Shown here: piece after piece, positions 1-64,000 of the stretch | How positions within the stretch are numbered: the stretch's first letter is position 1 | Layout: each line of letters starts with the position of its first letter | Assembly: GCA_011364925.1 (NCBI GenBank) | Contig: RDOA01000012.1 | Coordinates: 18,254-82,253 of the forward strand | Direction of reading: 5' to 3' | Length of the DNA: 64,000 bases | Source: Promethearchaeota archaeon | GTDB lineage: Archaea; Asgardarchaeota; Lokiarchaeia; Sigyniarchaeales; SOKP01 | The notes under the pieces: model-generated | The model's input: the letters and a program-made list of their open reading frames with translations, nothing else | Told to the model about the DNA's origin: nothing | Databases searched by the model: none | Position numbers and translations under genes: made by a program

Positions 1-295
1 TATTATATCCAAGTAATATAAGGAAGTAATATGCATGTAATATTAGGAAAACATGCGACAAACATCCTATTCAAATTTTCTTTGGTTTCATGATAATTTT
101 TAAAAAGAAAAAATTTCAACACCTTTATTGTTAAAATTTTTAAAACTAAATATTCTAAAAATTTAGAGAAATAAGGAACTAATTACTCTTTTTATTCAAC
201 TTAGTTAAGTGTCCGTAAGTATAAAAATATAAAAAGCCGAGTGCAAAAATTTAAAAGACTGAAGACTATGTTATATATGCTCGGGGTTAACAATT

Positions 296-535
296 ATGGA
301 AATTGAAATGAATAACAACGCAACTGAAACTTCTTTCAATGATTCAGAAAGGGAGGATTTAATCAAAGTCAGAGCTATAATTAGTTGCCCTTCTGGAGAT
401 TATAAGAAAAAGTTTAGAAATGAATTTCCTAGAAAAGATCTGGAGCTCATGGTCGTTGCTTTCAAAATCTTTGATTTTATGACTTGTTCTAAATGTGGTG
501 AACTCTTAAATCTTAACCTCGAATTTGAAATCTGA
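296..535 (+). CDS. small hypothetical protein, possible Zn ribbon
   Basis: 79 aa ORF with CPSG and CSKC motifs. Confidence 0.6.
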   Translation: MEIEMNNNATETSFNDSEREDLIKVRAIISCPSGDYKKKFRNEFPRKDLELMVVAFKIFDFMTCSKCGELLNLNLEFEI

Positions 536-606
536 TTTGTTTAATTAAGAGTTGGGTTAAATCTATATAAAAGTGAACATAACTCTTGTCCCAATCCTTA
601 GAATAA

Positions 607-1917
607 CTAAATACTAAGTTTAATCTGCCCATAGGTTCCACCTCCCCCGGGAGTGTATTCTATTTTATCTTGCCTTATTGCTTCTATAACAAATCCAACT
701 CTTTCGTCGTATTTTTTGATATCTTCAATTGGAACGTTTAATATAATATCAAATTCTGTTCCTAGTTTTTCAATTATATTATTATATGCGTTCATCACGG
801 TTGTACTTGAAGCACTTTTAATATTTTTAACAGAACGAATGATATCTATTAATGGTACAGCGTTTATATAAGACGGTCGATGTTCGGGGTGAATAGGCAC
901 TCTTGATGTAGAAATCACTTCAATTCTCTCACTTACTCCTAATTTAATCTTAACATTTTTTGTAAATTTTTCCTTGCAAGCAGGACAGGTCATTCTTTCT
1001 TTAGCGACATTTTCGATATATTCTTGTTTAGATTTAATAGGATCGTTTGTAATGATTTTAATAAACTCGTCTGATATTGCGTATTGATTAAAAAGAGAAT
1101 TGCCTTGTTTTGCAGTCTTTTTGAATAATATTCTTCTTCTACATTTATTGCAGAACATATTGTAATATTTTCCTAACTTAGGGTGAAGTCCTACATTTAA
1201 ATTAACTTTACGTCTACTTTTTCCCTCAATCGCTAAAACTACCTCTTCAAAAGAGGGATTTTCCATAGTAAGTCTGTTAAATTCTCTACCTAAGGATCTA
1301 GGACTTTCAGAATGAGCATCACTATTACTTAAGAATGTGATATGTTTAAGACAATCTAACCTATCTGCTAAATCTGTATTAGCGGATAATCCTAACTCTA
1401 AAAAGCTCACTTTTTTTGTAGCATCTTGATAACATTCTTCAAGTGTTTTGAATTTATTTTGACGAAATATAGCTTTAAATGGTGTAAAAGCGTGTGCGGG
1501 TCCAATAATCGCTCCATAATCGGTGATTATATCCACAAGCTCGGCCGGACTTAAGTTTACTCTTGGACGACCTCCCCATTCATCCAAGATATTTTTTGAA
1601 TAAGAACTAATCTTTTTTTGAACATCTCTTACCGAAGAAAAATTGGGAAAGAAAACTACTTGATGAACGCTTTCTTGGTCTTCAATTTCAGTTTGTAAGA
1701 TGAAATATACACCTTTATACGAAAGTGATCCGTCATTTTCCTTTATCAAGTTTTTTTCTAAATATTTTAACCAATTTGGTTGTAATACATCTCCGGTTCC
1801 AAGGATATCAAGTCCTTTTTTCTTACATGTTTCAACCATTGTATCTAAATTTAAATTTTTTGATACTGCTATTGAATGAGGAGAATGGATATGTAAATCA
1901 GAATTGAAAGACTCCAT
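607..1917 (-). CDS. endonuclease Q family / PHP-domain protein with Zn ribbon (TIGR00375-like)
   Basis: DLHIHS, GTGD, PAHAFTP, ELGLSA, NSDAHS, LGREFN, CxxC...CPAC, PGGGGTYG motifs. Confidence 0.85.
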   Translation of the reverse strand: MESFNSDLHIHSPHSIAVSKNLNLDTMVETCKKKGLDILGTGDVLQPNWLKYLEKNLIKENDGSLSYKGVYFILQTEIEDQESVHQVVFFPNFSSVRDVQKKISSYSKNILDEWGGRPRVNLSPAELVDIITDYGAIIGPAHAFTPFKAIFRQNKFKTLEECYQDATKKVSFLELGLSANTDLADRLDCLKHITFLSNSDAHSESPRSLGREFNRLTMENPSFEEVVLAIEGKSRRKVNLNVGLHPKLGKYYNMFCNKCRRRILFKKTAKQGNSLFNQYAISDEFIKIITNDPIKSKQEYIENVAKERMTCPACKEKFTKNVKIKLGVSERIEVISTSRVPIHPEHRPSYINAVPLIDIIRSVKNIKSASSTTVMNAYNNIIEKLGTEFDIILNVPIEDIKKYDERVGFVIEAIRQDKIEYTPGGGGTYGQIKLSI

Positions 1918-1941
1918 CAGTTCATCAAAAAATTCAATCCA

Positions 1942-3015
1942 TTAAATACCATTTGCTTTTAATTTAGACCCTAGCTCAATCCATTCTTTAGCTTTGTCAA
2001 TATTTCCTAACTTCTCATGGCAACGCGCCGCTGATTCCCAAAAATCTACTTCTGAAGGGTCGAGAGAAACAACTTTATCGAAGTGAATCAATGCTTTTTT
2101 ATAATTATTTTTTACATCGCAATATATCTTCCCTAATTTCTTAAGAGCATTTATATTATCTGGATCCATTTTCAGAGTATTTTGATAATAAAAAATAGCC
2201 TTATCGTAATCATGTAACGCGTTATAACTGAATGCTAAATTTTCGTATAGCACCGGATCTTCCTCTTGGAGTTTTAAGGCTTCCTTATAACAGTTTATTG
2301 ATTTTTCATAGTCTTCTTTAAAGGTATAAGAAAGACCAAGATTATTCCAAGCTTCAATGAAGGTAGGGTCGATTTCTGTCGCTTTTTTATACGAATCAAT
2401 AGCTAAATCGTAGTTGTTTGTCTCATACGCAACGTCTCCTAAATCAAACCACAATTCAGCATTATTAGGGTCAAGATCGATGGCTTTTTTATAATACTTT
2501 ATTGCTTCATCATAGTTCTGAGTATCGTAATATATTATGGCAAGATTGTTATGGAGAAGAAGCTCATCCGGATTAATCTTTAAAGCTTTTTTATAGCAAT
2601 TTATAGCTTCTTCATACTGTTCCTTGTCTCTGTAGATTAAAGCAATATTATTCCAAACATCTGTATAGCTTGGTTCGTATTCTAAGGCGATTTTGTAATA
2701 TTTTAATGCATTATCATGATCTTCTAAATCTTCGTATGCAAATCCCATGTTATAGTAAGCAACTGCATCATCAGGGTCTATTTCAATTGCTTTTTGATAG
2801 CATTTTATTGCTTCTTCATATTGGCGTAGCATGCTAAATGAGAGTCCAAGATTATTCCACACTTCTGAAAAATAGGGGTTGATTTCTATAGCCCTTTCAT
2901 AAGCTTCTATTGCTTCCTCAAATGCGTTTTCATCGTAATACGCATCTGCTAAATTGATCCACGCATCAACATCATTAGGATCTAATTCTGCTGACTTTTT
3001 GTATCTCTCAATCAT
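1942..3015 (-). CDS. tetratricopeptide repeat protein
   Basis: about ten 34-aa repeats (WNNLG...YEEAIKCYQKAIEIDP). Confidence 0.95.
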   Translation of the reverse strand: MIERYKKSAELDPNDVDAWINLADAYYDENAFEEAIEAYERAIEINPYFSEVWNNLGLSFSMLRQYEEAIKCYQKAIEIDPDDAVAYYNMGFAYEDLEDHDNALKYYKIALEYEPSYTDVWNNIALIYRDKEQYEEAINCYKKALKINPDELLLHNNLAIIYYDTQNYDEAIKYYKKAIDLDPNNAELWFDLGDVAYETNNYDLAIDSYKKATEIDPTFIEAWNNLGLSYTFKEDYEKSINCYKEALKLQEEDPVLYENLAFSYNALHDYDKAIFYYQNTLKMDPDNINALKKLGKIYCDVKNNYKKALIHFDKVVSLDPSEVDFWESAARCHEKLGNIDKAKEWIELGSKLKANGI

Positions 3016-3086
3016 TTTAAAATCAGATAATCTATAGAAAAATAAAGTTTGATTACTATTATTTTTTTTGGATTTTTAAAATATTT

Positions 3087-4133
3087 TTAATTACTAGCAA
3101 TAACTATCATTTTATCATGAATTTGGTCTGTCAACAATATTCTCAGATGGGGTTCATCAGTTTTAAATCTTACTTCTTCTAACTTACCCTCAACGAGTAC
3201 AGACTCGCCTTCAATTGCCTGTTCACAAAACCTTCCTCGAAAAGAGCTAACTTCACTTATGTTATCTAATTTGATACTTTTTCCAATAATTTTGCTTTCT
3301 AGCACTTTTACACAGCTAATTTCATATGAACAGGGAGTAAAGATTGAATTGGTTGAATCTATTAGATTTGCTTTTACTTTAATCCTTCCTAGATTTTTGA
3401 ATTGATAATCGTAGTATGTTCCCTTCCAGTCATTAGGATCTTTTATATACCTGATAAAGAAATCGATTCCATGGTATTTTCCTTGATGTAACTTCCTTTT
3501 TTCACTCTTTAAAAAACTCTCGAAACTAATGTTAGAACCTCCTACCCTCCATTTATAGTGGTCTTTATATTCAGATAAGTTGTAGGATCTACAATCGTTT
3601 GGAGTGAGAAGAATTTGTTTTAACTTATCTTGAAACTCTAAAATATTATGAGTTCCATATATCATTATATCTATATCAGAATCAGCCAAACCCAATCCAA
3701 TCATTGGTGATCCAGAAATTCCAATTGCATCTTCTGGTATTGATCCGTCTGTAATTAATAATTTACAAAGATTTCTGGAATGAAGCTCCAGTTTTGTTAA
3801 TTCTTTTTTCAAATTAAGCAATTTATAATATTCTTTGGGAGTGTATATTTTCTCTATATCTCCATTTTTTACGCCCTGAACTCTTAAATCAAGTTCCTTT
3901 GAAAAAAAAATAAATTGAGGGTATTTTTCTTCGAGTTTCAAATATCTTTCGTCCAATGAATAGATTTTTCTATATTTTCTGCCTTCCTTTATTCGTTCAC
4001 CATTCTGATCGGGAACAAACCTTAAAAAACAAATTTTGCGATCTCGAGGATGGTGATAACCTTTTATATCAAAAAACAAATGGTCATCTTTGGTTTCGAG
4101 GTAATCCCCTTCAATTCCTTTTGGAATGTTCAT
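3087..4133 (-). CDS. predicted nucleotidyltransferase-domain protein (archaeal COG1665-like)
   Basis: GISGS...SDIDIMIYG pol-beta-type NTase motif; N-terminal KGYHHP...LRFVP; C-terminal OB-like region. Confidence 0.7.
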   Translation of the reverse strand: MNIPKGIEGDYLETKDDHLFFDIKGYHHPRDRKICFLRFVPDQNGERIKEGRKYRKIYSLDERYLKLEEKYPQFIFFSKELDLRVQGVKNGDIEKIYTPKEYYKLLNLKKELTKLELHSRNLCKLLITDGSIPEDAIGISGSPMIGLGLADSDIDIMIYGTHNILEFQDKLKQILLTPNDCRSYNLSEYKDHYKWRVGGSNISFESFLKSEKRKLHQGKYHGIDFFIRYIKDPNDWKGTYYDYQFKNLGRIKVKANLIDSTNSIFTPCSYEISCVKVLESKIIGKSIKLDNISEVSSFRGRFCEQAIEGESVLVEGKLEEVRFKTDEPHLRILLTDQIHDKMIVIASN

Positions 4134-4153
4134 AAGTCTTTTAAATTTAGTAA

Positions 4154-5257
4154 TTAATATTTTGAAGGTGTCTTCGATTTTATTTGATACTTGGGAATTT
4201 CTTTTATTTTTTGTAATTCTCTTTCAAACTCTTTTTTCTCTTTAAGAAATCTCTCCTTATCACTATCTAACTTTTGCCTTTCTTTTCTTATTGAAATCTT
4301 CTCATCTTCTATTTTTGATTTTTCTTTTTCTATATTTTTTATGTCATCGTTTAATTTTTTCAATTTCTTTTCTGAATTCTGAATTTTATGTTCTAATGAA
4401 TAATAAGCGTCTTCTGCTTGAGGCACCTTTCTGTCTAATTCTTTCAGTCGAGCTTCTTGCCCTTTTTTCTTACGTTCTAGTTCTCTAACATCATTATCAA
4501 CATTTTCTTTAAATTTTCCTAGTTTTTCTTTCTTTTTCTCAATATCGCGGGCTTTAAGGTTCAAATTTTGTTTCTTGTATCGAACTTTTTCTTTTTCATC
4601 TTTTAACCTTCTTTTTTCATCTTCAATTCGATTTTTTTCATCTGTGATTTCTCTTTTCAAATTATTAATTTCTTTGTTTAAATTATCCCGTTCTCTTGTT
4701 AAGTTTTTAACTTCGTTTCTTAAGTCCATTAAATTGTTTTCTAACTTTTCAATTGTTCTTTCTAATGCGTCTTCTCTCCGTTCCATTCCAGGTAATTTCG
4801 TTTTTATTTCTTTAATTCTTTCTTTTGCTTTTGCTTTTTCTTTTTCTATATTTCTCTTTTCGTTCTCTAGTTCTTCCCTAATGCCATCTAACTTCTCTTG
4901 ATATCGCTCTAAATCAGCAGTTTTCTGATCTAGCTCTCTCTCTTTCGCATGTAGTTCGTTTTTACTACTGTTTATTTCGTTTCTCATTCTATCTAATTCC
5001 AATTTTAAGTCCTCGTATTGCTTTTGAAGTTCTCTGACTTCAAGTTCTTTTTGTTTTCTTTTTTTTTCTAATTCTTCAATATTTTCGTTATATCCGTCAA
5101 TTTTATTGATTACTCGCTCCCATTCATTCTTCTCCTTATTCAATTTAATTCTTTCTTCTTTAATTTTTTTAAGAAGCTTCCCATCAACGCTTTTATCTAA
5201 CTCTTCCTCAGGAGTTTTTTCTCGGATTTGATACTTTGGAATTGGTTTTTCCTTCAT
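4154..5257 (-). CDS. long coiled-coil protein with IPKYQIxxKTP motif at both termini
   Basis: K/E-rich heptads throughout; N-terminal KPIPKYQIREKTP and C-terminal KEIPKYQIKSKTPSKY. Confidence 0.8.
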   Translation of the reverse strand: MKEKPIPKYQIREKTPEEELDKSVDGKLLKKIKEERIKLNKEKNEWERVINKIDGYNENIEELEKKRKQKELEVRELQKQYEDLKLELDRMRNEINSSKNELHAKERELDQKTADLERYQEKLDGIREELENEKRNIEKEKAKAKERIKEIKTKLPGMERREDALERTIEKLENNLMDLRNEVKNLTRERDNLNKEINNLKREITDEKNRIEDEKRRLKDEKEKVRYKKQNLNLKARDIEKKKEKLGKFKENVDNDVRELERKKKGQEARLKELDRKVPQAEDAYYSLEHKIQNSEKKLKKLNDDIKNIEKEKSKIEDEKISIRKERQKLDSDKERFLKEKKEFERELQKIKEIPKYQIKSKTPSKY

Positions 5258-5437
5258 GCCATTTCTTTAACTCATATTACCTAATATTATTAATATATTG
5301 ATTCGAATTCTAAAGTGTTTGTAATTTCTTTTAAAGAGGATTTTTGATTTAGTCAATTTTATTTAAATAGCTTAATTTCCATTATTTTCTTAAATATAAT
5401 TTAAATGTACTTAATCTAAATTCATGGTGTTAATCTA

Positions 5438-5839
5438 ATGGATTTTGACGAGGAATTTGATAAGGAGTTCGACGAAGAATTGGAGGAGGATTTTGACGAA
5501 AACTTAGATGAAGATTTTGACGAACCTACTTCAAAAACTCCTCCTGACGATGTTAAAGTTAAGACTCCAGAACCTCATCTCCCTCCTGAAGGAAAAAAGA
5601 TATCTGTATTTTTTCTTTCTACTATTGGTCCGGGAGAAAAAAAACAAAAATTACTAGTATATACTGGTAATAAAGTTGGAGACATTAAAGATACTGTGGC
5701 AAATTTGTTTGCGCTAGATCCATCCGATTTCCATTTGTCTTCAGGAGGAGTGACAATGGATGAGACATCTTACCTAAGCGATTATAATGTAGATGAAGGA
5801 GATGACATATTATTAATTCCTGCTAGCGTAGCAGGTTGA
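5438..5839 (+). CDS. ubiquitin-like protein with acidic N-terminal extension, ending in an exposed Gly (Ubl-A)
   Basis: beta-grasp pattern (VGDIKDTV...GVTMDETSYLSDYNVDEGDDILLI) ending PASVAG-stop; about 70% identical to the 7692..8024 domain. Confidence 0.85.
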   Translation: MDFDEEFDKEFDEELEEDFDENLDEDFDEPTSKTPPDDVKVKTPEPHLPPEGKKISVFFLSTIGPGEKKQKLLVYTGNKVGDIKDTVANLFALDPSDFHLSSGGVTMDETSYLSDYNVDEGDDILLIPASVAG

Positions 5840-5880
5840 GAACTAAGAAAGATATAAAAATCTTAAATTATTTTTTCATT

Positions 5881-6669
5881 CTATTTTTTTCTCGATGGTA
5901 TTAACGCGATCTCGTCATCGTCGTCAATAGAATAATCCCTTATCTGCTTTGATTCGTCTAACAATATCCCACCGGTGGATAGGAGAAAATCTTCTAAAGC
6001 ATAATCAAATAGAATTCCGACTTGTTCCTTGAGGATATTTACTAATTCTGAAGTTTCAATAACGATTATTTTGGTTTTCTCGCCAGGTTCGACTAATGAT
6101 CTTACATAAACGCGAATCTTATCATCCATTCCAATAGTGGTCAGTGGTGGGTTGTACTGCACTTTTTCATTAGTTCTTTCCTTATATTGCAAGATATCTT
6201 TAATTAACCGTTTTCTTTCGCTAGGTTCAAAATATAGCATTTCTCTGATAAAAAAGATTTTATCCATCTTTGATAACCCTAGCAAATCAATTTTGTCTAA
6301 TTCTTCTCTATTGAACAATGTAAAAATGTAATCGTCGAAGGTCTCAATTTTTTCAAAAGTTTCATCGCTATCTGCATATTGATCTACTAATGGCATAGCT
6401 TCGAAGTAATCTTCGATTAGTTCGCTTGTAGTTCTATGTATTGGATTTAACTTTTTAGCGTATTTATCTTTTTTTATCTTTTTAGCGGGACTACCCGTAG
6501 AAGATACAACGGTATAGATCGTGCCCGTTGACAATACCGCAACGCTCCCAACAGTTAGAAAGAGGAATAGAGGTAAACTTTCTATCTGCATTAAGAAAAA
6601 AATCAAATAGAGTATTGCAAAAACAATGTAAAGAGTTAAAATACTTAGAATTCTAAATTTTTTTTTCAT
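5881..6669 (-). CDS. membrane-anchored protein with C-terminal ubiquitin-like domain lacking terminal Gly
   Basis: two N-terminal hydrophobic helices; C-terminal PGEK...LSTGGILLDESKQIRDYSIDDDDEIALIPSRKK aligns to the two Ubls. Confidence 0.8.
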   Translation of the reverse strand: MKKKFRILSILTLYIVFAILYLIFFLMQIESLPLFLFLTVGSVAVLSTGTIYTVVSSTGSPAKKIKKDKYAKKLNPIHRTTSELIEDYFEAMPLVDQYADSDETFEKIETFDDYIFTLFNREELDKIDLLGLSKMDKIFFIREMLYFEPSERKRLIKDILQYKERTNEKVQYNPPLTTIGMDDKIRVYVRSLVEPGEKTKIIVIETSELVNILKEQVGILFDYALEDFLLSTGGILLDESKQIRDYSIDDDDEIALIPSRKK

Positions 6670-6747
6670 GGTTTTTTGGCGAATCTATTCTCTAAATTTA
6701 TGATTTAAATGGTATCTAATAAATCGCATTGGTATAACTTTGTAATT

Positions 6748-7422
6748 TTATATATCATAAGGAACTGATTTTCTAATATTCTCATATCTCTTGGAGTCTA
6801 ATTTATATAAATCTCTTTTTTTATCTTTTTCAATTGATATTAATTTTAAATTCATTAAAATTTCAAGATATTTTTTAATTGTATTGTAATTACCTTTTAG
6901 GATAGAAGCTATTTCAGTAATTTTCAAAGAATTATCTTCACTCTTTAATAGATTTATAATCTCACGAACGATTTCTTGCTTTAAATAATAATATATCTCG
7001 TCTAAATCTGGATCTGAATCGTAATCAAAAATAATTCTTTGATTCTCTATTTTCTTCGACCGTGTAAATCTGAACTTTTCTAAACATGATAAATGCCATA
7101 ACGCTTGATTACTTCCAATATTTATTGCTTTCATTATTTCATTTACATTGGATGGAGTCTTTCGGATATAATTATAAATTTCATTTCGGATTGGATGTTC
7201 AATAATGTTATTTTTCATTAATCTAGTTCCAGGGATTAGAATTCTTTTTTTAATAAGGTTTTTAATAAAGATTTCGATACTATTTCTGTTCAATTCAGGA
7301 TTAGCTCTTACCCTATTATTGATGAACACCACGATATCTTCGACAGAAAAGAACGGTTTCTTTTTTAAATATTCCTCTATTAGACCACAGACAATAGATT
7401 GAAGGCTATCAGGCTTGCTCAT
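6748..7422 (-). CDS. winged helix-turn-helix transcriptional regulator (tandem wHTH, ArsR-like)
   Basis: IRNEIYNYI...WHLSCLEK and ITEIASIL..NYNTIKKYLEIL HTH motifs; divergent from the Ubl-E1-E2 operon. Confidence 0.75.
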   Translation of the reverse strand: MSKPDSLQSIVCGLIEEYLKKKPFFSVEDIVVFINNRVRANPELNRNSIEIFIKNLIKKRILIPGTRLMKNNIIEHPIRNEIYNYIRKTPSNVNEIMKAINIGSNQALWHLSCLEKFRFTRSKKIENQRIIFDYDSDPDLDEIYYYLKQEIVREIINLLKSEDNSLKITEIASILKGNYNTIKKYLEILMNLKLISIEKDKKRDLYKLDSKRYENIRKSVPYDI

Positions 7423-7691
7423 AAGCTTATTGTTTTAATGTGTTGAATTATACGATTTTTATAATCAAATCTTCTCTCTAAAAGGATATTTTTCAATTTA
7501 TATATATTGATAAACAATCATTTAATTTATAAGTATATTAAACTAGGCATTTTAATCTTAATGAATACATTTTTTACATATAACTTAAAAATCTTCAAAA
7601 TCATTCCAATCGGTTTTTTAACTCAATATTTTCACCATTAATATAAGTCTAAAAAAAAACTTAAACTAAAAAAACCAAGGAAGCGATTTGA

Positions 7692-8024
7692 ATGAGTTTT
7701 GAAGAAGATTTTGATGAGGAATTAGAACCAGTTAAATCTAAAACCCCATCAAGTAAAACACCCTCAACAGGTAAGAAGTTGACTTTATATTTTATGTCAA
7801 CTATTGGTCCTGGTGAAAAGAAGGAGAAGTTAACTGTCAATGATGCAAATCGGGTAAGTGATATTAAACAGACATTAGGAAATCTATTCGGTCTTGATCC
7901 AGATGAATTTCACTTATCATCTGGAGGTGTTACAATGGATGAGAATAGTCAATTAAAAGATTATAATGTCAATGACGGCGACGACATTCTTTTGATTCCA
8001 GCAAGTACTGCGGGATTAAATTAA
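7692..8024 (+). CDS. ubiquitin-like protein precursor with acidic N-terminal tail (Ubl-B)
   Basis: beta-grasp pattern ending IPASTAG-LN; first gene of the Ubl-E1-E2-JAB-RING run. Confidence 0.88.
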   Translation: MSFEEDFDEELEPVKSKTPSSKTPSTGKKLTLYFMSTIGPGEKKEKLTVNDANRVSDIKQTLGNLFGLDPDEFHLSSGGVTMDENSQLKDYNVNDGDDILLIPASTAGLN

Positions 8025-8057
8025 ATTTATATATCATTCTTTTCATAAAATTAATAA

Positions 8058-8092
8058 AAGGGCTTTAAGCCCTTCAATTTTTTTATTTTTTT
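8058..8092 (+). terminator. hairpin plus T-tract between Ubl-B and E1
   Basis: AAGGGCT-tta-AGCCCTT stem followed by two T7 runs. Confidence 0.5.
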
Positions 8093-8103
8093 GAACAATA
8101 TTA

Positions 8104-9339
8104 ATGGTGATAATATTGCATAAGGATTCAGATTTTTTTGCAAAGGGATTGTCAGAAGAAGAGAGAGACTTATACGATCGTCAATTTCGTTTAGAAGGAT
8201 GGTCCCAAAAATTAGTAAAAAAATCGAGAGTTTTAATCGCGGGAGTAGGAGGGTTAGGATGTGAAATTGCTAAGAATTTAGCTATGTTAGGGGTAGGCCA
8301 TATAGATCTCGTGGATCTAGATATCATCGAACACTCTAACTTAAACCGCCAAGTTCTGTTTGCAGGCGCAAAGCTGGGAGAACCGAAAGCAATTGCGGCT
8401 GCAAAAAAGTTAGCTGAAATTAATCCTAATATTATTGTTAATGGATACCATTCATCGTTAGAACGATTAGAGCCCTCTCTCTACTATAATGCTGATGTTG
8501 TTATAGGGGGACTTGATTCAATGAATGCGAGATTAAATTTAAACGCTCAATGTATTAGATTTAGGAAACCATTAGTAGATGGAGGGGTTTCTGGCTATTA
8601 TGGACATGTATATACAATATTCCCATATCGGAATGCATGTTATGAATGCAATCCGCTGCCAGATGTGGCAAGTGATGAAATGGCAGCTTGTACCGTAGTT
8701 GGTATCCCTCGAAAAAGAATTCATTGCGTTTTTAAAGGAGATATGGCCTTCAAAGAAAAATTTGATAGAGATCCGAATCCTAAAAATGTAGAAGAGATAA
8801 GGTTTATTCAAAAAGTTGCAAATGAACTTGTTACAAAACACAATTTCTTTCCTGAATATACAGAAGATGATATTGTAAAAATTATTGATCGCCATGATCC
8901 AGGAATTATAACAATAAACGCAACAATATCAGCTTTACAATCTCACGAAGCGATTAAAATCCTTCATTGGAAAAACGGTCATAAAGGATTAGGTGAACCA
9001 ATTATAAATTATATGATATTTAATGCTATGACAATGAAATTATACCACATTGAAAAGAAGAGAAATCCAGAATGTTCTCAATGTGGTAAAAATGTGAGAC
9101 GCGTTGTAATTAAAATGAGAGAAAACTCTCCATGCATGAATATAATTAAAATATTACAAAAAAATGGATACAAATTAGAATCGGAATTTGAACCAGTATT
9201 AACTCTTTTGGATTTTAACGATATAATTGTTCTAGATTTAGAGCAAAATCCAATTCAAAATGGTTTGAGGATTTACGAATTTCTCACGGTTGCGGGGTTT
9301 GAAGGAGGAGAAATATACGTAACCTTAAAATTTAAATAA
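8104..9339 (+). CDS. ubiquitin-activating enzyme E1 (ThiF family, UBA3/SAE2-like)
   Basis: YDRQ, GVGGLGCE, D..E.SNLNRQ, CYEC, catalytic ACTVVGIPRKRIHC, CSQC, C-terminal extension. Confidence 0.92.
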   Translation: MVIILHKDSDFFAKGLSEEERDLYDRQFRLEGWSQKLVKKSRVLIAGVGGLGCEIAKNLAMLGVGHIDLVDLDIIEHSNLNRQVLFAGAKLGEPKAIAAAKKLAEINPNIIVNGYHSSLERLEPSLYYNADVVIGGLDSMNARLNLNAQCIRFRKPLVDGGVSGYYGHVYTIFPYRNACYECNPLPDVASDEMAACTVVGIPRKRIHCVFKGDMAFKEKFDRDPNPKNVEEIRFIQKVANELVTKHNFFPEYTEDDIVKIIDRHDPGIITINATISALQSHEAIKILHWKNGHKGLGEPIINYMIFNAMTMKLYHIEKKRNPECSQCGKNVRRVVIKMRENSPCMNIIKILQKNGYKLESEFEPVLTLLDFNDIIVLDLEQNPIQNGLRIYEFLTVAGFEGGEIYVTLKFK

Positions 9340-9405
9340 ATAATTTATCCAAAATATAAATCTAATAAAAAATTATAAAAAAAAACAAAAAACGGGGTTA
9401 AAGAT

Positions 9406-9933
9406 ATGAGTATAAGAAGTAGTCGAGTCTCTCGAGATTTTGCGGGACTTAAAAGATTGCTAAAGGAAGGTACCATCATCCAATTAAAGCCATTTAATCC
9501 AAAAAAAAAGAGTATTGATCACTTAGCTTTAACGGTTAAAGGTCCTAAAGGAACAGCTTACGCAGGAGGATTGTTCAGATTGGAAATGAAGTTTCCTGTT
9601 CAGTACCCTAAACAACCTCCTTTTGTGAGATTGCACACTCCTATTTGGCATCCAAATTTTTGGCCAAAACCTAATGAATATAAAGGACAAAGAAATATTT
9701 GCTTAGCGTTAGTAGATCCGTCTCTAGTGGGGACAAAAGGTGGATGGAGCCCTTCGAAAACAGCTGTTACAGTTGTTCAAGCAATCATTGCTATGCTCAA
9801 CACGCGAGGTAAGTATGTCAATCCAACTGATGTGTTTAATAAAAAAGCAGCGATAGAAATGATAAAGGATCCTAAAATGTTTGAAAAGAAAGTGAAAAGC
9901 TTAACTAAGAAATACGCTAAGGATAAATGGTGA
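9406..9933 (+). CDS. ubiquitin-conjugating enzyme E2
   Basis: GPKGTAYAGGLF, FPVQYPKQPP, IWHPN, ICL (catalytic Cys), WSP. Confidence 0.95.
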   Translation: MSIRSSRVSRDFAGLKRLLKEGTIIQLKPFNPKKKSIDHLALTVKGPKGTAYAGGLFRLEMKFPVQYPKQPPFVRLHTPIWHPNFWPKPNEYKGQRNICLALVDPSLVGTKGGWSPSKTAVTVVQAIIAMLNTRGKYVNPTDVFNKKAAIEMIKDPKMFEKKVKSLTKKYAKDKW

Positions 9934-9940
9934 TTATGGA

Positions 9941-10750
9941 ATGGGCATTGACGAAAATAATTCTAGTTCCATTAGAGATGCGATAAAACAGAGAATTAAA
10001 GAGAAAATTAAAAAAGAACTCCTCGAAGAAGTGTACACTGAATTACAATTAGAAGAATTACAAGAAGAAATAACCGCTGAATTTATCGATGTAAAACCGA
10101 TAAATCACTCTAAATATATCAAAGCTAACCTTGAACCAATTCCAATGGAACCCGTAGTAGAAACTGTGGCTAGAAGCGATAAAATTGAAGCGACTATAAC
10201 AATCACGATAAAAGCAGTTCTTAAAATCGCCAGTCATTCTCTCAAATATGCGCATTCAAAAATACCTAGAGAACAATGGGTAGAAGTAATTGGCTTACTC
10301 GCTGGAAAGTATAATGAGTCTAACGGAATATTACATATTGAAGATGCTTATCCAATGGGGCATGGTACAGCGGTGTATGCTGAAATAAAGGATTATAAGA
10401 ATTATGTTAGAGCTTTTAAAGATATCAAGAAAAAAAAGGGCTTATTCATAGCAGGATGGTATCATAGCCACCCAAGTTATAGTTGCTTTATGTCAAGGGA
10501 AGATTTAAGCACACAGGCTAGATATCAAAAGCTTTGGGACAAAGCCGTTGCACTCGTAATCGATCCATTTTTAATTAACGGAAGATCAGTTGGATTTGAA
10601 ATTTACCGCGCAAATTTTAAAACAAAGAAATGGTTTTCAGTGCCTTTTGAAATTAAAGGGCATTTAGATATTCGCATGTTACCGGAGATTATAGAATTCA
10701 TGAATCCGATAATAGAAGGGAAACCAGCCTATTTAGAATATGATGAGTAA
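9941..10750 (+). CDS. JAB1/MPN+ (JAMM) metalloprotease, CSN5/Rpn11-like
   Basis: EVIGLL and GWYHSHPSYSCFMSREDLSTQ, ALVIDP. Confidence 0.93.
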   Translation: MGIDENNSSSIRDAIKQRIKEKIKKELLEEVYTELQLEELQEEITAEFIDVKPINHSKYIKANLEPIPMEPVVETVARSDKIEATITITIKAVLKIASHSLKYAHSKIPREQWVEVIGLLAGKYNESNGILHIEDAYPMGHGTAVYAEIKDYKNYVRAFKDIKKKKGLFIAGWYHSHPSYSCFMSREDLSTQARYQKLWDKAVALVIDPFLINGRSVGFEIYRANFKTKKWFSVPFEIKGHLDIRMLPEIIEFMNPIIEGKPAYLEYDE

Positions 10751-10782
10751 AGAAAATAAGTTAATATTGTGATGTTTAAACC

Positions 10783-11904
10783 ATGGTTAAAAATAAAACC
10801 TTAACAATCATTTTTGCTATTTTTTTAGTTATTGGGGTAATTCATGGTTTAATCTCTCTTTCTTTTTTAAATTTTGCAACCTGGGTTTTAATAGGATTAT
10901 GGGTAATATTTACAATAAAATTATATGTAAACATAAAACGGCACCGTGAGTTTAATTCGCCACATAATACTGCATTTTTTGTCATTATTCCGTTAACTAT
11001 TGGAATATTTTACTCAATTTGGGGCTATTATACAGGAATTCTAGGAGAAAATTTACTCGGTGGAGTATATTTTAGTCTATGGAGCTTAATTTTTGCTTTT
11101 CCTTTTGTGATCTATGGATCCTACTCATTATATCGATGTTTCAAGAAATACAATGTAATATATTTTGGGACCAAAGCTGTGAAAGCCCGAAAATTGGGAT
11201 ACATTCTTTCTTTTTCAGTTCTTATTTTTATTTTGATTTATTGGATAAGTTTTTATAGCGCAATTGAGAGTTTTCCGTTGGATTTGAATCTCTTAATACT
11301 ATTTATAGCTACAATTTTAGTCGTAATAATATTTGGTTTTACTAATTCTCGTCCATCATTACCTACTTTAACACGCGATTATATTGCAAATCGTACTAGA
11401 ACAATAAACAATTTAACTACGCCTACAACACAACGACAGCGTTTACGGACTACAAGAGTAACCGCTCCTACTCCATCTACTAGAGCAACAACACAAACTT
11501 CAAGATCGAGAACTCATTCGTCAAGAATAACCCCTACATCACATAGACAAACTACAAGAACTAAAACAACAAAAGTTACACACACAACTACTGTTAAACC
11601 TACTTCCAAAATTCGGAATATTAATAATTATAAACCCAGAGCATCGTATTTGTCATTAGAAGATTTTAAGTGTATCTTTTGTTTTAAGCTACCAAAACTT
11701 CCTGATGACAAGGGTCGAGGAGTGGTTATATGTCCAAATTGCAGATATCCCTCCCATGCGGATGAATTCAAAGATTGGATGCGCACTTCAAATCTTTGTT
11801 CGCGTTGTAGTGCTCCTATTCCTACCAGCTTTAGGCGTAATCCCAGTATAGTAAGTGTAAAGAACTACATTATTGCTTATAAACAATTGTTAAAACGCAA
11901 ATAA
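10783..11904 (+). CDS. multi-pass membrane protein with C-terminal RING-variant domain (putative E3 ligase)
   Basis: about 6 hydrophobic helices, Thr/Arg/Ser-rich linker, C-x2-C-x16-C-x2-C-x4-H-x2-E-x3-W-x6-C-x2-C. Confidence 0.75.
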   Translation: MVKNKTLTIIFAIFLVIGVIHGLISLSFLNFATWVLIGLWVIFTIKLYVNIKRHREFNSPHNTAFFVIIPLTIGIFYSIWGYYTGILGENLLGGVYFSLWSLIFAFPFVIYGSYSLYRCFKKYNVIYFGTKAVKARKLGYILSFSVLIFILIYWISFYSAIESFPLDLNLLILFIATILVVIIFGFTNSRPSLPTLTRDYIANRTRTINNLTTPTTQRQRLRTTRVTAPTPSTRATTQTSRSRTHSSRITPTSHRQTTRTKTTKVTHTTTVKPTSKIRNINNYKPRASYLSLEDFKCIFCFKLPKLPDDKGRGVVICPNCRYPSHADEFKDWMRTSNLCSRCSAPIPTSFRRNPSIVSVKNYIIAYKQLLKRK

Positions 11905-12012
11905 AGAGGAACGATTTTTAATTCTATTAAGTGAGTTTTTCTATTTCTAATATTTATTATATTTTCGTAAATTCTAATATATATATATTAAAAAAGTGTT
12001 AACGAAAGAAAA

Positions 12013-12573
12013 ATGAATAAAGAAAGCGTACAAGAACTAATCACACAACTTATTAAGGAGATTGAAGGGAATGAGGGAGAATTACGCCCTGCCACGAAAG
12101 AAACTCCAAGACGAGTAGCCAATGCGTATAGCGAAATATTTGATGGCTATCGAACAGACATAGACAAGGAAGTGAAAGTCTTTAAAGCAAACTATAGCGA
12201 GATTATTGTATCTAAAGATATTAAGTTTTATAGCATGTGCGAGCACCATATTCTCCCTTTCTACGGTACTGTTGACATTATATATATGCCAGGCGAGTAT
12301 CTTTTAGGAATTTCAAAATTCGCACGAGTAGTTAATTATTTTTCTCATAGATTAAATGTTCAAGAAAAGATGACAGATGACATTGCAAATTATTTAATGA
12401 CCTGTTCGTTAAAACCAAGAGGAGTGATGGTTATAGTCAAAGGTACTCATTTATGCGAGATAATGAGGGGTGTAAAGCAGTCTAATCCTTTAATAATAAC
12501 ATCTGCTATAAAGGGAATATTTAAAACTAACCTTGCTACGAGATCAGAAGCGTTGGAACTATTAAATTTATAA
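12013..12573 (+). CDS. folE: GTP cyclohydrolase I (type IA)
   Basis: ETPRRVA, SMCEHHILPF, GISKFAR, VQE, HLCEIMRGV. Confidence 0.95.
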   Translation: MNKESVQELITQLIKEIEGNEGELRPATKETPRRVANAYSEIFDGYRTDIDKEVKVFKANYSEIIVSKDIKFYSMCEHHILPFYGTVDIIYMPGEYLLGISKFARVVNYFSHRLNVQEKMTDDIANYLMTCSLKPRGVMVIVKGTHLCEIMRGVKQSNPLIITSAIKGIFKTNLATRSEALELLNL

Positions 12574-12640
12574 CCCTAAACATATTATTACTGACAATAG
12601 TTATTTTTTTATCAAAATCATAAAAATTTTTGTGTGGGTT

Positions 12641-13813
12641 ATGTCCAAAACCTTCATACATAGTAATTACGGTTTGATTGGAGTCGGCTTAGAATTTAAA
12701 AAGAACATCACAGTCGAAGTTAATGAAGATGGAATAATTAATAATCTTTCTTATGATGATGTAAGAGAAGATATCAATATTTCGTCGAAACATCCTACTT
12801 TTTTATTAATACCTGGTTTGATTAATTCTCATATTCATATTTGTGACAGTTTTGCTAAAGAACAAGGTTTTAATAAAAATTTAATAGAAGTTGTCGCCCC
12901 TCCTAATGGGATTAAACATAAATTGCTAGAAAATACTTCAGAAGCGATCAAAGTACAAGGAATAAAAGAAGCAGTTAAGGATATGTTAGCTAATGGCATA
13001 ACTCTGTTCGTAGATTTTAGAGAAAATGGAATAATTGGCGTTAACATATTAAAAGATGCTTTAGAAAATTCACCAATTAATTGCATTATTTTAGGAAGAT
13101 TCAAAAATCTTGAAGAAGCAGAGGTTATTATAAAAAAAGCTAATGGAATTGGATTTGCAAGTTATGATCAGCTTTCTCAAGATCATAAAAATATAATAAT
13201 TGGATTAAAAAATAAATATAGAAGCAAGATTATTGCTTGTCACGATGCAGAGTTATCACGGAACGAGTTACTATTGAAGGATATAATAAGAGATGGAATA
13301 ATTGATGTTGTTATTCACGGGACGCACTATACGATGGAAGATTTAAAAAAGATTAAGGAAAACCATATAATGTTAGTTTTATGCCCAAGATGTAATGGTT
13401 ATTTTGGGTGTGGTTTTCCACCTATTAAGGAATTATGCTATCTAGAAATCCCTGTTAGTCTTGGAACAGATAATGTAATGGCAAATAACATTGATTTATT
13501 TGAAGAGATGCGTTATTTATATAGGATTTTCCGTGTATTGGCTGCTAATAAAAGTAAGAATATTTTAACATCAAAAGAGCTGTTAAAAATGGTAACTATT
13601 AATGCTGCAAAAAACTTTGGTCTGTTAGAGAAATTTGGTTCTATTTCAGTGGGAAAATATGCGGATTTTTCTCTATTAAGCCTTTCTGATTCAAATTATT
13701 ATTCACATGAGTTTGATAGTGAAAATATTTATAACATAATTGTTCAAAGAACAAGGGCAGAGAATATAAAAAGGACTTATATTAAAGGTGAGGTAGTATC
13801 TGAAAGAAAGTGA
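12641..13813 (+). CDS. metal-dependent amidohydrolase / deaminase family protein
   Basis: PGLINSHIHICD, CPR.N, LGTDN, T.NAAK, GSISVGKYAD; ATG at 12641 preferred over GTG 12632. Confidence 0.85.
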   Translation: MSKTFIHSNYGLIGVGLEFKKNITVEVNEDGIINNLSYDDVREDINISSKHPTFLLIPGLINSHIHICDSFAKEQGFNKNLIEVVAPPNGIKHKLLENTSEAIKVQGIKEAVKDMLANGITLFVDFRENGIIGVNILKDALENSPINCIILGRFKNLEEAEVIIKKANGIGFASYDQLSQDHKNIIIGLKNKYRSKIIACHDAELSRNELLLKDIIRDGIIDVVIHGTHYTMEDLKKIKENHIMLVLCPRCNGYFGCGFPPIKELCYLEIPVSLGTDNVMANNIDLFEEMRYLYRIFRVLAANKSKNILTSKELLKMVTINAAKNFGLLEKFGSISVGKYADFSLLSLSDSNYYSHEFDSENIYNIIVQRTRAENIKRTYIKGEVVSERK

Positions 13814-14471
13814 ACATCCTTATGTGATTTTAAGTGCTGCTATGACAATTGATGGAAAAATTGCATCAAAAAATGGAGATCCAGAAATTTCTGATGAAGA
13901 GGATTGGAAATCTGTTCATAAACTTCGAACAGAGGTGGATGCGATTATGGTTGGTAAAGGATCCATACTGAAAGATAATCCCAAATTACATATAAAATAT
14001 TACGATCATAACGGGTACTATCGTATTGTATTGGATAGCAATCTTTCCATTCCAATTGATTCGAATATTATTACCTATGAACCCGATACTTATCCAACTA
14101 TTATAGTAACAACCGAAAACGCTCCTGTTGATCGAATTAGGGAATTTGAAGCAAAAAATGTAATTATTATTAAGTCTGGAAGTGGGAATGAAGTTGATAT
14201 TGTTAAATTGATGCCCATTTTATACGGAAAAGGCATAAAGAGGATCCTTTTAGAAGGTGGGGCCAGATTAAATTGGAGTTTTATCAAAAATCATTTAGTA
14301 GACGAAATTAGAATCACAATAGGACCCTGGATGGTAGGGGGTAAGGATGCCTTGAGTTTAGTGGAAGGAGAGGGTTTCGCAAAAATGTGTGAAAGCCCAA
14401 GATATTGCTTATCAAATGTGAAGAAGAACAATAACTATATAACTCTTTATTATAAGAAAGAAAAACCATGA
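13800..14471 (+). CDS. arfC: 2,5-diamino-6-ribosylamino-4(3H)-pyrimidinone 5'-phosphate reductase (RibD C-terminal family)
   Basis: HPYVILSAAMTIDGKIA, HKLR..DAIMVG, LLEGGA; start placed at CTG 13800 behind GGTGAGG (ORF track begins at GTG 13824). Confidence 0.85.
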   Translation: MKESEHPYVILSAAMTIDGKIASKNGDPEISDEEDWKSVHKLRTEVDAIMVGKGSILKDNPKLHIKYYDHNGYYRIVLDSNLSIPIDSNIITYEPDTYPTIIVTTENAPVDRIREFEAKNVIIIKSGSGNEVDIVKLMPILYGKGIKRILLEGGARLNWSFIKNHLVDEIRITIGPWMVGGKDALSLVEGEGFAKMCESPRYCLSNVKKNNNYITLYYKKEKP

Positions 14472-15595
14472 AAACCACTAAAGAAATAGAACAATTGGAA
14501 AAGATACCAATAAAAGCGCTGAAAGAAAAAATTAAAAGTATAAGAGAAGAACTTCCTAAAGAAGAACAGAATATTGTTACTTTTTCTAAGAACTTTACAC
14601 TTTCTCTTTCAAACTATTGTCAAAATCAATGTGGATACTGTTTCTATAACCAGCATGTATCTAAAGAGATTCTAGAACAGTATATTGCACTAATTGAAGA
14701 AAATAAAATTAATGATTTAATCCAAGCAGCAATAAAATTTGGATGCACAGAAGCTTTACTAATGTCTGGTGAATCTCCTGATAAGTTCGAAGTAGTTCAA
14801 AAAGAATTGGAAAAAAGAAACTATAGCAATTTCAACCAATTTGTGAAAAGATTAAGCGAAAAGTTGTTAGAATTCAATCTTTTACCCCATACAAATATAG
14901 GTGCGCTCTCATTCGATGAATTAAAATATTTAAAGGATACAAATGCTAGTATGGGTTTAATGATTGAGAGTACCTGTGAAACTCTTTCCAAACCTGGTGG
15001 TGTTCATGAAAATTCACCAAATAAAACGCCAGAAACTAGAATTAAACACATTATAGACGCGGGAAAGTTAAAGATTCCCTTTACTACAGGCTTATTATTA
15101 GGAATTGGTGAGAGATTTCAAGATCGCATAAAGGATTTGTACTTAATCAAAGAACTTCATCAAAAATATGGTCACATCCAAGAAGTAATAATACAAAATT
15201 TTACAGAAAAATCGAGGATTCCCTATCATCCGAAAAAACCAATAAATATAGAAGAAACTCTCAAAACTGCGGGTGTTGCAAAATTAATATTTGAAAACGA
15301 TATAGCGATTCAAGTTCCTCCTAATTTAATTCAAAATTACGAAAAGGAAGCTTTAGAAATGGGAATTGATGATTTTGGAGGCATATCTCCATTTACTATA
15401 GATTATATTAACCCCCACCACGCTTGGCCAAAAATACCACTCTTAGAAAAGTTATGCATGAGTTTTGGATATGAACTTAAGGAAAGGCTTCCTATATATA
15501 AGAAATTTATAGATAAAAACGGATTTTGTTCTGAAATTATTAAAAAAACGATAAAAAGGATTGATCTGAATGTTAGAAGCGAAAAAGATTCTTAG
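14468..15595 (+). CDS. cofG: FO synthase subunit CofG (radical SAM)
   Basis: VTFSKN, CQNQCGYC, ASMGLMIE, IPFTTGLLLGIGE, HIQEVIIQNF, IQVPPNL, DDFGGISP. Confidence 0.92.
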   Translation: MKTTKEIEQLEKIPIKALKEKIKSIREELPKEEQNIVTFSKNFTLSLSNYCQNQCGYCFYNQHVSKEILEQYIALIEENKINDLIQAAIKFGCTEALLMSGESPDKFEVVQKELEKRNYSNFNQFVKRLSEKLLEFNLLPHTNIGALSFDELKYLKDTNASMGLMIESTCETLSKPGGVHENSPNKTPETRIKHIIDAGKLKIPFTTGLLLGIGERFQDRIKDLYLIKELHQKYGHIQEVIIQNFTEKSRIPYHPKKPINIEETLKTAGVAKLIFENDIAIQVPPNLIQNYEKEALEMGIDDFGGISPFTIDYINPHHAWPKIPLLEKLCMSFGYELKERLPIYKKFIDKNGFCSEIIKKTIKRIDLNVRSEKDS

Positions 15596-16670
15596 AAAAG
15601 CTGAAGATTCAGTTGAGATTAGCCCGGATGAAGCTTTAATCCTATTAAAAATCACGGGTAAAGATTTCACAGCTTTACAACAGACTGCTGATCAGATTTG
15701 TTTTGAGAAGAAGAATAATCTCGTAAGTTTTATCATAAATCGAAATATAAATTTTACAAATGTCTGTTATCAAGGATGTAAATTCTGCTCGTTTTCTGTT
15801 TCAAATAAAAATAAAGACAGTTTTTTAAAAACTATTGAAGAAATAAGAGAGGATGTTACTGAAGCTAAGAACGCAGAATGCACTGAAGTATGCATCCAAG
15901 GAGGGATTAATCCAGAATTAGATTTCGACTATTATTTAGAGATTTTGAAAATAGTAAAGGAGATTGATTCAAATATCCATACTCACGCTTTTTCTCCTCA
16001 AGAAGTGTTCTATATGTCAAAATTATACGGCTCATCGATTTATGATGTGTTAAAGGAGTTAAAAAAAGCAGGTTTAGATTCTATGCCAGGAACAGCAGCA
16101 GAAATTTTAGTAGATGATATCAGAAAAGTTATTTGTCCAAATAAAATTACCACTTCTCAATGGATTGATGTGATAAAATCAGCACATGAATTAGGAATCC
16201 CCACTACTTCGACTATGATGTATGGTCACATTGAAGATTTAAAGGACAGAATAGAACACCTCGAGATTTTAAGGAATATACAGAAAGAAACTTCCGGGTT
16301 CACCGAATTTGTCCCTCTACCCTTTGTTAAAGAAAATCCTCTTTTATCTAAATTGACAGATTTCCCTCTAAAACCTAGCTATGGAATGGCAGATTTAAAA
16401 TTGTTTGCGGTAGCAAGAATTTTCCTCAACAATTACATTGATAATATTCAATGTTCTTGGGTAAAGTTGGGCCCAAAATTCGCTCAAGTTTCTCTATATT
16501 ACGGAGTAAACGACTTTTCTGGTACGTTAATGGAAGAGAACATTTCAAAAAGCGCAGGAGCCGAATTTGGAGAATATTTAGCTCCGGAAGAGATGATCTC
16601 TATCATTAAAGCTGCCGGCAAGAAACCTGTGCAGAGGGATACGCTCTATAAATTATTAAAATTCTACTGA
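15570..16670 (+). CDS. cofH: FO synthase subunit CofH (radical SAM)
   Basis: NRNINFTNVCYQGCKFC, SMPGTAAEIL, TMMYGHIE, NIQCSWVKLG, GTLMEENIS; adjacent to cofG. Confidence 0.92.
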   Translation: MLEAKKILRKAEDSVEISPDEALILLKITGKDFTALQQTADQICFEKKNNLVSFIINRNINFTNVCYQGCKFCSFSVSNKNKDSFLKTIEEIREDVTEAKNAECTEVCIQGGINPELDFDYYLEILKIVKEIDSNIHTHAFSPQEVFYMSKLYGSSIYDVLKELKKAGLDSMPGTAAEILVDDIRKVICPNKITTSQWIDVIKSAHELGIPTTSTMMYGHIEDLKDRIEHLEILRNIQKETSGFTEFVPLPFVKENPLLSKLTDFPLKPSYGMADLKLFAVARIFLNNYIDNIQCSWVKLGPKFAQVSLYYGVNDFSGTLMEENISKSAGAEFGEYLAPEEMISIIKAAGKKPVQRDTLYKLLKFY

Positions 16671-16681
16671 TTATTAAAACT

Positions 16682-18559
16682 CTAACGATTCCTTGTATCT
16701 TGAAGAAAATTTAAAATGTAGCGCTGAGCTATCAAATCTGAACTAATCTTGCCCAAAACCTTACCCTCTTGAACAACGGGCATAGCTGAGATCTGATATT
16801 GTTCGAATTCCCTTACGATATCTAAAATATTGAAATCTGGAGCGGCGGTGACTACTTTTTTTGTCATAATTTTAGTGACAATTCCATCACAAAATCCTTC
16901 CGCGGAAGCCTTTGTTATATCCCAATCTGTAACCACACCAACTAATTTATCATCTGAGATGACAGCAATTATCCCACTATTATTATCTATCATGGATTTA
17001 GCTGCATCTTGAATTGTACTACTTGAATCTATCATTGGTATGGTAACCATTATATCCTTAACTGTAAGTTCACTTTCTTTAGCGTTAAGTCGTTGAAGAC
17101 TTATTCGCTCAGCAGCTTGAGACGGTAAAATGTCTTGGTGTGTAGTTAAAATATCAATTAATTCAATCATATTATTACGAATTACATTTTCGCGATACTC
17201 TACACCGGCTTCTAGGCGGTTTTTCGAGAGTTTTCTGAATTTGGCAGAATTATTTTGTAGCCATCTTTCCACAGCTTCCTTATTTCCAAGAATCTCTGGC
17301 GGAAATTGAACTTCCTCTGGCGATTTAACAATGTGTTCTTGAGCAGCAAAAATTACTCCTCCAGAATTAACCAAATAATCGTTGGCTATCATTACTCCCT
17401 TTTCACGATAGACTATCTGTTCCATTCGTGTTCTAGCAGCTTTTCTGTTTGGATCTGGAGAATAAGTATTTGCTCCTTCTATGATAACCTTCCAATTGCC
17501 CATATGCTCAACTAGCATGGATGCATTATCTGAGGGCCTTACTCCTAAATAATTAAATATCGGGGCTGCAGGTACAAAACAAAAAGCATTTTCACGTAGT
17601 AGATCATTTGCATTTGTAGAGAACTTTGTTGGATGTTTATATCCTTCAGCGATTATGTTATTTTCAAAGTAGGTTTGCGTTGCCATTTTTTTATTCTCCC
17701 AAAACTCAAATAATTCTTCAGTTGGAAGACCTGCAAAATTATAAAGATACCCTTCTAGGTCGCTTATACCTATTACTCTGGCGTTAGGAATTCGCTCTTT
17801 AAGTATTCGTGTAGCGTGAGCACCAACCGCACCAAATCCTTGTATCAAAATAGTTAATTCTTGATTAGCTGGAATTTCTAAATTTTCGAATTGTGGAAGT
17901 ACTCTCATTCGGGGAAGTATTTCCAGTAGAGTTTGTAATGCTATGATAACCCCTCCAGCAGCAGCTCCGAGTTCATCGATTCTATTTCCACCCATATCTG
18001 CGGGTTTAGAAACAGCGCTATCAAGACCGTTTTCCATCGCTATTAATTTCATATCGGCATCATTGGTACCAACATCAGGTCCAGGTACGTAAATTTCTTT
18101 ATATCTGCGAATTAATCGCGCAAATCCTCTTACTATCTCTTCATGAATATCATCAGGTAAATTTCTTTCTGCCACTATCCCCGATTTTCCACCCCCATAA
18201 GGAAGATTCGCAGCCGCATTCTTTAATGTCATTCCCCTTGCTAGATTTTGGATATCTGAAGGTTTAATATCGGGGAGCATTCTTATACCCCCCATTGACG
18301 GAGAACCCATACTTAGGTTATCTACCACAAGGTATCCTCCAATTTCTAATTCGGAATTCTCGTCCCAAACGCAAGCTACAATTTGCGGTCCCAATTCATC
18401 CCTTACGATCCCTAATCGAGATAATAAATGTTCGTCAAGGTTGCTGAACTCTAAATAACATTTTCCATCTTCTTTTTTAAGACGTGTTAACAACATCGCT
18501 TCAGGAAGGTGAGATTTAAGAAAAATTTCCATTTCTTTAGGTATCATGATTGATCTCAC
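16682..18559 (-). CDS. Glu/Leu/Phe/Val dehydrogenase fused to C-terminal CBS pair
   Basis: GGIRM, MTLKNAAANLPYGGGKSGI, PGPDVGT, IQGFGAVG, EGAN, NSGGVI; VKDIM...VGVVTDWDI CBS repeats. Confidence 0.88.
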   Translation of the reverse strand: MRSIMIPKEMEIFLKSHLPEAMLLTRLKKEDGKCYLEFSNLDEHLLSRLGIVRDELGPQIVACVWDENSELEIGGYLVVDNLSMGSPSMGGIRMLPDIKPSDIQNLARGMTLKNAAANLPYGGGKSGIVAERNLPDDIHEEIVRGFARLIRRYKEIYVPGPDVGTNDADMKLIAMENGLDSAVSKPADMGGNRIDELGAAAGGVIIALQTLLEILPRMRVLPQFENLEIPANQELTILIQGFGAVGAHATRILKERIPNARVIGISDLEGYLYNFAGLPTEELFEFWENKKMATQTYFENNIIAEGYKHPTKFSTNANDLLRENAFCFVPAAPIFNYLGVRPSDNASMLVEHMGNWKVIIEGANTYSPDPNRKAARTRMEQIVYREKGVMIANDYLVNSGGVIFAAQEHIVKSPEEVQFPPEILGNKEAVERWLQNNSAKFRKLSKNRLEAGVEYRENVIRNNMIELIDILTTHQDILPSQAAERISLQRLNAKESELTVKDIMVTIPMIDSSSTIQDAAKSMIDNNSGIIAVISDDKLVGVVTDWDITKASAEGFCDGIVTKIMTKKVVTAAPDFNILDIVREFEQYQISAMPVVQEGKVLGKISSDLIAQRYILNFLQDTRNR

Positions 18560-18654
18560 AAAATGCTTATTACATCTTCATATATGATTTATTATAATTT
18601 AAAATTGTTTTAACATTTTTAATTAATTAAAATTACTATTAATAAATCCTTATT

Positions 18655-20508
18655 ATGACTCAGAAAGACAAAAAACTTCTACTTATAGGTATCGATCAGG
18701 CAATTCCTTATCTAATTAATAAGTTCATCAAGGAGAACGCAATTCCAAACATAGCTAGATTATGTGAGAATGGTGTATTAGCAGAGGCATATTCTTGTGC
18801 CCCTTGTGATACTCCTACTAACTGGACTACAATTGCTACTGGAGCCAAAACAGCGACTCATGGTGTCACGAGTTTTTATTTGCACTTACAAGGTGAACCT
18901 TTAGATTTAGGCGCAAAGTTAAGGTCGCGAACTCAATTATCTCGATACTGCCAAGCAGAATTTATATGGGATGTTGCTGAAAAAAGAGGTCTAGTCCCGT
19001 TTATAATCAATTATCCCTCTGGATGGCCTGGTAATTTTAAAAAAGGGGCTATGAGTCTATACACTTGGAGAACACCCGAATCGTATCAGAGGATGGTAAG
19101 TCCCTCGAAATCGTATAAATTCACTATGAAAGCTACAAAGAATACACTCAGTGGAAGTGGGGATGAAGATTTAATAAAACTAGTTTTGATAATTAAAGGG
19201 AAAAGTATCGTTAGTCCACACACTGAGAAAATTATACTTTCGATTAACAGCGCAGGTGATATATCATTGATCATAAATGGAGTGCAAGAATTTATAAAAG
19301 AAATGGAATGGAGTAGCTGGATGAAAATAAGGATAAATACCACTAATGGGATTTTACCATGTTTTTATAGGATAATGATCGTTGGCTTTAATGATGAAAT
19401 TGTTACAATTAAACGCTCGACAGTGTATAATGCAAAAGGATGGACAAATCCTGAGTCTTTCGGAGAAGAATTAATTAAAAATGTATTTGAGTACGATTTT
19501 CCTCACGAGCACGAAGTCGAATTTATGACTAAGGAAAAGATAAGTTCTTATTTGGTATCGGCGCGAAATGAGGCCTTAATGCTTGCTGAAGCGATTAAAT
19601 ACGCCAAACGATCGTTAAATTGGGATGTGTGTTATTTTCATTATCATCCTTTAGATACTATAAATCACGAATCCCTTGCTTATATGCATAAAGAATCCCC
19701 TTTTTATACCGAAGTAAAAGCTAAAAAAACTTTCAATACTGTAGAAACAGCTTATAAAATAGTGGACGAGTTAGTCGGAAACCTGATCAATCATTGCATA
19801 GAAAAAGATACGACTGTTGTATTTATTTCGGATCATGGTGCTATTCCAACTTGGAAAACAATAAACATTCCTTCATTTTTTATGAAATCAGGTTTAACTA
19901 AATACAACTGGAATGAATCTGAGAAAAAGTACGTAATAGATTGGAAAGAATCAATTGCATTTCCCTATATGGAACCTCCATTTGTTTGGGTTAACCTTAA
20001 GGGTAGAGATCCACATGGAGTTGTAAAAAGCTCAGAATATGAAGATGTAAGAGATTCAATTATTGAAACACTTTATAGCTTAAAGGATCCTAACACTAAT
20101 GAAGGAGTTATCGAGCAAGCTTTAAGAAAAGAAGAAGCGAGTAATCTTGGATTGAACGGAGAGAGGATTGGAGATGTGGTGTATTTTCTCAAACCTCCAT
20201 ATGGAATTTTCGATGGAAATTTAGGAACGCTCGATGCAAGTAGTATGACAAAAAGTGAGTATAATAAATCAGACATAGATATGTCTCGCTCTTTTTTTGG
20301 AGCTCATGCGTATTATCTCCCCACTACCCGATTTGGCAATTATTCGATTTCTGTACCGTTTATAATAAGTGGTCCAGGAATTAAAAAAGGTATTAAACTA
20401 GATAATATCGTAAATCTGGTTGATGTTGTTCCTACCCTCTCCCATTTGCTAAATATCCCCGAGCCTAAAAATTCAGAAGGTTGCATTTTATATGAAATAA
20501 TGGAGTAG
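18655..20508 (+). CDS. alkaline phosphatase superfamily / type I phosphodiesterase
   Basis: LIGIDQ, TPTNWTTIATG, D..NH, SDHG, VNLKGRDP.G, VDVVPT. Confidence 0.85.
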   Translation: MTQKDKKLLLIGIDQAIPYLINKFIKENAIPNIARLCENGVLAEAYSCAPCDTPTNWTTIATGAKTATHGVTSFYLHLQGEPLDLGAKLRSRTQLSRYCQAEFIWDVAEKRGLVPFIINYPSGWPGNFKKGAMSLYTWRTPESYQRMVSPSKSYKFTMKATKNTLSGSGDEDLIKLVLIIKGKSIVSPHTEKIILSINSAGDISLIINGVQEFIKEMEWSSWMKIRINTTNGILPCFYRIMIVGFNDEIVTIKRSTVYNAKGWTNPESFGEELIKNVFEYDFPHEHEVEFMTKEKISSYLVSARNEALMLAEAIKYAKRSLNWDVCYFHYHPLDTINHESLAYMHKESPFYTEVKAKKTFNTVETAYKIVDELVGNLINHCIEKDTTVVFISDHGAIPTWKTINIPSFFMKSGLTKYNWNESEKKYVIDWKESIAFPYMEPPFVWVNLKGRDPHGVVKSSEYEDVRDSIIETLYSLKDPNTNEGVIEQALRKEEASNLGLNGERIGDVVYFLKPPYGIFDGNLGTLDASSMTKSEYNKSDIDMSRSFFGAHAYYLPTTRFGNYSISVPFIISGPGIKKGIKLDNIVNLVDVVPTLSHLLNIPEPKNSEGCILYEIME

Positions 20509-20573
20509 GTAAATAATTTTCTTTAAATTTTAATCATGATTTTACTATTAAACCAATTCAAAGTGGGTTAAGA

Positions 20574-20864
20574 ATGATAACGATAATTGCTACACTTCAA
20601 GTTAAACCAGGAAAAATGGTTGAAGCCATTGAAGTTCTAAAAGAAATGGCTGCAAACATTAAATCTTCAGAACCAGGAACGTTGCAATACATCCCCCATA
20701 CTGTAAAGGGAGAAGGACTCGAGAACACTATAATTTTCTACGAGAAATATGAAAATGAAGAAGCTTTTCAAGTTCATAGTAAAAATCTAAGAATAACGGC
20801 AGCTAACTTGGCTCCTTTGTTAGCTCCTGGAAGAGATATTAAATCATGTTTTGAAATTAAATAA
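20574..20864 (+). CDS. antibiotic biosynthesis monooxygenase (ABM) family protein
   Basis: IIATLQVKPGK, EPGTLQY, FYEKYENEEAF..H. Confidence 0.85.
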   Translation: MITIIATLQVKPGKMVEAIEVLKEMAANIKSSEPGTLQYIPHTVKGEGLENTIIFYEKYENEEAFQVHSKNLRITAANLAPLLAPGRDIKSCFEIK

Positions 20865-20872
20865 CTTTTTTT

Positions 20873-22447
20873 TTATTTATCCTGGATATATGGTTTTCCA
20901 GAAAACAAACAGAATTCTGCTTTCTTTAATTCACGTCCTAAATAATTTATATGTTGTAAGTTTGTAGTCAATTTTAGTTCGAGAACTTTTTTGCTAAGTG
21001 CTTCAGCGTTGCTCCCTATTAGAGTTTTGAGAAGTATATCGTTATTAGAAAAAAATAAAATGTAAATCTCTTTAGAGTAGTGGTTCACATAAAGTTTAAA
21101 ATAACCATTTTTATCGGGTGAATATTCTGGATCGTAATCCTTTACGGTAATTGCTTCAGATGTATCAAGAATGGGAATAATTTGACTAGTTTTGCCTTTT
21201 GCTTTGAAAACACTAATTCCATGATTTATTGGAGGAGATTTTTTATGTTTTGAAATGTAATTAAGCTTTACACTCTCTTTGAGCTCTCTTACTCCTCCTA
21301 TTAATTTAGTACTGTGTTCAACTGTAAATAAAATCCCCATATCTAATTCAATAGCTATGCTTGCTAATAATCCGTTGATCCCAACCGAATCAATATCCAT
21401 AAGTTCTACTACATTAGATATCCCAAAAAAAAGTGGTGATTTTAAATTCATATTCATTTCTTTTGAAACTTGTTTTTTATAGAGAAAATATGCTTCTAGA
21501 GAGTTACAAATTCCAGGAGTAATAGGCGTTTCTAATAGAGGATCAGCAATTAATTTTTTAAAACCTTGTCGTCGTAATTCTTGAGTTAATTTAAACAGAT
21601 TTTTAACTCTTATCTCAGGTTCTTTAGGAAAGTAAGCTGCTTTAATGTTCGTAGGTAATATAACAATAGGGATATCTTTAGGGAGACTCAGAAAGTTTTT
21701 ATAGTTTCCAATGTCTAAACTTAAGATTAAATCTATTCCTTCGTCTGCAGCAGCAAGAATTTCGTCTTTATCCATTGAATCAATACTAATTAGAACATTA
21801 AAATTATCTCGAATGAGTCGAACTATTTCCTTTACTCTATCTGGATAAGACTTGTTTGCAACGCATCCAATATCAACAATATCCGCACCTGATTTAATAT
21901 AATGGTCTACTTTTCTAAGGATTGCGTCGTTGCTTTTTTCTGGACAATTGACAATTTCAGCAATAATTGGGGGTGGAAGATCGTTTCCAATCATTATTTT
22001 AGAGGTTTTTTCGTTTATAAAAAAAGTATGGTAACCAATATTTTCTTTCGCGGTTTTAATTTTCTTTTTAACGATTTCTTCATAATCTCGCTCACCAGAA
22101 CTCTCAAATACTTTATTTGCGGGAGTTTTATTTGATAATTTAACACTATCAATATTGTTTAAAATCCAAGGGAGATCAGATGCAAATTCAGGACCTTTTT
22201 TTATTTCAACTGAGTTTTCTTCTTCTAATTTGGTAGTGTCCCATTGTATGAAACCGGGAAGTAATACTAAATCAAATCTGGTGGGATCTGTACTTTTAAG
22301 TAAGTCACTAACCATACTTTCAGTTAAAAAAGCAGATATAGTTATGGGAGCTTTAAGAATTTCAATCTTATGTTGTGTAATCGGTGTTGTGATTCCTATA
22401 ATGATAGGATAGCTACTTTTGCCTGTAATTATTAAAATTCTCTTAAT
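20873..22447 (-). CDS. dihydropteroate synthase-like protein (TIGR00284-like, C-terminal DUF4346)
   Basis: IIAEI, GADIVDIG, ISIDS, IADP, SNVVELMDIDSVG, H..YLGREL.KAE; frame stays open 44 codons upstream of ATG 22315 and reads (I)KRILIITGK. Confidence 0.85.
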   Translation of the reverse strand: MKRILIITGKSSYPIIIGITTPITQHKIEILKAPITISAFLTESMVSDLLKSTDPTRFDLVLLPGFIQWDTTKLEEENSVEIKKGPEFASDLPWILNNIDSVKLSNKTPANKVFESSGERDYEEIVKKKIKTAKENIGYHTFFINEKTSKIMIGNDLPPPIIAEIVNCPEKSNDAILRKVDHYIKSGADIVDIGCVANKSYPDRVKEIVRLIRDNFNVLISIDSMDKDEILAAADEGIDLILSLDIGNYKNFLSLPKDIPIVILPTNIKAAYFPKEPEIRVKNLFKLTQELRRQGFKKLIADPLLETPITPGICNSLEAYFLYKKQVSKEMNMNLKSPLFFGISNVVELMDIDSVGINGLLASIAIELDMGILFTVEHSTKLIGGVRELKESVKLNYISKHKKSPPINHGISVFKAKGKTSQIIPILDTSEAITVKDYDPEYSPDKNGYFKLYVNHYSKEIYILFFSNNDILLKTLIGSNAEALSKKVLELKLTTNLQHINYLGRELKKAEFCLFSGKPYIQDK

Positions 22448-23536
22448 TTAAATCACTCCATAATCATTTTTATCAAACGGAATATATATATCGTCAAGAA
22501 TTGTACCTTTAGCCTCCTTAATTTTTAAATTATTAATTATAGGTTCAAATTCGCCCCCCAATAAACCATTTGCTATGAAAGCAGCGCCTTGAGCAGCATG
22601 TTTCGAAGTTTTACCGAAAGATCTCATAAGTCTAACAGGGTATAAATCTTCTAACCTATCATGAATAATTTCTTTAAGATACTGTAATTCTGACGATCTT
22701 CCAGCTAACATTATTTCCATTATTTTATTTTTATTGGAATACGATGAACTAATTGATAAAATTGCTTTAATCAATTCTGATAAGTAAGCATTAAGAGCCA
22801 AGTTAGTTTGTGAATCTCTTTTAGCACGGGATATGATTTCATTTAGCGATAAATTTAATTGACCTGCAATGAAAGATAATCCACCACTATAAATGACCTT
22901 TTTGTTAATCTTTTTGAGTAAATACGCAAGTTCTCCATCAAGACTTCCACAAGCTCGTAATCCCATAATGTTAGAGCCTCCAATTCCATCAATCACTTGT
23001 CCGTTTTCAATAGCTAAGATCGATGTAAAACCGTATCCAATTTCAATCATGATAAAATTAGAATTGTTAGGACTAATATCTAACCTTTCTACTTGATCTC
23101 TTATTCCTGTAACAGCTGTGCATAGCTTATCTGCCGTTCCCATATCAATCTTATTTATTTTACGATACCTAGGAATGGTAGGTAAATGCTTAATACCGGG
23201 AATGACAACACTAGGAATTTTTTCCGCTCTAATTAATCGAAGAATTTCACCTAACCCAATTAATTTATTCTTCTCCCTACCACCGAATTTTAAAAGGATT
23301 AGAAATACATCTTCTTCCGTTATCTCGGAAACTTTTTTTAAGGGTAATCCAAATCCGCTTGGAGCTACAAGTAAATCAATATTATCCACTGATTTTATTA
23401 TTTTTAAAGCTTTACTCGGGTCTTCTATTAATTCTTTTGAAGGAATAGAGGTATCTAAGATAATTTCTTTGTTTGCTATTCCAAAAAAATCCCACGATTT
23501 AGATCCTGGATCTACTCCAATTACCCGAAACAACAA
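22448..23536 (-). CDS. DUF1464 family (ASKHA / butyrate kinase-like) protein
   Basis: VIGVDPGSKSWD, APSGFG, PG..HLPTIP.YRK.NKIDMGTADK, DGIGG, DGELAY. Confidence 0.8.
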   Translation of the reverse strand: MLFRVIGVDPGSKSWDFFGIANKEIILDTSIPSKELIEDPSKALKIIKSVDNIDLLVAPSGFGLPLKKVSEITEEDVFLILLKFGGREKNKLIGLGEILRLIRAEKIPSVVIPGIKHLPTIPRYRKINKIDMGTADKLCTAVTGIRDQVERLDISPNNSNFIMIEIGYGFTSILAIENGQVIDGIGGSNIMGLRACGSLDGELAYLLKKINKKVIYSGGLSFIAGQLNLSLNEIISRAKRDSQTNLALNAYLSELIKAILSISSSYSNKNKIMEIMLAGRSSELQYLKEIIHDRLEDLYPVRLMRSFGKTSKHAAQGAAFIANGLLGGEFEPIINNLKIKEAKGTILDDIYIPFDKNDYGVI

Positions 23537-23670
23537 AAATCAAGTTCTATTTAATTTACTAATATTCAAAGTTCAATATTTCTTTTTATTTTTGGTATTT
23601 ATTCTAAAGTATTAAAAGAATTTGGATATATTCTTACCTATACCACAGTAAAATATAATAATCGTGTTTA

Positions 23671-24420
23671 ATGTCCTCTAACTTTCAAATAGATATCACA
23701 TCTATAGGTTTAAAAGCGAATTACTTATACGAAATCTTAGCCACTACATTTTCGATAGAAAATAACCAAATAATTCCTAATACTGCAAGTATGGGTATTA
23801 GGTTGGTAGATAAGCAAACTATAACTATTTGGCCTTATCAAAATACAACTACTTATAAGAATATAGAAAACAACAAACTTCTCGTAATAAACCTTGTTGA
23901 TGATGTGTATCTATATGCAATTGCGTCTTTAAAAAATTATTTCGTCCCTAAAGTTAATAGAGGTTTGACAGAAGATTATTATAATTATTCTACTATTATT
24001 GTTGAAGATAAGGATAAGGACATAGTTAAGAAAGTTATGTCGATAGATTCTATTCACATTCCTTATTTAAAACAAGCGTGGGCTATTATTGCTTGTGTAA
24101 CAACCAACAAGGTTAAAATCCAAAAATTCGATGATTTAGGCAAATCAGAGGTAATTGAAATTAGTTTAAAGGTAATTCATTACGAACAATTCCGAGAATC
24201 TTATAAATTATATAACAGAGCCGAGAATTTGGCTTTGGAAACTATAATTTTAGCTACTAAATTAAATGTTGCCATAGAAAAAAAAGACGAGGTCTTAATT
24301 GGAACTATTAAAACCAAAATAGAAGAGAATACCAGTAATATAAACAGATTTGGAAAAAATTTGAGTGCCTTGAAGGCGATTGAGCTTGTTCACAATTACA
24401 TAAAAGGATTCGGAGTCTAG
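23671..24420 (+). CDS. DUF447 family protein
   Basis: YEILATT, PNTASMG, TTTYKNI, NRA...LE..I.AT; methanopterin gene context. Confidence 0.7.
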   Translation: MSSNFQIDITSIGLKANYLYEILATTFSIENNQIIPNTASMGIRLVDKQTITIWPYQNTTTYKNIENNKLLVINLVDDVYLYAIASLKNYFVPKVNRGLTEDYYNYSTIIVEDKDKDIVKKVMSIDSIHIPYLKQAWAIIACVTTNKVKIQKFDDLGKSEVIEISLKVIHYEQFRESYKLYNRAENLALETIILATKLNVAIEKKDEVLIGTIKTKIEENTSNINRFGKNLSALKAIELVHNYIKGFGV

Positions 24421-24812
24421 CTTATATTGCTTATTTTTTCAATGAACATCAAGGGATAGTTAAGTTCTTCGACCCACTCTACTTTTGCGGTTATTTGAAC
24501 ATTTTTAAACTCAAGAACGACTATCGCGGATATTAAATTTCCAGAGATTTCGTCATAATCAAATTCACTCTCTTTTTTACCCTTAATTCTGTCCCAATCG
24601 AGATTGATTTTAACCGATTTCACGTAAGGTTGACATGAGATTGACGCTTCGATACCTTTTTCTATTGATTCAACAATTTCTCTATTCGATGAGATTGGTA
24701 GCCCACTTAAAATGTGATAAAGAGCTCCTAATTTTATACCAACTTCAAAACAGGCTCGTTCTCTATCGGATATATCAGAAGAAAAATAAGAGTTTTCATT
24801 TCCTTTCGACAT
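24417..24812 (-). CDS. mptD: archaeal dihydroneopterin aldolase
   Basis: SDRERACFEVGIKLGALYH, QPYV, ELNYPLM. Confidence 0.85.
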   Translation of the reverse strand: MSKGNENSYFSSDISDRERACFEVGIKLGALYHILSGLPISSNREIVESIEKGIEASISCQPYVKSVKINLDWDRIKGKKESEFDYDEISGNLISAIVVLEFKNVQITAKVEWVEELNYPLMFIEKISNIS

Positions 24813-25828
24813 TAATTCTCATCTACAAATTCAATTTTTGCTCCATCATTATTTGGCTTGCATAAGTAGATATGTCCACTTCTACCGTTAAAGTGCATCT
24901 GAACATCTCTTAGAAGTTTATTTGCCTCCTCTTCAGATTCGACAATCCCAACTACACTTGGACCAAAAGAAGACATACCATACGCTTTTACTCCATATTC
25001 TTTAAAGAAAGCGAGAGCGTTTTTTACGATTTCATGCTGTAAAGAAATCTCAATTTTTTTGAATCCTATGTTCTGTATTCTATTTAAACCTTCACCAAAG
25101 CATTTTAAATCCTTTTTAATGATTCCTGGTACAATTTTCATTAGAATTTGGTGCGAAACTTCATTAACTTCTTCTTTTGGGATGGGAGCATGACTTTGAA
25201 ATATACTAATTTCTTCGTCACCATACGCTCCCTTCTTAACATTAGGTATTACTAGTACGAATCTCCAATGCTCTGGAATAGGATATCTTAAGATTGTAAG
25301 GGCAGGATTAGCTTCTTTTGACGCTGAGGAAGGTAAAAATGTTTCCTTTTCTTTTCCAAACCCGAATTCATGACCCGCATCGACTATAAAACCACCTCTT
25401 TCGAATCCCCTCCAACCAATGCCTGAAGTTCCACCTCGATTAACAAGTTTGGTTAAATCTATAATTGAGACATCATCAATCTTTTTCAATTTAGTAATCG
25501 CTACAGCAATAGCCAAGGATAGTTGAGTTTTTGATCCTAATCCTACATGGCTTGGAAAATATCTTTTAAGGTTAAAGTGAAAGTTTTTATTATTTACATT
25601 GAATGCTTTAAATATTTTCGACGCTTGTTCATTAATTACTTCGATTGATTCGCGGTAATACTTATGAGCTTCAATCTTAAATTCTTCTGCATGGTTTGTT
25701 GCTTCAAAGATGACATTTGGTCGATCTAGCATTAGACCAATTCCACCATCGACTCTACCGGTGTATCCGTTTTCATCTATTAATGATAAATGGATTCTAC
25801 ATGGTGTTGTAATTCTAATTTTTACCAT
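24812..25828 (-). CDS. mptG: beta-ribofuranosylaminobenzene 5'-phosphate synthase (GHMP family)
   Basis: PCRIHLSLID, GRVDGGIG, HVGLGSKTQ, RGGTSGIG, GGFIVDAGH, GMSSFGP; ATG at 25828. Confidence 0.9.
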   Translation of the reverse strand: MVKIRITTPCRIHLSLIDENGYTGRVDGGIGLMLDRPNVIFEATNHAEEFKIEAHKYYRESIEVINEQASKIFKAFNVNNKNFHFNLKRYFPSHVGLGSKTQLSLAIAVAITKLKKIDDVSIIDLTKLVNRGGTSGIGWRGFERGGFIVDAGHEFGFGKEKETFLPSSASKEANPALTILRYPIPEHWRFVLVIPNVKKGAYGDEEISIFQSHAPIPKEEVNEVSHQILMKIVPGIIKKDLKCFGEGLNRIQNIGFKKIEISLQHEIVKNALAFFKEYGVKAYGMSSFGPSVVGIVESEEEANKLLRDVQMHFNGRSGHIYLCKPNNDGAKIEFVDEN

Positions 25829-25921
25829 TTCAAACGAAGAATTATATAAATTCAGAACTATGAATAGGAATTCTTTCAATAATTTAAATGTGTTATAATT
25901 ATCAATTCCGAATTTATAGCT

Positions 25922-28072
25922 TCAAAAGCCGGAAAATATTAAAAATCCAAAACGTATAATCCCTCCAATCAAAATAGCCAACCCTACTTCTAAAATTGCG
26001 ATTTGGGCAGCATATTTCCAGTTTGTTTGCTTTGCGATTAAAATTATTGTAGCAAAGCAAGGTATGTATAACATCGTAACAAGGCTAAACACAATCATCT
26101 GGACGGGAGATAATAATACTATAAGGCTACTGTTTAAAGAATTAGCTAAAACTGATAATAAAACTAATGTTAACTCCTTCCTCAAAATTCCGTATATTAA
26201 AAACACCCCAGTTATAGAGGGTAAACCCAACCATAAAAACGTAACAGGATATAAAATGGTATTTATCGGCTCTAAAGCGTTAAATATCAAAAGAATTTCT
26301 AACACTATTCCAAGAATTATTATTATAGGTAAAGCTTTAAATATGAATTCTTTAGAGCGAACCCATGTTTGCTTAATGATAACTTTAAAGTTAGGTACTC
26401 GATACTCGTGCATTTCCATTATTAATTCTGTACATTGTCCTGGTAGTGTTTTATTCAACAATTTTCCGACTATAAAAATAACAGTGAAATTAATGATAAA
26501 CAAAATAAGAATCCAATAAAAACCTAAATATCGTCCCACTAAACCTAACACAACAGTCATTGTTGCAGCGCAGGGTATAAGAGAAGTAAGAGCGACAGAA
26601 ATTTTTTTTTCACGTTCAGTCTCCATTATTCTACATCCGGCACATGCAGGAACATTACACCCAAATCCTAAGATCATCGGAATTATCGTTTTACCATGAA
26701 CTCCAAGGGAATGCATTACTCTATCCATAAGAAATGCAGCTCTCGGTAAATATCCCGAATCTTGGAGAATTTCTATTACTAAAAAGAATGGAATCACATA
26801 AACTAAAACACCTCCTATAGCTCCAAATAAACCTCCTAAGCCACCATCCCATATAATTTTAACCCAGATATTATTTTCACCAAAATTAGCATGTATAAAA
26901 TTACTCCATATTGTAAATCTATCATCAAGTAAGCCACCGAGGAAATCTCCAATAGAAAAAGTAAAAAAATATATCCCAAATATAACCAAGAGCAATATTA
27001 TATATCCAAAAATTGAATGCGTAGTTAGATGATCAATAAAATCTGAAACTGTTGTTCTTTTAACATTTTTCTTAGCTTTCGTTATTAGCACGAAATCTAC
27101 GACTTTCTTTATTTTATTATAGATTTCCGATGAAATTATAGTATTGATATCTTCACCATGTAGTTCTTCAAGTTGCTCTCTATAACCCTTAGATAACTCT
27201 ATAATCCTACTCCCTTCTTGATTTTCGGTAAATATTTTAAGAACCTCACTATCATTTTCAAGTAATTTTATCGCTAAAAACCTTGAGGGATAGTTACAAG
27301 ATGAAAACTTCTGGGTGTATCTATCAATATTTTCAATTAATACTGATATCTTGAGCTCAACTTCTTTTCCAAAATTAGTAATTTCAAATAAATTTGGGAA
27401 TTCAAAAGTTTTTTGGATATTTACTTTAGGATCACTTCTCTCGTGGATATGTTCGACTCGATAATAATGGTGGCCGTGATGACTTGAAGCTTTTGACCTT
27501 CTTCTCATATAATGGCTGTGAGGATGGCGATAAACTACAAGTTCAATTGCTTCTTCTAACAATTGATGAACTCCTGTTCCATGAACTGCAACCAATGGAA
27601 GGACAGGAAGTTTAAATATTTTTTCTAATTCTTTAAAATCTAAATCAAGATTCCTCTTTCTTAGCAAATCCATTTGATTTATAGCTAAGATCATTGGTAT
27701 TTTTAGTTCTAGTAATTGAAAAGTGAAAAATAAATTCCTTTCCAGATTTGTAGCATCAATAACATTTATGATGAGGTCAACATCATCAGATACCACATAT
27801 TCTCTACTTACAATTTCTTCTAATGAATAAGTTGAAAGAGAATAAATACCAGGCAGATCAACAATATTAAAATGGTAGCCTAAAAAATCTAAATAGCCTT
27901 CCATTTTTTCAACAGTTTTTCCAGGCCAATTTCCAATTGTTTGACTAAGTCCTGTAAGTTGATTGAATATAACTGATTTCCCAACATTTGGATTACCTGC
28001 TAATGCGATGTTTATAGTGTTTTTGTTACTCTTTCCGTTCTTTGATTTATTGCTGGGCAAATGGCAACTCAT
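25922..28072 (-). CDS. feoB: ferrous iron transporter B
   Basis: GNPNVGKS, GNWPGKTVE, DLPGIYSL, DSGYLPRAAF, GFGCNVPA, LYIPCFAT. Confidence 0.95.
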   Translation of the reverse strand: MSCHLPSNKSKNGKSNKNTINIALAGNPNVGKSVIFNQLTGLSQTIGNWPGKTVEKMEGYLDFLGYHFNIVDLPGIYSLSTYSLEEIVSREYVVSDDVDLIINVIDATNLERNLFFTFQLLELKIPMILAINQMDLLRKRNLDLDFKELEKIFKLPVLPLVAVHGTGVHQLLEEAIELVVYRHPHSHYMRRRSKASSHHGHHYYRVEHIHERSDPKVNIQKTFEFPNLFEITNFGKEVELKISVLIENIDRYTQKFSSCNYPSRFLAIKLLENDSEVLKIFTENQEGSRIIELSKGYREQLEELHGEDINTIISSEIYNKIKKVVDFVLITKAKKNVKRTTVSDFIDHLTTHSIFGYIILLLVIFGIYFFTFSIGDFLGGLLDDRFTIWSNFIHANFGENNIWVKIIWDGGLGGLFGAIGGVLVYVIPFFLVIEILQDSGYLPRAAFLMDRVMHSLGVHGKTIIPMILGFGCNVPACAGCRIMETEREKKISVALTSLIPCAATMTVVLGLVGRYLGFYWILILFIINFTVIFIVGKLLNKTLPGQCTELIMEMHEYRVPNFKVIIKQTWVRSKEFIFKALPIIIILGIVLEILLIFNALEPINTILYPVTFLWLGLPSITGVFLIYGILRKELTLVLLSVLANSLNSSLIVLLSPVQMIVFSLVTMLYIPCFATIILIAKQTNWKYAAQIAILEVGLAILIGGIIRFGFLIFSGF

Positions 28073-28143
28073 TCTTAACTAACCTTTTAGAATGTTCTAA
28101 AATTTAGATAGATTTCACATAAATTTACATTTTATAGCAAGAA

Positions 28144-28482
28144 TCAGTTTTTACAAGCTCTGTTGCATTCTACTATAATTTTTGAAGCTAGTCCCCTGCC
28201 TATGACTAAAGCCGAACCTTTTACGATTATTTCTAAGGGTCCTTTAAACGGAGCATTTTTAGTTTTAGTAATTTTTACTCCTGGTACAACCCCAAGATTT
28301 GCAAGTCGAGTTTTTGCATTACGACCTGCGTTAACGCGTAATACAACGACTTCCTCACCTTTTTCACATTCTGTTAAACATTTAACTAGAGGGGTTCCAT
28401 TAGCTTGGTTTTCTTTGTTTTGAATTGATTTCTGTAACATTTTCATATTCAAACCTTTATATAATATATCAATTGAAACCAT
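28144..28482 (-). CDS. feoA: ferrous iron transport protein A
   Basis: RLANLGVVPG...APFKGP...IGRGLASKI; upstream of feoB; exact start uncertain. Confidence 0.9.
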   Translation of the reverse strand: MVSIDILYKGLNMKMLQKSIQNKENQANGTPLVKCLTECEKGEEVVVLRVNAGRNAKTRLANLGVVPGVKITKTKNAPFKGPLEIIVKGSALVIGRGLASKIIVECNRACKN

Positions 28483-28726
28483 TTAAATTTTTTAGTTATA
28501 TTTAATTATGTTTGAAATTTCTCTTAAAAATGAAAAGTAAACCTTAATTACATCTCAACTAGTCGCGATAATTGAATAAATTAAATATTTAATCAGAGAT
28601 TTATTAGAAAATATTCTAACTCTTTTTCGTTATTACCTTCACACTTTATTAAGAAGCAACATTATTTGCTTTTTTTCATCATATTTCGATTCCAGATCAA
28701 TTAAGTTGCTAATTTCAATCCCATTT

Positions 28727-28740
28727 TTAGGTTCTCCTAA
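28727..28740. promoter_or_regulatory. candidate DtxR/IdeR-family operator upstream of feoAB
   Basis: TTAGG-ttct-CCTAA inverted repeat matching the TTAGG-N4-CCTAA core of DtxR boxes. Confidence 0.45.
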
Positions 28741-28775
28741 TTATTTACTTTTTGAATGCTAAGATGGTTCATTAT

Positions 28776-29888
28776 TTATTTCAAAAAGTAGTCAAATAAA
28801 AGGAGTATAAATTCCATTATAAAAATAAAACTGAGCAAAATTTCAAGGTATAATAGGAATTTTTCATTGATATTAGTTTGAGTAACACTATATATATTTT
28901 CAAGCGTTTCCAAACTAAATCGTATACTTTTACTCCACTGTTCTAATTGAAATAAGTCAGATAAATGTCTATATATTTCAGCTAAATAATAATCTCCAAT
29001 TAATTTTGAGACGTTTTCAATATTTTGTAGTAAAAATAATAAATCATATCTTAATCTAATTAAACGTCCTAATTTCTTTTTTAATCTTCTAAATAAACTT
29101 CGACTTCTAAAATAAATTTTACGGATATCTTCTTCTGCTATTGCTAACCTTCTATCTAAAAGCTTGTGTATTGCTCGTAATTCAAGTAATTGATAGTTTG
29201 CAATCTCAACAACAAGCAATATATCGTCATAATCTAAACTTGGATCAATAATTAGACATCTATCAAAATCAAAGACTAGATAATCTTTTTTCAAAAATGA
29301 AAAAGTCTTTTTAAATGTATTATCAATTTGTTCTTTACTGAGATTTAATTCAGGGTTTTCTCCCATAAGTAAAGCAGAAATATAATTCTTATTTTTCTCG
29401 ACAAATTCTTTAGGGTTTCCAAGATCATCAGTTAAGCAATATAATGTGTATTTTTCATGTTCAGATTCACCAAATAGATAACCCTCTTCACCAATGCAAT
29501 CTCTTATTTGCTTATACACTTTATTATGATGATATTTTAAAAAATTGTTTATTTGAAATTTACCATCATCAGTATTAAATGCGATTTTTTTCAATTTATG
29601 TAGCTCATTTAGAGGTAAATTGTGAAAATCAATCCTTGCAATCAAAGAAATTACGCCTTCTGCATAGATCTTAACATTTAATGATATTTTTTCAATATTT
29701 TTTAGTTCAGAAGTTATCTTCTGAGTAACTTCTAAATTTAATGGATCAGGAAAATCAACGTACGCAGGTGTGTCTTTAGTTTTGATAATCTTTTTATCTT
29801 GGATAGCAGGAATCAGAGTAGTAGCTTTTTTCAAGTCTATATTACGACCAACATCAGTTAAACGTAAAAAAATTAGTTCTCCGTTCAA
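28776..29888 (-). CDS. hypothetical protein with C-terminal TM helix (RMD1/DUF155-like)
   Basis: helical region EIANYQLLELR..., IGDYYLAEIY, ending LEILLSFIFIMEFILLL. Confidence 0.55.
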   Translation of the reverse strand: MNGELIFLRLTDVGRNIDLKKATTLIPAIQDKKIIKTKDTPAYVDFPDPLNLEVTQKITSELKNIEKISLNVKIYAEGVISLIARIDFHNLPLNELHKLKKIAFNTDDGKFQINNFLKYHHNKVYKQIRDCIGEEGYLFGESEHEKYTLYCLTDDLGNPKEFVEKNKNYISALLMGENPELNLSKEQIDNTFKKTFSFLKKDYLVFDFDRCLIIDPSLDYDDILLVVEIANYQLLELRAIHKLLDRRLAIAEEDIRKIYFRSRSLFRRLKKKLGRLIRLRYDLLFLLQNIENVSKLIGDYYLAEIYRHLSDLFQLEQWSKSIRFSLETLENIYSVTQTNINEKFLLYLEILLSFIFIMEFILLLFDYFLK

Positions 29889-30033
29889 AACAAAATTTAC
29901 CTTGATTAAATAAAAATTTTGTATCTAGTTGAATATACAGATTTTTTACTTTTTAAAAAATTTTTTTACTTTAGAAATCTCATTATTTAATATAAATTAA
30001 TGTAGTTTGATTTATGCACTGAAGGTTTTATTT

Positions 30034-31419
30034 TTGAGTGATTTAGAAGGTTTGACAAGAAGATTGTTAATACAAAATAAATCTGAAGAAGAAATTCTTA
30101 AAAGATTAGTTCAAGAATACATCGATTTTAAGGATATTAGTGAGGAGCTAGCATATAGGTTTGCAGAAGCAATCTTAGCAGAGTGCAAGGAAAGCGATAT
30201 ATCTCATGTTACAGAACCTTTTATTAGAGATCTTCTAGGAATAAATAAGGCTAACGTGACGGTAGGGAAACAAGGTGTTGGATGTCGAGGTGTAGGAGAT
30301 TTTTTTGTTCATAAATTAATAGCAAATTTATCAGAGACTAAAAAACAACCTTTTTTATCTCCAACTTCTTTGGATGACGCTGGAGCAGTTAAATTGGGGG
30401 ATTTAGAAAGAAAGGATGAAATTATAATCGTTTCTAAAATGGAGGGTATTCACAGTCGATTGAGTGATTTTCCTTTTATCTGTGGATTTCACGTTACTCG
30501 AGCGTGTCTACGAGATTTGTATGTAAAAGGAGCAGAACCTTTTTCGATTATGGTTGATGTACATTTAGCTGATGATGCTGATGTGGGAAAATTATTTGAC
30601 TTTATAGCAGGAGTTTCCACGGTTGCTGAATTATCAGGTGTACCTATAACTGCCGGTTCTACACTTAGAATCGGGGGAGATATGGTTATTGGAAATAGGT
30701 TAGTAGGAGGGATTAGCGCAGTAGGAATCGCTCGAAATCAATTATTGGCAAGACGCAATATTCAAGTTGGAGATAAAATATTGATGACTGAAGGGGCGGG
30801 AGGTGGAACAATAACCACTACAGCAATATATTCGGGAAACCATAATGTTGTAACCGAGACAATGAATATAAAGTTCCTTGAAGCTTGTAAGACAATTTTA
30901 AATTCGAATTACATCAATGAAATTCATGCTATGTGTGACGTGACGAACGGAGGTCTTAGAGGTGATCTCTATGAAATAAACTATGAAGCTAAAGCGGGTG
31001 TAACAATCTACGAGAAAAATGTCCGAAATCTTGTTAATCCTAAGGTTCTGGAACTATTAGAAAAACAGGGAGTTGATTATTTGGGTGTGTCTCTTGATGC
31101 TCTTTTGATTTATTGTCCAGAAAGCGTTTCAGAACAAATAATTAATGATTTAACAGCCCAGAATATTAGTTGCTCTGAAATCGGGTATGTTGATGATTCT
31201 AACCAAGTAAACATGGTTTTTGAAGGGGAAGAAAAAAAATTAATACTCCCCCAATTCCGAGAATCTGCCTATACCAGAATTAAACAAGAAATAGGAAATG
31301 GAACTCCTGAAATGATTCAAGAAATGGAAATGAAGATTGAAAAAGCTGCTTCCGAAGCTTTGAAAAAGAAGGAAAGAATTACCGAATATATTAAAAATAA
31401 AAGTTTAAAAATAGAGTAG
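30034..31419 (+). CDS. AIR synthase (PurM)-related protein, archaeal type
   Basis: GVGCRGVGDFFVH, DDAG, HSRLSDFP, GSTLRIGGD, MCDVTNGGLRGD, FRESAYT; TTG 30034 likely start. Confidence 0.85.
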   Translation: MSDLEGLTRRLLIQNKSEEEILKRLVQEYIDFKDISEELAYRFAEAILAECKESDISHVTEPFIRDLLGINKANVTVGKQGVGCRGVGDFFVHKLIANLSETKKQPFLSPTSLDDAGAVKLGDLERKDEIIIVSKMEGIHSRLSDFPFICGFHVTRACLRDLYVKGAEPFSIMVDVHLADDADVGKLFDFIAGVSTVAELSGVPITAGSTLRIGGDMVIGNRLVGGISAVGIARNQLLARRNIQVGDKILMTEGAGGGTITTTAIYSGNHNVVTETMNIKFLEACKTILNSNYINEIHAMCDVTNGGLRGDLYEINYEAKAGVTIYEKNVRNLVNPKVLELLEKQGVDYLGVSLDALLIYCPESVSEQIINDLTAQNISCSEIGYVDDSNQVNMVFEGEEKKLILPQFRESAYTRIKQEIGNGTPEMIQEMEMKIEKAASEALKKKERITEYIKNKSLKIE

Positions 31420-31422
31420 TGT

Positions 31423-32169
31423 TTGATTTTGTTAGTCAAATTTTTAGGTACAAATGGTTGGTATTCCACATTCAGTAATACTACTTGTACTTTAATCGAT
31501 TCGGATAATTATTACATTGTCTTCGATGCTGGAGATGGAATATATAAATTAGATAATTATATTCAAGAAATTAAACCTATAATTATATTTCTTAGTCATA
31601 CGCATCTTGATCACATTATTGGATTACATATTTTAAGTAAATTTAGATTCAAACAAGAAGTTAAAATTTATGGGTATAAAGGAACTAGAAATGCTTTAAA
31701 CACTCTTTTAAACCATCCATTCACCACAGCTTTATCCGATTTACCCAGTAAGATTGAAATCTGTGATTTCAAGGAAGGTATACATAATAATCCATTAAAT
31801 TTTACAAGTAAAAAGCTTATTCATTCAGATGTTTGTGTTGGTTTTAAAATTAATATAGAAAATAGAATAATTTCATATTGTACCGATACAGGTGTGTGTG
31901 ATAACTTGTATTCATTGTCAGAAAATGCTGATTTATTAATTAGCGAATGTTCATATAAACCTGGACAGGAGAAATGGGGTTGGCCTCATCTTAAACCCGA
32001 GGAGATTGCTCTTGTAGCAAAAAACTCTAATGTTCAGCAGCTAATTCTTACTCATTTTGACGCTAGTATTTTTCTATCTATGGAAGAACGAAAAAGAACC
32101 GTTAAAAAGGCAAAAAAGATTTTTCCACAAACAATTGCCGCTTATGATGGATTAGAATTGACATTATAA
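31423..32169 (+). CDS. RNase Z-like metallo-beta-lactamase fold hydrolase
   Basis: FLGTNG, DAGDG, SHTHLDH, YCTDT, DLLISEC, LTH. Confidence 0.85.
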   Translation: MILLVKFLGTNGWYSTFSNTTCTLIDSDNYYIVFDAGDGIYKLDNYIQEIKPIIIFLSHTHLDHIIGLHILSKFRFKQEVKIYGYKGTRNALNTLLNHPFTTALSDLPSKIEICDFKEGIHNNPLNFTSKKLIHSDVCVGFKINIENRIISYCTDTGVCDNLYSLSENADLLISECSYKPGQEKWGWPHLKPEEIALVAKNSNVQQLILTHFDASIFLSMEERKRTVKKAKKIFPQTIAAYDGLELTL

Positions 32170-32245
32170 CATGATCTAGATATTAGAAAGAATTTTATTT
32201 GTAATCAATTAATAATTTATCGGGAAATTTATTCAAAAAATAATG

Positions 32246-32362
32246 AAACAAGAAATTGGAGAAGGTACACCTCACCAAAAAGATGATATGGAAAAAGTGA
32301 TTGGTATAGTTGCTAAAAAATCGTCAGAAAAACGAAATAGCATGATAAATTATATTAAAAAC
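32246..32362 (+). pseudogene. duplicated 3' fragment of the AIR synthase-related gene
   Basis: KQEIGEGTP...YIKN aligns ungapped with KQEIGNGTP...YIKN encoded at 31282..31398 (17/39 identical). Confidence 0.75.
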
Positions 32363-32398
32363 ATTCAATTTAAAAAAATAAAAAAAAGAATAGAAGTT

Positions 32399-33436
32399 TT
32401 AATAATTCTTGACTTTATATTTCTGTAATTTGAAGATTTTATAGAAATCTTCTATGGTTGTTAGACATACTATCACTATTAAAGCAACGAAACCTAGCCT
32501 ATATATATTATAGAATTCTACTGGAATTCCCACTTGAATCCATGGTTCTGAGAAGTAAGGAAATATCTCAGGTCGGTTCATTAAATATAAAAGCAGTGGA
32601 ATCCATAAGAATTTAACAGCTATTATGAAGCCATGAAGTATTTGATGAGTTTCTGGTTTTCTATTACCAATAATTCCACGAGCAATATCCAAAATACATT
32701 CGAAAATCAAAAGTAAACCAGCAAATCTGAGAGCTACTAAGAAGTCAGAGATAAACATAAATGTTGGGAACGGCTGAAAAAGCAATAAAACCCCGAATAT
32801 TAAGCCAATGCTAGCAGCAATGACTTCACCAATAGGCTTAATAAATGGTTTTAAAGGTTTAGCTGTTATTTCTGATACAGTCAAACCTGCTTCCTCAGAT
32901 TTTTCTTGTTCTGACTTAAGTAATCTTTGCTTTTTCTTAGATTTAAAATCTTCTGGGAAATACCCCTCCATGGATAAAACTACAAATATAATTGATATTA
33001 TAACAAATGATGCCAGTAAACCCATTTGGATCCCTGTGACAAATCCATCAATTAACAGTTCCCATGAGATAACCTCGGTTAAGATGCTAGCAATCATTCC
33101 CACTAAATTAAGAGTAATTATTACTGCAAATACAATTCCTAACACTCGAGTATATACAGGCCACATTTGTTTAGTAATATATACCTTTGGATCTCCACGT
33201 CGCTTGTACTTTTTTGCAATACTCTGAGGAGTGCCCATCTGAGCGATGGCTTTTCTTACTGATTGTTCGGTAGTTTGCTCTGTCTCCGATATTTCTGCAG
33301 CTTTTTGCCATATATGCTTTTCTAGTTCGGCTAATATTTCTTTATGTTCACTTTTATCTTTTAACCAATCAGGAAAAGATTTCTTCACTTTCTTCATAAA
33401 TTCTTTAACTAATTCTTCTTGATTTTGTTGATTCAT
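32399..33436 (-). CDS. membrane protein with N-terminal HAAS-type helical domain (PadR-associated)
   Basis: EILAELEKHI...AIAQMGTPQSIAKKY followed by about 6 TM helices; paralog of 36487..37722. Confidence 0.75.
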   Translation of the reverse strand: MNQQNQEELVKEFMKKVKKSFPDWLKDKSEHKEILAELEKHIWQKAAEISETEQTTEQSVRKAIAQMGTPQSIAKKYKRRGDPKVYITKQMWPVYTRVLGIVFAVIITLNLVGMIASILTEVISWELLIDGFVTGIQMGLLASFVIISIIFVVLSMEGYFPEDFKSKKKQRLLKSEQEKSEEAGLTVSEITAKPLKPFIKPIGEVIAASIGLIFGVLLLFQPFPTFMFISDFLVALRFAGLLLIFECILDIARGIIGNRKPETHQILHGFIIAVKFLWIPLLLYLMNRPEIFPYFSEPWIQVGIPVEFYNIYRLGFVALIVIVCLTTIEDFYKIFKLQKYKVKNY

Positions 33437-33459
33437 ATTTATTACCTCGTGATTTTAAT

Positions 33460-33900
33460 TAGCGTTCAATATTATGCCTATAAACATCGCAAAATAGAAG
33501 TTCGTTATTAGAGAGATTTGATTAATAAGTTCAATTAAGATAGAAGATATAGCGATCTAGTTTTAGATTTACATTTACATTAAATAGGGGAGCTAAAGCT
33601 TCTATTAATTTAGAAAAAATCCCTCTAAATAGTTGAATACTTATATACCATAATTTTTCATAATATAAAACTTTTTTCTTCTTCCGAGTTTATCTGGTTT
33701 ATATTTTATAATTCTTTCCCCTTCAGTCTTTATTAATGTGTGGTATAACGTACCATCGTTAATTAATTGAATTTTGGTTATAACTTAGAATAAATCTTCT
33801 GAAATTTGAAAGCCATGCACAAATTCATCACTATTGCTCATGATATTCATTAAAGTACCCAAAATAGGTATTGATCTTTTGAATATTGATTTTAATTTAG
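33460..33900 (-). pseudogene. degraded PadR-family transcriptional regulator
   Basis: minus-strand translation ...EFVHGFQISEDLF*VITKIQLINDGTLYHTLIKTEGERII...GRRKKFY; in-frame TAA at 33785-33787, then frameshift and further stops. Confidence 0.75.
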
Positions 33901-33972
33901 TGGTACATCCTAAAAATTTAGAATCTAATACTTAAGGACTTTAGAAGGAAAATAATATTACACTTATTATTA

Positions 33973-34809
33973 TTATCTATTCTCTTCATTAAGAATTAAG
34001 ATTTCATTCAGTGAACCTGATCTAAATCCTTCTAAATCGATTGTAACATAACAAAAACCTAATTCTTTTAATTTAGTCTTAATATCTTCAATGTTTTCAT
34101 CCGTCATAACCTTCGAAATATCTTTTGGTAATAGTTCGATTCGCGCTAGTTTACCATCGTGAAGCCTGACTCGTAACTGATTTAAATCGTAAGAATTTTT
34201 CAAGAATTTTTCAGCTTCTCTTATCATATTTAATTTTTCCTCGTTAATCTCCTGATTATAGGGGATTCGGGACGAAAAACACGCCATGGAAGGCTTTGAT
34301 TGCACATCTAAATTAAAGTACTTACAGATTTCTCTAATTTCTTGCTTATTGATCTTGTAATCTATATAAGGAGTAACAATATTTAGTTCCTTTAAGGCTT
34401 GCATACCTGGTCTATAATCAGATAAATCATCGAGATTTGACCCATCTAAGATTATATCAAAGTTCCTTTCTGCTTTAATTTTAATTATGTCTTCGTACAA
34501 ACCTGTTTTGCAGATATAGCACCTATTTTTAGGATTGATGCGAAAATTTTCGTCCTCTAAGGGATTACGCTCTATTATTAAATGATTTATATTATGATTT
34601 TGTGCAAATTCACTAGTTAATCGAATCTCATCGTCAGGATAGAGGATTGATTTTTCAGTTACTAGCAAAGTTTCTTTAGCATATTTATTAGACAGGTATG
34701 CTAATAAACTGCTATCAACACCTCCAGAAAATGCAACTATCGCTTTTTTACTTTTTAAGAAGGTTACTAGACTTTCCAACTTATTTTTCAGATTTTTAGG
34801 CAAATCCAT
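33973..34809 (-). CDS. larE: ATP-dependent sacrificial sulfur transferase (PP-loop)
   Basis: AFSGGVDS, NRCYICK, DGSNLDDLSDYRPG, ACFSSRIPY, QLRVRLH, GFRSGSLN. Confidence 0.92.
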   Translation of the reverse strand: MDLPKNLKNKLESLVTFLKSKKAIVAFSGGVDSSLLAYLSNKYAKETLLVTEKSILYPDDEIRLTSEFAQNHNINHLIIERNPLEDENFRINPKNRCYICKTGLYEDIIKIKAERNFDIILDGSNLDDLSDYRPGMQALKELNIVTPYIDYKINKQEIREICKYFNLDVQSKPSMACFSSRIPYNQEINEEKLNMIREAEKFLKNSYDLNQLRVRLHDGKLARIELLPKDISKVMTDENIEDIKTKLKELGFCYVTIDLEGFRSGSLNEILILNEENR

Positions 34810-34885
34810 CGTTAACCTAATTCCTTAGAACACATGAAGAAAAATAAATTTTTATTTTAAAAAATATAAATACATTTCTTTTTGT

Positions 34886-35638
34886 TTAGGTTTTATTAAT
34901 TTCATCTGATTTAAAGCTCCTTAATATGAGAAACGCTATAGGTATTAACCAAATAAACGCAGAAAAAAGCATCATCCATTCAAGAAAAGATCTCGTTGTT
35001 GTAATCGGTGGAAAAATAAACAATATAGTTGCAATAAATGGTCCTACCATCATGTAGAGCCCTAACAATCTCGGAAAGAGTGTCTTTTTTAAGTAAAAAA
35101 GGATGGCTATTCCATTAAGAAACGCTCCAATAGCTAGTCCTGCGAATACAATAACTGAAAATGTAAAATGTAATCCCAATTTGGTGGTTCTATCCTCACT
35201 AAATAATCCCACTCCAAACAATCCAACTGCGCCTGCAAGGAGAGAAAGCAATCCAAAAAAAGCAATTACATCAAGATGGATATAATAAATTCTTTTAAAT
35301 AGTGAATTATTTGAATCAAGAATAATACTTTCAGTTCCTGACATTAATATTTTTGTCATGTAGAAGAAAACAGGTACGAGAAAACAAGCGGTTATCATCG
35401 CAATAGTATCTAAAATTAGAGGAGCAGGAGTAAACCGAATAGATCCTAAATCACTAATGTAGTTGTCAATTATATTATAACTTTCTGGACCAAAAAAATA
35501 TGCGATTATCACCCCAATAAGGAGTCCAGGCAAGAAAGTTACTAAACTTACATAAACACATATTTTAATTAAGTTTTGATTTAAAAATTGGTTAAAAAAA
35601 CGATTAATTGGCAATACTATTGAATTAAGCAGGCTCAT
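34886..35638 (-). CDS. DUF998-like membrane protein
   Basis: YNIIDNYISDLG, GVGLFSED, H in TM segment, LEW. Confidence 0.7.
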   Translation of the reverse strand: MSLLNSIVLPINRFFNQFLNQNLIKICVYVSLVTFLPGLLIGVIIAYFFGPESYNIIDNYISDLGSIRFTPAPLILDTIAMITACFLVPVFFYMTKILMSGTESIILDSNNSLFKRIYYIHLDVIAFFGLLSLLAGAVGLFGVGLFSEDRTTKLGLHFTFSVIVFAGLAIGAFLNGIAILFYLKKTLFPRLLGLYMMVGPFIATILFIFPPITTTRSFLEWMMLFSAFIWLIPIAFLILRSFKSDEINKT

Positions 35639-35829
35639 GCATGGTAAAATTTATACTTGCGTTTAAAATTATGGTAAAATAAAAAATTGAAACAAAATAA
35701 GAATTGAATAAAGGAACAAGATAACTTTAATAAAGGTTGTATAGTAACATAGAATATTGAGAATCTTTCTTAATACTAATGCTTTAAAGTATCAGAATTT
35801 AGGAAATTAAACAAATCTAATATCTATAG

Positions 35830-36405
35830 GTGGATATAATGACATTTCTAAATAATTTGTGGCTTTTTTATGGTATTGATTATATTATTGCTTATTCTAC
35901 TCAAATATGGGCAAATCGTAAAAGAGGAGAGCCTTTTGATGATCCTGAATTTTTATTTTCTGATAAAAAGATTGTAGTTATTGCATTATTGTGGCTTTTT
36001 GGAGGATTAATAATTAGTCTATTTGTTCCTGTAAATCTTGGGTTGTTATTTTATATTGGCTTTCCACTCAATATATTGGGCTTAGTTATTGGAGAACTTT
36101 CTCTGTATTCTTTTGCTCACAATAAGGGGCTTACTACGTCTAGAATTCATCGCTACTCGAGAAATCCCATATATGTTGGAACGACAATCATGTATTTGGG
36201 CTTAACATTGATGGGTTTGTCGGAATCAATCTGGAGCATCGTCTTCTTTATTTATTTTATTGTTACTATACCATATTTCCACTGGACTGTTCTCCTTGAG
36301 GAAGCTTTTTTAATCAAGAAATATGGTGATCGGTACCAACAATATTTAAAAATTACTCCAAGATATCTTGGAATACCAAAAAAAAGAACTGAAATTTCTT
36401 CATAA
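35830..36405 (+). CDS. isoprenylcysteine carboxylmethyltransferase / PEMT family membrane protein
   Basis: YSRNPIYVG, EEAFLIKKYGDRYQQY...PRY. Confidence 0.85.
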   Translation: MDIMTFLNNLWLFYGIDYIIAYSTQIWANRKRGEPFDDPEFLFSDKKIVVIALLWLFGGLIISLFVPVNLGLLFYIGFPLNILGLVIGELSLYSFAHNKGLTTSRIHRYSRNPIYVGTTIMYLGLTLMGLSESIWSIVFFIYFIVTIPYFHWTVLLEEAFLIKKYGDRYQQYLKITPRYLGIPKKRTEISS

Positions 36406-36486
36406 GATAATAGTTAATTCAAATTCATTTCTATTTAAGTTAGTTAATCAGAACTTATTATTAATTAAAAAAAAAAGGAAAAATAA

Positions 36487-37722
36487 TTAGTAAATTTTCT
36501 TTAATTTAGCATATTTCCCAACCTTAACGAAGTGTTCGATTATCCCGATAATAATTCCGATGATAATTATTATAATGACCCAGAAATAAACAATATACTC
36601 AGGATTTGCAGGGTTTATCGATGGGATGGTACCGCCTGATAACAACGAAATTGGGAATATTTCTGGTTGGTTAAGGAGTAATAAGAACACAGGAATGTAG
36701 GCTAGGTTGTATATTGCTCCTATGACTAAAAATACTTGTTGTCCTGTGTAATTACTTACTCCAATGACGAGTCGAATTAGATCAATTAATCCACTGACAA
36801 AAACTAAGAATCCAAAAAGTTTAAGCCAATTAAGGAAAGCTGCGTCAATCCCCGTGACTGGAAAAGGTTGGATTATTAAAATTAAGCCAAAAATAATTCC
36901 CGCAGACATACCAAAGATTAGTTCACCCACAGTAACAGGTTGAGTCTTTTTAACTAACTTTTTCTGTTTTGCTTCTTCTATTTTTTGCTTTCTTAACGCT
37001 TTTGCTTCCTCTAATTTTTGTTTTCGAAGAATTTCAGCTTCTGCTCGTTTTTCTTCCCTTAAGGCTTTAGTCTCTGCGATTCTTTCTTCTATTCTGACTT
37101 TAGCTGCAGCTAGTTTTTCTCTTGCAAGCATTCTAGCCTCTTCTATACGTTGTTGGGTGTAAGCTCTTGCTTCAGCCATATCTTCTTCAGTAAAAGTAAA
37201 TGGGAAAATAAGAGCTAGGCGTTTGGGGATGACCCCAAAATCTTCGGGTAAAAAGCCCTCCATCGAAAAATAAACAAACGCTATTGTTATAACAATAGCA
37301 GCAATTAAACACCCTATCCAGATTCCAGAGAACATTCCTCCTAATACTTCCCACCAAAGTCTAAAGAAGAATTGAAACACTGCGACTATGATATTGATGA
37401 AAATGACAACCCCAAAAAAGAAGAATAAGGTTCTTAAGTAAAAATCAAAAAGCTCTTTAGTTATATAGAATTTGGGTGTTCCTCGGTTTTTATATAGCTT
37501 CGCTATGCTTTGAGGAGTTCCCAGTCGCCTTATAGCTTCTTCGATATCAGCGTCAGTTATTTCTTCTCCTCGGGCAATTGCTCTTGCTTCACCGTATAGC
37601 TGAGCTTCTAAATCTTCTAAAACATTCTTCAATTCTTCTTCTTTCCATTTTAACCATTCAGGAAGTTTTTGTTTCACTTGGTTAATATAATTTTTAACAA
37701 TCTGATTTTCAGATTCACTCAT
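36487..37722 (-). CDS. membrane protein with HAAS-type domain and internal 11-aa helical repeats
   Basis: AIRRLGTPQSIAKLY, SMEGFLPEDF shared with 32399..33436; EEAKALRKQKI-type repeats. Confidence 0.75.
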   Translation of the reverse strand: MSESENQIVKNYINQVKQKLPEWLKWKEEELKNVLEDLEAQLYGEARAIARGEEITDADIEEAIRRLGTPQSIAKLYKNRGTPKFYITKELFDFYLRTLFFFFGVVIFINIIVAVFQFFFRLWWEVLGGMFSGIWIGCLIAAIVITIAFVYFSMEGFLPEDFGVIPKRLALIFPFTFTEEDMAEARAYTQQRIEEARMLAREKLAAAKVRIEERIAETKALREEKRAEAEILRKQKLEEAKALRKQKIEEAKQKKLVKKTQPVTVGELIFGMSAGIIFGLILIIQPFPVTGIDAAFLNWLKLFGFLVFVSGLIDLIRLVIGVSNYTGQQVFLVIGAIYNLAYIPVFLLLLNQPEIFPISLLSGGTIPSINPANPEYIVYFWVIIIIIIGIIIGIIEHFVKVGKYAKLKKIY

Positions 37723-37849
37723 GATAATTCATTAGTTTGTTTTATATCTTTGATTAGAAAATAATCCAATATTTTTATAATTTGTAATACCTAAATTCTA
37801 TTAAATAAAATGGAGACCGATTTTCGATAAGAGTTAGGTAAAGATACAT

Positions 37850-39277
37850 ATGAAAGAAATTCCATTGAAGACTAAAGAAAAAGCAAAGAGAAGACAGTTT
37901 GGTCTGCATTTAACCTCCGTAGACATATTTTATAAATATATCTTTCCTGAAATTAAAGATCGCCTTGAAGATTATTTATGGGTCGATCTCTACGCAGGTG
38001 AAGGTAATCTAATCCTACCGATACTAGAAGAAATCCCCGTAGATCAGCGAATAACTTTCTTTCAAAATCATATTTATTTATATGATATTCAAAAAGACAT
38101 GGTTCAGAAGTGCATTAAAAATGCAGAATGTTATGGGATTCCAAAAGAAATAGCGGAAAACAAGATAAAAATACGGGATAATCTTGGAGATTTCCCCCAA
38201 ATCTTAAAAAAACAAAATTGTTCTATATTTCACGTAACAAATCCACCATATCTATACTTGGGCTATATTCGAAAGCATAATGAAACTAAAAAGTATCTAG
38301 AATATTTTGAAGGATTAAACAAGGGATACCAAGATTTATATCAAATTGCAATGATGAATGATTTGCGAAACGAAATAGGAGATTTAATATATGTCATTCC
38401 AACTAATTTCTTATTTGGAGCTTCTGTTTCAAATAAGTTTCGAGCAGATTTTTTGAAATTTTACACAATTACAAAAATGATTATATTTGAAACATCAATG
38501 TTTGATTATACAGGTACAAATATATGTATCTGTTTTCTTAAAAGAAAAGAATTTCCTAGAGACAATCCTCAATTATTCGAAGGTTTAAAGTTTAAAGATA
38601 AAAAAATTTCGCTGAAGAGATATTACAATTTAAAGCCGAAATACAAGTACCGTGCTGGTTCAGAGTTTGACACATTTTTAGAAGAAAGCCGTGCTCAAAA
38701 TACACTTAAGATAAGTTATTACTTTAAAAAGGAGGAAGTGGTTAATAATCCAGGATCCTTAGAAATCAAAGTTATTGATGCTAATAAATATGAGAACAAT
38801 CAATATAAGAATTTGATTCTTAAGGTGAATAACAAGTTGAGTGAAAAGTTAAGGAACAACATTCTTTATGCTCAAACTGTTGATACTGGTTCCATTGATG
38901 GAAGAGTAGGATTAGGAATTATTAAGGAACATTTCGGAGTCGACGGGATATTTGTTTCGGGAAATACTTATCGAACTCATCCCATTCAGATTTTTCTCGA
39001 ACCTGTACTTGCTTATAACGACCAAATTTTATTAAGAAATTATTTTAATATAATCCTAGAATATTTTAGGAGGGAACTCGATAGTGAATTTTTAACTACA
39101 TATAAATATTCTAACGCAGATTATACGAGAAAATATTTAGGGCTTACTCAAGTTAGGGGTTTGATCGAAACATTTCCGTACGACTTTAAAGAGAGTGATA
39201 AGAATTCTTTAAAATCATATATAAAGAAGAATGAGATTAAAAACATTTTTAAGCTAATTCGTGAAGCTAGCAATTAA
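37850..39277 (+). CDS. amino-DNA methyltransferase (probable N6-adenine, gamma-type motif order), orphan
   Basis: DLYAGEG (motif I) before NPPY (motif IV), DLYQ, IPTNFL. Confidence 0.8.
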   Translation: MKEIPLKTKEKAKRRQFGLHLTSVDIFYKYIFPEIKDRLEDYLWVDLYAGEGNLILPILEEIPVDQRITFFQNHIYLYDIQKDMVQKCIKNAECYGIPKEIAENKIKIRDNLGDFPQILKKQNCSIFHVTNPPYLYLGYIRKHNETKKYLEYFEGLNKGYQDLYQIAMMNDLRNEIGDLIYVIPTNFLFGASVSNKFRADFLKFYTITKMIIFETSMFDYTGTNICICFLKRKEFPRDNPQLFEGLKFKDKKISLKRYYNLKPKYKYRAGSEFDTFLEESRAQNTLKISYYFKKEEVVNNPGSLEIKVIDANKYENNQYKNLILKVNNKLSEKLRNNILYAQTVDTGSIDGRVGLGIIKEHFGVDGIFVSGNTYRTHPIQIFLEPVLAYNDQILLRNYFNIILEYFRRELDSEFLTTYKYSNADYTRKYLGLTQVRGLIETFPYDFKESDKNSLKSYIKKNEIKNIFKLIREASN

Positions 39278-40146
39278 ATACTAGCAAACAAGAACGCAAT
39301 TAAGCCAATAAACATTCCTATCTTCAAGGATAAACTAATTTTCTTCAAATCTCTTACCTCTAATTTCGAAGTTAGCATTAAAAAGAAAGTATAAGCTACC
39401 TCAATTAACCCGACAATCATTAAAACAATAAAAAGAGGAAGATTTAGAATATTGGTTGATATAGGCAATATAAAGAATATTATTGCGATTACTGCAAAAA
39501 TTAAAGCAATGTTCCGTGAGTTTTTGACTCCAAATTTTATAGCTAATGTTTTAACCCCTTGTTTTTTATCTCCTTCAATATCTTCGCACCCTTTAATAAT
39601 TTCCCTGGATACTAAAAGAGAGAATGCAGTAATAAAGAAATAGAAGATGTAAAGAGGAATAAATATACTATTTAGTAAAGCTCCATATACTAAACCAATC
39701 GAAAAAGATATACCTACAACAAGATTTCCAAAAAATCCGCTTTTTTTTCCCCATTTAGCATAAACCCATCCAATAAACCCGAAAAACGAAGCTAATATAA
39801 AATTCAGTAAGCTAAGATTAAATAAGATGGTGTTAACAATACATAATATTATCCCAAAACTAAGATAAATAATGAAAAGTAATTTTGCCTGCTTTAGGGT
39901 TATTGAACCTCTTGGAATAGGCCGATCTGGTCTATTAATTTTATCTATTTCTACATCGTAGATATCATTAATAACCATACCGGAAGCTGCAATAAAAATA
40001 TAAGTAAATACGCCTAAAATAATATTTATAACAAGTATTTCTACCGGAATATCTATACGAGTATTTAATAAGCCTATAATGACTGAAAGGGCTCCCATTA
40101 CGCAATTAATAGGGCGTGCTATTTCAAGTGTATCTTTTAATTTCAT
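39274..40146 (-). CDS. digeranylgeranylglyceryl phosphate synthase (UbiA family)
   Basis: ARPINC, NDIYDVEIDKINRPDRPIPRG, REIIKGCEDIEGD; adjacent to GGGPS. Confidence 0.9.
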   Translation of the reverse strand: MKLKDTLEIARPINCVMGALSVIIGLLNTRIDIPVEILVINIILGVFTYIFIAASGMVINDIYDVEIDKINRPDRPIPRGSITLKQAKLLFIIYLSFGIILCIVNTILFNLSLLNFILASFFGFIGWVYAKWGKKSGFFGNLVVGISFSIGLVYGALLNSIFIPLYIFYFFITAFSLLVSREIIKGCEDIEGDKKQGVKTLAIKFGVKNSRNIALIFAVIAIIFFILPISTNILNLPLFIVLMIVGLIEVAYTFFLMLTSKLEVRDLKKISLSLKIGMFIGLIAFLFASI

Positions 40147-40167
40147 AATTAAGCAAAAATAGGTGTT

Positions 40168-40995
40168 TTATTTCAAACAATAATTTTTCTTAGTATTTTT
40201 TCCCGCGTCCTTGATTTCATCAATAATTGTTTTTAACGAATTTCCATTATCTTTTAATACTTTACTTTCTAAATATGTTCCCATTACTATAATATCCGCC
40301 CCTGCTTCAACGAAATTTCTAGCATCTTCTTTAGATCTAACACCTCCCCCTACAATTATAGGTATATTCAAGAGATTTGAACTGAGTCGAATAATTTCAG
40401 CGGGTATTTTTTTGCTGCCTGAACCAGCTTCTAAATATATTAACTTAAAACCGAAATATTCTGCTGCTAGGCAATAAGCTGCTGTCAATTTGGGTTTTTC
40501 TCTTGGTAGCAGTTTAGCCTTACTAATCCATCCAGCAGTACCCCCAGGTTCTATTATTAAATATCCCGTTGAGATGATTTCTAGCTTCGACAATTTCACT
40601 GTGTACGATGCTATAGCTTGTTGCCCTATGATAAAATATGGATCTTCCGAGTTTAAAATTGACATAAATAAAATAGCATCAGCATGCTTTGACACATTTG
40701 CTACACTTCCGGGAAATATTATGATTGGCAAATCAACATTCTCTTTGATTGCGAGGACTGTCTCGTCAACAAAATTTTGGTCAAAAACAGTGCTCCCACC
40801 AATTAAAATAGCGTCAGTTCCTGCTTGTTCTGCATAAAGAGCAATTTTTCCCGCTTTAGAGGGATTTTGTTTAATGGGATCCGGATCAATAAGAGAAAAA
40901 TGGAGGGTTCCATCACAATTTATTTTGTTTACTAAATACTCGTAGGTACCTGTTTTAACTGCGTTATTTGTTAATGTGCCAACCATAAAACTCAC
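40168..40995 (-). CDS. geranylgeranylglyceryl phosphate synthase (PcrB family)
   Basis: LIDPD, DAILIGGST, FPG, ADAILFMSILNS, YLEAGSG, VGGGVR. Confidence 0.92.
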   Translation of the reverse strand: MSFMVGTLTNNAVKTGTYEYLVNKINCDGTLHFSLIDPDPIKQNPSKAGKIALYAEQAGTDAILIGGSTVFDQNFVDETVLAIKENVDLPIIIFPGSVANVSKHADAILFMSILNSEDPYFIIGQQAIASYTVKLSKLEIISTGYLIIEPGGTAGWISKAKLLPREKPKLTAAYCLAAEYFGFKLIYLEAGSGSKKIPAEIIRLSSNLLNIPIIVGGGVRSKEDARNFVEAGADIIVMGTYLESKVLKDNGNSLKTIIDEIKDAGKNTKKNYCLK

Positions 40996-41004
40996 ATAAT
41001 ATAA

Positions 41005-42408
41005 TTATTTTACTTTTTTAGCATTTATTAACATTCTTAAAATTTTATCATATACTTGAATAGCACGCGATTTCCATTCTTCAAATTTTTCAATAGTAAG
41101 TGGAAAATTCTTATAATGCCTTGAAATTTCATTCATCCGAATTCGTAAATAATTCAAGTCTAACAGCAGGTTTGGTTTGGAGATTCCTTTTATCGCCTTA
41201 CTTACTAAACTAATTAAAGGTAATTCAAATTCTCCAGTTGAAGAGATTTCTAGTATTTCTTCACCACTCAATAAATCTTGTTGTAAAGCAAAGTTTAAAT
41301 CTTCGTTAGAAAGTATTTGGAGAGTCATTCTTAGCAAGTCTAGTGAAGCAAATTCAGCTCCAAAACTGGTCATAACTTCGTAGTTGTAATTCCATAATGT
41401 GTCAACAGAATAATCTCCTTTTTCAATTGCGTTAAGTGCTGTATTGGCAGCAAAGAAACCTCCCCTCATTGAAGGATCAATACCTCCTCCATGAAGGGGG
41501 TTTACTTGACAAGCAGCATCTCCAACAAACATAATTCCATTGTCAGTACATGACCAAAGGGGTCGTCTTATAGACACTACACCTCCACCAGAAGAAAGAA
41601 TCTTGTATTTTGAGGTTTTTATGAATTCTTTAAAGACATTTTGCTGATATAATTCTTTTACCTTACCTTTAAGGTCCATAAACGCTCCAAGACCAATATT
41701 GAGGGAAGATTCATTTTTAGGAAAATACCATATATAACCTCCTGGTGCTTTTTCTTGATTTAAAATAATGGAAATATAATCGGGGTCATTAATTTTTATG
41801 TCCTGAGGAGAAAATTTCACAATCTCCCTATAGCAAAGAATACTATCTTCTTTTAGTACCTCTTTCTCAACTAGTGTGCTTTTTAATTTCTTCCGAAGGG
41901 GAGAATAATACCCGGAAGCATCAATTAAAAGTTTAGAGTGAAGCTCCGCTTTTTCGCCATTACTGAGTTTTACTTTTACTCCAGAAACCGTATTTTGGTC
42001 ATATATTAAATCAAGGGCCATTGTTTTATCATAAAAATGTTCAATACCGGCGTCTAGAGCTTCGTTCAATAATCTTTGACCAAATTCAACCCTATTAACG
42101 ATATAGCCAGCTTGTCTTGGATCAGTTAAATCAATGCATTTCTTTAGGTTCGGGGTGTATAATTTAGCACCTTTGATTTTGCATGAAAGTTCATCATCTC
42201 TTGGATGTTTAATGTTAAGAAAATCAAATATATCGGTACCAACCGCATCTCCACAAATTTTATTCCCGATTTCTTTTTTTTCTTTACTATCGATTAGACA
42301 GACACTCAAACCTTTTTCAGTGGTAAAACGGGCAGCAATACTACCTCCTGTTCCCGCACCAACAACAATAACATCAAAAGTTTTATTTAAATTTTCCATA
42401 GAAACCAA
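41005..42408 (-). CDS. geranylgeranyl reductase family flavoprotein
   Basis: VVGAGTGG, KICGDA, PGGYIWYFP, VGDAACQVNPLHGGGI. Confidence 0.9.
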   Translation of the reverse strand: MVSMENLNKTFDVIVVGAGTGGSIAARFTTEKGLSVCLIDSKEKKEIGNKICGDAVGTDIFDFLNIKHPRDDELSCKIKGAKLYTPNLKKCIDLTDPRQAGYIVNRVEFGQRLLNEALDAGIEHFYDKTMALDLIYDQNTVSGVKVKLSNGEKAELHSKLLIDASGYYSPLRKKLKSTLVEKEVLKEDSILCYREIVKFSPQDIKINDPDYISIILNQEKAPGGYIWYFPKNESSLNIGLGAFMDLKGKVKELYQQNVFKEFIKTSKYKILSSGGGVVSIRRPLWSCTDNGIMFVGDAACQVNPLHGGGIDPSMRGGFFAANTALNAIEKGDYSVDTLWNYNYEVMTSFGAEFASLDLLRMTLQILSNEDLNFALQQDLLSGEEILEISSTGEFELPLISLVSKAIKGISKPNLLLDLNYLRIRMNEISRHYKNFPLTIEKFEEWKSRAIQVYDKILRMLINAKKVK

Positions 42409-42433
42409 GATTACAAAAAGATTTAAGTTATTT

Positions 42434-43168
42434 TTATATTAAAGTCAGCAAGAATACTATGGCCACCGTAGCTATAGGGACGGTTAAATCGTCCCAAGTT
42501 GATGGAGATATTAACTCAACGATCGTTGCTAAAGCACTCATTATTAGAGAATAAATAAGAGCAATTTCAAGTGTAAGATGGTTTTGTGTAATTGAATTTG
42601 TGAAAATAGTAAAAGCAAAGAAACAAAGTAAAAATCCACTTATGAAGAAAGTTAATGATCCTTCTATTGTTCGCGTACTCTTTAACCAGGGTAGCTTAAT
42701 ATTCATTTTCCCATATTTCTTACCAATTATCGAGGCGAGAGTATCTGAAACAATCATTAATAATATCCCCGCTATAGGGAAATACATTTTTCCTGGAGCT
42801 ACTATAACAAAAAATGTTATCAATATCGTAATTGATAAACAATAATGAAACGGTCCTTCTAAGTATCCCACTTTTTCTTCTGCTTCTTCTCCAATTGAAT
42901 CATATAGCTCCTTTAATTGTTTCACGCTGCTTTTTTTCGAACTTAGAAGAGTTAAAAGAGTCATCGAACCAGCTAATATTACGGCAAACCATGGCCAGGT
43001 ATAAAAAGGTGTTGTTAAGACCGCTAATCCAGCAAGAAGATGTACGGCTTTACGAGCTTGGAATTTAGTGATTTTATCCCTTTTTTTCAACTGAACAGGT
43101 ATTAGAATAGTAGCAAGCACATATATAAATGTTAATAGAAGAATCAATAAATCCAGTAAGATGTTCAT
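42434..43168 (-). CDS. phytol/dolichol kinase-like CTP-dependent membrane kinase
   Basis: RKAVH, SDTLASIIGKKYG, RTIEGS, DDLTVP. Confidence 0.8.
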   Translation of the reverse strand: MNILLDLLILLLTFIYVLATILIPVQLKKRDKITKFQARKAVHLLAGLAVLTTPFYTWPWFAVILAGSMTLLTLLSSKKSSVKQLKELYDSIGEEAEEKVGYLEGPFHYCLSITILITFFVIVAPGKMYFPIAGILLMIVSDTLASIIGKKYGKMNIKLPWLKSTRTIEGSLTFFISGFLLCFFAFTIFTNSITQNHLTLEIALIYSLIMSALATIVELISPSTWDDLTVPIATVAIVFLLTLI

Positions 43169-43354
43169 GGTGTTCAGTTCTTTTTTTGTAGTTTTGTTAT
43201 TAACACTGATAAATTTTTATTGTATTTAAAATAAAATCAGATTAATTCTAATATTAAGTGTGATAAAGGATGAAAACATAAATTATTGCATTCAGATAAA
43301 GTTAATTCTTATTTTGCATTTTCATAGATACTTTAGTTAAAAGAGAAATGAATT

Positions 43355-45394
43355 ATGAACGAAATATATTCTGAAGAAGAACTCAAAAACTTACCCTTCA
43401 TGAATGAATCTTTAGAGTTGGAAAAAAGAGTAGAAGACTTACTAAGCAGATTAACTCTTGCTGAGAAATTTAAACTATGTGCGGGTAGAATGATGTGGCA
43501 CACGAAACCAATTAAAAGATTAGGGATTAAATCTTTCACTATGTACGATGGACCTCACGGTGTTAGACCCGACACTATGGGAGAGAAAAGAAGCACTTAT
43601 TTTCCGGTTGCTATTTGTAGAGCAGCCACGTGGGATTTGATGCTTTCATACGAATTTGGAAAAGCAATCGCAGAGGAAACTCGTGAACTCGGTGCACATA
43701 TGTTGCTCGCGCCTGGAATAAATATTCAAAGAACTCCTATGAACGGAAGAACATTTGAATATCAGACTGAAGACCCGTACCTAAACAAACATTTAGCTAT
43801 TGCTACTGTGAAAGGAGTTCAAAGTCAAAGAATAGCGGCGTGTGTGAAACATTTCGCATGTAATAACCAAGAGACGAACAGATTTACCGAAAGCTCTGAA
43901 GTAGACGAACGCACTTTACAAGAAATATACTTACCTGCTTTTAAAGCTACAGTACAAAAAGCCGATGCTTGGTCGTTCATGACATGCTATAATAAAGTAA
44001 ACGGAATCTACGGTTCAGAAAATTATAACTTGTTAAGAAAGAGATTAATGGATGAGTGGGGGTTTAGAGGATTTGCTGTTTCAGATTGGAATGCAACAGC
44101 CTATACTAACACAGGAGGATGTGTTAGAGCCGGACTATCTTTAGAAATGCCTACAGCTAAAAAATACAGTAAAAGTGAACTAACTAAAGCATTCGAGAAT
44201 GGTGAATTCACCTTAGAAGATCTTGATGAAAACATAAGAAGATTGCTAAGAGTGATGTTTTTGGTTGGACTATTCGATGATCAGAGTAAATTACCTAAGG
44301 GTTGCAGAAATACTCCAGAACACCAACAGTTAGCTCGAAAAATTGCTGAGGACGGGATTGTTCTTCTAAAAAATGAAGGAGATTTACTGCCATTAGATAT
44401 TAATAAAGTAAATAAATTAGCTGTTATTGGACCAAACGCTAACTTTCGGTTAGGAGAAGCTGACATATGGTCTGGAGGAGGAAGTTCGCAAAATTTTCCT
44501 CCTTATGAAATAAGTCCCCTTGATGGTCTAAAGCACAAATGCAAAAATAAGGTAGAAATAATAGAGGATCCCTCATTAGCAGATATTACTATTATATTTG
44601 CTGGGCTAAACCACAATAATGGAATGGATGCTGAAGGGGAAGATAAAAAAGAACTTGGATTACCTTCAGAACAAGTTAATTTAATTAAGAATGCGATTCA
44701 AAAGAATGCTAATACAATTGTCGTGCTAATTAGTGGTAGTCCTGTAGCTATGGATGATTGGATCGAACAAGTACCTTCTGTTGTCGAAGCTTGGTACGGT
44801 GGGATGGAAGCAGGAACAGCTTTAGCAAACGTTTTATTTGGAGATGTAAACCCTTCTGGAAAACTTACGATGACATTTCCAAAGAAGTTGTCAGATTCAC
44901 CAGCTCATAATTCCGAGAGAAGTTATCCCGGAGGTGATAAGGTTTTTTACGATGAGGGCATTTTCGTCGGATATCGTCATTTTGACACAAATGGCATTGA
45001 CCCACTCTTCCCTTTTGGTTATGGATTATCGTATACGACTTTTGCTTATAATAATTTAACGATAAATAAAAAAAAGATAAACGCAGACGACACGATTAAA
45101 GTATCCGTTGACATCACTAACACAGGGGATAGAGTAGGAAAAGAAATCGTACAATTATATGTTAATGATATTGAATCTAGTGTTGAAAGACCACAAAAAG
45201 AATTAAAGGGATTCAAGAAAGTCGAGCTTAAGCCTGATCAAACGGAAACCATTGTGTTTGAATTGAATAAGGATGATTTCTCTTATTATAATCCAGTTGA
45301 AAACTCTTGGGTTGTAGAAAAAGGATGGTTTAAAATATTAGTGGGGAGTTCTTCTAGGACCATTCACCTTGAAGGAGAAATAGAATTTTCATAA
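43355..45394 (+). CDS. glycoside hydrolase family 3 (beta-glucosidase) with C-terminal Fn3-like domain
   Basis: DGPHGVR, GRTFEY..EDP, KHFACNNQE, VSDW, VNPSGKL, FPFGYGLSYT. Confidence 0.95.
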   Translation: MNEIYSEEELKNLPFMNESLELEKRVEDLLSRLTLAEKFKLCAGRMMWHTKPIKRLGIKSFTMYDGPHGVRPDTMGEKRSTYFPVAICRAATWDLMLSYEFGKAIAEETRELGAHMLLAPGINIQRTPMNGRTFEYQTEDPYLNKHLAIATVKGVQSQRIAACVKHFACNNQETNRFTESSEVDERTLQEIYLPAFKATVQKADAWSFMTCYNKVNGIYGSENYNLLRKRLMDEWGFRGFAVSDWNATAYTNTGGCVRAGLSLEMPTAKKYSKSELTKAFENGEFTLEDLDENIRRLLRVMFLVGLFDDQSKLPKGCRNTPEHQQLARKIAEDGIVLLKNEGDLLPLDINKVNKLAVIGPNANFRLGEADIWSGGGSSQNFPPYEISPLDGLKHKCKNKVEIIEDPSLADITIIFAGLNHNNGMDAEGEDKKELGLPSEQVNLIKNAIQKNANTIVVLISGSPVAMDDWIEQVPSVVEAWYGGMEAGTALANVLFGDVNPSGKLTMTFPKKLSDSPAHNSERSYPGGDKVFYDEGIFVGYRHFDTNGIDPLFPFGYGLSYTTFAYNNLTINKKKINADDTIKVSVDITNTGDRVGKEIVQLYVNDIESSVERPQKELKGFKKVELKPDQTETIVFELNKDDFSYYNPVENSWVVEKGWFKILVGSSSRTIHLEGEIEFS

Positions 45395-45461
45395 TAAAAG
45401 AAAATAAAATTTCAATAAAAAAAAGATTAAGTATTGTTAACTTACAATATAAAGATTGGAT

Positions 45462-45887
45462 CTATTCGAAATAATGCGCGCCTTCTTCCATCGCGATGCT
45501 TTGTATCTCACCAAAAGCGATTGCGTCCTGAAGGTTACCATCAATAACTAAATCTCCGGCCATATACGCGCTTGTAGAGTCTATCTCACCAGAGGACAAA
45601 CCTGCCCAAATTGCTCCAGTAGCAGACAATGTGACGCTTGGATCTTCTCCCTCTCCTTCTCCATATTCCACTGTTCCATCACCCATTTTAACCCAATACT
45701 TATAATCAACGTCAGTCATTACAAGTTGGACAACAGTGGTATCAATGTCTTCCAATTCTTCTTTTACATCTTCATTTTCCTCAGCTAATTGCTTAACGAA
45801 CTCAAAGACTTTAAGAGCATCTGAAGGTTGGCTTGCACCCTTTTCTCTTATTTCTTTTAATTCATTTACTAAATTCTGGTCGACCAT
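45462..45887 (-). CDS. SCP2 sterol/lipid-binding domain protein
   Basis: GEGEDPSVTL...SGEIDSTSAYMAGDLVIDGN. Confidence 0.85.
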   Translation of the reverse strand: MVDQNLVNELKEIREKGASQPSDALKVFEFVKQLAEENEDVKEELEDIDTTVVQLVMTDVDYKYWVKMGDGTVEYGEGEGEDPSVTLSATGAIWAGLSSGEIDSTSAYMAGDLVIDGNLQDAIAFGEIQSIAMEEGAHYFE

Positions 45888-46099
45888 TTTATATCTCTAC
45901 CTTTTATTTGTTTAAAATTGAAGTTATAGTTTAGATTATAATGATAATTTATTTAAAGATTTATTTTTTGTCGTTTCGTGATTTTTTAGAATCGATGATT
46001 AATTTAGAATTATATATTTTCTTTTAAACTGGCATCTAAAACTTTTTAATTCTAAGCATACTTAATAAGATAACATTATAATACGATTTCTGTAATATC

Positions 46100-47356
46100 A
46101 TGTTGAGAGTGGGCATAATTGGTTGTGGCGATATCGCAAATTTTAATATCTTAGGATATCTTCGTTCCCAAGAAACTGAACTCGTTGCAGTTTGTGATAC
46201 CGATTTAATTAAGGCTGGTAAAAAGTTAGAACGATGGGGATTACGAACAGTTCCTATATACGAGGAATTTAAAAAGATGATTGACCGTGAAGATCTTGAC
46301 ATCGTAGAAATTTTAACTCCCCATCACCTTCACGCTCCAATGACAGAGTATTGTGCGAAAGCAGGAGTTCCAGGGATTTCAGTACAAAAACCTATGGCTC
46401 ATACTATAACAGATTGTGATTACATGATACGAGTTTGTGCCGAAGAAAAAGTAAAACTTAAACTGTTTGAAAATTTTAGGTTTTATCCAGTGTATTTAAG
46501 AGCAAAGGAACTACTAGAGCAAGGTGTAATAGGTGAGCCTTTAAATTTTCGAATAAATACCATTGGAATGGGAGGACCTGGCATGCCTGTAGAAATGAAT
46601 GCTCTTTTATGGAGAGGTGATTACGATAAATGTGGAGGGGGTAGATGGATATACGATGACGGAATTCACAAATTTTCTATGGCGCTATGGTTAATGGATC
46701 AAGAAAGAGTTGATGAATTGTATGGTTGGATCGATTATTTTTCTACTGTGATGGACGCCCCAAGTTTTATGTATTGGAAATATCCTAGCAAAAAAGAAAA
46801 CGATCCTCCTAAATTCGGCTCAATGCAGTTTACACTTGCTCCCAATGTTTATTATCCGAGCAACTACTACGATTGTGACGAATTCATTGAAATTTCTGGA
46901 ACTAAAGGTATGATGTGGTTAAATCAATGTACCTCAGGTGGAAATATCATCGCAAAAGCGCCTCAGTATCCTCCAATCGTTGTGTATAGTGACGGTGAGG
47001 TGAAAGTTTATGGAGAGGATTTACCAAGAGATTGGAGATATTCATTTATCAATTCAACTGAACACTTTATAAATGCCATGCTAAAAGGAAACGATCCAAT
47101 CTATACAGGTGAACAAGGAAAGAATTTGAGCATCTTTGCAAAAATGCCATTTATTTCAACTCAACAGAATAGAATTGTAGGGTGGGATGAAATTACTCCA
47201 GAAACTGAACAAAATGGTTCTTGTAACGTAATAGAGCCCGTAAAAATCGATGGAGGGATATTCAGAAAGTACCTTAAAAGTATTAGAATGGATTTGAAAA
47301 AAGGAATTCAGGAAGGATTAACGCACAAAGAATTCAAATATCAATACGAACTATAA
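46100..47356 (+). CDS. Gfo/Idh/MocA family oxidoreductase
   Basis: VGIIGCG, LTPHHLH, QKPMA, ENFRF, DDGIH. Confidence 0.9.
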   Translation: MLRVGIIGCGDIANFNILGYLRSQETELVAVCDTDLIKAGKKLERWGLRTVPIYEEFKKMIDREDLDIVEILTPHHLHAPMTEYCAKAGVPGISVQKPMAHTITDCDYMIRVCAEEKVKLKLFENFRFYPVYLRAKELLEQGVIGEPLNFRINTIGMGGPGMPVEMNALLWRGDYDKCGGGRWIYDDGIHKFSMALWLMDQERVDELYGWIDYFSTVMDAPSFMYWKYPSKKENDPPKFGSMQFTLAPNVYYPSNYYDCDEFIEISGTKGMMWLNQCTSGGNIIAKAPQYPPIVVYSDGEVKVYGEDLPRDWRYSFINSTEHFINAMLKGNDPIYTGEQGKNLSIFAKMPFISTQQNRIVGWDEITPETEQNGSCNVIEPVKIDGGIFRKYLKSIRMDLKKGIQEGLTHKEFKYQYEL

Positions 47357-48469
47357 TTTATTTGAGGAAAAGCCATTTAATACTATTTCCTTACCCATCT
47401 CAGAAGATTTTATTGCTGCTAAATTGAATTTTAAAATCTTTTTAGCTTGTTCACCAGATAATATTGGAACTTTGTTTCCTTTGGCAACTTCAATCAGATG
47501 TTTCGTTGCATCAATAAAACTTTGTTTCCAGTCTTTCTCAAATTCATCATAAGTTTCAACTTTACCATCACGAATTAGAACGATAGGAGGAAAAACACTC
47601 GATTCCGACATAGTATTTCCCATAGAGGTTCCTTGATTGATCTTTAATATACCTCTACTTGCTATTATCTCTATAAATTCATCAGTGGGATAATAATTTG
47701 AAGGAATTTCCATTTCTGGCATTAATGAGAATTCCATGTGCCCATATTGAGGAATAAGATGATCCCTACTTTGCTTGTATTTAAACATTACATATGCCGG
47801 TGCATCCAAGCCTTTAAAATTACCTGTTTTAGCAAACACTTTTTCAATCTCTTCTCCAAAGAACCACGATGCTAATGTAAAAGCATGCCAGCCGTTGTCA
47901 AGGAGCACCGGTGACCCTGTTTTAGCACCTCCCACCATTTTAGGGTCTTCTCTCCATTTATTAGCACCACTTGGTACTTTCCAACCTCCTTTACCTCCCA
48001 TTGCGATTTTTATTCTTATAGAGGAAGGATTACCAATATAATCTGAATCAATTAATTCTTTTGCTTTTAATATGTGAGATGCAAATAAGAAATTCTCGTA
48101 TATTGAAAGTATTGCTCCTGATTTGGTGCATTCCTCAATCATGGTGTCAGCTTCCTCGAGGGATAAAGCCATTGGTTTTTGCACTGAAATTGTTTTTACT
48201 CCCATCTTAGCAGAATAGATTGTTGCATCGGCGTGAAGATGATGGGGAAGCAGAATCTCAACAATATCTAATTCCTCTTTTTCTAACATCTCTTTATAAT
48301 CAGAATATATTCGGGTATCGTTTGGTAAACTAAATTTTTTAATCTTTTCTCTAGCTTTTTCTTTAGTTCTATTACACAAGCATGAAATTTCGACCTCTTT
48401 GTTATTCAGATATCCAAGAATGTTTAAATCAAAGATAACCCCAGTTCCAATAATTCCAACCTTTAGCAT
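47351..48469 (-). CDS. Gfo/Idh/MocA family oxidoreductase (paralog)
   Basis: VGIIGTG, LLPHHLH, QKPMA, DNGWH. Confidence 0.9.
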   Translation of the reverse strand: MLKVGIIGTGVIFDLNILGYLNNKEVEISCLCNRTKEKAREKIKKFSLPNDTRIYSDYKEMLEKEELDIVEILLPHHLHADATIYSAKMGVKTISVQKPMALSLEEADTMIEECTKSGAILSIYENFLFASHILKAKELIDSDYIGNPSSIRIKIAMGGKGGWKVPSGANKWREDPKMVGGAKTGSPVLLDNGWHAFTLASWFFGEEIEKVFAKTGNFKGLDAPAYVMFKYKQSRDHLIPQYGHMEFSLMPEMEIPSNYYPTDEFIEIIASRGILKINQGTSMGNTMSESSVFPPIVLIRDGKVETYDEFEKDWKQSFIDATKHLIEVAKGNKVPILSGEQAKKILKFNLAAIKSSEMGKEIVLNGFSSNKL

Positions 48470-48542
48470 AACATTAAATAAAATTATTAATGTAATTTTA
48501 AATTTAATATATCTATACTTTTAGCGGATTTGGTAAGATAAA

Positions 48543-50207
48543 GTGTCGGAAAATAAAGGTTTAGATGCTGTTTTAACATATAAAAGAGCTTTACTTCGCG
48601 GATGTGGATACTCTTATCAAGATATTGAAAGACCTTTAATTGCAATCGTAAACTCGTGGAATGAAATAAATCCAGGACACATTCACTTAAATAAGTTAAG
48701 CAATTTAGTAAAATCTGGTGTAAGAGAAGCAGGAGGTACTCCTATGGAATTCAATACAATTGCAGTGTGTGATGGAATAGCTAATTCAGGAAAGTATTCA
48801 AACATGGTTTTACCTACTCGAGAAATAATTGCTGCTTCAATAGAGACTACAGTAAAATCTTATAACTTTGATGGAATGGTAATGATATGTTCATGCGATA
48901 AAATAATCCCAGGTATGCTTTTGGCTAGTGTTAGATGCGATATTCCCACTATTTTTCTTACTGGAGGTATTATGAAGCCTAAAACATTCGGAGTTGGATC
49001 TTTAAAGGGAAAAACTTACGTAACATCCGACATTAAAGAAGCGATTGGGCAATTTAAAGCTGGTAAAATAACTAAAGAAGAACTACATCTTATTGAATCT
49101 GAAACATGTTGTTCTCCTGGAGCGTGCAATATGATGGGAACCGCGAATACAATGGCTTGTATAGTTGAAGCTATGGGACTTTCCTTACCAAATTGTGCAA
49201 CTACAAGTGCGTTAAGTAAAGAACAAGAAGATTTGAGTAAAGAAACAGGAAAAATAATTATCAATTTAGTAGAGAAGAATATTACTGTTTTAAAATTGAT
49301 AACTCATAAATCCATCTATAACGCGTGTAAAGTAGCTTTATCTTTTGGTGGATCAACAAATATGATACTCCACATGTGCGCTCTTTCTCATGAAATTGGT
49401 GGGAACTTAAACCATTTTGATTTTGGTGAGTTGAGTAAATCGGTACCCTTATTGGCTAAATTTAAACCATCATCCGAATATAATCTCTCAGAATTTCACG
49501 AAGCGGGAGGGGTAAAGGTCTTAATGAAGAAACTTTCAAGTCTTTTAGATTTAACAACATTAAATGTGTTCGGAGAGACTCTAGAACAATATTTAGATAA
49601 GATACAACCAACAGAATATCACATTATTCGAGATATAAGCGATCCTATTTCACAAGAGGGTGGGATTGCTATATTGAATGGAAATTTGGCACCAGAAGGT
49701 GCTGTTGTAAAACAGAGCGCGGTTCACATCGATATGAGATATCATAAAGGATTTGCAAAGGTATTTGAATCCGAAGAAGCTTTGAAAAAAGCATTAATGA
49801 ATAATGCTATAAATAAAGGGGATGTGTTAGTTATTAGATACGAGGGTCCTAAGGGAGGGCCTGGAATGAGGGAATTATCAATACCTGCTGCAATTTTAGT
49901 TGGAATGGGATTAGGAGATTCTGTTGCAATGATAACTGATGGAAGGTATTCTGGTGCCACAAGAGGTCCATGTATAGGACATGTTTGTCCCGAAGCATAT
50001 GAAGGAGGACCTATTTCAGTTGTCAAAGACGGAGACGAAATCGAGATTGATTTGGAGAATCGTCAGCTTAATATTCTTATATCGGAAGAGGAACTTAGAG
50101 AACGGTTAAAAATATGGAGAAGACCTGAAATGAGGGCTGAGAGGGGATATTTAGGTGTTTATCGCAAAATAGTGAGTTCTGCTAAATATGGAGCTTATTT
50201 AAATTAA
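48543..50207 (+). CDS. ilvD: dihydroxy-acid dehydratase (IlvD/Edd family)
   Basis: [51 protein letters not shown]. Confidence 0.9.
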
Positions 50208-50227
50208 AATTACCTACTGGGATTAAA

Positions 50228-51400
50228 ATGGCGGATGAAAATCGTATAAAAGAAACGATTGAAACATTTTCCTTTCCTAGATTATCGGGCACTGAAGGAG
50301 AAAAAAAGGCACTACAATTAGCAATTCAAAAAGTGAAAGAATTAAATCTTACTCTATTTACTCAAGATTTTGTGTTTAGCACTTTTTTTGGGAGAATGTA
50401 TCCAAAATTAGCGTTTTTCTTTGGATCTATGACATTTTTTTTGCTATATCTTAATTTTGTCACATTAATAATTCCAGTTCTTTTGATAGTTTTTGGTGTA
50501 TTTCTTTGCGTTTTATTTATACTTACGATGCATCCAGAGGCGATAAGATTACCCAATAAATTAAATTCCAGCAATCTATATGTCAAAGTTGGGAATAAAC
50601 CAAATAATACTAAATCAAATAAAATCCCAGAGAAAAATATTTTGTTTATGTGTCATTTAGATTCAAAAGGACAACGATTTTCAATATTATATCGTATAAG
50701 AATCATACGAACATGGGTATTTTCAGGCATGATTGTCGCAATGATTCTTGTTTTGAAAAATCTAGTTTTTTTTCTATTTCCAGTATTATTTTACATCATT
50801 GGAATAATCCCTATAGGACTTAACTTAGGGTCTATGATACTTTTTTTATTGAATTCAACAAACAATAACTCTATTGGAGCAATTGATAATGCTTCAGGAA
50901 TTGCGTGCGTATTCGAGATACTCTCGCATTTTTCAAATCCAGAATTTAGATTAAAGCATTATAACATATTCTTTGTTTTCACAGGAGCGGAAGAGTGCGG
51001 TACAATGGGAATTAGAAATTTCTATCAATTAGTGAAAGACTTCGATAAAGAAGAAACCATAATTTTTAATTTTGATTCGATCGCTAAAAATACATACTTG
51101 TTTCCAGATAAGAATTCATCGGATCAGGTAAAAACTGTTTTTAGAATGTTAACTAATAAAAAGAATGATTTAATAATTAAAAGGAATCCTAAGAAATTAC
51201 CCTTTGGTTCCCACTCTGACGGTTATTATTTGAAAAAGAAAGGTTTTCATGGGATTGGATTTGGTGATTTGGAATGTGAAGAGTACATTCATTCAGTTAA
51301 TGATACGGTGGATAAAGTAGATATATCTTTACTAAAAAGATTATGTGAAACCATCATCGATAACTTAATAGCATTTGATGACCAAATAAAAAATAATTAA
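50228..51400 (+). CDS. M28 family peptidase with inserted TM helices
   Basis: PRLSGTEGE, HLDS, GAIDNASG, GAEE, HSD, IHS..D. Confidence 0.82.
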   Translation: MADENRIKETIETFSFPRLSGTEGEKKALQLAIQKVKELNLTLFTQDFVFSTFFGRMYPKLAFFFGSMTFFLLYLNFVTLIIPVLLIVFGVFLCVLFILTMHPEAIRLPNKLNSSNLYVKVGNKPNNTKSNKIPEKNILFMCHLDSKGQRFSILYRIRIIRTWVFSGMIVAMILVLKNLVFFLFPVLFYIIGIIPIGLNLGSMILFLLNSTNNNSIGAIDNASGIACVFEILSHFSNPEFRLKHYNIFFVFTGAEECGTMGIRNFYQLVKDFDKEETIIFNFDSIAKNTYLFPDKNSSDQVKTVFRMLTNKKNDLIIKRNPKKLPFGSHSDGYYLKKKGFHGIGFGDLECEEYIHSVNDTVDKVDISLLKRLCETIIDNLIAFDDQIKNN

Positions 51401-51428
51401 TCGAAAAAAAAAATAAAAAATTACCACT

Positions 51429-52946
51429 TTGAACAAAAAAGAACTAGGAGTTGTCTTGACTCCCCCTAAAACCGCAGAATACATCGTATCCAGATTAGGT
51501 AATGTTTCCGGTAATCAGAAAGTATTAGATCCCTGCGTAGGACCTGGAATTTTTATCAAGGCACTACTAAAGTCCGGAGTTGATAAAGCCCAGATATTTT
51601 GTCACGACATAAACTCGGATTATAAAGCCACTATTGAAGATTTAGGAGTAAGATTTAGAGCTATAGATAACCTACTCTCATTAAATTCGGAGAGTTATAA
51701 CGAATATGACTTTATCGTTGGAAATCCCCCTTATTTGAATAAAGCAAGTAATTATGTGAGGTCTAATCGCGTTGAATTGAAGAAACTTTACGGAAATATC
51801 AATGCTCACGAAACATATTCTATGTTTATTGTTAATAGCATATGGAGGCTAAAGGAAGGAGGAAAATTGGGATTCATTACAAGTGACTCTTTCTTATCGC
51901 TTAGCACACATACAAAACTAAGAAACTTCATCTTAAAGAATTGCTTAATTAATGAAATACTCTTAGCTCCTAAAGATTTATTCTCTAATCAAAATGTAAG
52001 TACTAGCCCTGCGATCCTAATTTTAACCAAATGCTCAAACGAGCAACTGAGAAATCAGAATAATATATATGTAGTTCCCAGAATCAAAAGTGAAGAGGAT
52101 TATAAGAACCCTAAAAAAGTACTAAATATTCAACAAAAAAATTACCACAAACTACCCTTTAATATCTTTTTTATCGATGTTGAAAACGAAGTTATAGACT
52201 TTTTTGATAGTGCTCCCAGATTGGAAGATTTTATGAAGGGGTATATAGGTATGCATACTCACGATAACAGAAAATATGTCGCAGCAATTGAAGGCACTCG
52301 TTTAGCGAGCATTTTTAGAAGAAGAAACGAAAAAATCAAGGATTATAATCTTAAATACAAAATTATCGAGAGTGAACATTTAGATTCGGGCAATTGGAAA
52401 CCCTACTTGAAAAGAGGGGGATCAGAACAGTATTACAGACCAATATCAGAAGCGTTAGACTGGAGTGAAGCGGCAACAAAGGTTTACGATATTCCAAATA
52501 ACGTACCATTTGAAAAAGAGGGAATTGTGATAAGTGGAGTAAGTACTCGGTTAGCTGCACGATACATGCCAGAAGGATGCTACTGGGATTCAAACAAGGC
52601 TATGGGTTTTATTACTAGGAACTCTTCTGCATCAGTCGAATTTTTGTTAGGACTGCTCAATAGCTCGCTTTATAATTATTTTGCAAAAGGAATAATTAAC
52701 AATACAAATAGTATTCAATTAACTGGGGTTCACGCATTACCTTTTATCGAACCAGATCCTAGTTTTATGGCTGAAATTGAAGCTCAAGTTCATAATATAA
52801 TTAAAAATAAAATGTTAAATCCAGATTATAATTATGTTAAAGAACAAAAATTGATTGATAATTTAGTCTTCAATTATTTCGTTAAATATCATAATTTCCC
52901 TTTATCACTTAAGAAAAAATTAGATAAACAATATTCAGTTTATTAG
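51429..52946 (+). CDS. N6-adenine DNA methyltransferase (TaqI/Eco57I-like), orphan
   Basis: LGVVLTP, VLDPCVGPG, IVGNPPY, LKEGGKLGFI, LLGLLNS. Confidence 0.88.
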   Translation: MNKKELGVVLTPPKTAEYIVSRLGNVSGNQKVLDPCVGPGIFIKALLKSGVDKAQIFCHDINSDYKATIEDLGVRFRAIDNLLSLNSESYNEYDFIVGNPPYLNKASNYVRSNRVELKKLYGNINAHETYSMFIVNSIWRLKEGGKLGFITSDSFLSLSTHTKLRNFILKNCLINEILLAPKDLFSNQNVSTSPAILILTKCSNEQLRNQNNIYVVPRIKSEEDYKNPKKVLNIQQKNYHKLPFNIFFIDVENEVIDFFDSAPRLEDFMKGYIGMHTHDNRKYVAAIEGTRLASIFRRRNEKIKDYNLKYKIIESEHLDSGNWKPYLKRGGSEQYYRPISEALDWSEAATKVYDIPNNVPFEKEGIVISGVSTRLAARYMPEGCYWDSNKAMGFITRNSSASVEFLLGLLNSSLYNYFAKGIINNTNSIQLTGVHALPFIEPDPSFMAEIEAQVHNIIKNKMLNPDYNYVKEQKLIDNLVFNYFVKYHNFPLSLKKKLDKQYSVY

Positions 52947-52953
52947 TTAAGAC

Positions 52954-53634
52954 TTATTTGATACCAAAAGCATTTGGGCATACTTTTCTACAGGTATTAC
53001 ATTTCTTCAAGACATACCCTTTTTCATGAGTGTAAATTGAGTGGGGCCTACAAAGCCGTTGCATCACTGTTTTTCCATCTAAAGCTTCTGTTGGACAAGA
53101 TTTTAAGCATATTTCACAACCATCTGGACAACTCTCGTAGGTGGCAATCGGATCACCAGCTAAATCAATGTTTACCAAAATTGCTCCTAGTTGGATCATA
53201 TTTCCTACATGGTCATTAAATAACAGAGTGTTTTTTCCTAAAACTCCAAGTCCAGCTAATTTTCCTGCATGTCTTAATGATATGATTGCTCTTCCATATA
53301 AATTATCAGATTCCCAATATTCGTATGGATCATCAGAAGGAATTGGAACCGCCCTTACCCCCAAATCTTCTAATTTCCTTGTAAATTTAAGTGTCAGATT
53401 ATCCACCTCTTGGATAATAATATTTCCAAGATGAGAATACGGAACAAAACTTGATGCGTATAGAGGTCCATGGGGTACCTTTTTTGCAAATACAATAACA
53501 GATTTACAATCTTTATAGACATCAGTGGGACGAAAACCATCTGGTGCGTCATTAAATCGAGCAATTGGAGCTATTCCACATAAATCAAAACTCAATTCAG
53601 ATGCAATTTCCTTTACTATTTTTGAATTGAGCAT
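52954..53634 (-). CDS. epoxyqueuosine reductase (QueG)-like 4Fe-4S protein
   Basis: DLCGIA, RHAGKLAGLGVLGKN, CPDGCEICLKSCP, CNTCRKVCP. Confidence 0.75.
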   Translation of the reverse strand: MLNSKIVKEIASELSFDLCGIAPIARFNDAPDGFRPTDVYKDCKSVIVFAKKVPHGPLYASSFVPYSHLGNIIIQEVDNLTLKFTRKLEDLGVRAVPIPSDDPYEYWESDNLYGRAIISLRHAGKLAGLGVLGKNTLLFNDHVGNMIQLGAILVNIDLAGDPIATYESCPDGCEICLKSCPTEALDGKTVMQRLCRPHSIYTHEKGYVLKKCNTCRKVCPNAFGIK

Positions 53635-55451
53635 TATAATTTTTCCCCTTTTATTTCCTCTTCATACTCTCTTCTTCTTTCCTTTAAATACGCGGGTCTT
53701 GGAACATCCCACCATCCGACGGCTGGCGAGCCAGTAAAAGGAAAATTCTGTTGTACTTCAATTTCAACTACTACGGGCTTTCCAGAGTAACTTGCTCTTC
53801 TTAAAGCAGGAATAATCTCTTCTTTTGCACTAATTTTTTCAGAGTAGCAGCCAAATGCTTCGCCGATTTTTGCAAAATCTGGAGAATAACTATTTCCCTC
53901 AGAATCTTCAAATGCAGTCCCATATCCTCGATCTTCCCCAAAAGCTGCTTGTTGGAGGTCCTTTATCGCAATCCAACCGTGATTGTTGAGGACAATAAAG
54001 AATATATCTTTTAATCCTAATTGTACAGCCATAGATATATCTGAAATTGTCATCATAAAATCACCGTCTCCAACCAATGCAGCAACTTTTCGATCAGATT
54101 TTCCAATATCTATAGAACCCAGCTTCGCTCCTATTGCAGCAGGTACACTATATCCCATCGTTGAGAAACCTCCCGCAGTAAGACACGTTTTAGATTCGTA
54201 GAATTCTAATTCTTGTAGCATTTGAGCTTGTACATTCCCAGAACTAGTCACTATAACAGAATCTCTGTCAAAAAACTTTCTAATTTCTCTTAAAACTGTC
54301 GAGATCATTACTGGTACCATTGTATCATCTCTATTTTCATCGAGGAATTTGAACCATTTTTTTTTCTCTGATTCTATTTCTTTAAAATAATCAGTACTTT
54401 TATAATCTACAGAATGATCTCCCAGTTCAGTAATAATTTCTTGTAAACAAGCCTTTACATCTCCTACAAGACCAACCGTAACGGGATAATTTTTGCCGAT
54501 TTCATGAGGATCGATATCTATATGAATCAATTTTGTGGGAGGGATTGAAAAACTTACACCTTCCTTATACGAACTGCTTGTTTCGTCAGCAAATCTACAT
54601 CCTAAGGCTAAAATCACATCCGCACTTGATGTCATCTTCATTCCAACTGTAGTTCCTTTTGAACCGGCTGACCAGCAATATAATGGATGGGAATTATCAA
54701 TAATGTCTTTTCCCATCATAGTTACAACCACGCCAGCTCCAATTTTTTCAGCTAATGTTAATACTTCGAAATTTGCATTGGAACTCACTGCGCCTCCTCC
54801 AATAAATATAACAGGTCGTTTTGCATTTTGCAGTAAATCCGTCGCTTTCTTTATCATCTCAGGATCACCCCTAATTCGACCCTGAGATCTTCTTTCGGAA
54901 GGATCTGGAATTTCGATTTCTATAGCATTTGCTTGCACATCCATAGGAAGATCGATATGTACGGGACCTTTTCTTCCTGTTAACATGATATTAAAAGCTC
55001 TTTGCATTACTGTAGGTAACTGTCCTACACTATCAACTTCAAAACTGCGTTTAACGATTGGTTCGAGGATTTTTGGCATGTTCGAATCTTTTTGTCTTTC
55101 TATTTCTTGAAGGACTCCTTTTCCTCTCATATGTACGTGAGTGTCTCCAGTAATTACTAGACAGGGAAAAGAATCTACATAAGCGTCAGCGATCCCTATA
55201 GCAGTATTGATTGCTCCGGGTCCTATCGATGTGAAAACACATAGTGGATTACCAGTTATTCTGTAATAGCCTACTGCAAGGTGAACTCCTGACATTTCCT
55301 GTTTAGGTTGAATTAGTTGCAGTTTATCCCTATCTTTAAAAAAAGCGTCAACTAACGGTAAATTCCCATGACCAGGTATGCCTATTACGTATTTCACACC
55401 TTCTTTTATGAGATATTTAGTTACAATTTCTCCTCCAGTTAATTTTACCAT
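53634..55451 (-). CDS. thiamine pyrophosphate-dependent enzyme (acetolactate synthase / IolD-like)
   Basis: GIPGHGN, TSIGPGAIN, GPVHIDLP.DVQ, GFSTMGY, GDGDF...LNN. Confidence 0.88.
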   Translation of the reverse strand: MVKLTGGEIVTKYLIKEGVKYVIGIPGHGNLPLVDAFFKDRDKLQLIQPKQEMSGVHLAVGYYRITGNPLCVFTSIGPGAINTAIGIADAYVDSFPCLVITGDTHVHMRGKGVLQEIERQKDSNMPKILEPIVKRSFEVDSVGQLPTVMQRAFNIMLTGRKGPVHIDLPMDVQANAIEIEIPDPSERRSQGRIRGDPEMIKKATDLLQNAKRPVIFIGGGAVSSNANFEVLTLAEKIGAGVVVTMMGKDIIDNSHPLYCWSAGSKGTTVGMKMTSSADVILALGCRFADETSSSYKEGVSFSIPPTKLIHIDIDPHEIGKNYPVTVGLVGDVKACLQEIITELGDHSVDYKSTDYFKEIESEKKKWFKFLDENRDDTMVPVMISTVLREIRKFFDRDSVIVTSSGNVQAQMLQELEFYESKTCLTAGGFSTMGYSVPAAIGAKLGSIDIGKSDRKVAALVGDGDFMMTISDISMAVQLGLKDIFFIVLNNHGWIAIKDLQQAAFGEDRGYGTAFEDSEGNSYSPDFAKIGEAFGCYSEKISAKEEIIPALRRASYSGKPVVVEIEVQQNFPFTGSPAVGWWDVPRPAYLKERRREYEEEIKGEKL

Positions 55452-55817
55452 AAAATCCCACTTCTTTATTACTTTCAGAAATCTAATATGAGGGAGAATA
55501 TAGATTATGCTTTAATCTTTATTATATTTCATGAAGAATCCCCTAAGTTTTATTTGAGATAGGCATTAAATTGGAAGTTTAAATAACTACTCTATAATCA
55601 TTCTGTTGTAATATCAATCCTATTTTAGATAACTTGAGGTTAGATAAAAATGGAAAAAAAAGAGAAATAAATTATAAAAATGTTAAAATAATGAAATATA
55701 TTGAAACTCAGATTTTAATATAATTATTAAACGATTTTATGATTTATTATTAAATTGTATATAAATTGTGATATTTTATATAAAATGAATATTAATTCTT
55801 AAAATACATCATTAAAT

Positions 55818-56267
55818 ATGATTCTTATGAGCAATAGAATTAACAGTAAGGAACAGTTTGTCAAACTGTGGACAGAAATTTACAATACAGAAGGTAAGCC
55901 GGATTGGTCGCATATCCTCCCATATTATGACGATAATATCTATTTTCGTGATTCAATCCAAGAAATTCGAGGTATGAAAGAATTTAAACCTATGACTGAA
56001 CGATTAACTGAGCGATCTAAAGATTTACAGATGAAAATTATCAACATTCTTTTTGAAGGGAACATTATTTTTTTTGAATGGGAGATGACATTAAGCTTTA
56101 AAAAATATCCTAATTCGACCTTATTTGGAGCGAGTAGGATAATTTTGAATGAAGAGGGTAAAATTATTGAACAGAGGGATTACTACGATCTCTGGGGTGA
56201 TATTTTTGATAATATTCCCGGGCTCGGAAAAGGGTATCGGAAGTTTATGAAGAGTAGATTCGGGTGA
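55818..56267 (+). CDS. NTF2/SnoaL-like protein
   Basis: YDDNIYFRD, GKIIEQRDYYD. Confidence 0.85.
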   Translation: MILMSNRINSKEQFVKLWTEIYNTEGKPDWSHILPYYDDNIYFRDSIQEIRGMKEFKPMTERLTERSKDLQMKIINILFEGNIIFFEWEMTLSFKKYPNSTLFGASRIILNEEGKIIEQRDYYDLWGDIFDNIPGLGKGYRKFMKSRFG

Positions 56268-57214
56268 TTCGTATAAATAAATACCTAAGACAGTATAGAT
56301 TGATCGCACAAACGCGTGCCATGCGTAGGAATAAGAAAGCTAAGATTAAAGAATGTGACGAGGACTTTAAAGGACGACTAGTGGCTATCACTGGAGCAAC
56401 CTCTGGAATCGGTTATGCTACTGCAAGAAAATATGCGTCCCATGGAGCTAATCTTTTATTGATCAATCGAAATGAAGAAAAATCGATAAATGTTTGCGAA
56501 GAAGTTCGTCAGGATTTTGGAGTAGAATGTGAATATAAGATTGCGGATTTTTCTCGTATTTCCGATGTACGAAATCTTGCTTACGAACTTTTAAATTTAA
56601 ATCTAAATATTGATGTTTTTATTCATAACGCAGGTGTCTTTTCAACAAAGAAGGTAATTACGGAAGACAGTTTAGAACTTGTTTTCCAAGTAATTTATCT
56701 TGGGTCTTTTATTCTAAACTATGTACTAAAGGATAAATTCAAAGCTCAGGAATCGACAAGGATCATATTTGTAAATTCCGAAGGTCACCGATTTGCTTTT
56801 TTTGGATTAAGATTAGATGATTTTGAATGGGAGGATCATCATTATTCGGGTTTGCGTAGTTATGGGCAAGCCAAGTTGGCTCAGCTTCTTTCAATGATTA
56901 GATTTGACGAATATTTTAAAGATAGTGGAGTCTCGATAAATGCTATGCATCCTGGCAGCGTGAAGTCCAGCATGGGTCAAAATAATGGAAGATCTTATCG
57001 ATTTTTTAAACGTGTTTTAATCGATCGTGCTGCAAAGTCACCAGAAATATCTGCTCAAGCACTCTATTATCTCGGTGTGTCAAAGGAGATGGAAGGAGTG
57101 AGCGGGAAGTTTTTCCGTCTTACAACAGAAGAAGTACCTTCACCTCCGGCGTTAGATAGAGAGGTCGCAGAAGAGCTGTGGGATGTAAGTATAAAATTAG
57201 GTGGCCTTGAATGA
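56264..57214 (+). CDS. short-chain dehydrogenase (retinol dehydrogenase-like)
   Basis: ITGATSGIG, HNAG, YGQAK, MHPG. Confidence 0.9.
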   Translation: MIRINKYLRQYRLIAQTRAMRRNKKAKIKECDEDFKGRLVAITGATSGIGYATARKYASHGANLLLINRNEEKSINVCEEVRQDFGVECEYKIADFSRISDVRNLAYELLNLNLNIDVFIHNAGVFSTKKVITEDSLELVFQVIYLGSFILNYVLKDKFKAQESTRIIFVNSEGHRFAFFGLRLDDFEWEDHHYSGLRSYGQAKLAQLLSMIRFDEYFKDSGVSINAMHPGSVKSSMGQNNGRSYRFFKRVLIDRAAKSPEISAQALYYLGVSKEMEGVSGKFFRLTTEEVPSPPALDREVAEELWDVSIKLGGLE

Positions 57215-58812
57215 ATGAACCAGATAAAAAAATTATTATAGTTGGGGCAGGTATAGCAGGTTTAACCGCTGCTGCGTATTTGTCTAGGGCAAAGTATGAT
57301 GTCCTTTTAACTGAAAAAAATAAGGAAATTGGAGGCTTAGTTAATACAATTGAACGAGATGGATTTTTCTTCGATACAGCGGCAAGATCGATTGAAAATT
57401 CTGGTATTGTAAAACCTTTTTTATATGATCTAGGAATTAACCTAGAGATTATGAACAGTCCTATCTCTGTTGGAATTGAAAGCGATGTTATTAATATCCA
57501 TTCGGAAGAAAGTTTGGGTGACTATAAGAATTTACTAGAAAAATTGTATCCTGAAAAGATAGAAGATATTCAAAGAATTGTCTCATTTATGGAAAAAATG
57601 ATGAAAGATACAGCCACTTTATATGGGATCGACAACCCTCTTCTTAAAGATCTCAAGAAAGATAAAAAATTTCTCTTTAAAGAATTACTTCCATACTTAG
57701 GAAAATTCTTGTTAACTGTCCGGCGTATGAATCGCCTAAATGAACCCGTTGAAGAGTTTTTGGAAAAAATGTCGTCATACAGACCTCTTACGGATATAAT
57801 TGACCAACATTTCTTTAAAAATACTCCAACATCTTTTGCTATGGGCTATTTTTACGTTTATCTTGACTATATTTACCCAATGGGTGGTACAGGTCAAATA
57901 CCTAAAGCTATTGGACAAAAAATTATCGAATGGGGAGGGAAAATCCAAACTGAAACAGAAATCTCCAAAATTATACCTTCAAAGAATCAAGTAATCGATA
58001 TCAATGGTAATTTATATCCGTATGATTATCTCATTTGGTGCGCAGATCTAAAAACATTATACAAGAGACTTAATACACACAATTTGGATGATAAAATTTC
58101 TCGTAAAATTAAAGAACAAAAAGAAAAATTTGTTTCCCATCGTGGTGCAGATTCGGTATTTAGTTTGTTCCTCGGAGTTGATGAACCATTAGAAAAATAT
58201 GAATCTATTTCACACGGACATTTCTTTTACACTCCATCGAAAAAAGGTCTGGGAGAACTTAATCGTTCGATATTAAAATCGTTGATCGATAATTTTGAAA
58301 ATACGCCAAAAGAAGAAATTCTACAGTGGTTAGATAAGTTTTGCAAATTGAATACTTACGAAATTTCAATTCCTGCTCTACGAGACTCCTCACTAGCTCC
58401 AAAAGGAAAAACTGGTCTGGAAATTAGCGTACTTTTCGATTTTGATTTATTTAAAAAGGTTCAGGAAGCTTCTTGGTACGAGGAATTTAAAACAGAGGTT
58501 GAAAACCGTATTTTAAAGACTCTATCGAACTCCATCTACCCGGACATCGAGGAAAAAATTCTCTTCCGATTTTCTTTTACTCCTTTATCTATTTTAAATA
58601 GGGTAGGTAGCTCTGAAGGAGCAATTGTGGGGTGGTCATATGAAAAAACTCCTCCTGTAGCGAATAGCCTTCTTAAGATATATAGTTCCGTTAAAACACC
58701 AATTCCTAAAGTATTGCAAGCAGGTCAATGGACTTACAGCCCCGCTGGAATTCCCATCGCAATTCTTACTGGCTTGCTTGCCGCTCAAAAAATTATAAAA
58801 AATAAAATTTAA
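57211..58812 (+). CDS. phytoene desaturase-like FAD-dependent oxidoreductase
   Basis: IVGAGIAGL, YPMGG, DSSLAPKGK, AGQWTYSPAGIP. Confidence 0.82.
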   Translation: MNEPDKKIIIVGAGIAGLTAAAYLSRAKYDVLLTEKNKEIGGLVNTIERDGFFFDTAARSIENSGIVKPFLYDLGINLEIMNSPISVGIESDVINIHSEESLGDYKNLLEKLYPEKIEDIQRIVSFMEKMMKDTATLYGIDNPLLKDLKKDKKFLFKELLPYLGKFLLTVRRMNRLNEPVEEFLEKMSSYRPLTDIIDQHFFKNTPTSFAMGYFYVYLDYIYPMGGTGQIPKAIGQKIIEWGGKIQTETEISKIIPSKNQVIDINGNLYPYDYLIWCADLKTLYKRLNTHNLDDKISRKIKEQKEKFVSHRGADSVFSLFLGVDEPLEKYESISHGHFFYTPSKKGLGELNRSILKSLIDNFENTPKEEILQWLDKFCKLNTYEISIPALRDSSLAPKGKTGLEISVLFDFDLFKKVQEASWYEEFKTEVENRILKTLSNSIYPDIEEKILFRFSFTPLSILNRVGSSEGAIVGWSYEKTPPVANSLLKIYSSVKTPIPKVLQAGQWTYSPAGIPIAILTGLLAAQKIIKNKI

Positions 58813-58855
58813 ACTTTAATATAGGGAATTATTTCTATGTTCGAAGGTTTTAGAC

Positions 58856-59863
58856 ATGATGAAAATATTAGATGACGAAAAATTTATCAGACATGTGGAA
58901 AGCTTAATTGATCCAAAGGAAGTCAGCTATTTATATTTCTACCAAAATTTCAAACGGCTTTTACCTCGCTCCCTTTTTAAGAAGTTATTAAATAAGACTT
59001 CAAAAAAGACTCCCTACATGGGTTTTGTAATTGAACCTTATTGTCTGTTTTTATTCTTTAAGCTTAAAAATATCGAAAAAGCAAAATCATTATTGCCGGA
59101 ACGCTATGAGTTGAAAAAGTCTAGAATTTTTGCTGATGAACAACCAGAATACTATTTGGGAATGGGAGTTTTCAATACCCGGGCAAGTACTTTTTTGGGT
59201 TCTAGGCTAGAATCATATCTCATTGCTGAAGATAAAGAAACTGGTCATCCATCCTGGATTTTTCTCGATATTCTGAGCAATACAATAATTTATATCCCTG
59301 CAATAGGAGTTGCAGATAGAAACAGTAAGAATGCCATATATACGACTAGCTCAAAGGGAGATATACTACTGGATTTTAAGGAAGACATAACTGACCGACA
59401 GTTAATCTTAACGGGTAATATTACCAATGGAAAAATGCGCAGCCTTGATCAACCCCTTTGGGTAATAGGAAATACATCTATCGGCCATATTAAAAAATAT
59501 TCAGAGAAGAACGATGATCCATTTGCCGTAATATTTGATCCTGCTGAAGTTGAAAAAGCTTTAGACATTCCTATTGAGGATATTCACTTAAAATTTAATA
59601 CCCTTTTCCCAGATTTAGCAGAGCCGGAACTATGCAAGGCTATATGTTTCCCCTTCGCTCAGCACTATATTGCCGACAGTCCAGGCCGTCGCACCTATGT
59701 TAAAGATATCAATGACATGGTCGAGAATTACAACAAAATTGCAAATATGAAAGAAATAAAAACTTTTTCAACAAGAAATATAAAGATAATGTTATTAATC
59801 GGAATATCGTTATTTATGGTAATCTTTATTTCCATATTCATTTTATTGATAATTAATCTATGA
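58856..59863 (+). CDS. hypothetical protein with C-terminal TM helix (possible acetoacetate decarboxylase-like fold)
   Basis: PYMGFVIEPY, LLPERYEL; paralog of next gene. Confidence 0.6.
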   Translation: MMKILDDEKFIRHVESLIDPKEVSYLYFYQNFKRLLPRSLFKKLLNKTSKKTPYMGFVIEPYCLFLFFKLKNIEKAKSLLPERYELKKSRIFADEQPEYYLGMGVFNTRASTFLGSRLESYLIAEDKETGHPSWIFLDILSNTIIYIPAIGVADRNSKNAIYTTSSKGDILLDFKEDITDRQLILTGNITNGKMRSLDQPLWVIGNTSIGHIKKYSEKNDDPFAVIFDPAEVEKALDIPIEDIHLKFNTLFPDLAEPELCKAICFPFAQHYIADSPGRRTYVKDINDMVENYNKIANMKEIKTFSTRNIKIMLLIGISLFMVIFISIFILLIINL

Positions 59864-59899
59864 AGATAGATTTAAAAACTAAAATCAAGGTTTACATAA

Positions 59900-60919
59900 A
59901 TGGACCAAGAAGAATATAGGAATTTCGCAAAAAAGACAGAAGCTCTTGTAAAGCCTAAAGATGTGACTGCCATTAGTTTTTTGAGCAGTTTCAGTAAATC
60001 TCTTCCTAAAAAAACGCAACATAAGTTCACAAAGAGCGGTCAGAAAAAAATTCCTTACATGGGGTTCATAGTAGATCCCTATAGTTTATTTCTATGTTTT
60101 AAGATAACAAATACTTCAGCAGCGCAAGAGATGCTCCCCGATGGATACGAACTAGCAGAAGCCTCTTTCTTTAAGAACGATGCAAAGTTTCCCATGGCAA
60201 TTGTTAGCGTATTTACCGCTCGAACGTCAGGATTTATAGGCATGCGAGTCGAATTTTATATTATTGCTCGCAACAAAGAAACCGGGATGTTATCTTGGAT
60301 CATTTGTGATTATGAAACGAATACGAACAGCTATGACCCAAAGAATGGATTTTCTGGGTACACTTGTGATCCAGCCGTGTATACAACCACATACTTTGGG
60401 GAGTTACTGGTTGATATGAAGGATCTCACCAAAAGTAAAGAATTCATTGCATCGGTTGACTTAGAAAAAGGTGATTCAAGGGAACTGGACGAATCTCTCT
60501 GGATTGAAGGAAATCTTATTGTCGATTATGGTGGCGAGCTAAAAAGTGAATTTTCAGAGCCTTTCAGCCTGCTTTTTGACCCAAATATGATAAAAGAAGC
60601 CGTAAGCATACCTTTAGAACATGTTTCAATTAAGGCAAACTCCTATCTGGGTAATATTATTGATCCTATTAAGCCAGTATACGCAGCTATCTTTCCTTAC
60701 AGTCAGCATTTCATTATTAAGCAAGACCTGCAAAAGTATGCGGTTAAAAATCAAAAGGACTTAGATCTTCAAACAAAGGCCTTTCTTAGTGGAACTGGAT
60801 ATAAAGCTATGTCAGGTGAAGATATAAAAAAACCCATTTATGGAATGTTCGTAATTTGTTACTTAGTACTTGTAGGTATAATTGTATTTTTACTATTACG
60901 ACTTTATGTATTTGGGTAA
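59900..60919 (+). CDS. hypothetical protein with C-terminal TM helix (tandem paralog)
   Basis: PYMGFIVDPY, MLPDGYEL, PFSLLFDP, FPYSQHF. Confidence 0.6.
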   Translation: MDQEEYRNFAKKTEALVKPKDVTAISFLSSFSKSLPKKTQHKFTKSGQKKIPYMGFIVDPYSLFLCFKITNTSAAQEMLPDGYELAEASFFKNDAKFPMAIVSVFTARTSGFIGMRVEFYIIARNKETGMLSWIICDYETNTNSYDPKNGFSGYTCDPAVYTTTYFGELLVDMKDLTKSKEFIASVDLEKGDSRELDESLWIEGNLIVDYGGELKSEFSEPFSLLFDPNMIKEAVSIPLEHVSIKANSYLGNIIDPIKPVYAAIFPYSQHFIIKQDLQKYAVKNQKDLDLQTKAFLSGTGYKAMSGEDIKKPIYGMFVICYLVLVGIIVFLLLRLYVFG

Positions 60920-61051
60920 AAACCTCATTTTTTATTTTTTATTAACTTCTTGGCAACTACCAATCCTACAAGGATCACATTGAGTATTCTAGATGAAAAA
61001 ACTAATTATTATAATTTTTAACACTAAAAATAAATCTTAGATTTGTAATAT

Positions 61052-61420
61052 TTAAGATAGAATTAGAAAAATAATAATGGGAGTTAAGGCGAATAAGATC
61101 ATAAATAAAATTAACAGTAATAGGCATCTATTTCTAGTAGGACTACCCTTCACTATTCTTATTGGAGGTTTGTTTTCCTCCTCAACTATAGGTATGGGTT
61201 TTGTTTCCTTTTTTCTTGGAAAAGGCTCAAATTCCACTTCTGGGGGATAAAAAGGTAAATCTGTAGGATCCTGAGGATCAGAGCCTAGTAGTTCCTCATA
61301 TTCATCACTAAAGCCATCACCATCTGAGTCTATAACTCCATCGAAATCATCATCGTCATCATCACCATCAAAATCATCGTCATCGTTATCAAAAGAGGTT
61401 TCCATATCTAGAAAATACAA
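61052..61420 (-). CDS. small acidic tail-anchored protein with thrombospondin type-3-like Ca-binding motif
   Basis: poly-Asp, DSDGDGFSDEYEELLGSDPQDPTD, C-terminal hydrophobic helix. Confidence 0.6.
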   Translation of the reverse strand: MYFLDMETSFDNDDDDFDGDDDDDDFDGVIDSDGDGFSDEYEELLGSDPQDPTDLPFYPPEVEFEPFPRKKETKPIPIVEEENKPPIRIVKGSPTRNRCLLLLILFMILFALTPIIIFLILS

Positions 61421-61553
61421 AATTCAACTAAAAAATGTTTTCCCTTTATTAATTTTGAAAATTCTTGAATCCCCCCCAATTTATAAGTTGAACACCAAAA
61501 ATTAACAGTATACACAATTTTGAGAAACAATACATCCCATAGTTGGTAGAAAA

Positions 61554-62846
61554 TTGCCCTCAACTTTAGAAAAGATTCGCATTTTAGGAGAAAATTCTAA
61601 ATACGATATTTGTGCAAGCACCGCTTCAAGCCGCACAACGAAATATCCTACTCTTTTCGGAGACTCAAAAGACTGGGTTGGTGCCACGGCAAGCGCAGGT
61701 ATATGCCATAGTTATACGCCAGATGGGCGTTGCATGAGTCTCTTTAAGACATTATATACGAATAAATGCATTTATAACTGTAAATATTGCTTCTCTCATA
61801 GCTGTAAGCATCGTATGAGCTTTACACCAGAAGAATACGCTCGTACATTTATGAAATTATACGCAATGAATGTAGTAGAAGGATTATTCATATCATCTGG
61901 TGTTTGTGGAAGTGCCGATGCTACAACAGAAGAAATGTTAGAGGCAGTTCGCTTATTAAGGTTTAAGTATAGGTTCCGCGGATATGTTCATTTCAAATGT
62001 CTTCCAGGTGTCAGTCAATCCCTTTTGAAAGAAGCGATTACTTTATCAGATCGCATTTCAATCAACTCTGAAGCCTCTACAAAAGAGCACCTTTCTGAGA
62101 TCGCTGAGCAAAAAGATTTCTACAACGATATTATTCTACGCCAACGATGGCTTAAGCAAATTCGAGTTAAACATAACGACGAAGCCTTAAAAGAAATGAA
62201 CGATCTTAAGGCTGACAAGGAGTTAAAATTCCAAGAAAAAATGATCAAGGATCATAGAGATGACGGATACAAGAAATTTCGTTGGGATGGTGCTCCAATT
62301 CTTAATAGTGGCCAAACTACACAATTTGTAATAGGGGCGGCTGAGCATGAAACAGATTGGGATTTGCTTAAAAGAATTGATAATGATTATAAAAAAATTG
62401 ACTTAAGGCGTGCTTATTTTTCTTCTTTTATTCCTATAGAAGGGACTCCCTTATCGACTAAAAAAGCAGCACCACTAGAGAGAGAACATAGATTATATCA
62501 AGCAGATTGGCTTTTAAGAATATACCATTATAAACTTAATGATGTAAGGGAAGTAATAAATGAAGAAGGATTTCTGCCAAGAGGTGATCCTAAAATTCAC
62601 TTAGCGGAAAGTTACTTTAAAGATCGTGGACCTATCGACCCCAATACAGCAACGTATCAAGATTTAATCAGAATTCCTGGTATAGGTCCCGTATCAGCAA
62701 AGAGAATTATAAATATGAGGGCACAAAAAATGGCTTTCAGACGCAGAGAGGATCTTAAATCTGTAGGTGTTGTGCTGAAACGTGCTGATCCTTACTTAAA
62801 AATAGATGGAATTAATCAAACCACTATCCAGAATTTTATAAATTAA
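61554..62846 (+). CDS. putative DNA modification/repair radical SAM protein with HhH (TIGR03916-like)
   Basis: GICHSYTPDGRC.SLFK, CIYNCKYC, REHRLYQADWLLR, RIPGIGP.SA.RI. Confidence 0.9.
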   Translation: MPSTLEKIRILGENSKYDICASTASSRTTKYPTLFGDSKDWVGATASAGICHSYTPDGRCMSLFKTLYTNKCIYNCKYCFSHSCKHRMSFTPEEYARTFMKLYAMNVVEGLFISSGVCGSADATTEEMLEAVRLLRFKYRFRGYVHFKCLPGVSQSLLKEAITLSDRISINSEASTKEHLSEIAEQKDFYNDIILRQRWLKQIRVKHNDEALKEMNDLKADKELKFQEKMIKDHRDDGYKKFRWDGAPILNSGQTTQFVIGAAEHETDWDLLKRIDNDYKKIDLRRAYFSSFIPIEGTPLSTKKAAPLEREHRLYQADWLLRIYHYKLNDVREVINEEGFLPRGDPKIHLAESYFKDRGPIDPNTATYQDLIRIPGIGPVSAKRIINMRAQKMAFRRREDLKSVGVVLKRADPYLKIDGINQTTIQNFIN

Positions 62847-62857
62847 GAGGCTAAATT

Positions 62858-63526
62858 ATGAATAGTAAATGCAGCAGTGAAGATAACCTGAAAGTCGTGG
62901 GACGCGCGAAAGGATATTCAAAAGAAGAATTATTAGCTAATCTCCCACGACACTCTAAATTCCATCCTGGGTTAATAAAACACATAGAAAATACACCTGA
63001 AGTAGCTTTACGAAACTCAGGCACAATTATGGCAAAAAAGATTATAAGAATGATGCGAGAGGTAAATACTGAGGCGTATCGAGCGAGGCAATTTACTCGG
63101 ACAGAAATTAATGATCGTGGCGTATTATACGGAGTTGTTTTACTTAAACACCTAGTGATGGATTATACACTTAACTATTTTCATGAACGTTGGCCTAATT
63201 GTGTTATTTGTCTTTATAATGAGCATACAAAAATAACTGGAATTATAAATGAAAAAGGGAAAATAAGAGAACTAAAGCTTCCACTTAAAGAAACAGTTGA
63301 TAAGGTTAGTGCTGGGCGTTCAATCATCCCATACTTCGAAGACATCCAATTTTCTGGTGAAAAAATTTTTGAGTCACTCTACAATTCGCAAAATATTGTA
63401 GAAAGGGATAATCCTCGTTTCTTTAAAAGTATGATTCCTGAAAAATGCTTTGATCTTCCCGGGATGAGAAAAGGAGTAGAGAAGCGCTACACTTCCCAAA
63501 ACAAAAAAATTAACGATTTTTTTTAA
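62858..63526 (+). CDS. DUF4130 domain protein (TIGR03915-like partner)
   Basis: REV..EAYR.RQFTR, YFHERWP, YNSQNIVER.NPR; follows the radical SAM gene. Confidence 0.75.
   Translation: MNSKCSSEDNLKVVGRAKGYSKEELLANLPRHSKFHPGLIKHIENTPEVALRNSGTIMAKKIIRMMREVNTEAYRARQFTRTEINDRGVLYGVVLLKHLVMDYTLNYFHERWPNCVICLYNEHTKITGIINEKGKIRELKLPLKETVDKVSAGRSIIPYFEDIQFSGEKIFESLYNSQNIVERDNPRFFKSMIPEKCFDLPGMRKGVEKRYTSQNKKINDFF
63478..63526 (+). repeat. direct repeat copy 1 (3' end of DUF4130 gene)
   Basis: agagaagcgctacacttcccaaaacaaaaaaattaacgatttt... Confidence 0.85.
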
Positions 63527-63608
63527 GTCGAATTATTTGTAAATACTTTTTTTAAGAAAAAGGTTGAATGATTAATCATAAAAGTAAAAAAAGAGGTGAT
63601 TAATCATC

Positions 63609-63833
63609 ATATCCGAATATCCCGAATACATTTTCTGCCCCTCCTGTAAAGAAAAAATTAGCCTTGAACTTAGGGACAAAGAACGAGGATACAAAAGCGA
63701 CGATATTCTTGAGCTTGGTATTCTTATTTCTAGAACAAGCGGAAGTGAAAAAATGGATAAAAGATTTGCAACATTAAGTGAAATAAATCTATGTGTATGT
63801 AACCATTGCAAGACAATACTTGGAATCGATTGA
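63609..63833 (+). CDS. small Zn-finger protein (74 aa), non-AUG start; absent from the ORF track
   Basis: ISEYPEYIFCPSCKEKI...CVCNHCKTILGID*; GAGGTGA at 63593-63599; start at ATA 63609 or ATC 63603/63606. Confidence 0.7.
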   Translation: MSEYPEYIFCPSCKEKISLELRDKERGYKSDDILELGILISRTSGSEKMDKRFATLSEINLCVCNHCKTILGID

Positions 63834-63850
63834 ATTTCAATACCAAGAGC

Positions 63851-63899
63851 AGAGAAGCGCTACACTTCTCAAAATAAAAAAATCAATGATTTCTTTCAA
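63851..63899 (+). repeat. direct repeat copy 2 (orphan duplicate of DUF4130 3' end)
   Basis: agagaagcgctacacttctcaaaataaaaaaatcaatgatttcttt; same peptide EKRYTSQNKKINDFF. Confidence 0.85.
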
Positions 63900-64000
63900 A
63901 AAAATTTATTTGAAATTAATTTAAGCTTGTATATTGTATCAGAGGAAATCCTTTATATCTTGTGAAAAAGTGACAGAACTGTGAAATTTATATGCATAAA

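Follow-up and report, generated by a model that had tools for sequence, protein, structure and literature searches.

The locus described here appears to encode a dedicated second ubiquitin-like (Ubl) conjugation pathway of Asgard archaea, running beside Gly-Gly ubiquitin, with ligation at the membrane and a motif lysine as acceptor, and this is the account towards which we lean as a whole. The existence of a functional pathway separate from Gly-Gly ubiquitin is held with high confidence and the membrane is considered its probable site of ligation. The window is a stretch of 64,000 nucleotides from a Lokiarchaeia genome. All nine open reading frames that the preliminary description had placed at 4154-11904 were found there, comprising the upstream genes and a co-directional run of five core genes on the + strand (Ubl-B, E1, E2, JAMM and TM-RING, 7692-11904) separated by gaps of 79, 66, 7 and 32 nt. 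The features are as follows:

4154-5257, - strand: coiled-coil protein of 367 aa that occurs only with the system; divergent from the Ubl and a candidate substrate or scaffold
4166-4183, - strand: C-terminal I-x-x-K-T-P of the coiled coil, K362 and P364 invariant
5210-5227, - strand: N-terminal I-x-x-K-T-P of the coiled coil, K14 and P16 at least 90% conserved
5438-5839, + strand: Ubl-A, family-level duplicate, C-terminus Ala-Gly without propeptide, long acidic tail with KTP motif
5881-6669, - strand: 2TM-Ubl protein (TM-Ubl), C-terminal Ubl domain without terminal Gly, lineage-specific
6748-7422, - strand: wHTH protein, ArsR-like with multiple wHTH, paralogues elsewhere in the genome, lineage-specific and travelling with TM-Ubl
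7692-8024, + strand: Ubl-B, core modifier with ubiquitin fold, KTP motifs in an acidic N-tail, C-terminal IPxSTAG and two-residue propeptide
7731-7748, + strand: V-x-x-K-T-P motif of the Ubl-B tail, candidate chain-forming lysine
8057-8075, no strand assigned: hairpin with a T-run after it, lying between Ubl-B and E1, weakly supported as a possible attenuator
8104-9339, + strand: E1, single-chain and UBA3-like, GxGxxG, zinc Cys 179/182/324/327, catalytic Cys196 and Tyr170 invariant
9406-9933, + strand: E2, HPN, Cys99, invariant loop-4 YP and loop-7 WxP, family-specific insertion before the Cys
9941-10750, + strand: JAMM protease, Rpn11/CSN5-like, E115, H175, H177, S185 and D188 invariant
10783-11904, + strand: TM-RING, candidate E3 with six TM helices (about 4-186) and a RING-fold domain (C297-C342) joined by a disordered T/R/S linker

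The enzymatic nature of the core genes is indicated by both family models and residues. Pfam matched the E1 to ThiF (4e-58), the E2 to UQ_con (7e-25), the JAMM to JAB (2e-15) and the wHTH protein to HTH_5, and the catalytic Cys of E1, the HPN and Cys of E2 and the E..HxH..S..D residues of JAMM were found to be invariant in the family alignments. The E1 is closest to UBA3 (1e-52, vs 3e-26 for UBA5), ATG7 being among its weakest matches (7e-15), and carries an invariant Tyr at the position of the UBA3 specificity Arg. The E2 is a canonical UBC with Ubc9 not among the top matches, and CsRpn11 was the top match of the JAMM. TM-RING had no relevant Pfam match; it has six hydrophobic helices followed by a C-terminal domain which matches RING/U-box structures (Z 7.6 and 7.1), with many RING entries among the matches. 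On this fold it is a candidate E3, polytopic as had been proposed and with a predicted cytoplasmic RING, and the small soluble RING of canonical systems was not matched. The RING has seven Cys/His ligands and Glu328 at the sixth ligand position and keeps I298 and W332; no Arg directly follows the last Cys, the usual linchpin site, whereas R341, placed between the final two Cys, is invariant. For the TM domain, Foldseek, VIA-align, Atlas features and Atlas structure gave no usable match beyond its own archaeal cluster, which does not imply a new fold. Among the non-enzymatic elements, the wHTH protein considered as UFL1/DDRGK1 or ESCRT-II-like was rejected, there being no PDB match and ArsR-type models only. 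Hairpin and T-run elements numbered 6 vs 3.8 expected, which is weak support for an attenuator, and a sigma-70 promoter scan of the locus is uninformative for an archaeal host.

The modifiers form a family of their own. Ubl-A and Ubl-B share 67% identity, and the TM-Ubl domain has 35-39% identity with the two; Pfam ubiquitin placed Ubl-B above its cut-off and the other two below it, and matched 49 of 49 Ubl family members. The model of the fold (pLDDT 90) matches ISG15 and ubiquitin with Z 13-14 and rmsd 1.2-2.3 over 74-77 residues, so that the modifier has the predicted ubiquitin fold of archaeal Ub-E1-E2-RING-JAMM systems, with only 17% identity to Gly-Gly ubiquitin. A tree of the family (82 columns) resolves shallow clades only. 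The preliminary description had spoken of single-Gly modifiers; one terminal Gly was indeed found, and the claim is refined to an Ala-Gly at the place of ubiquitin G75-G76 (the register being extrapolated from an alignment in which I102 is paired with Ub V70). The C-terminal Gly-Gly of canonical Asgard and Caldiarchaeum ubiquitin is absent from all 195 distinct free Ubls, which end in Ala-Gly plus 0-7 residues (129 directly at the Gly), and in poly-Ubl genes the junction lies immediately after the Gly of Ala-Gly. TM-Ubl is not conjugatable, because a terminal Gly is lacking in all 116 homologues. KTP is present in 173 of 187 Ubl tails and is lost in second Ubl paralogues of Hodarchaeales and others. 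The SUMO-like tails that had been suggested are borne out at the sequence level, as a disordered N-tail and a lysine motif common to Ubl and candidate substrate.

The synteny anticipated across Asgard genomes was recovered for the core: of the 49 loci sampled from Loki, Hel, Hod, Heimdall and Borr, 46 have all five genes together, and among 110 loci with E1 and E2 a Ubl was present in 110, JAMM in 105 and RING in 99. The locus is not a product of chance, because the same five-gene core recurs in 12 Asgard families; the sampled genomes are related and these counts are thus not independent. The 12 families with the Ubl are also those with an orthologous E2, and the other 21 families have neither. 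Four genomes, two of them single-contig, have no orthologue-level match to Ubl, E1, E2, TM-RING or coiled coil and retain Gly-Gly-type ubiquitin with a second E1 and E2, and this joint loss of the set agrees with the distinct pathway that had been claimed. As regards the flanking genes, the expected linkage held for the coiled coil, which or a motif-rich equivalent is present in 39 of 49 loci and absent wherever the system is absent, and failed for the membrane Ubl; in the other 10 loci, some ending at contig edges, no protein bearing the motif was found. The system includes the coiled coil as a core part. The wHTH, TM-Ubl and Ubl-A, which had been taken as general parts, are a lineage-specific addition found in 8 of 49 loci from three genera of one family.

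The coiled coil had been put forward as a candidate substrate, and its linkage, its loss with the system and the motif at both ends speak for this at the level of sequence. I-x-x-K-T-P was found at both ends in 33 of 34 homologues and in none of the shuffles. In Heimdallarchaeia motif-rich proteins stand in place of the coiled coil, and 13 such neighbours hold 56 motifs vs 5.8 expected. The strict motif has 8 matches in the proteome, 4 of them in this locus, the pattern having been defined after these were seen. A complex model of the coiled-coil tail with E2, Ubl and RING scored 0.43 (best of 3 controls 0.00), which is weak support without an interface. The mark for this score was reached by 58 of 80 solved and 2 of 110 mismatched pairs; at scores of 0.60 or below, just 7 of the 80 solved pairs reached it, as did both of the mismatched ones. 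At least 82% of contacts are shared between the runs of the model, with partner pLDDT of at least 58. The one other membrane protein in the genome with the motif, OST3/OST6-like, was considered as a second substrate and rejected, since its behaviour is unlike that of a substrate (Lys to Arg in 3 of 15 system-positive genomes, K-x-P kept in system-negative ones).

In the proposed pathway, JAMM would first process the modifier so that it ends in Ala-Gly, and would afterwards also release it from targets. The UBA3-like E1 would adenylate the modifier and form a thioester on Cys196, from which it would pass to Cys99 of E2; the inner membrane face would be the site of transfer, set by the RING ligase with its six helices. 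As in SUMO, the acceptor may well be the lysine of I/V-x-x-K-(T)-P, a reading which we favour moderately; this motif is located at both ends of the coiled coil, in the tail of the modifier itself and, in many copies, in the stand-ins of Heimdallarchaeia. The outcome would be a SUMO-style, motif-directed modification with tail-linked chains.

The pathway may also be real and separate with the motif serving for docking or phosphorylation and with the coiled coil as scaffold or adaptor, not as substrate. K-T-P could be a binding or phosphorylation site, T-P is the usual form of a proline-directed kinase site, T is the commonest residue at its motif position and the complex model gives no interface. 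However, the T position frequently holds K, V, I, R, Q or H instead, with K and P remaining fixed, and because of this a functional lysine fits better than a phosphosite; this explanation is regarded as somewhat unlikely. An ordinary ubiquitin operon, in which this modifier and Gly-Gly ubiquitin are interchangeable and use the same enzymes, would agree with the canonical type of all the enzymes and with surveys that treat the cluster as the Lokiarchaeal Ub region and list its E2 among ubiquitin E2s (PMC9192718). The low identity to Gly-Gly ubiquitin, the joint loss of the whole set, the second E1 and E2 (linked in one genome), the invariant Tyr in place of the specificity Arg and the slower CsRpn11 cleavage after a Gly-to-Ala change at the penultimate position (PMC6043591) stand against it and make it highly unlikely. 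Attachment to a membrane lipid, as for ATG8, is suggested by the single terminal Gly and the membrane-embedded ligase, but with so weak an ATG7 match, a ubiquitin-type fold, a RING E3 and a conserved lysine motif it is extremely improbable.

A specific kinship to ERAD or UFMylation, to which the locus had been likened, is not supported. HRD1 and gp78 have an N-terminal multi-TM region and a C-terminal cytoplasmic RING, a layout shared by TM-RING, and a quality-control ligase whose six-helix domain selects membrane proteins for tagging, extraction and proteasomal degradation may be imagined; a stand-alone paralogue of the TM domain also follows the ligase in many Heimdallarchaeial loci. Yet the TM domain matched HRD1 only at rank 35, in a list of generic helical bundles (Z 6.0, rmsd 4.5 over 111 residues); the loci read showed no gene for a proteasome, Cdc48 or Derlin; and the conserved soluble motif protein is left unexplained, so that such a function is unlikely. 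UFM1 has one terminal Gly and an IP-x4-G spacing, which the Ubl resembles, and an archaeal ancestor of UFMylation with the Ubl as Asgard UFM1 may accordingly be considered. Asgard Ufm1 homologues have been reported from structure models (PMC12962969), and by language-model features a Ufm1 cluster stood at 0.80, rank 14, which is chance level. Against this, Ufm1 is not among the 25 Pfam families listed for the Ubls, and Pfam Ufm1 (PF03671) was found in 0 of 400 Asgard genomes, a model that matches no Asgard protein and is thus blind to the reported structural homologues. The best 50 fold matches are ubiquitin, ISG15, UBL and SUMO chains, UFM1 being absent from these 50 and not thereby excluded. 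With a ubiquitin fold, UBA3-like E1, canonical UBC E2, RING E3 and JAMM protease, UFM1 orthology is very unlikely, and ERAD orthology is likewise unsupported.

The second-pathway reading bears on how one ancestral ubiquitin system split into the insulated eukaryotic ubiquitin, NEDD8, SUMO and UFM1 pathways and on when membrane-embedded ligases appeared; it suggests that Asgard archaea, which are closely related to the ancestors of eukaryotic cells, may already have run two separable Ubl pathways in one cell. We tentatively raise the more doubtful possibility that the Asgard lineage, Hodarchaeales included, already had a sequence-coded SUMO-like pathway, with tail-linked chains built at the membrane on both ends of a bivalent rod of about 50 nm or on scaffolds that are disordered and multivalent, and with whole enzymes attached via C-terminal Ala-Gly Ubl fusions; if true, parallel Ubl pathways and polytopic E3 ligases would predate eukaryotes. 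The locus, which is testable with soluble proteins, offers a native candidate substrate in which an acceptor residue is predicted, something mostly lacking for archaeal systems; the cultured Ca. Lokiarchaeum ossiferum carries the system (Ubl NEF87_002996, E2 NEF87_002994, TM-RING NEF87_002992).

Spang et al. reportedly described the cluster in Lokiarchaeum GC14_75 in 2015, and in the literature searched neither an account of it as a distinct pathway nor a description of an Ala-Gly Asgard modifier was found. Related cascades are active in vitro (PMC5654768; 10.1101/2023.07.25.550441). The Caldiarchaeum subterraneum system (PMC5654768, PMC6043591) has the same five enzyme classes clustered, a UBA3-like E1, an Rpn11-like JAMM, an E2 with the loop-4 and loop-7 motifs and a RING with the Ile and Trp, whereas the Asgard locus has an Ala-Gly end, a long acidic KTP tail, a co-inherited motif-bearing partner and a six-TM RING that lacks the canonical linchpin and carries Glu at one ligand position. 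Asgard Gly-Gly ubiquitin linked to ESCRT (Lokiarch_37670, HeimAB125_14240 and the Hel cascade; PMC9192718, 10.1101/2023.07.25.550441) shares genomes, ubiquitin fold and E1-E2-RING chemistry; it belongs to another family, lies on another contig here and survives loss of the locus, and no ESCRT gene was recognised in the Ala-Gly loci read. The resemblance to HRD1/gp78 lies in the TM bundle and RING layout, while homology of the TM domain is not demonstrable and the RING ligand pattern differs. UFM1 is alike in its terminal Gly, spacing and membrane association and different in the classes of E1, E2, E3 and protease, the locus having no E1 of UBA5 type, E2 of UFC1 type or UFL1/DDRGK1 E3 and no sequence match to Ufm1. 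SUMO has a Gly-Gly end, psi-K-x-E and Ulp, whereas here an Ala-Gly end, I-x-x-K-x-P, JAMM, a single-chain E1 and an E2 not Ubc9-like among its top matches are found; in the proposed model the two would share a short propeptide and a disordered N-tail with an acceptor-like lysine motif that recurs in the candidate substrate.

All nine genes claimed for the locus in the preliminary description were found in place, and the majority of their closest homologues lie in Promethearchaeota (Lokiarchaeia) genomes. Ubl-B, E1, E2, JAMM and TM-RING share one strand, with intergenic gaps of 79, 66, 7 and 32 nt, and are found together in 46 of the 49 sampled loci; in Heimdallarchaeaceae they are rearranged as two adjacent blocks. 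The E1 was aligned as one piece with its best match, the NEDD8 E1 subunit UBA3 (1e-52), scoring close to this against UBA1 and UBA2 and far more poorly against UBA5 or ATG7; across 34 aligned homologues there is no change in its nucleotide loop, its four zinc cysteines or Cys196. The E2 is a canonical UBC at about equal distances from Ubc13, UBE2T and UBE2B, and HPN, Cys99 and the RING-binding loops are invariant in its alignment. The JAMM protein, with its metal site intact, is nearest to Caldiarchaeum Rpn11 and next to Rpn11 and CSN5. In TM-RING, six TM helices are joined by a disordered linker to a domain of RING/U-box fold, and the loop charges of the protein would place both termini in the cytoplasm by the positive-inside rule. 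Seven zinc ligands of the RING domain are invariant, with Glu at the sixth position; the Ile and Trp that contact E2 are retained, and the domain lacks the usual linchpin Arg. Many Heimdallarchaeial loci carry a stand-alone TM-domain paralogue downstream of TM-RING (L074:3310-3894, L078:9640-10218, L071:3168-3743), for which a Pfam search gave zero matches. A RING-plus-linker protein without TM helices (L055:8634-9302) follows a free Ubl and adjoins a wHTH/TM-Ubl pair outside the main operon.

The modelled Ubl-B (pLDDT 90) has ISG15, ubiquitin and UBL domains as its best fold matches. Pfam ubiquitin was matched by 49/49 aligned Ubl members, and Ufm1 was absent from the Pfam families displayed for them. 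The C-terminus reads IPxSxAG, its Ala-Gly falling on ubiquitin G75-G76 when the alignment is extended. All 195 distinct free copies terminate in Ala-Gly plus 0-7 residues (129 stop at Gly), and poly-Ubl genes of two or three units have their junctions immediately after the terminal Gly, which argues that processing and activation take place at this Gly. Like polyubiquitin genes, these are multi-unit and head to tail, and from their sequences the two listed below appear to be archaeal analogues of such genes. In other lineages Ubl is also found fused C-terminally to HerA-type ATPases, vWA, Roadblock/LC7 and CxxC-bearing proteins, often with the Ala-Gly end intact, so that whole enzymes may be conjugatable.

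Poly-Ubl precursors and C-terminal Ubl fusions
L181:59-1177 (P0195), three-unit precursor, Ala-Gly units head to tail, in two assemblies
P0196, two-unit precursor, Ala-Gly units head to tail
L064:1910-3718, Ubl C-terminal fusion
L068:10072-11814, Ubl C-terminal fusion
L059:9691-11448, Ubl C-terminal fusion
L094:7583-8506, Ubl C-terminal fusion
L050:11703-13658, Ubl C-terminal fusion
L054:13770-14660, Ubl C-terminal fusion
L061:7557-8237, Ubl C-terminal fusion

This modifier was found to be separate from the Gly-Gly ubiquitin. The lokiarchaeal Ub of Hatano et al. (PMC9192718) is a Gly-Gly protein distinct from the Ala-Gly Ubl; a ubiquitin of that type, 17% identical to Ubl, is encoded on another contig of the window's genome, and GG ubiquitin also occurs elsewhere in 5/5 Heimdallarchaeial and Borrarchaeum-type genomes checked. 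Outside the window, C22:12682-12933, C65:1-1160 and C41:1-498 of this genome (G000) hold its GG ubiquitin, another JAMM-E1 pair and another E2; in genome G147 the second E1 and second E2 are two genes apart (L201). Ubl was detected in 194 and the orthologous E2 in 181 of 400 Asgard genomes, both confined to the same 12 families, and the E2 cluster names include L. ossiferum, Sigynarchaeum, Helarchaeota, Hodarchaeales, Heimdallarchaeaceae and Borrarchaeum. No orthologue-level match for Ubl, E1, E2, TM-RING or coiled coil came from four Lokiarchaeia genomes, of which two are single contigs (one of 4.3 Mb); all four retain GG ubiquitin with a second E1 and E2. The invariant E1 Tyr170 aligns with the UBA3 Arg that gates NEDD8 specificity. 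A penultimate Gly-to-Ala change slows CsRpn11 (PMC6043591). Tyr170 and the penultimate Ala would each be a plausible means of insulating the pathway.

The preliminary description had also linked the flanking genes to the core. This held for the coiled coil, which lies head to head with Ubl across Lokiarchaeia and in Borrarchaeum-type loci, but not for wHTH and TM-Ubl, which occur, with Ubl-A alongside, in only 8/49 loci from three genera of the window's family. TM-Ubl is not conjugatable, because a terminal Gly is present in 0/116 homologues; our guess is that it acts as a decoy or adaptor that binds the enzymes at the membrane. Ubl has been duplicated independently in other lineages. In genome G189 (L037:8920-9330 and L036), roughly 100 kb separate a wHTH/TM-Ubl/coiled-coil block with a truncated E1 from a Ubl-E1-E2-JAMM-RING block that is complete; the genome also has a third, lone Ubl (L038). 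In Ubl-A, 12-nt repeats (window:5440-5524) make up an acidic tail with Phe at each fourth residue. Named by eye from sequence, the left flank (window:607-4133) holds phosphoesterase-like, TPR and nucleotidyltransferase-like proteins and the right flank (window:12013-16670) genes resembling folE, amidohydrolase, ribD, cofG and cofH; these travel with the locus in close genera only.

The candidate substrate is the coiled-coil rod. It is of low complexity (mean column identity 28%), and K362 and P364 of its terminal I-x-x-K-T-P are two of its three invariant residues, the N-terminal twin being at least 90% conserved. The motif stands at both rod ends in 33/34 homologues and in none after shuffling; it is often tandemly expanded, with T variable and K and P not. 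KTP also lies in the N-tail of 173/187 free Ubls, the tail lysine being 87% conserved. In Heimdallarchaeial loci the rod is missing, and neighbouring Lys/Pro-rich proteins contain 56 copies of the motif where 5.8 would be expected; a motif protein is present in 39/49 loci. An OST3/OST6-family membrane protein (L200:539-1075), found in 24/24 Lokiarchaeia genomes searched, has a KTP-like segment near its N-terminus that is not tied to the presence of the system. Complex prediction of the rod tail with E2, Ubl and RING weakly supported an interaction: it scored 0.43, the best control scored 0.00, at least 82% of contacts were shared and partner pLDDT was at least 58. Scores in this range were reached by 7/80 solved complexes and by both of the mismatched pairs that passed.

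In the mechanism judged most likely, JAMM would mature the modifier, E1 and then E2 would relay it, the membrane RING would promote its attachment to the motif lysines of the rod and of further modifier tails, and JAMM would reverse conjugation. The anatomy is more in keeping with a scaffold rod being anchored or cross-linked at the membrane than with bulk degradation; the system may nevertheless have an ERAD-like role, or the motif may serve for docking in place of modification of its lysine.

Ub-E1-E2-RING-JAMM clusters were already known in Asgard; PMC9192718 reports a discrete Ub region for Lokiarchaeota and aligns the locus E2 among ubiquitin E2s. Whether or not the Ala-Gly family is the one reported as Asgard Ufm1 in PMC12962969, the literature searched, with most subscription journals beyond reach, yielded no paper that separates it from GG ubiquitin, describes the polytopic ligase or the motif, or notes that the components are lost together. 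In SUMO, the tail lysine lies in the substrate consensus and forms chains. A modifier and an unrelated neighbour with a common lysine-centred motif, as Ubl and rod here, are the same arrangement, and the locus yields a concrete substrate prediction open to testing.

What the first reader, a model, noticed from the sequence alone, without database searches (positions are those of the whole stretch)
4154..8024. Shared KTP motif links both Ubl tails to the coiled-coil protein: candidate acceptor-lysine consensus
Seen: KTP occurs twice in each of three proteins. Ubl-B has VKSKTPSSKTPS, Ubl-A has TSKTPP and VKVKTPE, and the coiled-coil protein has REKTPE (N-term) and IKSKTPS (C-term). KSKTPS is identical in Ubl-B and the coiled-coil tail. 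Known: SUMO2/3 form chains through a consensus Lys in a disordered N-terminal tail that is also found in substrates. Inference: the KTP Lys is the conjugation site for both chains and substrate; alternatively TP is a Pro-directed phosphosite or docking motif.
Basis: partly seen in the sequence, partly recalled or inferred. Interest (0 to 1): 0.85.

Follow-up and report, generated by a model that had tools for sequence, protein, structure and literature searches.

The report
Shared lysine motif, Asgard ubiquitin-like operon
In Asgard archaea, a ubiquitin-like tag and the protein encoded next to it share a short, strictly kept lysine-x-proline motif that probably marks where the tag gets attached, which would be the first natural target and attachment code proposed for this archaeal tagging system, although it is untested.

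Summary
Observation confirmed and extended. KTP occurs twice in Ubl-A, Ubl-B and the coiled-coil protein; it is not enriched genome-wide (189 found, 199 expected). The real motif is [I/V/P]-x-x-K-x-P. The Lys and Pro are nearly fixed, the Thr is not. In 311 Ubl tails, K-x-P outnumbers R-x-P 605 to 5. In 80 coiled-coil orthologs, K14 and K362 are the only two of 76 Lys columns that never change. In Heimdallarchaeia loci the coiled coil is replaced by an unrelated Lys/Pro-rich protein with 11-15 K-x-P copies. Ubl fusions ending in Gly mostly keep the motif; the non-conjugatable membrane Ubl lacks it (1/43). The operon has an intact E1, E2, JAMM and RING, and no kinase or transferase travels with it. 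Best reading: an acceptor-lysine code, probably read by the E2, used for chains and substrates (about 0.6). Rivals are a docking motif (0.22), Lys acetylation or methylation (0.1) and a TP phosphosite (0.04). It works like SUMO's consensus but is not SUMO or UFM1. Conjugation is inferred, not shown. No paper found; the scan noted this motif before in another genome (e1-5415390).

The parts
4154..5257 (-). 367-aa coiled-coil protein, candidate substrate, with four K-x-P motifs (two at the ends, two at internal proline breaks); transcribed divergently from Ubl-A
   Evidence: lost together with the E2 and Ubl in near-complete genomes
5210..5227 (-). N-terminal motif I11-P16; K14
   Evidence: K 79/79, P 79/79, T 73/79
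4790..4807 (-). Internal hinge motif I151-P156; K154, with I or L at the x position
   Evidence: K 71/75 with no R, P 70/75
4421..4438 (-). Second internal hinge motif L274-P279; K277 (weaker)
   Evidence: K 69/77 with 3 R, P 70/77
4166..4183 (-). C-terminal motif I359-P364; K362; shares KSKTPS with Ubl-B
   Evidence: K 79/79, P 78/79; neighbour K360 has 9 R
5438..5839 (+). Ubl-A: acidic disordered tail, two motifs, beta-grasp core ending directly in Gly133
5525..5542 (+). Ubl-A motif 1, K33
5552..5569 (+). Ubl-A motif 2, K42
5881..6669 (-). Membrane-anchored protein with a C-terminal Ubl domain that has no terminal Gly and no K-x-P motif (internal negative control)
   Evidence: 1 of 43 orthologs has K-x-P before the core
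6748..7422 (-). Winged-helix regulator
7692..8024 (+). Ubl-B: acidic tail, two motifs, beta-grasp core, Gly108 plus a 2-residue extension
7731..7763 (+). Tandem motifs of Ubl-B, K17 and K22, in the disordered tail
   Evidence: K17 189/189, P19 189/189, K22 187/189, T23 128/189; pLDDT under 50 for residues 5-24
8104..9339 (+). E1 of canonical type; catalytic Cys196 by alignment to SAE2
9406..9933 (+). E2 with HPN and Cys99, and a conserved 7-residue insertion between them (invariant W86, P89, E91, R96, N97): candidate motif reader
9941..10750 (+). JAB/MPN+ protease with JAMM motif from His175
10783..11904 (+). Membrane protein with a C-terminal divergent RING-like finger, putative E3
   Evidence: Cys/His pattern; weak RING Pfam hits in an ortholog; present in loci of 11 families

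Best explanation
[I/V/P]-x-x-K-x-P is the acceptor-lysine consensus of this Asgard Ubl cascade. The JAB trims the Ubl to its terminal Gly, the E1 activates it, and the E2, helped by the membrane RING, transfers it to the motif Lys. Motifs in the Ubl's own disordered tail give chains, branched if both are used. Motifs in the co-encoded partner (a coiled coil in Lokiarchaeia, a Lys/Pro-rich disordered protein in Heimdallarchaeia) make it the dedicated multi-site substrate. The E2's conserved loop between HPN and the catalytic Cys probably reads the +2 Pro, as the same region of Ubc9 reads the +2 Glu. Shown: the motif, its conservation, the Lys-over-Arg preference, the gene linkage and intact catalytic motifs.
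For: (1) Ubl tails: K-x-P 605 versus R-x-P 5; 310 of 311 have at least one copy and 266 have two. (2) Coiled coil: K14 and K362 are the only 2 of 76 Lys columns at 100%, while 66 of 76 accept Arg; both stay invariant at 33-79% identity. (3) Unrelated Heimdallarchaeia partners: 128 K-x-P versus 6 R-x-P; in family f9, 80 versus 0 with 18 expected; one protein per family gives p = 0.003. No blastp similarity to the coiled coil at E <= 0.01. (4) Ubl fusions to roadblock, VWA/CDC48N or Cys-motif N-terminal domains that end in the Gly motif mostly carry K-x-P just before the core (11 of 14 by inspection); the non-conjugatable membrane Ubl does not. (5) Head-to-tail poly-Ubl precursors exist (P0141, P0142) and the extension after the Gly varies freely, as for processed modifiers. 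(6) Only E1, E2, JAB, RING and Ubl recur in loci of all 11 families; no kinase or transferase does. (7) Coiled coil, E2 and Ubl are missing together from near-complete genomes G080, G175, G164, G205, G032 and G025. (8) Ubc9 reads the +2 residue with Ser89 and Thr91 (bioRxiv 10.64898/2026.09.10.750468), the segment where this E2 has its invariant insertion.
Against: No biochemical data. A Lys-specific binding pocket or another Lys modification gives the same Lys-over-Arg pattern. Sequences are related, so the counts overstate independence; the f18 and f26 partners alone are not significant (p = 0.11 and 0.21). Alignments of tandem copies can anchor on the motif. An insertion at the same place, with a different sequence, also occurs in the genome's other E2, so an insertion is not unique to this enzyme. 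A RING E3 is present, and in RING-based cascades Lys choice is usually loose: the Caldiarchaeum cascade modified several Lys with no stated consensus (PMC5654768). No partner was identified in the two f32 loci. HerA-Ubl fusions lack the motif before the core.
Confidence: 0.6

Rival explanations
1. Non-covalent docking motif: K-x-P binds a pocket on the E2, RING protein, JAB, E1 or another reader, so that Ubl tails and the partner are recruited or compete, and the Lys is not the linkage site.
For: Hydrophobic -3 and Pro +2 in disordered segments, in multiple copies, are typical of avidity-based short linear motifs (own knowledge). A rod with the same cap at both ends suits a tether. The coiled coil has a longer conserved cap (P7, K8, I11).
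Against: Charge-based docking sites usually tolerate Arg, and this position does not. The AF2 model shows no docking of the tail on its own Ubl core. The motif tracks conjugatable C-termini.
Confidence: 0.22
2. Site of another Lys modification (acetylation or methylation) by an unlinked enzyme, regulating the Ubl and its partner. K-x-P contexts are known for GCN5 (G-K-x-P) and histone H3 K36 (own knowledge).
For: Explains the strict Lys-over-Arg preference equally well. The Lys/Pro-rich partner resembles histone-tail or H1-like sequence (own knowledge).
Against: No transferase is conserved near the operon. The motif is not enriched in the proteome. The only Lys-directed enzymes that travel with it are E1, E2, RING and JAB.
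Confidence: 0.1
3. Pro-directed phosphosite (T-P) that controls the Ubls and the partner.
For: Thr is the commonest x in Ubl tails (490 of 605) and is 188/189 at Ubl-B T18.
Against: x is often non-phosphorylatable: V 41 and I 14 at Ubl-B position 23, I or L at the coiled-coil hinge, and I 46 versus T 12 in the Heimdallarchaeia partners. No kinase is conserved in the loci. The fixed residue is the Lys.
Confidence: 0.04
4. Compositional by-product of Lys/Thr/Pro-rich disordered linkers, or local duplication with no shared function.
For: KTP is common (189 copies in the proteome) and tandem copies arise by local duplication.
Against: Invariance across families and unrelated proteins, fixed spacing, different codons, and K-x-P far exceeding K-P or K-x-x-P in the Lys/Pro-rich partners.
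Confidence: 0.02

Closest known systems
SUMO2/3 Lys11 and Smt3 Lys15 chains; psi-K-x-E consensus read by Ubc9
   Same: A short Lys-centred motif in the modifier's disordered N-tail that also occurs in putative substrates; a conserved +2 residue and an upstream hydrophobic residue (PMC2064386; bioRxiv 10.64898/2026.09.10.750468). SAE2 is a joint-best match for the E1.
   Different: +2 is Pro, not Glu; the hydrophobic residue is at -3, not -1. Single terminal Gly, JAB instead of a ULP/SENP protease, and a membrane RING-like E3. The Ubl and E2 score closer to ubiquitin-type proteins. Consensus use is proven for SUMO and only inferred here.
Caldiarchaeum subterraneum ubiquitin operon (Ub, E1, E2, small RING, Rpn11)
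   Same: Same enzyme set in one operon; its ubiquitin is the best Foldseek match (E 1.4e-7, 22% identity); a propeptide after the Gly.
   Different: Its ubiquitin ends in di-Gly, its physiological substrates are unknown, and its modified lysines were K4, K53 and K68 with no stated consensus (PMC5654768). Here there is an acidic tail with a repeated motif, a co-encoded partner and a membrane E3.
ESCRT-linked Asgard ubiquitin (Hatano et al. 2022, PMC9192718)
   Same: Asgard ubiquitin-fold modifier with E1, E2 and E3 homologues.
   Different: No ESCRT gene recurs in these loci, and the passages read mention no tail motif or substrate. Whether any protein of that study belongs to this family was not tested.
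UFM1
   Same: Single C-terminal Gly with a short extension; similar I-P-x4-G spacing (from memory, also noted in e1-5569159).
   Different: No PF03671 match in 15 members or 6 genomes; UFM1 is not in the top 50 fold matches; the E2 has HPN and the E1 is of canonical type.

Membership tests
SUMO system | C-terminal di-glycine | tested here: not met
   Ends in S-x-A-G with a single Gly in all 15 aligned members; the P-x-S-x-A-G ending is found in nearly all 311 Ubls
SUMO system | psi-K-x-E/D acceptor consensus in the tail | tested here: not met
   +2 is Pro in the conserved copies; an inverted D-x-K-psi occurs only in this genome's Ubl-A and is not conserved
SUMO system | Disordered N-terminal extension carrying a conserved Lys motif | tested here: met
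   pLDDT under 50 for residues 5-24; K17 189/189
SUMO system | Ubc9-type E2 | tested here: inconclusive
   Best sequence matches are Ubc15, UBE2R and UBE2L3; fold matches are UBE2K, UBE2D and UBE2T at Z 19-20; no tree was built
SUMO system | SAE1/SAE2-type E1 | tested here: inconclusive
   SAE2 (130 bits) ties with UBA1 (129.9); a single 411-aa chain
SUMO system | ULP/SENP cysteine protease for maturation | tested here: not met
   The operon carries a JAB/MPN+ protease in all 11 families; the rest of the genome was not searched for ULP
SUMO system | E2 directly recognises the consensus and conjugates the Lys | not testable with these tools
   Needs in vitro reconstitution
UFM1 | Match to the Ufm1 family profile PF03671 | tested here: not met
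   0 of 15 members at E <= 1; none in the own genome
UFM1 | Single C-terminal Gly exposed by processing | tested here: met
   Sequence feature only; cleavage not shown
UFM1 | Fold closest to UFM1 | tested here: inconclusive
   The top 50 are ubiquitin, ISG15, NEDD8 and other UBL domains
UFM1 | UFC1-type E2 lacking HPN and UBA5-type E1 | tested here: not met
   The E2 has invariant H82-P83-N84; the E1 matches UBA1, SAE2 and UBA3
Archaeal eukaryote-like Ubl conjugation operon (Caldiarchaeum type) | Beta-grasp modifier with C-terminal Gly | tested here: met
Archaeal eukaryote-like Ubl conjugation operon (Caldiarchaeum type) | Linked E1 with catalytic Cys, E2 with HPN and Cys, JAMM protease | tested here: met
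Archaeal eukaryote-like Ubl conjugation operon (Caldiarchaeum type) | RING E3 | tested here: inconclusive
   Divergent Cys/His finger; Pfam RING hits only below cut-off in an ortholog
Archaeal eukaryote-like Ubl conjugation operon (Caldiarchaeum type) | Isopeptide conjugation activity | not testable with these tools
   Needs biochemistry

The most novel reading that the evidence does not exclude
Loki- and Heimdallarchaeia share an ancient modifier pathway, distinct from ubiquitin, SUMO and UFM1, whose E2 itself reads a K-x-P code. It builds branched chains through the modifier's tail and decorates a dedicated rod or disordered scaffold at the membrane, and Ubl-fused enzymes (HerA, VWA, roadblock) are attached as cargo. 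Consensus-directed, SUMO-style conjugation logic would then predate eukaryotes or have evolved twice.
Probability: 0.3. Interest if true: 0.92.

Novelty: new variant of a known kind. Interest (0 to 1): 0.76.

Why it matters
The physiological substrates of the archaeal ubiquitin-type cascade that has been reconstituted were unknown; that work had to borrow Rad50 from Sulfolobus (PMC5654768). This motif names a candidate natural substrate, the exact residues and a chain linkage for an Asgard Ubl system found in both Loki- and Heimdallarchaeia. All parts are small, apparently soluble or truncatable, and in one operon, so the question of when sequence-directed (SUMO-style) acceptor selection arose becomes testable in one in vitro experiment.

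Tried and rejected
Complex prediction of the E2 with coiled-coil residues 336-367 gave no answer (score 0.15, mark 0.32) and is not used as evidence either way. Proteome-wide enrichment of KTP or the broader motif: none (76 versus 46-72 in shuffles), so no further substrates could be named. UFM1 identity: not supported. Whether this family is among the Asgard 'Ufm1 homologues' of PMC12962969 could not be checked, as no supplement is held. Ubc9 and UFM1 were absent from the listed top matches, which does not exclude them. DNA-level copying of KSKTPS: rejected by codon differences. The conserved 190-aa neighbour in Heimdallarchaeia loci was checked as a possible modifying enzyme: it looks like a multi-pass membrane protein, with no Pfam hit and no motif. 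E1, E2, JAB, RING and HTH proteins have no conserved tail-type motif. No RNA run was listed. Literature searches found no description of this motif; the library lacks most subscription papers. No phylogeny of E1, E2 or Ubl against eukaryotic families was built.
Full report
Setting. The window comes from an Asgard archaeon; close homologues are labelled Promethearchaeota. The finding spans a coiled-coil gene (4154-5257, minus strand), Ubl-A (5438-5839), a membrane protein with a C-terminal Ubl domain (5881-6669, minus), a winged-helix gene and Ubl-B (7692-8024). Ubl-B heads an operon with an E1, an E2, a JAB protease and a membrane RING-like protein. The catalytic motifs are intact: E1 Cys196, E2 HPN and Cys99, and a JAMM motif from His175. 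The Ubl-B model has a beta-grasp core and a disordered tail at residues 5-24. Its best structural matches are Caldiarchaeum ubiquitin, ISG15 and ubiquitin.

Observation. All six KTP copies are present as described. KTP is not enriched in the proteome (189 found, 199 expected), but three of the ten proteins with two or more copies are these neighbours. The identical hexamer in Ubl-B and the coiled coil uses different codons.

Conservation. The Ubl family was found in 123 of 301 Asgard genomes searched, including members named Heimdallarchaeota. Loci from 11 families all carry E1, E2, JAB, RING and Ubl. Of 311 Ubl sequences, 310 have K-x-P in the tail and 266 have two copies; K-x-P outnumbers R-x-P 605 to 5. 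In Ubl-B, K17 and P19 are 189/189, while nearby K15, K28 and K89 change often, including to Arg. In 80 coiled-coil orthologs, K14 and K362 are the only two of 76 Lys columns that never vary, and 66 columns accept Arg. Two more copies sit at internal proline breaks (K154, K277). The middle residue varies (T, V, I, S, K, A, L, H and others), and position -3 is mostly I, V or P. The consensus is therefore [I/V/P]-x-x-K-x-P. These counts come from related sequences, and alignments of tandem copies may anchor on the motif.

Independent partners. In families f9, f18 and f26 the coiled coil is absent from the locus. A 210-250-aa Lys/Pro-rich protein lies in or beside the operon instead, with 11-15 K-x-P copies, clustered at its ends in f9. 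It shows no blastp similarity to the coiled coil. Across ten such proteins K-x-P outnumbers R-x-P 128 to 6. In f9 it is 80 to 0 against 18 expected. Taking one protein per family gives p = 0.003, though f18 and f26 alone are not significant. Proteins in which this Ubl is fused behind roadblock, VWA/CDC48N or Cys-motif domains and ends in the Gly motif mostly carry the motif just before the core (11 of 14 by inspection); HerA fusions do not. The membrane Ubl paralog, which has no terminal Gly, lacks it (1 of 43). Head-to-tail poly-Ubl precursors with two or three units exist, which supports processing at the Gly. Near-complete genomes without the Ubl also lack this E2 and a full-length coiled-coil match. 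The discordant near-complete genomes that were checked reflect contig ends or a split gene; two (G178, G214) were not checked.

Mechanism. A Lys that cannot be replaced by Arg, in disordered segments of a modifier and of two unrelated co-encoded proteins, next to a complete Lys-conjugation cascade, is most simply an acceptor site. No kinase or transferase recurs in the neighbourhoods. SUMO gives the precedent: Lys11 of SUMO2/3 and Lys15 of Smt3 build chains (PMC2064386), and Ubc9 reads the +2 residue with Ser89 and Thr91 just before its catalytic Cys (bioRxiv 10.64898/2026.09.10.750468). This E2 has a 7-residue insertion there relative to canonical E2s, with invariant W86, P89, E91, R96 and N97 at 56-89% overall identity. 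It is a plausible Pro-reading surface, but that is inference, and the genome's other E2 also has an insertion of different sequence at this place. I put the acceptor model at 0.6, with E2 as reader the likelier sub-case. Docking is 0.22, because Lys-specific pockets exist and a rod with matching caps suits a tether. Acetylation or methylation by an unlinked enzyme is 0.1, and a TP phosphosite 0.04, because Thr is dispensable. About 0.04 is left for a compositional by-product or explanations not considered.

Comparison. The system works like SUMO in its apparent logic but fails SUMO membership: no di-Gly, no psi-K-x-E, and a JAB protease. E1 and E2 affinities are unresolved. It shares UFM1's single Gly but not its profile or enzymes. 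It fits the archaeal E1/E2/RING/JAMM operon type reconstituted from Caldiarchaeum, whose natural substrates were unknown (PMC5654768). I found no paper on this motif. The Lys-versus-Arg test, the Heimdallarchaeia partner, the hinge copies, the fusion contrast and the poly-Ubl precursors were worked out here.

Verdict. The motif is real, deeply conserved and specific to the system, and it has a direct experimental test. Conjugation is unproven. New variant of a known kind; interest 0.76.

Noticed in passing
L118:6929-7648, L116:5195-5854, L137:3024-3680, L138:3343-3993, L144:5296-6042: Lys/Pro-rich 210-250-aa proteins with no Pfam match in the two scanned, carrying 5-residue K-x-P repeats, beside the operon in Heimdallarchaeia-type loci. 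They could also be H1-like nucleic-acid binders.
   Followed up: partly
L116:4598-5176, L136:3421-3966, L138:2759-3337, L122:3168-3743: Conserved 180-197-aa multi-pass membrane protein of no known family, directly after the RING gene in four Asgard families; no tblastn match in this window's genome.
   Followed up: partly
L123:1910-3718, L124:9572-11314, L057:9691-11448, L059:2225-3964, L067:5583-6506: Fusions of this Ubl to a HerA-like ATPase, a CDC48N/VWA protein or a roadblock domain, often ending in the Gly motif; the HerA and VWA fusions are encoded next to a coiled-coil gene. They may be conjugated whole.
   Followed up: partly
L236:59-1177 (P0141), L238:205-957 (P0142): Head-to-tail poly-Ubl precursors with three and two units, each ending in the single-Gly motif.
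   Followed up: partly
L061-L066: Stand-alone extra copies of Ubl-B away from the operon in several genomes of the genus, with the tail motif intact.
   Followed up: no
G000 contig C41, 1-498, minus strand: A second E2 in this genome with a different insertion between HPN and the catalytic Cys; near-complete genomes that lack the operon still have an E2 scoring in the same range.
   Followed up: partly
window 4154-5257: The coiled coil carries a longer repeated cap (I-P-K-Y-Q-I before the motif) at both ends; orthologs range from about 280 to 570 aa, apparently by loss or gain of internal segments.
   Followed up: partly
window 607-4133: A nucleotidyltransferase-like gene, a repeat protein that looks TPR-like and a 436-aa PHP-like gene are syntenic upstream of the coiled coil within the family but not beyond it (the TPR and PHP labels are by eye).
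   Followed up: no
window 12013-16670: By eye, GTP cyclohydrolase I, an amidohydrolase, a RibD-like reductase and a CofG/CofH-like radical SAM pair; not conserved with the operon.
   Followed up: no
L157: A contig titled 'Nanopelagicaceae bacterium' carries this E2 at 91% identity; probably a mislabelled Asgard bin (the E2 has the same coordinates as in G011 C176).
   Followed up: no

Follow-up and report, generated by a model that had tools for sequence, protein, structure and literature searches.

What is a membrane protein with a built-in ubiquitin-like (Ubl) domain doing beside an archaeal protein-tagging system? Work on Asgard ubiquitin loci treats them as forerunners of the eukaryotic system, and to our knowledge the components described in them to date are limited to modifier, E1, E2, RING and JAMM. 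The locus considered here lies in a 64,000-nt stretch of contig RDOA01000012.1 from a Promethearchaeota archaeon (the whole stretch is hereafter the window). An open reading frame on the minus strand (5881-6669) encodes a 262-residue protein, P0001, and no description of this protein was found in literature searches. The main new result, drawn from sequence comparison, is that the helical domain of P0001 is the tail of a receptor family with a winged-helix (wHTH) partner, located inside a ubiquitin-like locus. P0001 most likely helps to set the expression of the locus or its activity at the membrane, and does not serve as a tag. The features on which this reading is built are collected in Table 1.

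Table 1. Features of the P0001 locus and of related loci. Positions refer to the window unless another locus is named.
Feature	Position	Strand	Basis
P0001, whole gene: TM hairpin, tail (putative docking) domain and predicted non-conjugatable Ubl	5881..6669	-	ORF, translation, homologues, synteny
TM helix 1, ~residues 7-27, preceded by MKKKFR	6589..6651	-	hydropathy, AF2
TM helix 2, ~residues 33-55, homologous to the lone TM anchor of the receptor-family proteins	6505..6573	-	hydropathy, similarity
Lys-rich juxtamembrane linker, residues 56-80, net charge +7	6430..6504	-	charge count; predicted disordered
Tail (putative docking) domain, ~residues 81-166	6172..6429	-	conserved block in homologue alignment
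Predicted beta-grasp Ubl domain, residues 184-258	5896..6120	-	paralogy, AF2, Foldseek, VIA
C-terminal SRKK and stop, Gly-free, predicted not E1-activatable	5881..5895	-	homologue C-termini
Triple winged-helix protein (ArsR/HTH_24-like), module partner; co-directional with P0001 and upstream of it, 78-nt gap	6748..7422	-	Pfam, PDB profiles
Conserved intergenic block, core CTTCAAAATCATTCCAA at 7593-7609; candidate operator	7587..7619	+	13-region alignment
Free Ubl1, pro-form ending AG-LN; leads the divergent operon	7692..8024	+	Pfam, alignment, BLASTP
Free Ubl2, ending VAG; convergent with the P0001 gene	5438..5839	+	Pfam, alignment, BLASTP
E1 (ThiF), E2 (UQ_con, 9406-9933), JAMM (9941-10750) and multi-TM RING-like protein (10783-11904)	8104..11904	+	Pfam, tblastn synteny
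Fused receptor-wHTH examples in other loci	L046 4695-7652, L044 4747-8070, L045 188-3304, L050 4778-9421	- (all)	

The membrane hairpin and its ubiquitin-like domain

Hydropathy analysis located two transmembrane (TM) segments in P0001, at residues 7-25 and 34-52, the first with a value of 2.73. An AF2 model built from a 53-row alignment placed helices at both (residues 2-26, pLDDT 72-87, and residues 32-45); a single-sequence model reached only pLDDT 44 and was discarded. Net charge is +4 ahead of the first TM helix, 0 in the loop of 6-7 residues and +8 behind the second helix. By the positive-inside rule, P0001 would therefore be a membrane hairpin whose two ends are cytoplasmic, a topology that makes all residues beyond 55, and with them the Ubl domain, cytoplasmic. 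The Lys-rich linker was modelled at pLDDT 25-35, and three helices were predicted in the middle region (residues 121-128, 134-144 and 149-162, pLDDT 72-81). Conservation across the homologue alignment is strong in each of the three parts, hairpin, middle domain and Ubl.

Residues 184-259 of P0001 align without gaps with both free Ubls of the locus, and BLASTP returned 37% identity with Ubl1 (7692-8024, E 9e-19) and 39% with Ubl2 (5438-5839, E 8e-17). Invariant in the alignment of the three are P195-G196-E197-K198, F228/L230/S231/G233/G234/D238 and D245-Y246...D252/I254/L256-I257-P258. In the AF2 model, residues 184-258 (pLDDT 80-91) follow the order beta-beta-alpha-beta-beta-310-beta, and Foldseek matched ubiquitin, ISG15 and Caldiarchaeum ubiquitin (6fno_D) with a TM(target) of 0.8-0.94 and an rmsd of 1.0-2.1 Å. 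VIA-align, which is independent of Foldseek, superposed 73-77 residues on ubiquitin and ISG15 (Z 12-14.4, rmsd 1.2-1.5 Å). The Pfam ubiquitin-family profile PF00240 scored 20.4 bits (E 4.4e-4) on P0001, below its gathering cut-off of 25.4 bits; Ubl1 clears the cut-off with 30.1 bits, and some homologues of P0001 (P0111, P0115-P0119) have a precomputed PF00240 match. Because the Pfam score is below threshold, the Ubl assignment is carried by fold and paralogy. The xKTP motif is absent from the P0001 sequence.

P0001 ends in IPSRKK, Ubl2 in VAG and Ubl1 in AG-LN. The sequence xIP followed by a short basic tail free of Gly (SRKK, SRNK, SRKEKD and similar) closes 122 of 125 homologues, whereas AG, or AG plus a short propeptide of a few residues, closes the free Ubls from these loci. 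Judged by position in the last strand, the P0001 chain ends ahead of the residue that aligns with the free Ubls' terminal Gly. Activation by E1 requires the carboxylate of a C-terminal Gly, so conjugation of P0001 would be excluded and its Ubl is predicted not to be conjugatable. The first-pass annotation had described a protein tethered to the membrane by two TM helices and carrying a non-conjugatable paralogue of the local Ubl family, recognised by the motifs given above, with a beta-grasp fold to be expected in the model; all of this agrees with the present results.

Searches returned 421 homologues of P0001 at E<=1e-3, and the best 120 of the 421 are 57-100% identical to it and nearly all full-length, a resemblance that by these values is far above chance. 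All homologues are unannotated or 'hypothetical', and the named sources are Lokiarchaeota/Promethearchaeota metagenome bins. A few are filed under Hermodarchaeota or under a bacterial bin (Nanopelagicaceae); these records are probably Lokiarchaeial contigs that were mis-binned. Full-length sequences fall into about eight clusters at 50% identity, and among 301 genomes of the phylum full-length matches are confined to the family of P0001 itself, in the genera designated g1, g2, g6 and g7.

A tree of the Ubl domains placed 12 tethered Ubls in a single clade (100/100), on a long branch relative to 19 free Ubls, which fits a single fusion, after which the domain changed rapidly and later came under constraint. 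Twelve positions (192-194, 199, 201, 219, 223, 225, 229, 243, 255 and 260) are fixed in the tethered and in the free Ubls, each group with its own residue. The beta1-beta2 loop and beta3 form the usual recognition face of ubiquitin, and several of the differing positions, placed by strand position, would fall there. K198 and K214 are invariant across both groups. The tethered Ubl is a strongly diverged, recent paralogue of the local modifier.

The tail domain and its winged-helix partner

A single-sequence search matched residues 34-172 of P0001 to membrane proteins of the NosD/beta-helix, Laminin_G_3 and beta-propeller types, in which an ectodomain is followed by one TM helix and, at the extreme C-terminus, by the tail domain, sometimes present twice. 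Members of this receptor family are laid out as signal peptide, large ectodomain, TM helix, Lys-rich linker and tail. The similarity of P0001 to other architectures begins at residue 33-36, and its anchor, linker and tail match the family with E 5e-4. By homology, then, the second TM helix, the Lys-rich linker and the helical tail of P0001 are derived from a Lokiarchaeial family of single-pass receptors. P0001 has no large extracellular domain, only the 6-7-residue loop between its two TM helices; members with small ectodomains (~190-220 aa) occur among the pairs of tail and wHTH genes. On these comparisons P0001 is the receptor module minus its ectodomain, with a diverged Ubl fused behind the tail. 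The middle region had been noted at first simply as a helical stretch; its helical nature is upheld by AF2, and the idea of a generic spacer gives way to the cytoplasmic tail of a receptor family, coupled to a wHTH protein and sometimes fused to it.

The core motif of the tail domain is EEL.KIDLL.LS..DK..FIREML.F...ER..LI..IL. A profile of the domain, run on 41 genomes of the family, gave between 0 and 18 copies per genome; most lie in open frames 500-2500 codons long. The domain matched no Pfam family, nothing better than E 0.4 among PDB sequences and nothing usable in the ESM-Atlas; the Foldseek and VIA lists for the P0001 model were filled by matches to the Ubl domain. The fold predicted for the tail is of only moderate confidence. 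A comparison of its last helix with MIM-type elements was unconvincing and was dropped.

The protein encoded at 6748-7422 matched Pfam HTH_5 (E 1.8e-7), and its PDB profile matches are archaeal wHTH regulators. Its winged-helix relatives in Pfam, PDB profiles and Atlas clusters are solely DNA-binding proteins of the ArsR/HTH_24/Lrs14/Sso10a type; an ESCRT-II-like reading was rejected on that account, and by family resemblance the protein is predicted to bind DNA. In the genome that carries P0001 there are just two tail proteins and just two full-length members of this wHTH family, adjacent pair by pair. The other tail protein (460 aa) consists of signal peptide, ectodomain, TM helix and tail, and the 3' end of its gene is overlapped by the gene of a 223-aa triple wHTH protein that is 31% identical to the 6748-7422 protein (E 2e-29).

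The pairing extends well beyond this genome. Pairs of tail and wHTH genes were found in nine further genomes of seven genera, and a wHTH gene is adjacent at all 13 tethered-Ubl loci with enough flank. In the stretches fetched from two genomes, G270 and G030, a wHTH gene lies on the same strand within 600 nt of 16 of the 24 tail ORFs, and a further 4 of the 24 are fused to the wHTH part in one ORF. The fused ORFs (Table 1) run through ectodomain, TM helix, Lys-rich linker, tail, about 20 residues and three winged helices; the tail core of P0001 is 50% identical to that of a fused receptor-wHTH protein over 36 aa (E 1e-5). The existence of these relatives argues that tail and wHTH work as one unit. 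Most pairs have the order tail protein then wHTH, and the P0001 locus has the opposite order. Taken together, the receptor-regulator family is large, Lokiarchaeial, present in up to 18 copies per genome, lacking in some genera (e.g., g4) and apparently undescribed.

Several metagenome proteins carry the tail domain in other settings. In P0148, P0173 and P0181 it stands behind a zinc finger with eight Cys/His ligands that has weak RING/B-box-like Pfam matches (E ~0.1), and in P0181 and P0173 finger and tail together stand behind a TM anchor; these proteins are a second tie between the tail domain and ubiquitin-type parts. In P0129 an N-terminal hairpin and the start of the tail run into sequence like sigma-70 region 4, and P0177 joins a truncated J-domain to the tail domain. 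Both chimeras could be assembly artefacts or genuine fusions.

Locus history and the intergenic region

The wHTH gene and P0001 stand head-to-head with the Ubl1-E1-E2-JAMM-RING operon. The co-occurrence with the cascade that the first-pass annotation had proposed as a check is tight: of the ~45 genomes in which P0001 has a homologue, at least 42 carry a free Ubl gene within ~2 kb of it. Comparison with sister genera outlines how the arrangement may have arisen. In g3, g5, g6 and g8 the locus consists of a coiled-coil gene followed by Ubl-E1-E2-JAMM-TM-RING, and missing from these loci are the wHTH gene, the tethered Ubl and any second Ubl next to the coiled-coil gene. In g1, g2 and g7 the wHTH gene, the TM-tail-Ubl gene and a duplicated free Ubl lie between the coiled-coil gene and the operon. 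P0001 and its wHTH partner thus appear to have been inserted as a unit on the promoter side of the operon, a position which argues that the unit concerns the Ubl-E1-E2-JAMM-RING operon. The presence of TM-RING in sister genera that have no P0001 also means that the ligase does not require it.

Two g6 genomes (L062 G207:C6 and L064 G279:C341) have a variant in which the pair stands head-to-head with a free Ubl, which is followed by a RING-only gene. This short gene matches just the RING-like C-terminal part (~255-370) of the TM-RING protein, and no E1, E2 or JAMM gene was found within ~8 kb of these loci. The variant indicates that the tethered-Ubl gene is linked most tightly to the regulator and to a divergently transcribed free Ubl.

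Other Ubl arrangements were seen as well. At L041 (G180:C99), from a genus without the tethered Ubl, free Ubls lie downstream of TM-RING at 12704-12952 and 13766-14140, both ending in TAG plus a short extension. Seven soluble proteins of 270-560 aa (P0142, P0144, P0146, P0150, P0155, P0156 and P0167) have a zinc-ribbon/coiled-coil N-terminus and a C-terminal Ubl ending in TAG; they resemble conjugatable Ubls extended by a large N-terminal part, a class apart from the tethered Ubl.

The conserved block was defined by aligning the intergenic region that separates the wHTH gene from Ubl1 across 13 orthologous loci. The 13 regions have in common TATA-like AT blocks and one block that is not AT, CTTCAAAATCATTCCAA, which sits immediately upstream of the TATA-like element of Ubl1. 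It is exact in four genomes and recognisable in g6 and g7; allowing up to three mismatches, it was not found upstream of the Ubl in four loci without the wHTH gene. Three blocks conserved across genera were seen within 7460-7545 and 7587-7619, namely TCTTCTCTCT near the wHTH start, an AT-rich TATA-like core and CTTCAAAATCATTCCAA. The CTTCAAAATCATTCCAA block is a candidate operator, and it could also be a promoter element particular to the lineage and recognised by some other factor.

Function and comparison with known systems

Our preferred explanation, which we hold tentatively and would put somewhat short of an even chance, is that P0001 and the wHTH protein form a regulatory pair, tethered to the membrane, through which the tagging system is coupled to its own expression, with the Ubl replacing the ectodomain as input or handle. 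It is ranked first on the strength of the tail-wHTH fusions and the insertion on the promoter side. The tail, as the fusion proteins suggest, would dock the winged-helix regulator at the membrane, and the regulator would act on the common divergent promoter region that holds the block at 7587-7619. The tethered Ubl would be a cytosolic input handle, bound or modified by E2/TM-RING, JAMM or Ubl receptors, and possible modes of reading it are binding, extension of a Ubl chain and turnover. Such binding or modification would change the way in which the anchor retains the regulator or switches it on, and expression of the operon would then track the state of the pathway. The adjacency of the wHTH gene can also mean simply that a regulator controls its neighbouring gene. 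A more specific form, which we regard as rather unlikely, is a feedback sensor: the uncleavable Ubl would be treated as a ubiquitin-fusion substrate by E2, RING and degradation, and its turnover or modification would free or activate the wHTH protein and so reset the operon. If true, it would be a prokaryotic counterpart of the ubiquitin-controlled membrane-tethered transcription factors Spt23/Mga2 and Nrf1.

P0001 might instead, in line with the adaptor role proposed in the first-pass annotation, be a scaffold or adaptor of an E3 ligase, a hairpin Ubl protein that binds TM-RING, E2 or both and so arranges or adjusts ligation there, with the wHTH protein merely regulating expression. A TM hairpin carrying a cytosolic Ubl suits such a role, as does the presence of the multi-TM RING-like protein, E2 and JAMM in the same locus in g1, g2 and g7; the homologue stays beside the RING-only gene in g6, and some tail-domain proteins bear the RING/B-box-like zinc finger. 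However, four sister genera have the full TM-RING operon and no P0001, and the part of P0001 outside the Ubl is homologous to the receptor-regulator module and to no known scaffold. The domain order is also opposite to that of HERP/Usa1, which has an N-terminal UBL, and neither Pfam nor PDB searches gave a HERP/Usa1 match. The origin in a receptor tail and the coupling to the wHTH protein point to the regulatory pair over the scaffold, for which we would allow a minor but appreciable chance.

Two further readings assign the Ubl a direct part in the cascade. As a membrane-bound signal or acceptor, it would recruit UEV/ESCRT-I-like proteins, Cdc48 or the proteasome, or prime Ubl chains, and its tail may possibly co-assemble with the tails of surface receptors. 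The tail domain is indeed common to many surface proteins, K198 and K214 are kept in tethered and free Ubls alike, and Lokiarchaeal UEV proteins bind ubiquitin in yeast two-hybrid assays (PMC9192718). Yet self-association of the tail is conjecture, the genome of P0001 offers a single other tail-domain protein and hence few partners for co-assembly, no ESCRT genes are among the annotated neighbours of the locus, and the positions of the recognition patch are unlike those of the free Ubl. We consider this reading improbable. The notion of a decoy or competitive inhibitor, already raised in the first-pass annotation, has lost ground and now seems very unlikely. An unreactive tethered Ubl that is a paralogue of substrates of E1, E2 and JAMM and is missing the reactive end could occupy one of these enzymes and damp the cascade; but a decoy would be expected to keep its enzyme-facing surface, and the tethered Ubls sit on their own long branch with own conserved residues at 12 positions. 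SRKK moreover replaces the C-terminal tail that E1 and JAMM grip, and a 1:1 decoy at the membrane would presumably be an inefficient inhibitor.

Built-in, non-conjugated domain-type Ubls are regarded as typical of eukaryotes. P0001 shows that a domain-type Ubl has arisen in some Lokiarchaeia too; this one is membrane-anchored and coupled at the gene level to a partner resembling a transcription factor. Its occurrence in four genera of one family, together with its recent origin from a local paralogue, points to parallel evolution rather than eukaryote ancestry. It offers a small, concrete case for how archaeal tagging could be controlled or steered to the membrane, and ties the tagging system to an apparently undescribed receptor-regulator family that has expanded in these archaea.

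Among eukaryotic proteins, HERP/HERPUD1 and yeast Usa1 are membrane hairpins with both ends in the cytosol and an N-terminal UBL, and serve as scaffolds for Hrd1. P0001 resembles them in the hairpin, the predicted cytosolic placement of both ends, the non-conjugated UBL and the genetic link to a multi-spanning RING ligase. It differs in that its Ubl is C-terminal and the remaining part comes from a Lokiarchaeia-specific module; no relationship of the HERP/Usa1 type was found among its Pfam or PDB sequence matches. The confinement of full-length forms to four genera of one family argues that the likeness is convergent. The MUBs of plants and animals hold an unconjugated ubiquitin fold at the cytosolic face of the membrane, a likeness to P0001, and are anchored by C-terminal CaaX prenylation. 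P0001 instead has TM helices and ends in SRKK, with no CaaX and no Cys in the last 60 residues.

Spt23/Mga2 and Nrf1 are membrane-tethered eukaryotic factors released via the ubiquitin system. With these factors and with anti-sigma/ECF-sigma pairs, the P0001 locus shares the pairing of a membrane protein with a putative transcription factor, and possibly the tying of factor availability to a ubiquitin or degradation system; none of these is homologous to the P0001 pair, and the comparison is one of analogy only. The ubiquitin operons of Caldiarchaeum subterraneum and of Asgard archaea (PMC5654768, PMC6043591, PMC9192718) have the same set of Ubl, E1, E2, JAMM/Rpn11 and RING; set beside them, the free Ubls of the P0001 locus end in Ala-Gly. 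No mention of a membrane-tethered non-conjugatable Ubl or of an operon-linked wHTH pair was found in term searches of PMC9192718 and the 2023 UEV-Vps23 preprint or in the titles and abstracts returned by literature searches.

The nearest relative is the module of receptor and triple wHTH protein. P0001 has in common with it the homologous TM anchor, Lys-rich linker and tail and the adjacent, co-directional, paralogous wHTH gene. It differs by having no ectodomain, an extra N-terminal TM helix, the fused Ubl and the reversed gene order. The closest published class to this module is that of the transmembrane transcription regulators (TTRs; Demey et al. 2023, PMC10269533), in which a DNA-binding domain and a TM segment are joined in one polypeptide. 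P0001 has no DNA-binding domain, the putative DNA-binding part residing on its own polypeptide, and it therefore falls outside the TTRs as published; its fused relatives, such as that at L046 4695-7652, do combine the two.

Follow-up and report, generated by a model that had tools for sequence, protein, structure and literature searches.

A probable Ala-Gly-tailed ubiquitin-family modifier precursor encoded beside E1, E2, JAMM and RING-like genes in a lokiarchaeial genome, and its relatives across the Asgard archaea

The window (the whole stretch of DNA analysed here, 64,000 nucleotides of contig RDOA01000012.1 from a Promethearchaeota archaeon of the class Lokiarchaeia) holds a compact group of genes in which a Ubl (ubiquitin-like protein) is followed by an E1, an E2, a JAMM protease and a RING-like protein, all five on one strand within 7692-11904 and separated by gaps of 7-80 nt. 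Such a cluster of Ubl, E1-like, E2-like, RING-like and JAMM genes is the hallmark of archaeal ubiquitin operons of the Caldiarchaeum/Asgard type. Two relatives of the Ubl and a gene for a winged-helix protein lie ahead of the group. The features are as follows:

5438-5839, plus strand: paralogous free modifier of 133 aa, ending ...LLIPASVAG-stop, without a propeptide
5881-6669, minus strand: paralogue anchored in the membrane, its Ubl domain closing with LIPSRKK, with the Gly lost
6748-7422, minus strand: winged-helix (ArsR-like) protein between the Ubl genes (PF01022 at 1.8e-7)
7692-8024, plus strand: pro-form of an Ala-Gly ('STAG-tail') ubiquitin-family modifier, 110 aa (ORF, codons, PF00240), made up of a disordered arm (residues 1-27, acidic plus KSKTP), a beta-grasp (residues 28-103) and the tail P103-A-S-T-A107-G108
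8016-8021, plus strand: putative propeptide of the modifier, L109-N110
8058-8074, plus strand: terminator-like G+C hairpin and T-run between the Ubl and E1 genes (pattern scan)
8104-9339, plus strand: canonical-type E1, 411 aa (PF00899 at 4e-58)
9406-9933, plus strand: UBC-fold E2, 175 aa, with an HPN motif and the catalytic Cys in NICLALV (PF00179 at 7e-25)
9941-10750, plus strand: JAMM/MPN+ metalloprotease with an intact E...HSHPx7SxxD motif (PF01398 at 2e-15)
10783-11904, plus strand: multi-pass membrane protein that carries a RING-like Cys/His finger at its C-terminus, recognized from its sequence; last gene of the locus

The modifier ORF opens with an ATG and is closed by the TAA at 8022-8024, as read codon by codon from the DNA. 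Its product ends in DDILLIPASTAG-LN, with P103 encoded at 7998-8000, A107 at 8010-8012, G108 at 8013-8015 and L109-N110 at 8016-8021; the tail ...LLIP-AST-AG-LN without a di-glycine is thus exactly as the original prediction had it, and the single C-terminal Gly, the two-residue propeptide and the extended beta1-beta2 loop that it described are all present. The Gly-Gly end that usually marks the ubiquitin family is missing both here and in the whole family, which ends in Ala-Gly. The Leu-Asn beyond Gly108 gives the protein the form of a precursor, as is usual for the modifiers of archaeal ubiquitin operons. In an AlphaFold2 (AF2) model of the modifier the core has a pLDDT of about 90.

The neighbouring enzymes are of canonical kinds. 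The E1 has a ThiF adenylation domain with the motif GVGGLGCE, a Cys in AACTVVG and two CxxC pairs, and among proteins in the PDB it is closest to SAE2 and UBA1 (both 1.2e-36) and then to UBA3 (1.2e-32 over residues 36-332), with UBA5 far behind at 2e-14; it is therefore not an E1 of the UBA5 type, which lacks a separate catalytic Cys domain. Against the PDB, the E2 finds canonical E2s at about 1e-13. The expectation that these genes would be of canonical rather than UBA5 or UFC1 type has thus held for the UBA1/2/3-like E1, the UBC-type E2 and the JAMM protease; the finger of the last protein looks RING-like and has no match to a Pfam RING family, a point against the pathway proposed below. We regard this multi-pass protein as a candidate membrane E3. 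By analogy with CsRpn11 (PMC5654768, PMC6043591), the JAMM protein is a candidate for both tail trimming and deconjugation. The terminator-like pattern between the Ubl and E1 genes belongs to a class found at 2 sites, against 0.3 expected in shuffles.

Since the adjoining E1 belongs to the ThiF family, one might ask whether the Ubl is a sulfur carrier of the ThiS/MoaD/SAMP/Urm1 kind, thiocarboxylated by that enzyme; Pfam ThiS (PF02597) is indeed touched by two of 27 family members, at E of about 0.1. The match of the E1 to UBA3, however, runs past the MoeB/ThiF-like core, with the Cys in AACTVVG, and behind the E1 gene lie those for the E2, the JAMM protease and the RING-like protein, with no gene for sulfur transfer or cofactor synthesis in the operon. 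The Ubl itself belongs to PF00240 and not to ThiS, and ends in Ala-Gly, not Gly-Gly. We consider a sulfur carrier very improbable indeed.

The free paralogue at 5438-5839 shows 64-68% identity to the main Ubl, the value varying with the alignment used, and, judging from its sequence, would need no trimming, because its end is exactly Ala-Gly. The membrane-anchored paralogue at 5881-6669 has no Gly with which it could be conjugated, as far as the sequence tells. Its LIPSRKK ending is shared by four representatives of the wider family, P0180, P0221, P0237 and P0261.

Membership in the ubiquitin family is supported from several directions. The modifier matches the Pfam ubiquitin family PF00240 at 30.1 bits (cut-off 25.4 bits, E 4.2e-7); all 27 of the family members searched match it too, 24 of which have Rad60-SLD (PF11976) as a secondary match. 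The phmmer alignment, which sets 'ssggvtmdensqlkdynv' of the modifier against 'fagkqledgrtlsdyni' of ubiquitin, bears out the likeness of the core to ubiquitin that had been noticed originally. The PDB sequence matches listed are to ubiquitin or designed variants of it, with a few to Hub1 and other ubiquitin-like proteins. The beta-grasp of the AF2 model is closest to structures of ubiquitin type: its top Foldseek match is the ubiquitin of Caldiarchaeum (6fj7/6fno), ubiquitin variants are also among the best, and the nearest models of the ESM Atlas carry PF00240. In profile comparisons (hhalign) the Ala-Gly family aligns with Asgard Gly-Gly ubiquitins at a probability of 96.6 and a score of 58 over 82 columns, tail included, and with eukaryotic ubiquitin at 94.9 and 46 over 60 columns.

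The tails can be compared directly. In a mafft alignment, with which phmmer agrees, LLIPASTAG of the modifier, YMITRTTGG of the Asgard Gly-Gly ubiquitins and LVLRLRGG of eukaryotic ubiquitin fall into register without a gap, so that Ala107 occupies the position of Gly75 and Gly108 that of Gly76 of ubiquitin. The IP-x4-G spacing had been put forward as a feature shared with UFM1, and it loses that meaning here, the tail of ubiquitin being of equal length. In the same alignment the beta1-beta2 loop of the modifier, STIGPGEKKE, corresponds to the 'AIGGGE' loop of the Asgard Gly-Gly ubiquitins elaborated by two residues.

The original prediction went on to suggest an intermediate between ubiquitin and UFM1. 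That the protein is a modifier of the UFM1 lineage, or an intermediate which has kept ubiquitin-type enzymes, is an idea with something in its favor: the single Gly, preceded by a residue that is small or hydrophobic, the Pro five residues ahead of that Gly, the short propeptide (...TAG-LN) and a beta1-beta2 hairpin, 'LYFMSTIGPGEK', similar to those of Asgard UFM1-like domains ('LYFTPTIGEK' and 'IYFMSKFGEKK'). A single C-terminal Gly with a propeptide does not, however, define UFM1, since it is also found in ATG8, ATG12 and many prokaryotic Ubls. The hhalign comparison with the Asgard UFM1-like domains, four sequences that stood in for human UFM1, gives the Ala-Gly family a probability of 92.5 and a score of 42.3, against 58.8 and 28.7 (over 76 columns) for the Gly-Gly ubiquitins. 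In equal-sized subsamples the mean scores are 56 for Ala-Gly with Gly-Gly, 37 for Ala-Gly with UFM1-like and 29 for Gly-Gly with UFM1-like. The Ala-Gly family thus stands slightly nearer to the UFM1-like domains than the Gly-Gly ubiquitins do (roughly 37-42 vs. 29), mainly because of a common 'LYF..TIG..EK' hairpin; the similarity is limited to 53 N-terminal columns, those of beta1-beta2-alpha1 with that hairpin, as against the 82 columns including the tail that align with Gly-Gly ubiquitin. It is real but weak and, with only four UFM1-like sequences to go by, we do not read it as ancestry.

Searches for UFM1 components point the same way. Pfam Ufm1 (PF03671) matched none of the 27 family members at E<=10, the HMMER filters dropping most weak matches, and nothing in the six frames of the whole genome, where the same filters may miss very remote kin; among 400 Asgard genomes it gave sub-threshold partial matches only, a weak test by itself in that even real Asgard UFM1-like domains escape this profile. 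UFC1 (PF08694) has no match in the window's genome. It is above cut-off in seven of the 400 Asgard genomes, and true UFM1-type operons occur in these seven, with a UBA5-like E1, a JAMM protease, a Ubl ending ...VG and a UFC1-like E2 that in many cases forms one protein with this Ubl. One such locus (L092) encodes an E1 of 278 aa, closest in the PDB to UBA5 (2e-43) and next to MoeB (1e-25), along with a JAMM protease and a 273-aa fusion in which the first 88 residues are a Ubl ending FRILPRTIVG and the remainder is UFC1-like. The same kind of fusion, its Ubl ending FDIIDRGVVG, is found at a second locus (L098) in a genome, G278, that belongs to the window's own GTDB family and has both the UFM1-type operon and the Ala-Gly family.

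The Ubl of L098 was also modelled as a control (pLDDT 82), and UFM1 structures took ranks 1-6 among its PDB matches (5xda, 5ia8, 5ia7, 6h77, 7w3n; TM 0.78-0.81, rmsd 1.2-1.4 Å). Given a UFM1-like fold, the pipeline therefore does recognize it; UFM1 is absent among the structural matches listed for the modifier model, which leads to Caldiarchaeum ubiquitin and ubiquitin variants and was compared with UFM1 through such matches. By Pfam, PDB search, profiles and fold alike the domain groups with ubiquitin; the enzymes, with an E1 far closer to SAE2, UBA1 and UBA3 than to UBA5 and a UQ_con E2 in place of UFC1, agree, and VG-ended UFM1-type operons exist separately in Asgard archaea. A UFM1 relative or an intermediate is accordingly unlikely, and the Ala-Gly family is clearly of ubiquitin type, an archaeal ubiquitin variant and in all likelihood no relative of UFM1. 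Structure-detected 'Ufm1 homologues' have been reported from nine Asgard clades, some with several or partial hit regions (Köstlbacher et al., PMC12962969); this might seem to favor the UFM1 reading. These homologues more probably correspond to the UFC1-linked family than to the Ala-Gly family.

A search of 5.8 billion proteins returned 851 relatives of the modifier, and the names given by their sources are all of Asgard lineages, Promethearchaeota (Loki), Hermodarchaeota or Hodarchaeota. Among the best 120 of these 851, every one keeps the motif [AS]S[TS]AG; 34 stop exactly at the AG, and what follows it in this set is 0-3 variable residues (YF, RLI, YI, CFE and K, for example). When the family is clustered at 50% identity, 36 of the 47 representatives end in I-P-x-S-x-A-G plus 0-6 residues, and an alignment of 40 diverse members (35-64% identity) has only four invariant columns, G79, P103, A107 and G108. 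The single Gly of the modifier is thus not a matter of chance, because the AG motif is fixed in the homologues and the residues following it are variable.

Two relatives are head-to-tail poly-Ubl precursors, P0121 with three units and P0122 with two; in every unit an acidic arm and a KSKTP motif come before a beta-grasp that ends IP[HF]S[TQ]AG, and the next unit begins straight after it; P0121, like P0143 and P0159, is encoded on a contig of 0.6-1.5 kb, almost without gene context. An invariant end, disposable residues beyond it and polyprotein precursors are together what is expected of a modifier with a mature C-terminus at the Gly of Ala-Gly.

Many relatives form the C-terminal domain of a larger protein, in some cases a large one that also has HerA-like or CDC48_N + VWA domains, and a simple 'small tag' picture leaves these last fusions unexplained. 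Such C-terminal domains could be taken, together with the lack of Gly-Gly, the paralogue in the same locus that has lost its Gly altogether and the appearance of Hub1 among the structural matches, as signs of an adaptor or docking domain that is never conjugated, like Hub1 or the UBLs of shuttle factors, with the tail serving as a binding motif and not as a site of activation. An invariant Ala-Gly with variable or absent residues beyond it is, however, the signature of an end that is processed and activated, the poly-Ubl precursors exist, and the linkage to E1, E2, JAMM and RING-like genes is tight across classes; a purely adaptor role is, in our view, quite unlikely. In our view this gene quite probably codes for a conjugatable modifier of the ubiquitin family, made as a precursor and belonging to a distinct, Asgard-wide family with a mature Ala-Gly end (consensus I-P-x-S-T-A-G).

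A family profile found the Ala-Gly family in 194 of 400 Asgard genomes. These include 119 of the 134 genomes of the window's own GTDB family, as well as several families of the same class, and in other classes f13 (25/31), f15 (9/12), f16 (19/22), f17 and f28; many GTDB families among the 400 genomes gave no match to the profile. The full-length copies sampled outside the window's class all end in IP[AVHS]S[TR]AG. Three loci from outside that class (in G067, G307 and G014) also have the set of one or more Ubls with an E1, E2, JAMM and RING-like protein, the RING-like gene again being last; identities to the proteins of the window are 44-65% for E1, 56-73% for E2 and 42-63% for JAMM.

The Ala-Gly set occurs alongside other systems. 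In the Asgard Gly-Gly operons the ubiquitin ends ...TRT[TEK]GG, in some copies followed by a tail; it adjoins an E1 of its own and in many cases also an E2 and a RING finger. The genome G067 has both an Ala-Gly and a Gly-Gly locus, 90 kb apart, the E1 of the latter being only 25% and the E2 32% identical to those of the window, and both families also occur in the GTDB families f13 and f16. A sister family within the same class has a third type of Ubl, with a tail after its ...VVRSIAG end, a PF00240 score of 62 bits and an adjoining E1 that is 35% identical; since it too has Ala-Gly, an Ala at -1 does not belong to one lineage alone.

The window's genome itself encodes, on another contig (C22), an 83-aa Ubl ending TQAGG, and has four further ThiF genes, one of them about 9 kb from that Ubl. 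It also has a second E2 at the end of a contig (C41), an E1 + JAB pair (C65) and seven JAB genes in total. Given the C41 E2 and the C65 pair, the Ala-Gly operon can hardly be taken for the sole ubiquitin-type system of the genome. Because of these other E1, E2 and JAB genes, it is gene adjacency by which the enzymes of the operon are paired with their substrate here.

The system most like that of the window is the operon of Candidatus Caldiarchaeum subterraneum, which has the same gene set: pro-ubiquitin, Rpn11/JAMM, an E1-like and an E2-like protein, and a small RING finger. Its ubiquitin (PDB 6fj7, 6fno), like the modifier, is made with a C-terminal extension that has to be removed, though it ends in Gly-Gly plus nine residues and the Asgard modifier in Ala-Gly plus two, and its RING finger is a small protein where that of the window is part of a multi-pass membrane protein. 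The modifier also has, unlike the Caldiarchaeum system, a conserved N-terminal arm of 27 residues, with the acidic stretch and KSKTP; its beta1-beta2 loop is two residues longer than those of ubiquitin and the Asgard Gly-Gly ubiquitins, in an alignment made without the Caldiarchaeum protein.

The closest profile is that of the Asgard Gly-Gly ubiquitin, which aligns to the last residue with a tail of equal length. The two share an S/T-T before the last two residues (STAG vs. TTGG) and the 'IG' of the beta1-beta2 loop, and both adjoin an E1 and an E2; the modifier differs in having Ala at -1 and Pro for Thr after beta5. With UFM1 and the Asgard UFM1-type proteins the modifier shares a single Gly after a non-Gly residue, followed by a short propeptide or a fusion junction, a Pro or Asp after beta5 and a similar beta1-beta2 hairpin motif, but its C-terminal half aligns to ubiquitin, its E1 and E2 are of different families and Pfam Ufm1 does not match it. 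SUMO, like the modifier, has a disordered, Lys-containing N-terminal arm before the beta-grasp and a precursor with a short tail, but ends in Gly-Gly and is served by a heterodimeric E1 and Ubc9.

These likenesses suggest how the Ala-Gly pathway might work, conjugation and every enzymatic step being proposed by analogy. The JAMM protease would most likely remove the 0-6 residues after Gly108 (Leu-Asn here), and tandem poly-Ubl precursors would be cut likewise after each ...STAG. The dedicated, canonical-type E1 would then adenylate Gly108 and load it on its catalytic Cys, and the modifier would be handed on to the UBC-type E2. The membrane-anchored RING-like protein may steer it to targets at the membrane, on whose Lys residues it would be placed, and the JAMM protease may also undo the modification.

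The Caldiarchaeum cascade of pro-ubiquitin, Rpn11, E1, E2 and RING has been reconstituted, and there Rpn11 trims nine residues to expose the Gly-Gly, the uncleaved form not being activated (PMC5654768, PMC6043591); a Helarchaeial cascade, with a pro-ubiquitin ending GG-SPKN, has been reconstituted as well (bioRxiv 10.1101/2023.07.25.550441). That these reconstituted archaeal systems, from Caldiarchaeum and Helarchaeia, use Gly-Gly counts against reading the Ala-Gly protein as a modifier.

The change of Gly75 to Ala in ubiquitin impairs eukaryotic E1 and deubiquitinases, so that an adapted E1 and JAMM protease must be assumed for the Ala-Gly pathway. The invariant Ala, together with Pro103, would most simply be what the cognate E1 and JAMM protein recognize. 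The Ala at -1 is probably a mark of specificity, one that would keep this pathway separate from those of Gly-Gly ubiquitin and the Val-Gly UFM1-like proteins in other Asgard genomes.

The ubiquitin operons of Asgard archaea and Caldiarchaeum are, as such, well known. In the literature we have found no paper that notes the Ala-Gly tail in Asgard ubiquitins, and none on the coexistence of two ubiquitin-type systems.

More tentatively, and with the balance of our own judgment still somewhat on the other side, Asgard archaea may, before the rise of eukaryotes, have run several distinct Ubl pathways, all with an E1 and E2 of their own and told apart largely by the residue at -1 (Gly-Gly, Ala-Gly and Val-Gly). 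If this should be so, the Ala-Gly family would represent a third ancient pathway, which would include the second, more ubiquitin-like ...RSIAG type and would have an N-terminal arm like that of SUMO, precursors in the form of polyproteins and fusions of a 'cargo-carrying' kind.

There is a practical side to this as well. After digestion with trypsin a modified lysine would still carry about 20 residues (...DYNVNDGDDILLIPASTAG) of an Ala-Gly modifier, and for that reason Di-Gly (Lys-GlyGly) proteomics of cultured Lokiarchaeia would miss Ala-Gly conjugates. The family also makes two questions testable: which residues of the E1 accept Ala where ubiquitin has Gly75, and whether there is cross-reaction between the pathways. 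Asgard ubiquitin-type operons are central to the debate on the origin of eukaryotic protein tagging, and a second strongly conserved modifier beside the Gly-Gly and UFM1-type systems would mean that these pathways had already diversified before eukaryotes, with E1 enzymes discriminating by the residue at -1.

Bona fide UFM1-type operons, which are present in 7 of the 400 Asgard genomes, are served by a UBA5-like E1 (PDB match UBA5 at 2e-43). Their UFC1-like E2 is fused in frame to the Ubl, the junction reading ...[IV]VG and then [TL], and a JAMM protease is a further gene of these operons. The predicted structure of the Ubl superimposes on UFM1 with a TM of about 0.8. The operons include the following:

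L092:617-3473, UFM1-type operon, genome G109
L098:1-2010, UFM1-type operon, genome G278 (of the window's GTDB family; G278 itself also has the Ala-Gly family of modifiers)
L093 and L095, further loci with UFM1-type operons

A third ubiquitin type ends ...VVRSIAG, followed by a variable tail; with it, Ala in place of ubiquitin's Gly75 is seen in a second lineage. It scores 60-62 bits against PF00240, the maximum for the phylum, and its gene adjoins an E2 and an E1 with 35% identity to the E1 of the window. It is found in two genomes of the same class as the window:

L048:1465-1752 (-), ...VVRSIAG ubiquitin, genome G125
L049:1459-1731 (+), ...VVRSIAG ubiquitin, genome G123

The window's own genome carries further conjugation genes on other contigs:

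C22:12730-12921 (L001:1453-1704), the genome's fourth Ubl, 83 aa, scoring 39.5 bits against PF00240
C41:13-450 (-), second UBC-type E2, at the contig end
C65:79-555 (-) and C65:798-1109 (-), ThiF and JAB pair, at the contig start

The C22 Ubl ends MATQAGG without a propeptide. Its gene is solitary: the neighbor encodes an Fe-S protein of DUF362-like type, and about 9 kb from it there is a ThiF gene of 248 aa. The E2 of C41 and the ThiF/JAB pair of C65 may be pieces of a second locus for conjugation that was broken up in the assembly.

Within the window, the spacer that separates the Ubl gene from the E1 gene contains a G+C hairpin with a T-run (8058-8074); terminator-like sites number 2, against 0.3 expected. 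This putative terminator may yield an excess of the modifier over its enzymes.

Conserved throughout the Ala-Gly family is an N-terminal arm, an acidic run followed by [IV]KSKTP, which also stands N-terminal of the Ubl in the family's fusion proteins. Two Ubls of the window have it:

7692-7772, arm of the main Ubl, residues 1-27
5438-5590, arm of the paralogous Ubl that ends exactly at Ala-Gly

Two family members consist of Ubl units arranged head-to-tail, three in P0121 (L005:59-1177) and two in P0122, every unit having its own acidic and KSKTP arm and ending IP[HF]S[TQ]AG. These poly-Ubl precursors, whose contigs are too small to reveal neighboring genes, are an archaeal counterpart of polyubiquitin genes.

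The large proteins P0136, P0152 and P0125 bear the Ala-Gly Ubl at the C-terminus, with a free ...S[TR]AG end, and so does a 584-aa ORF adjoining the G307 operon (L045, grouped with P0136). The N-terminal parts among these proteins include a HerA-like ATPase (PF01935, 2e-14), CDC48_N plus VWA, and a weak Roadblock/LC7 match. Proteins of this kind may be modifiers that attach a whole extra domain.
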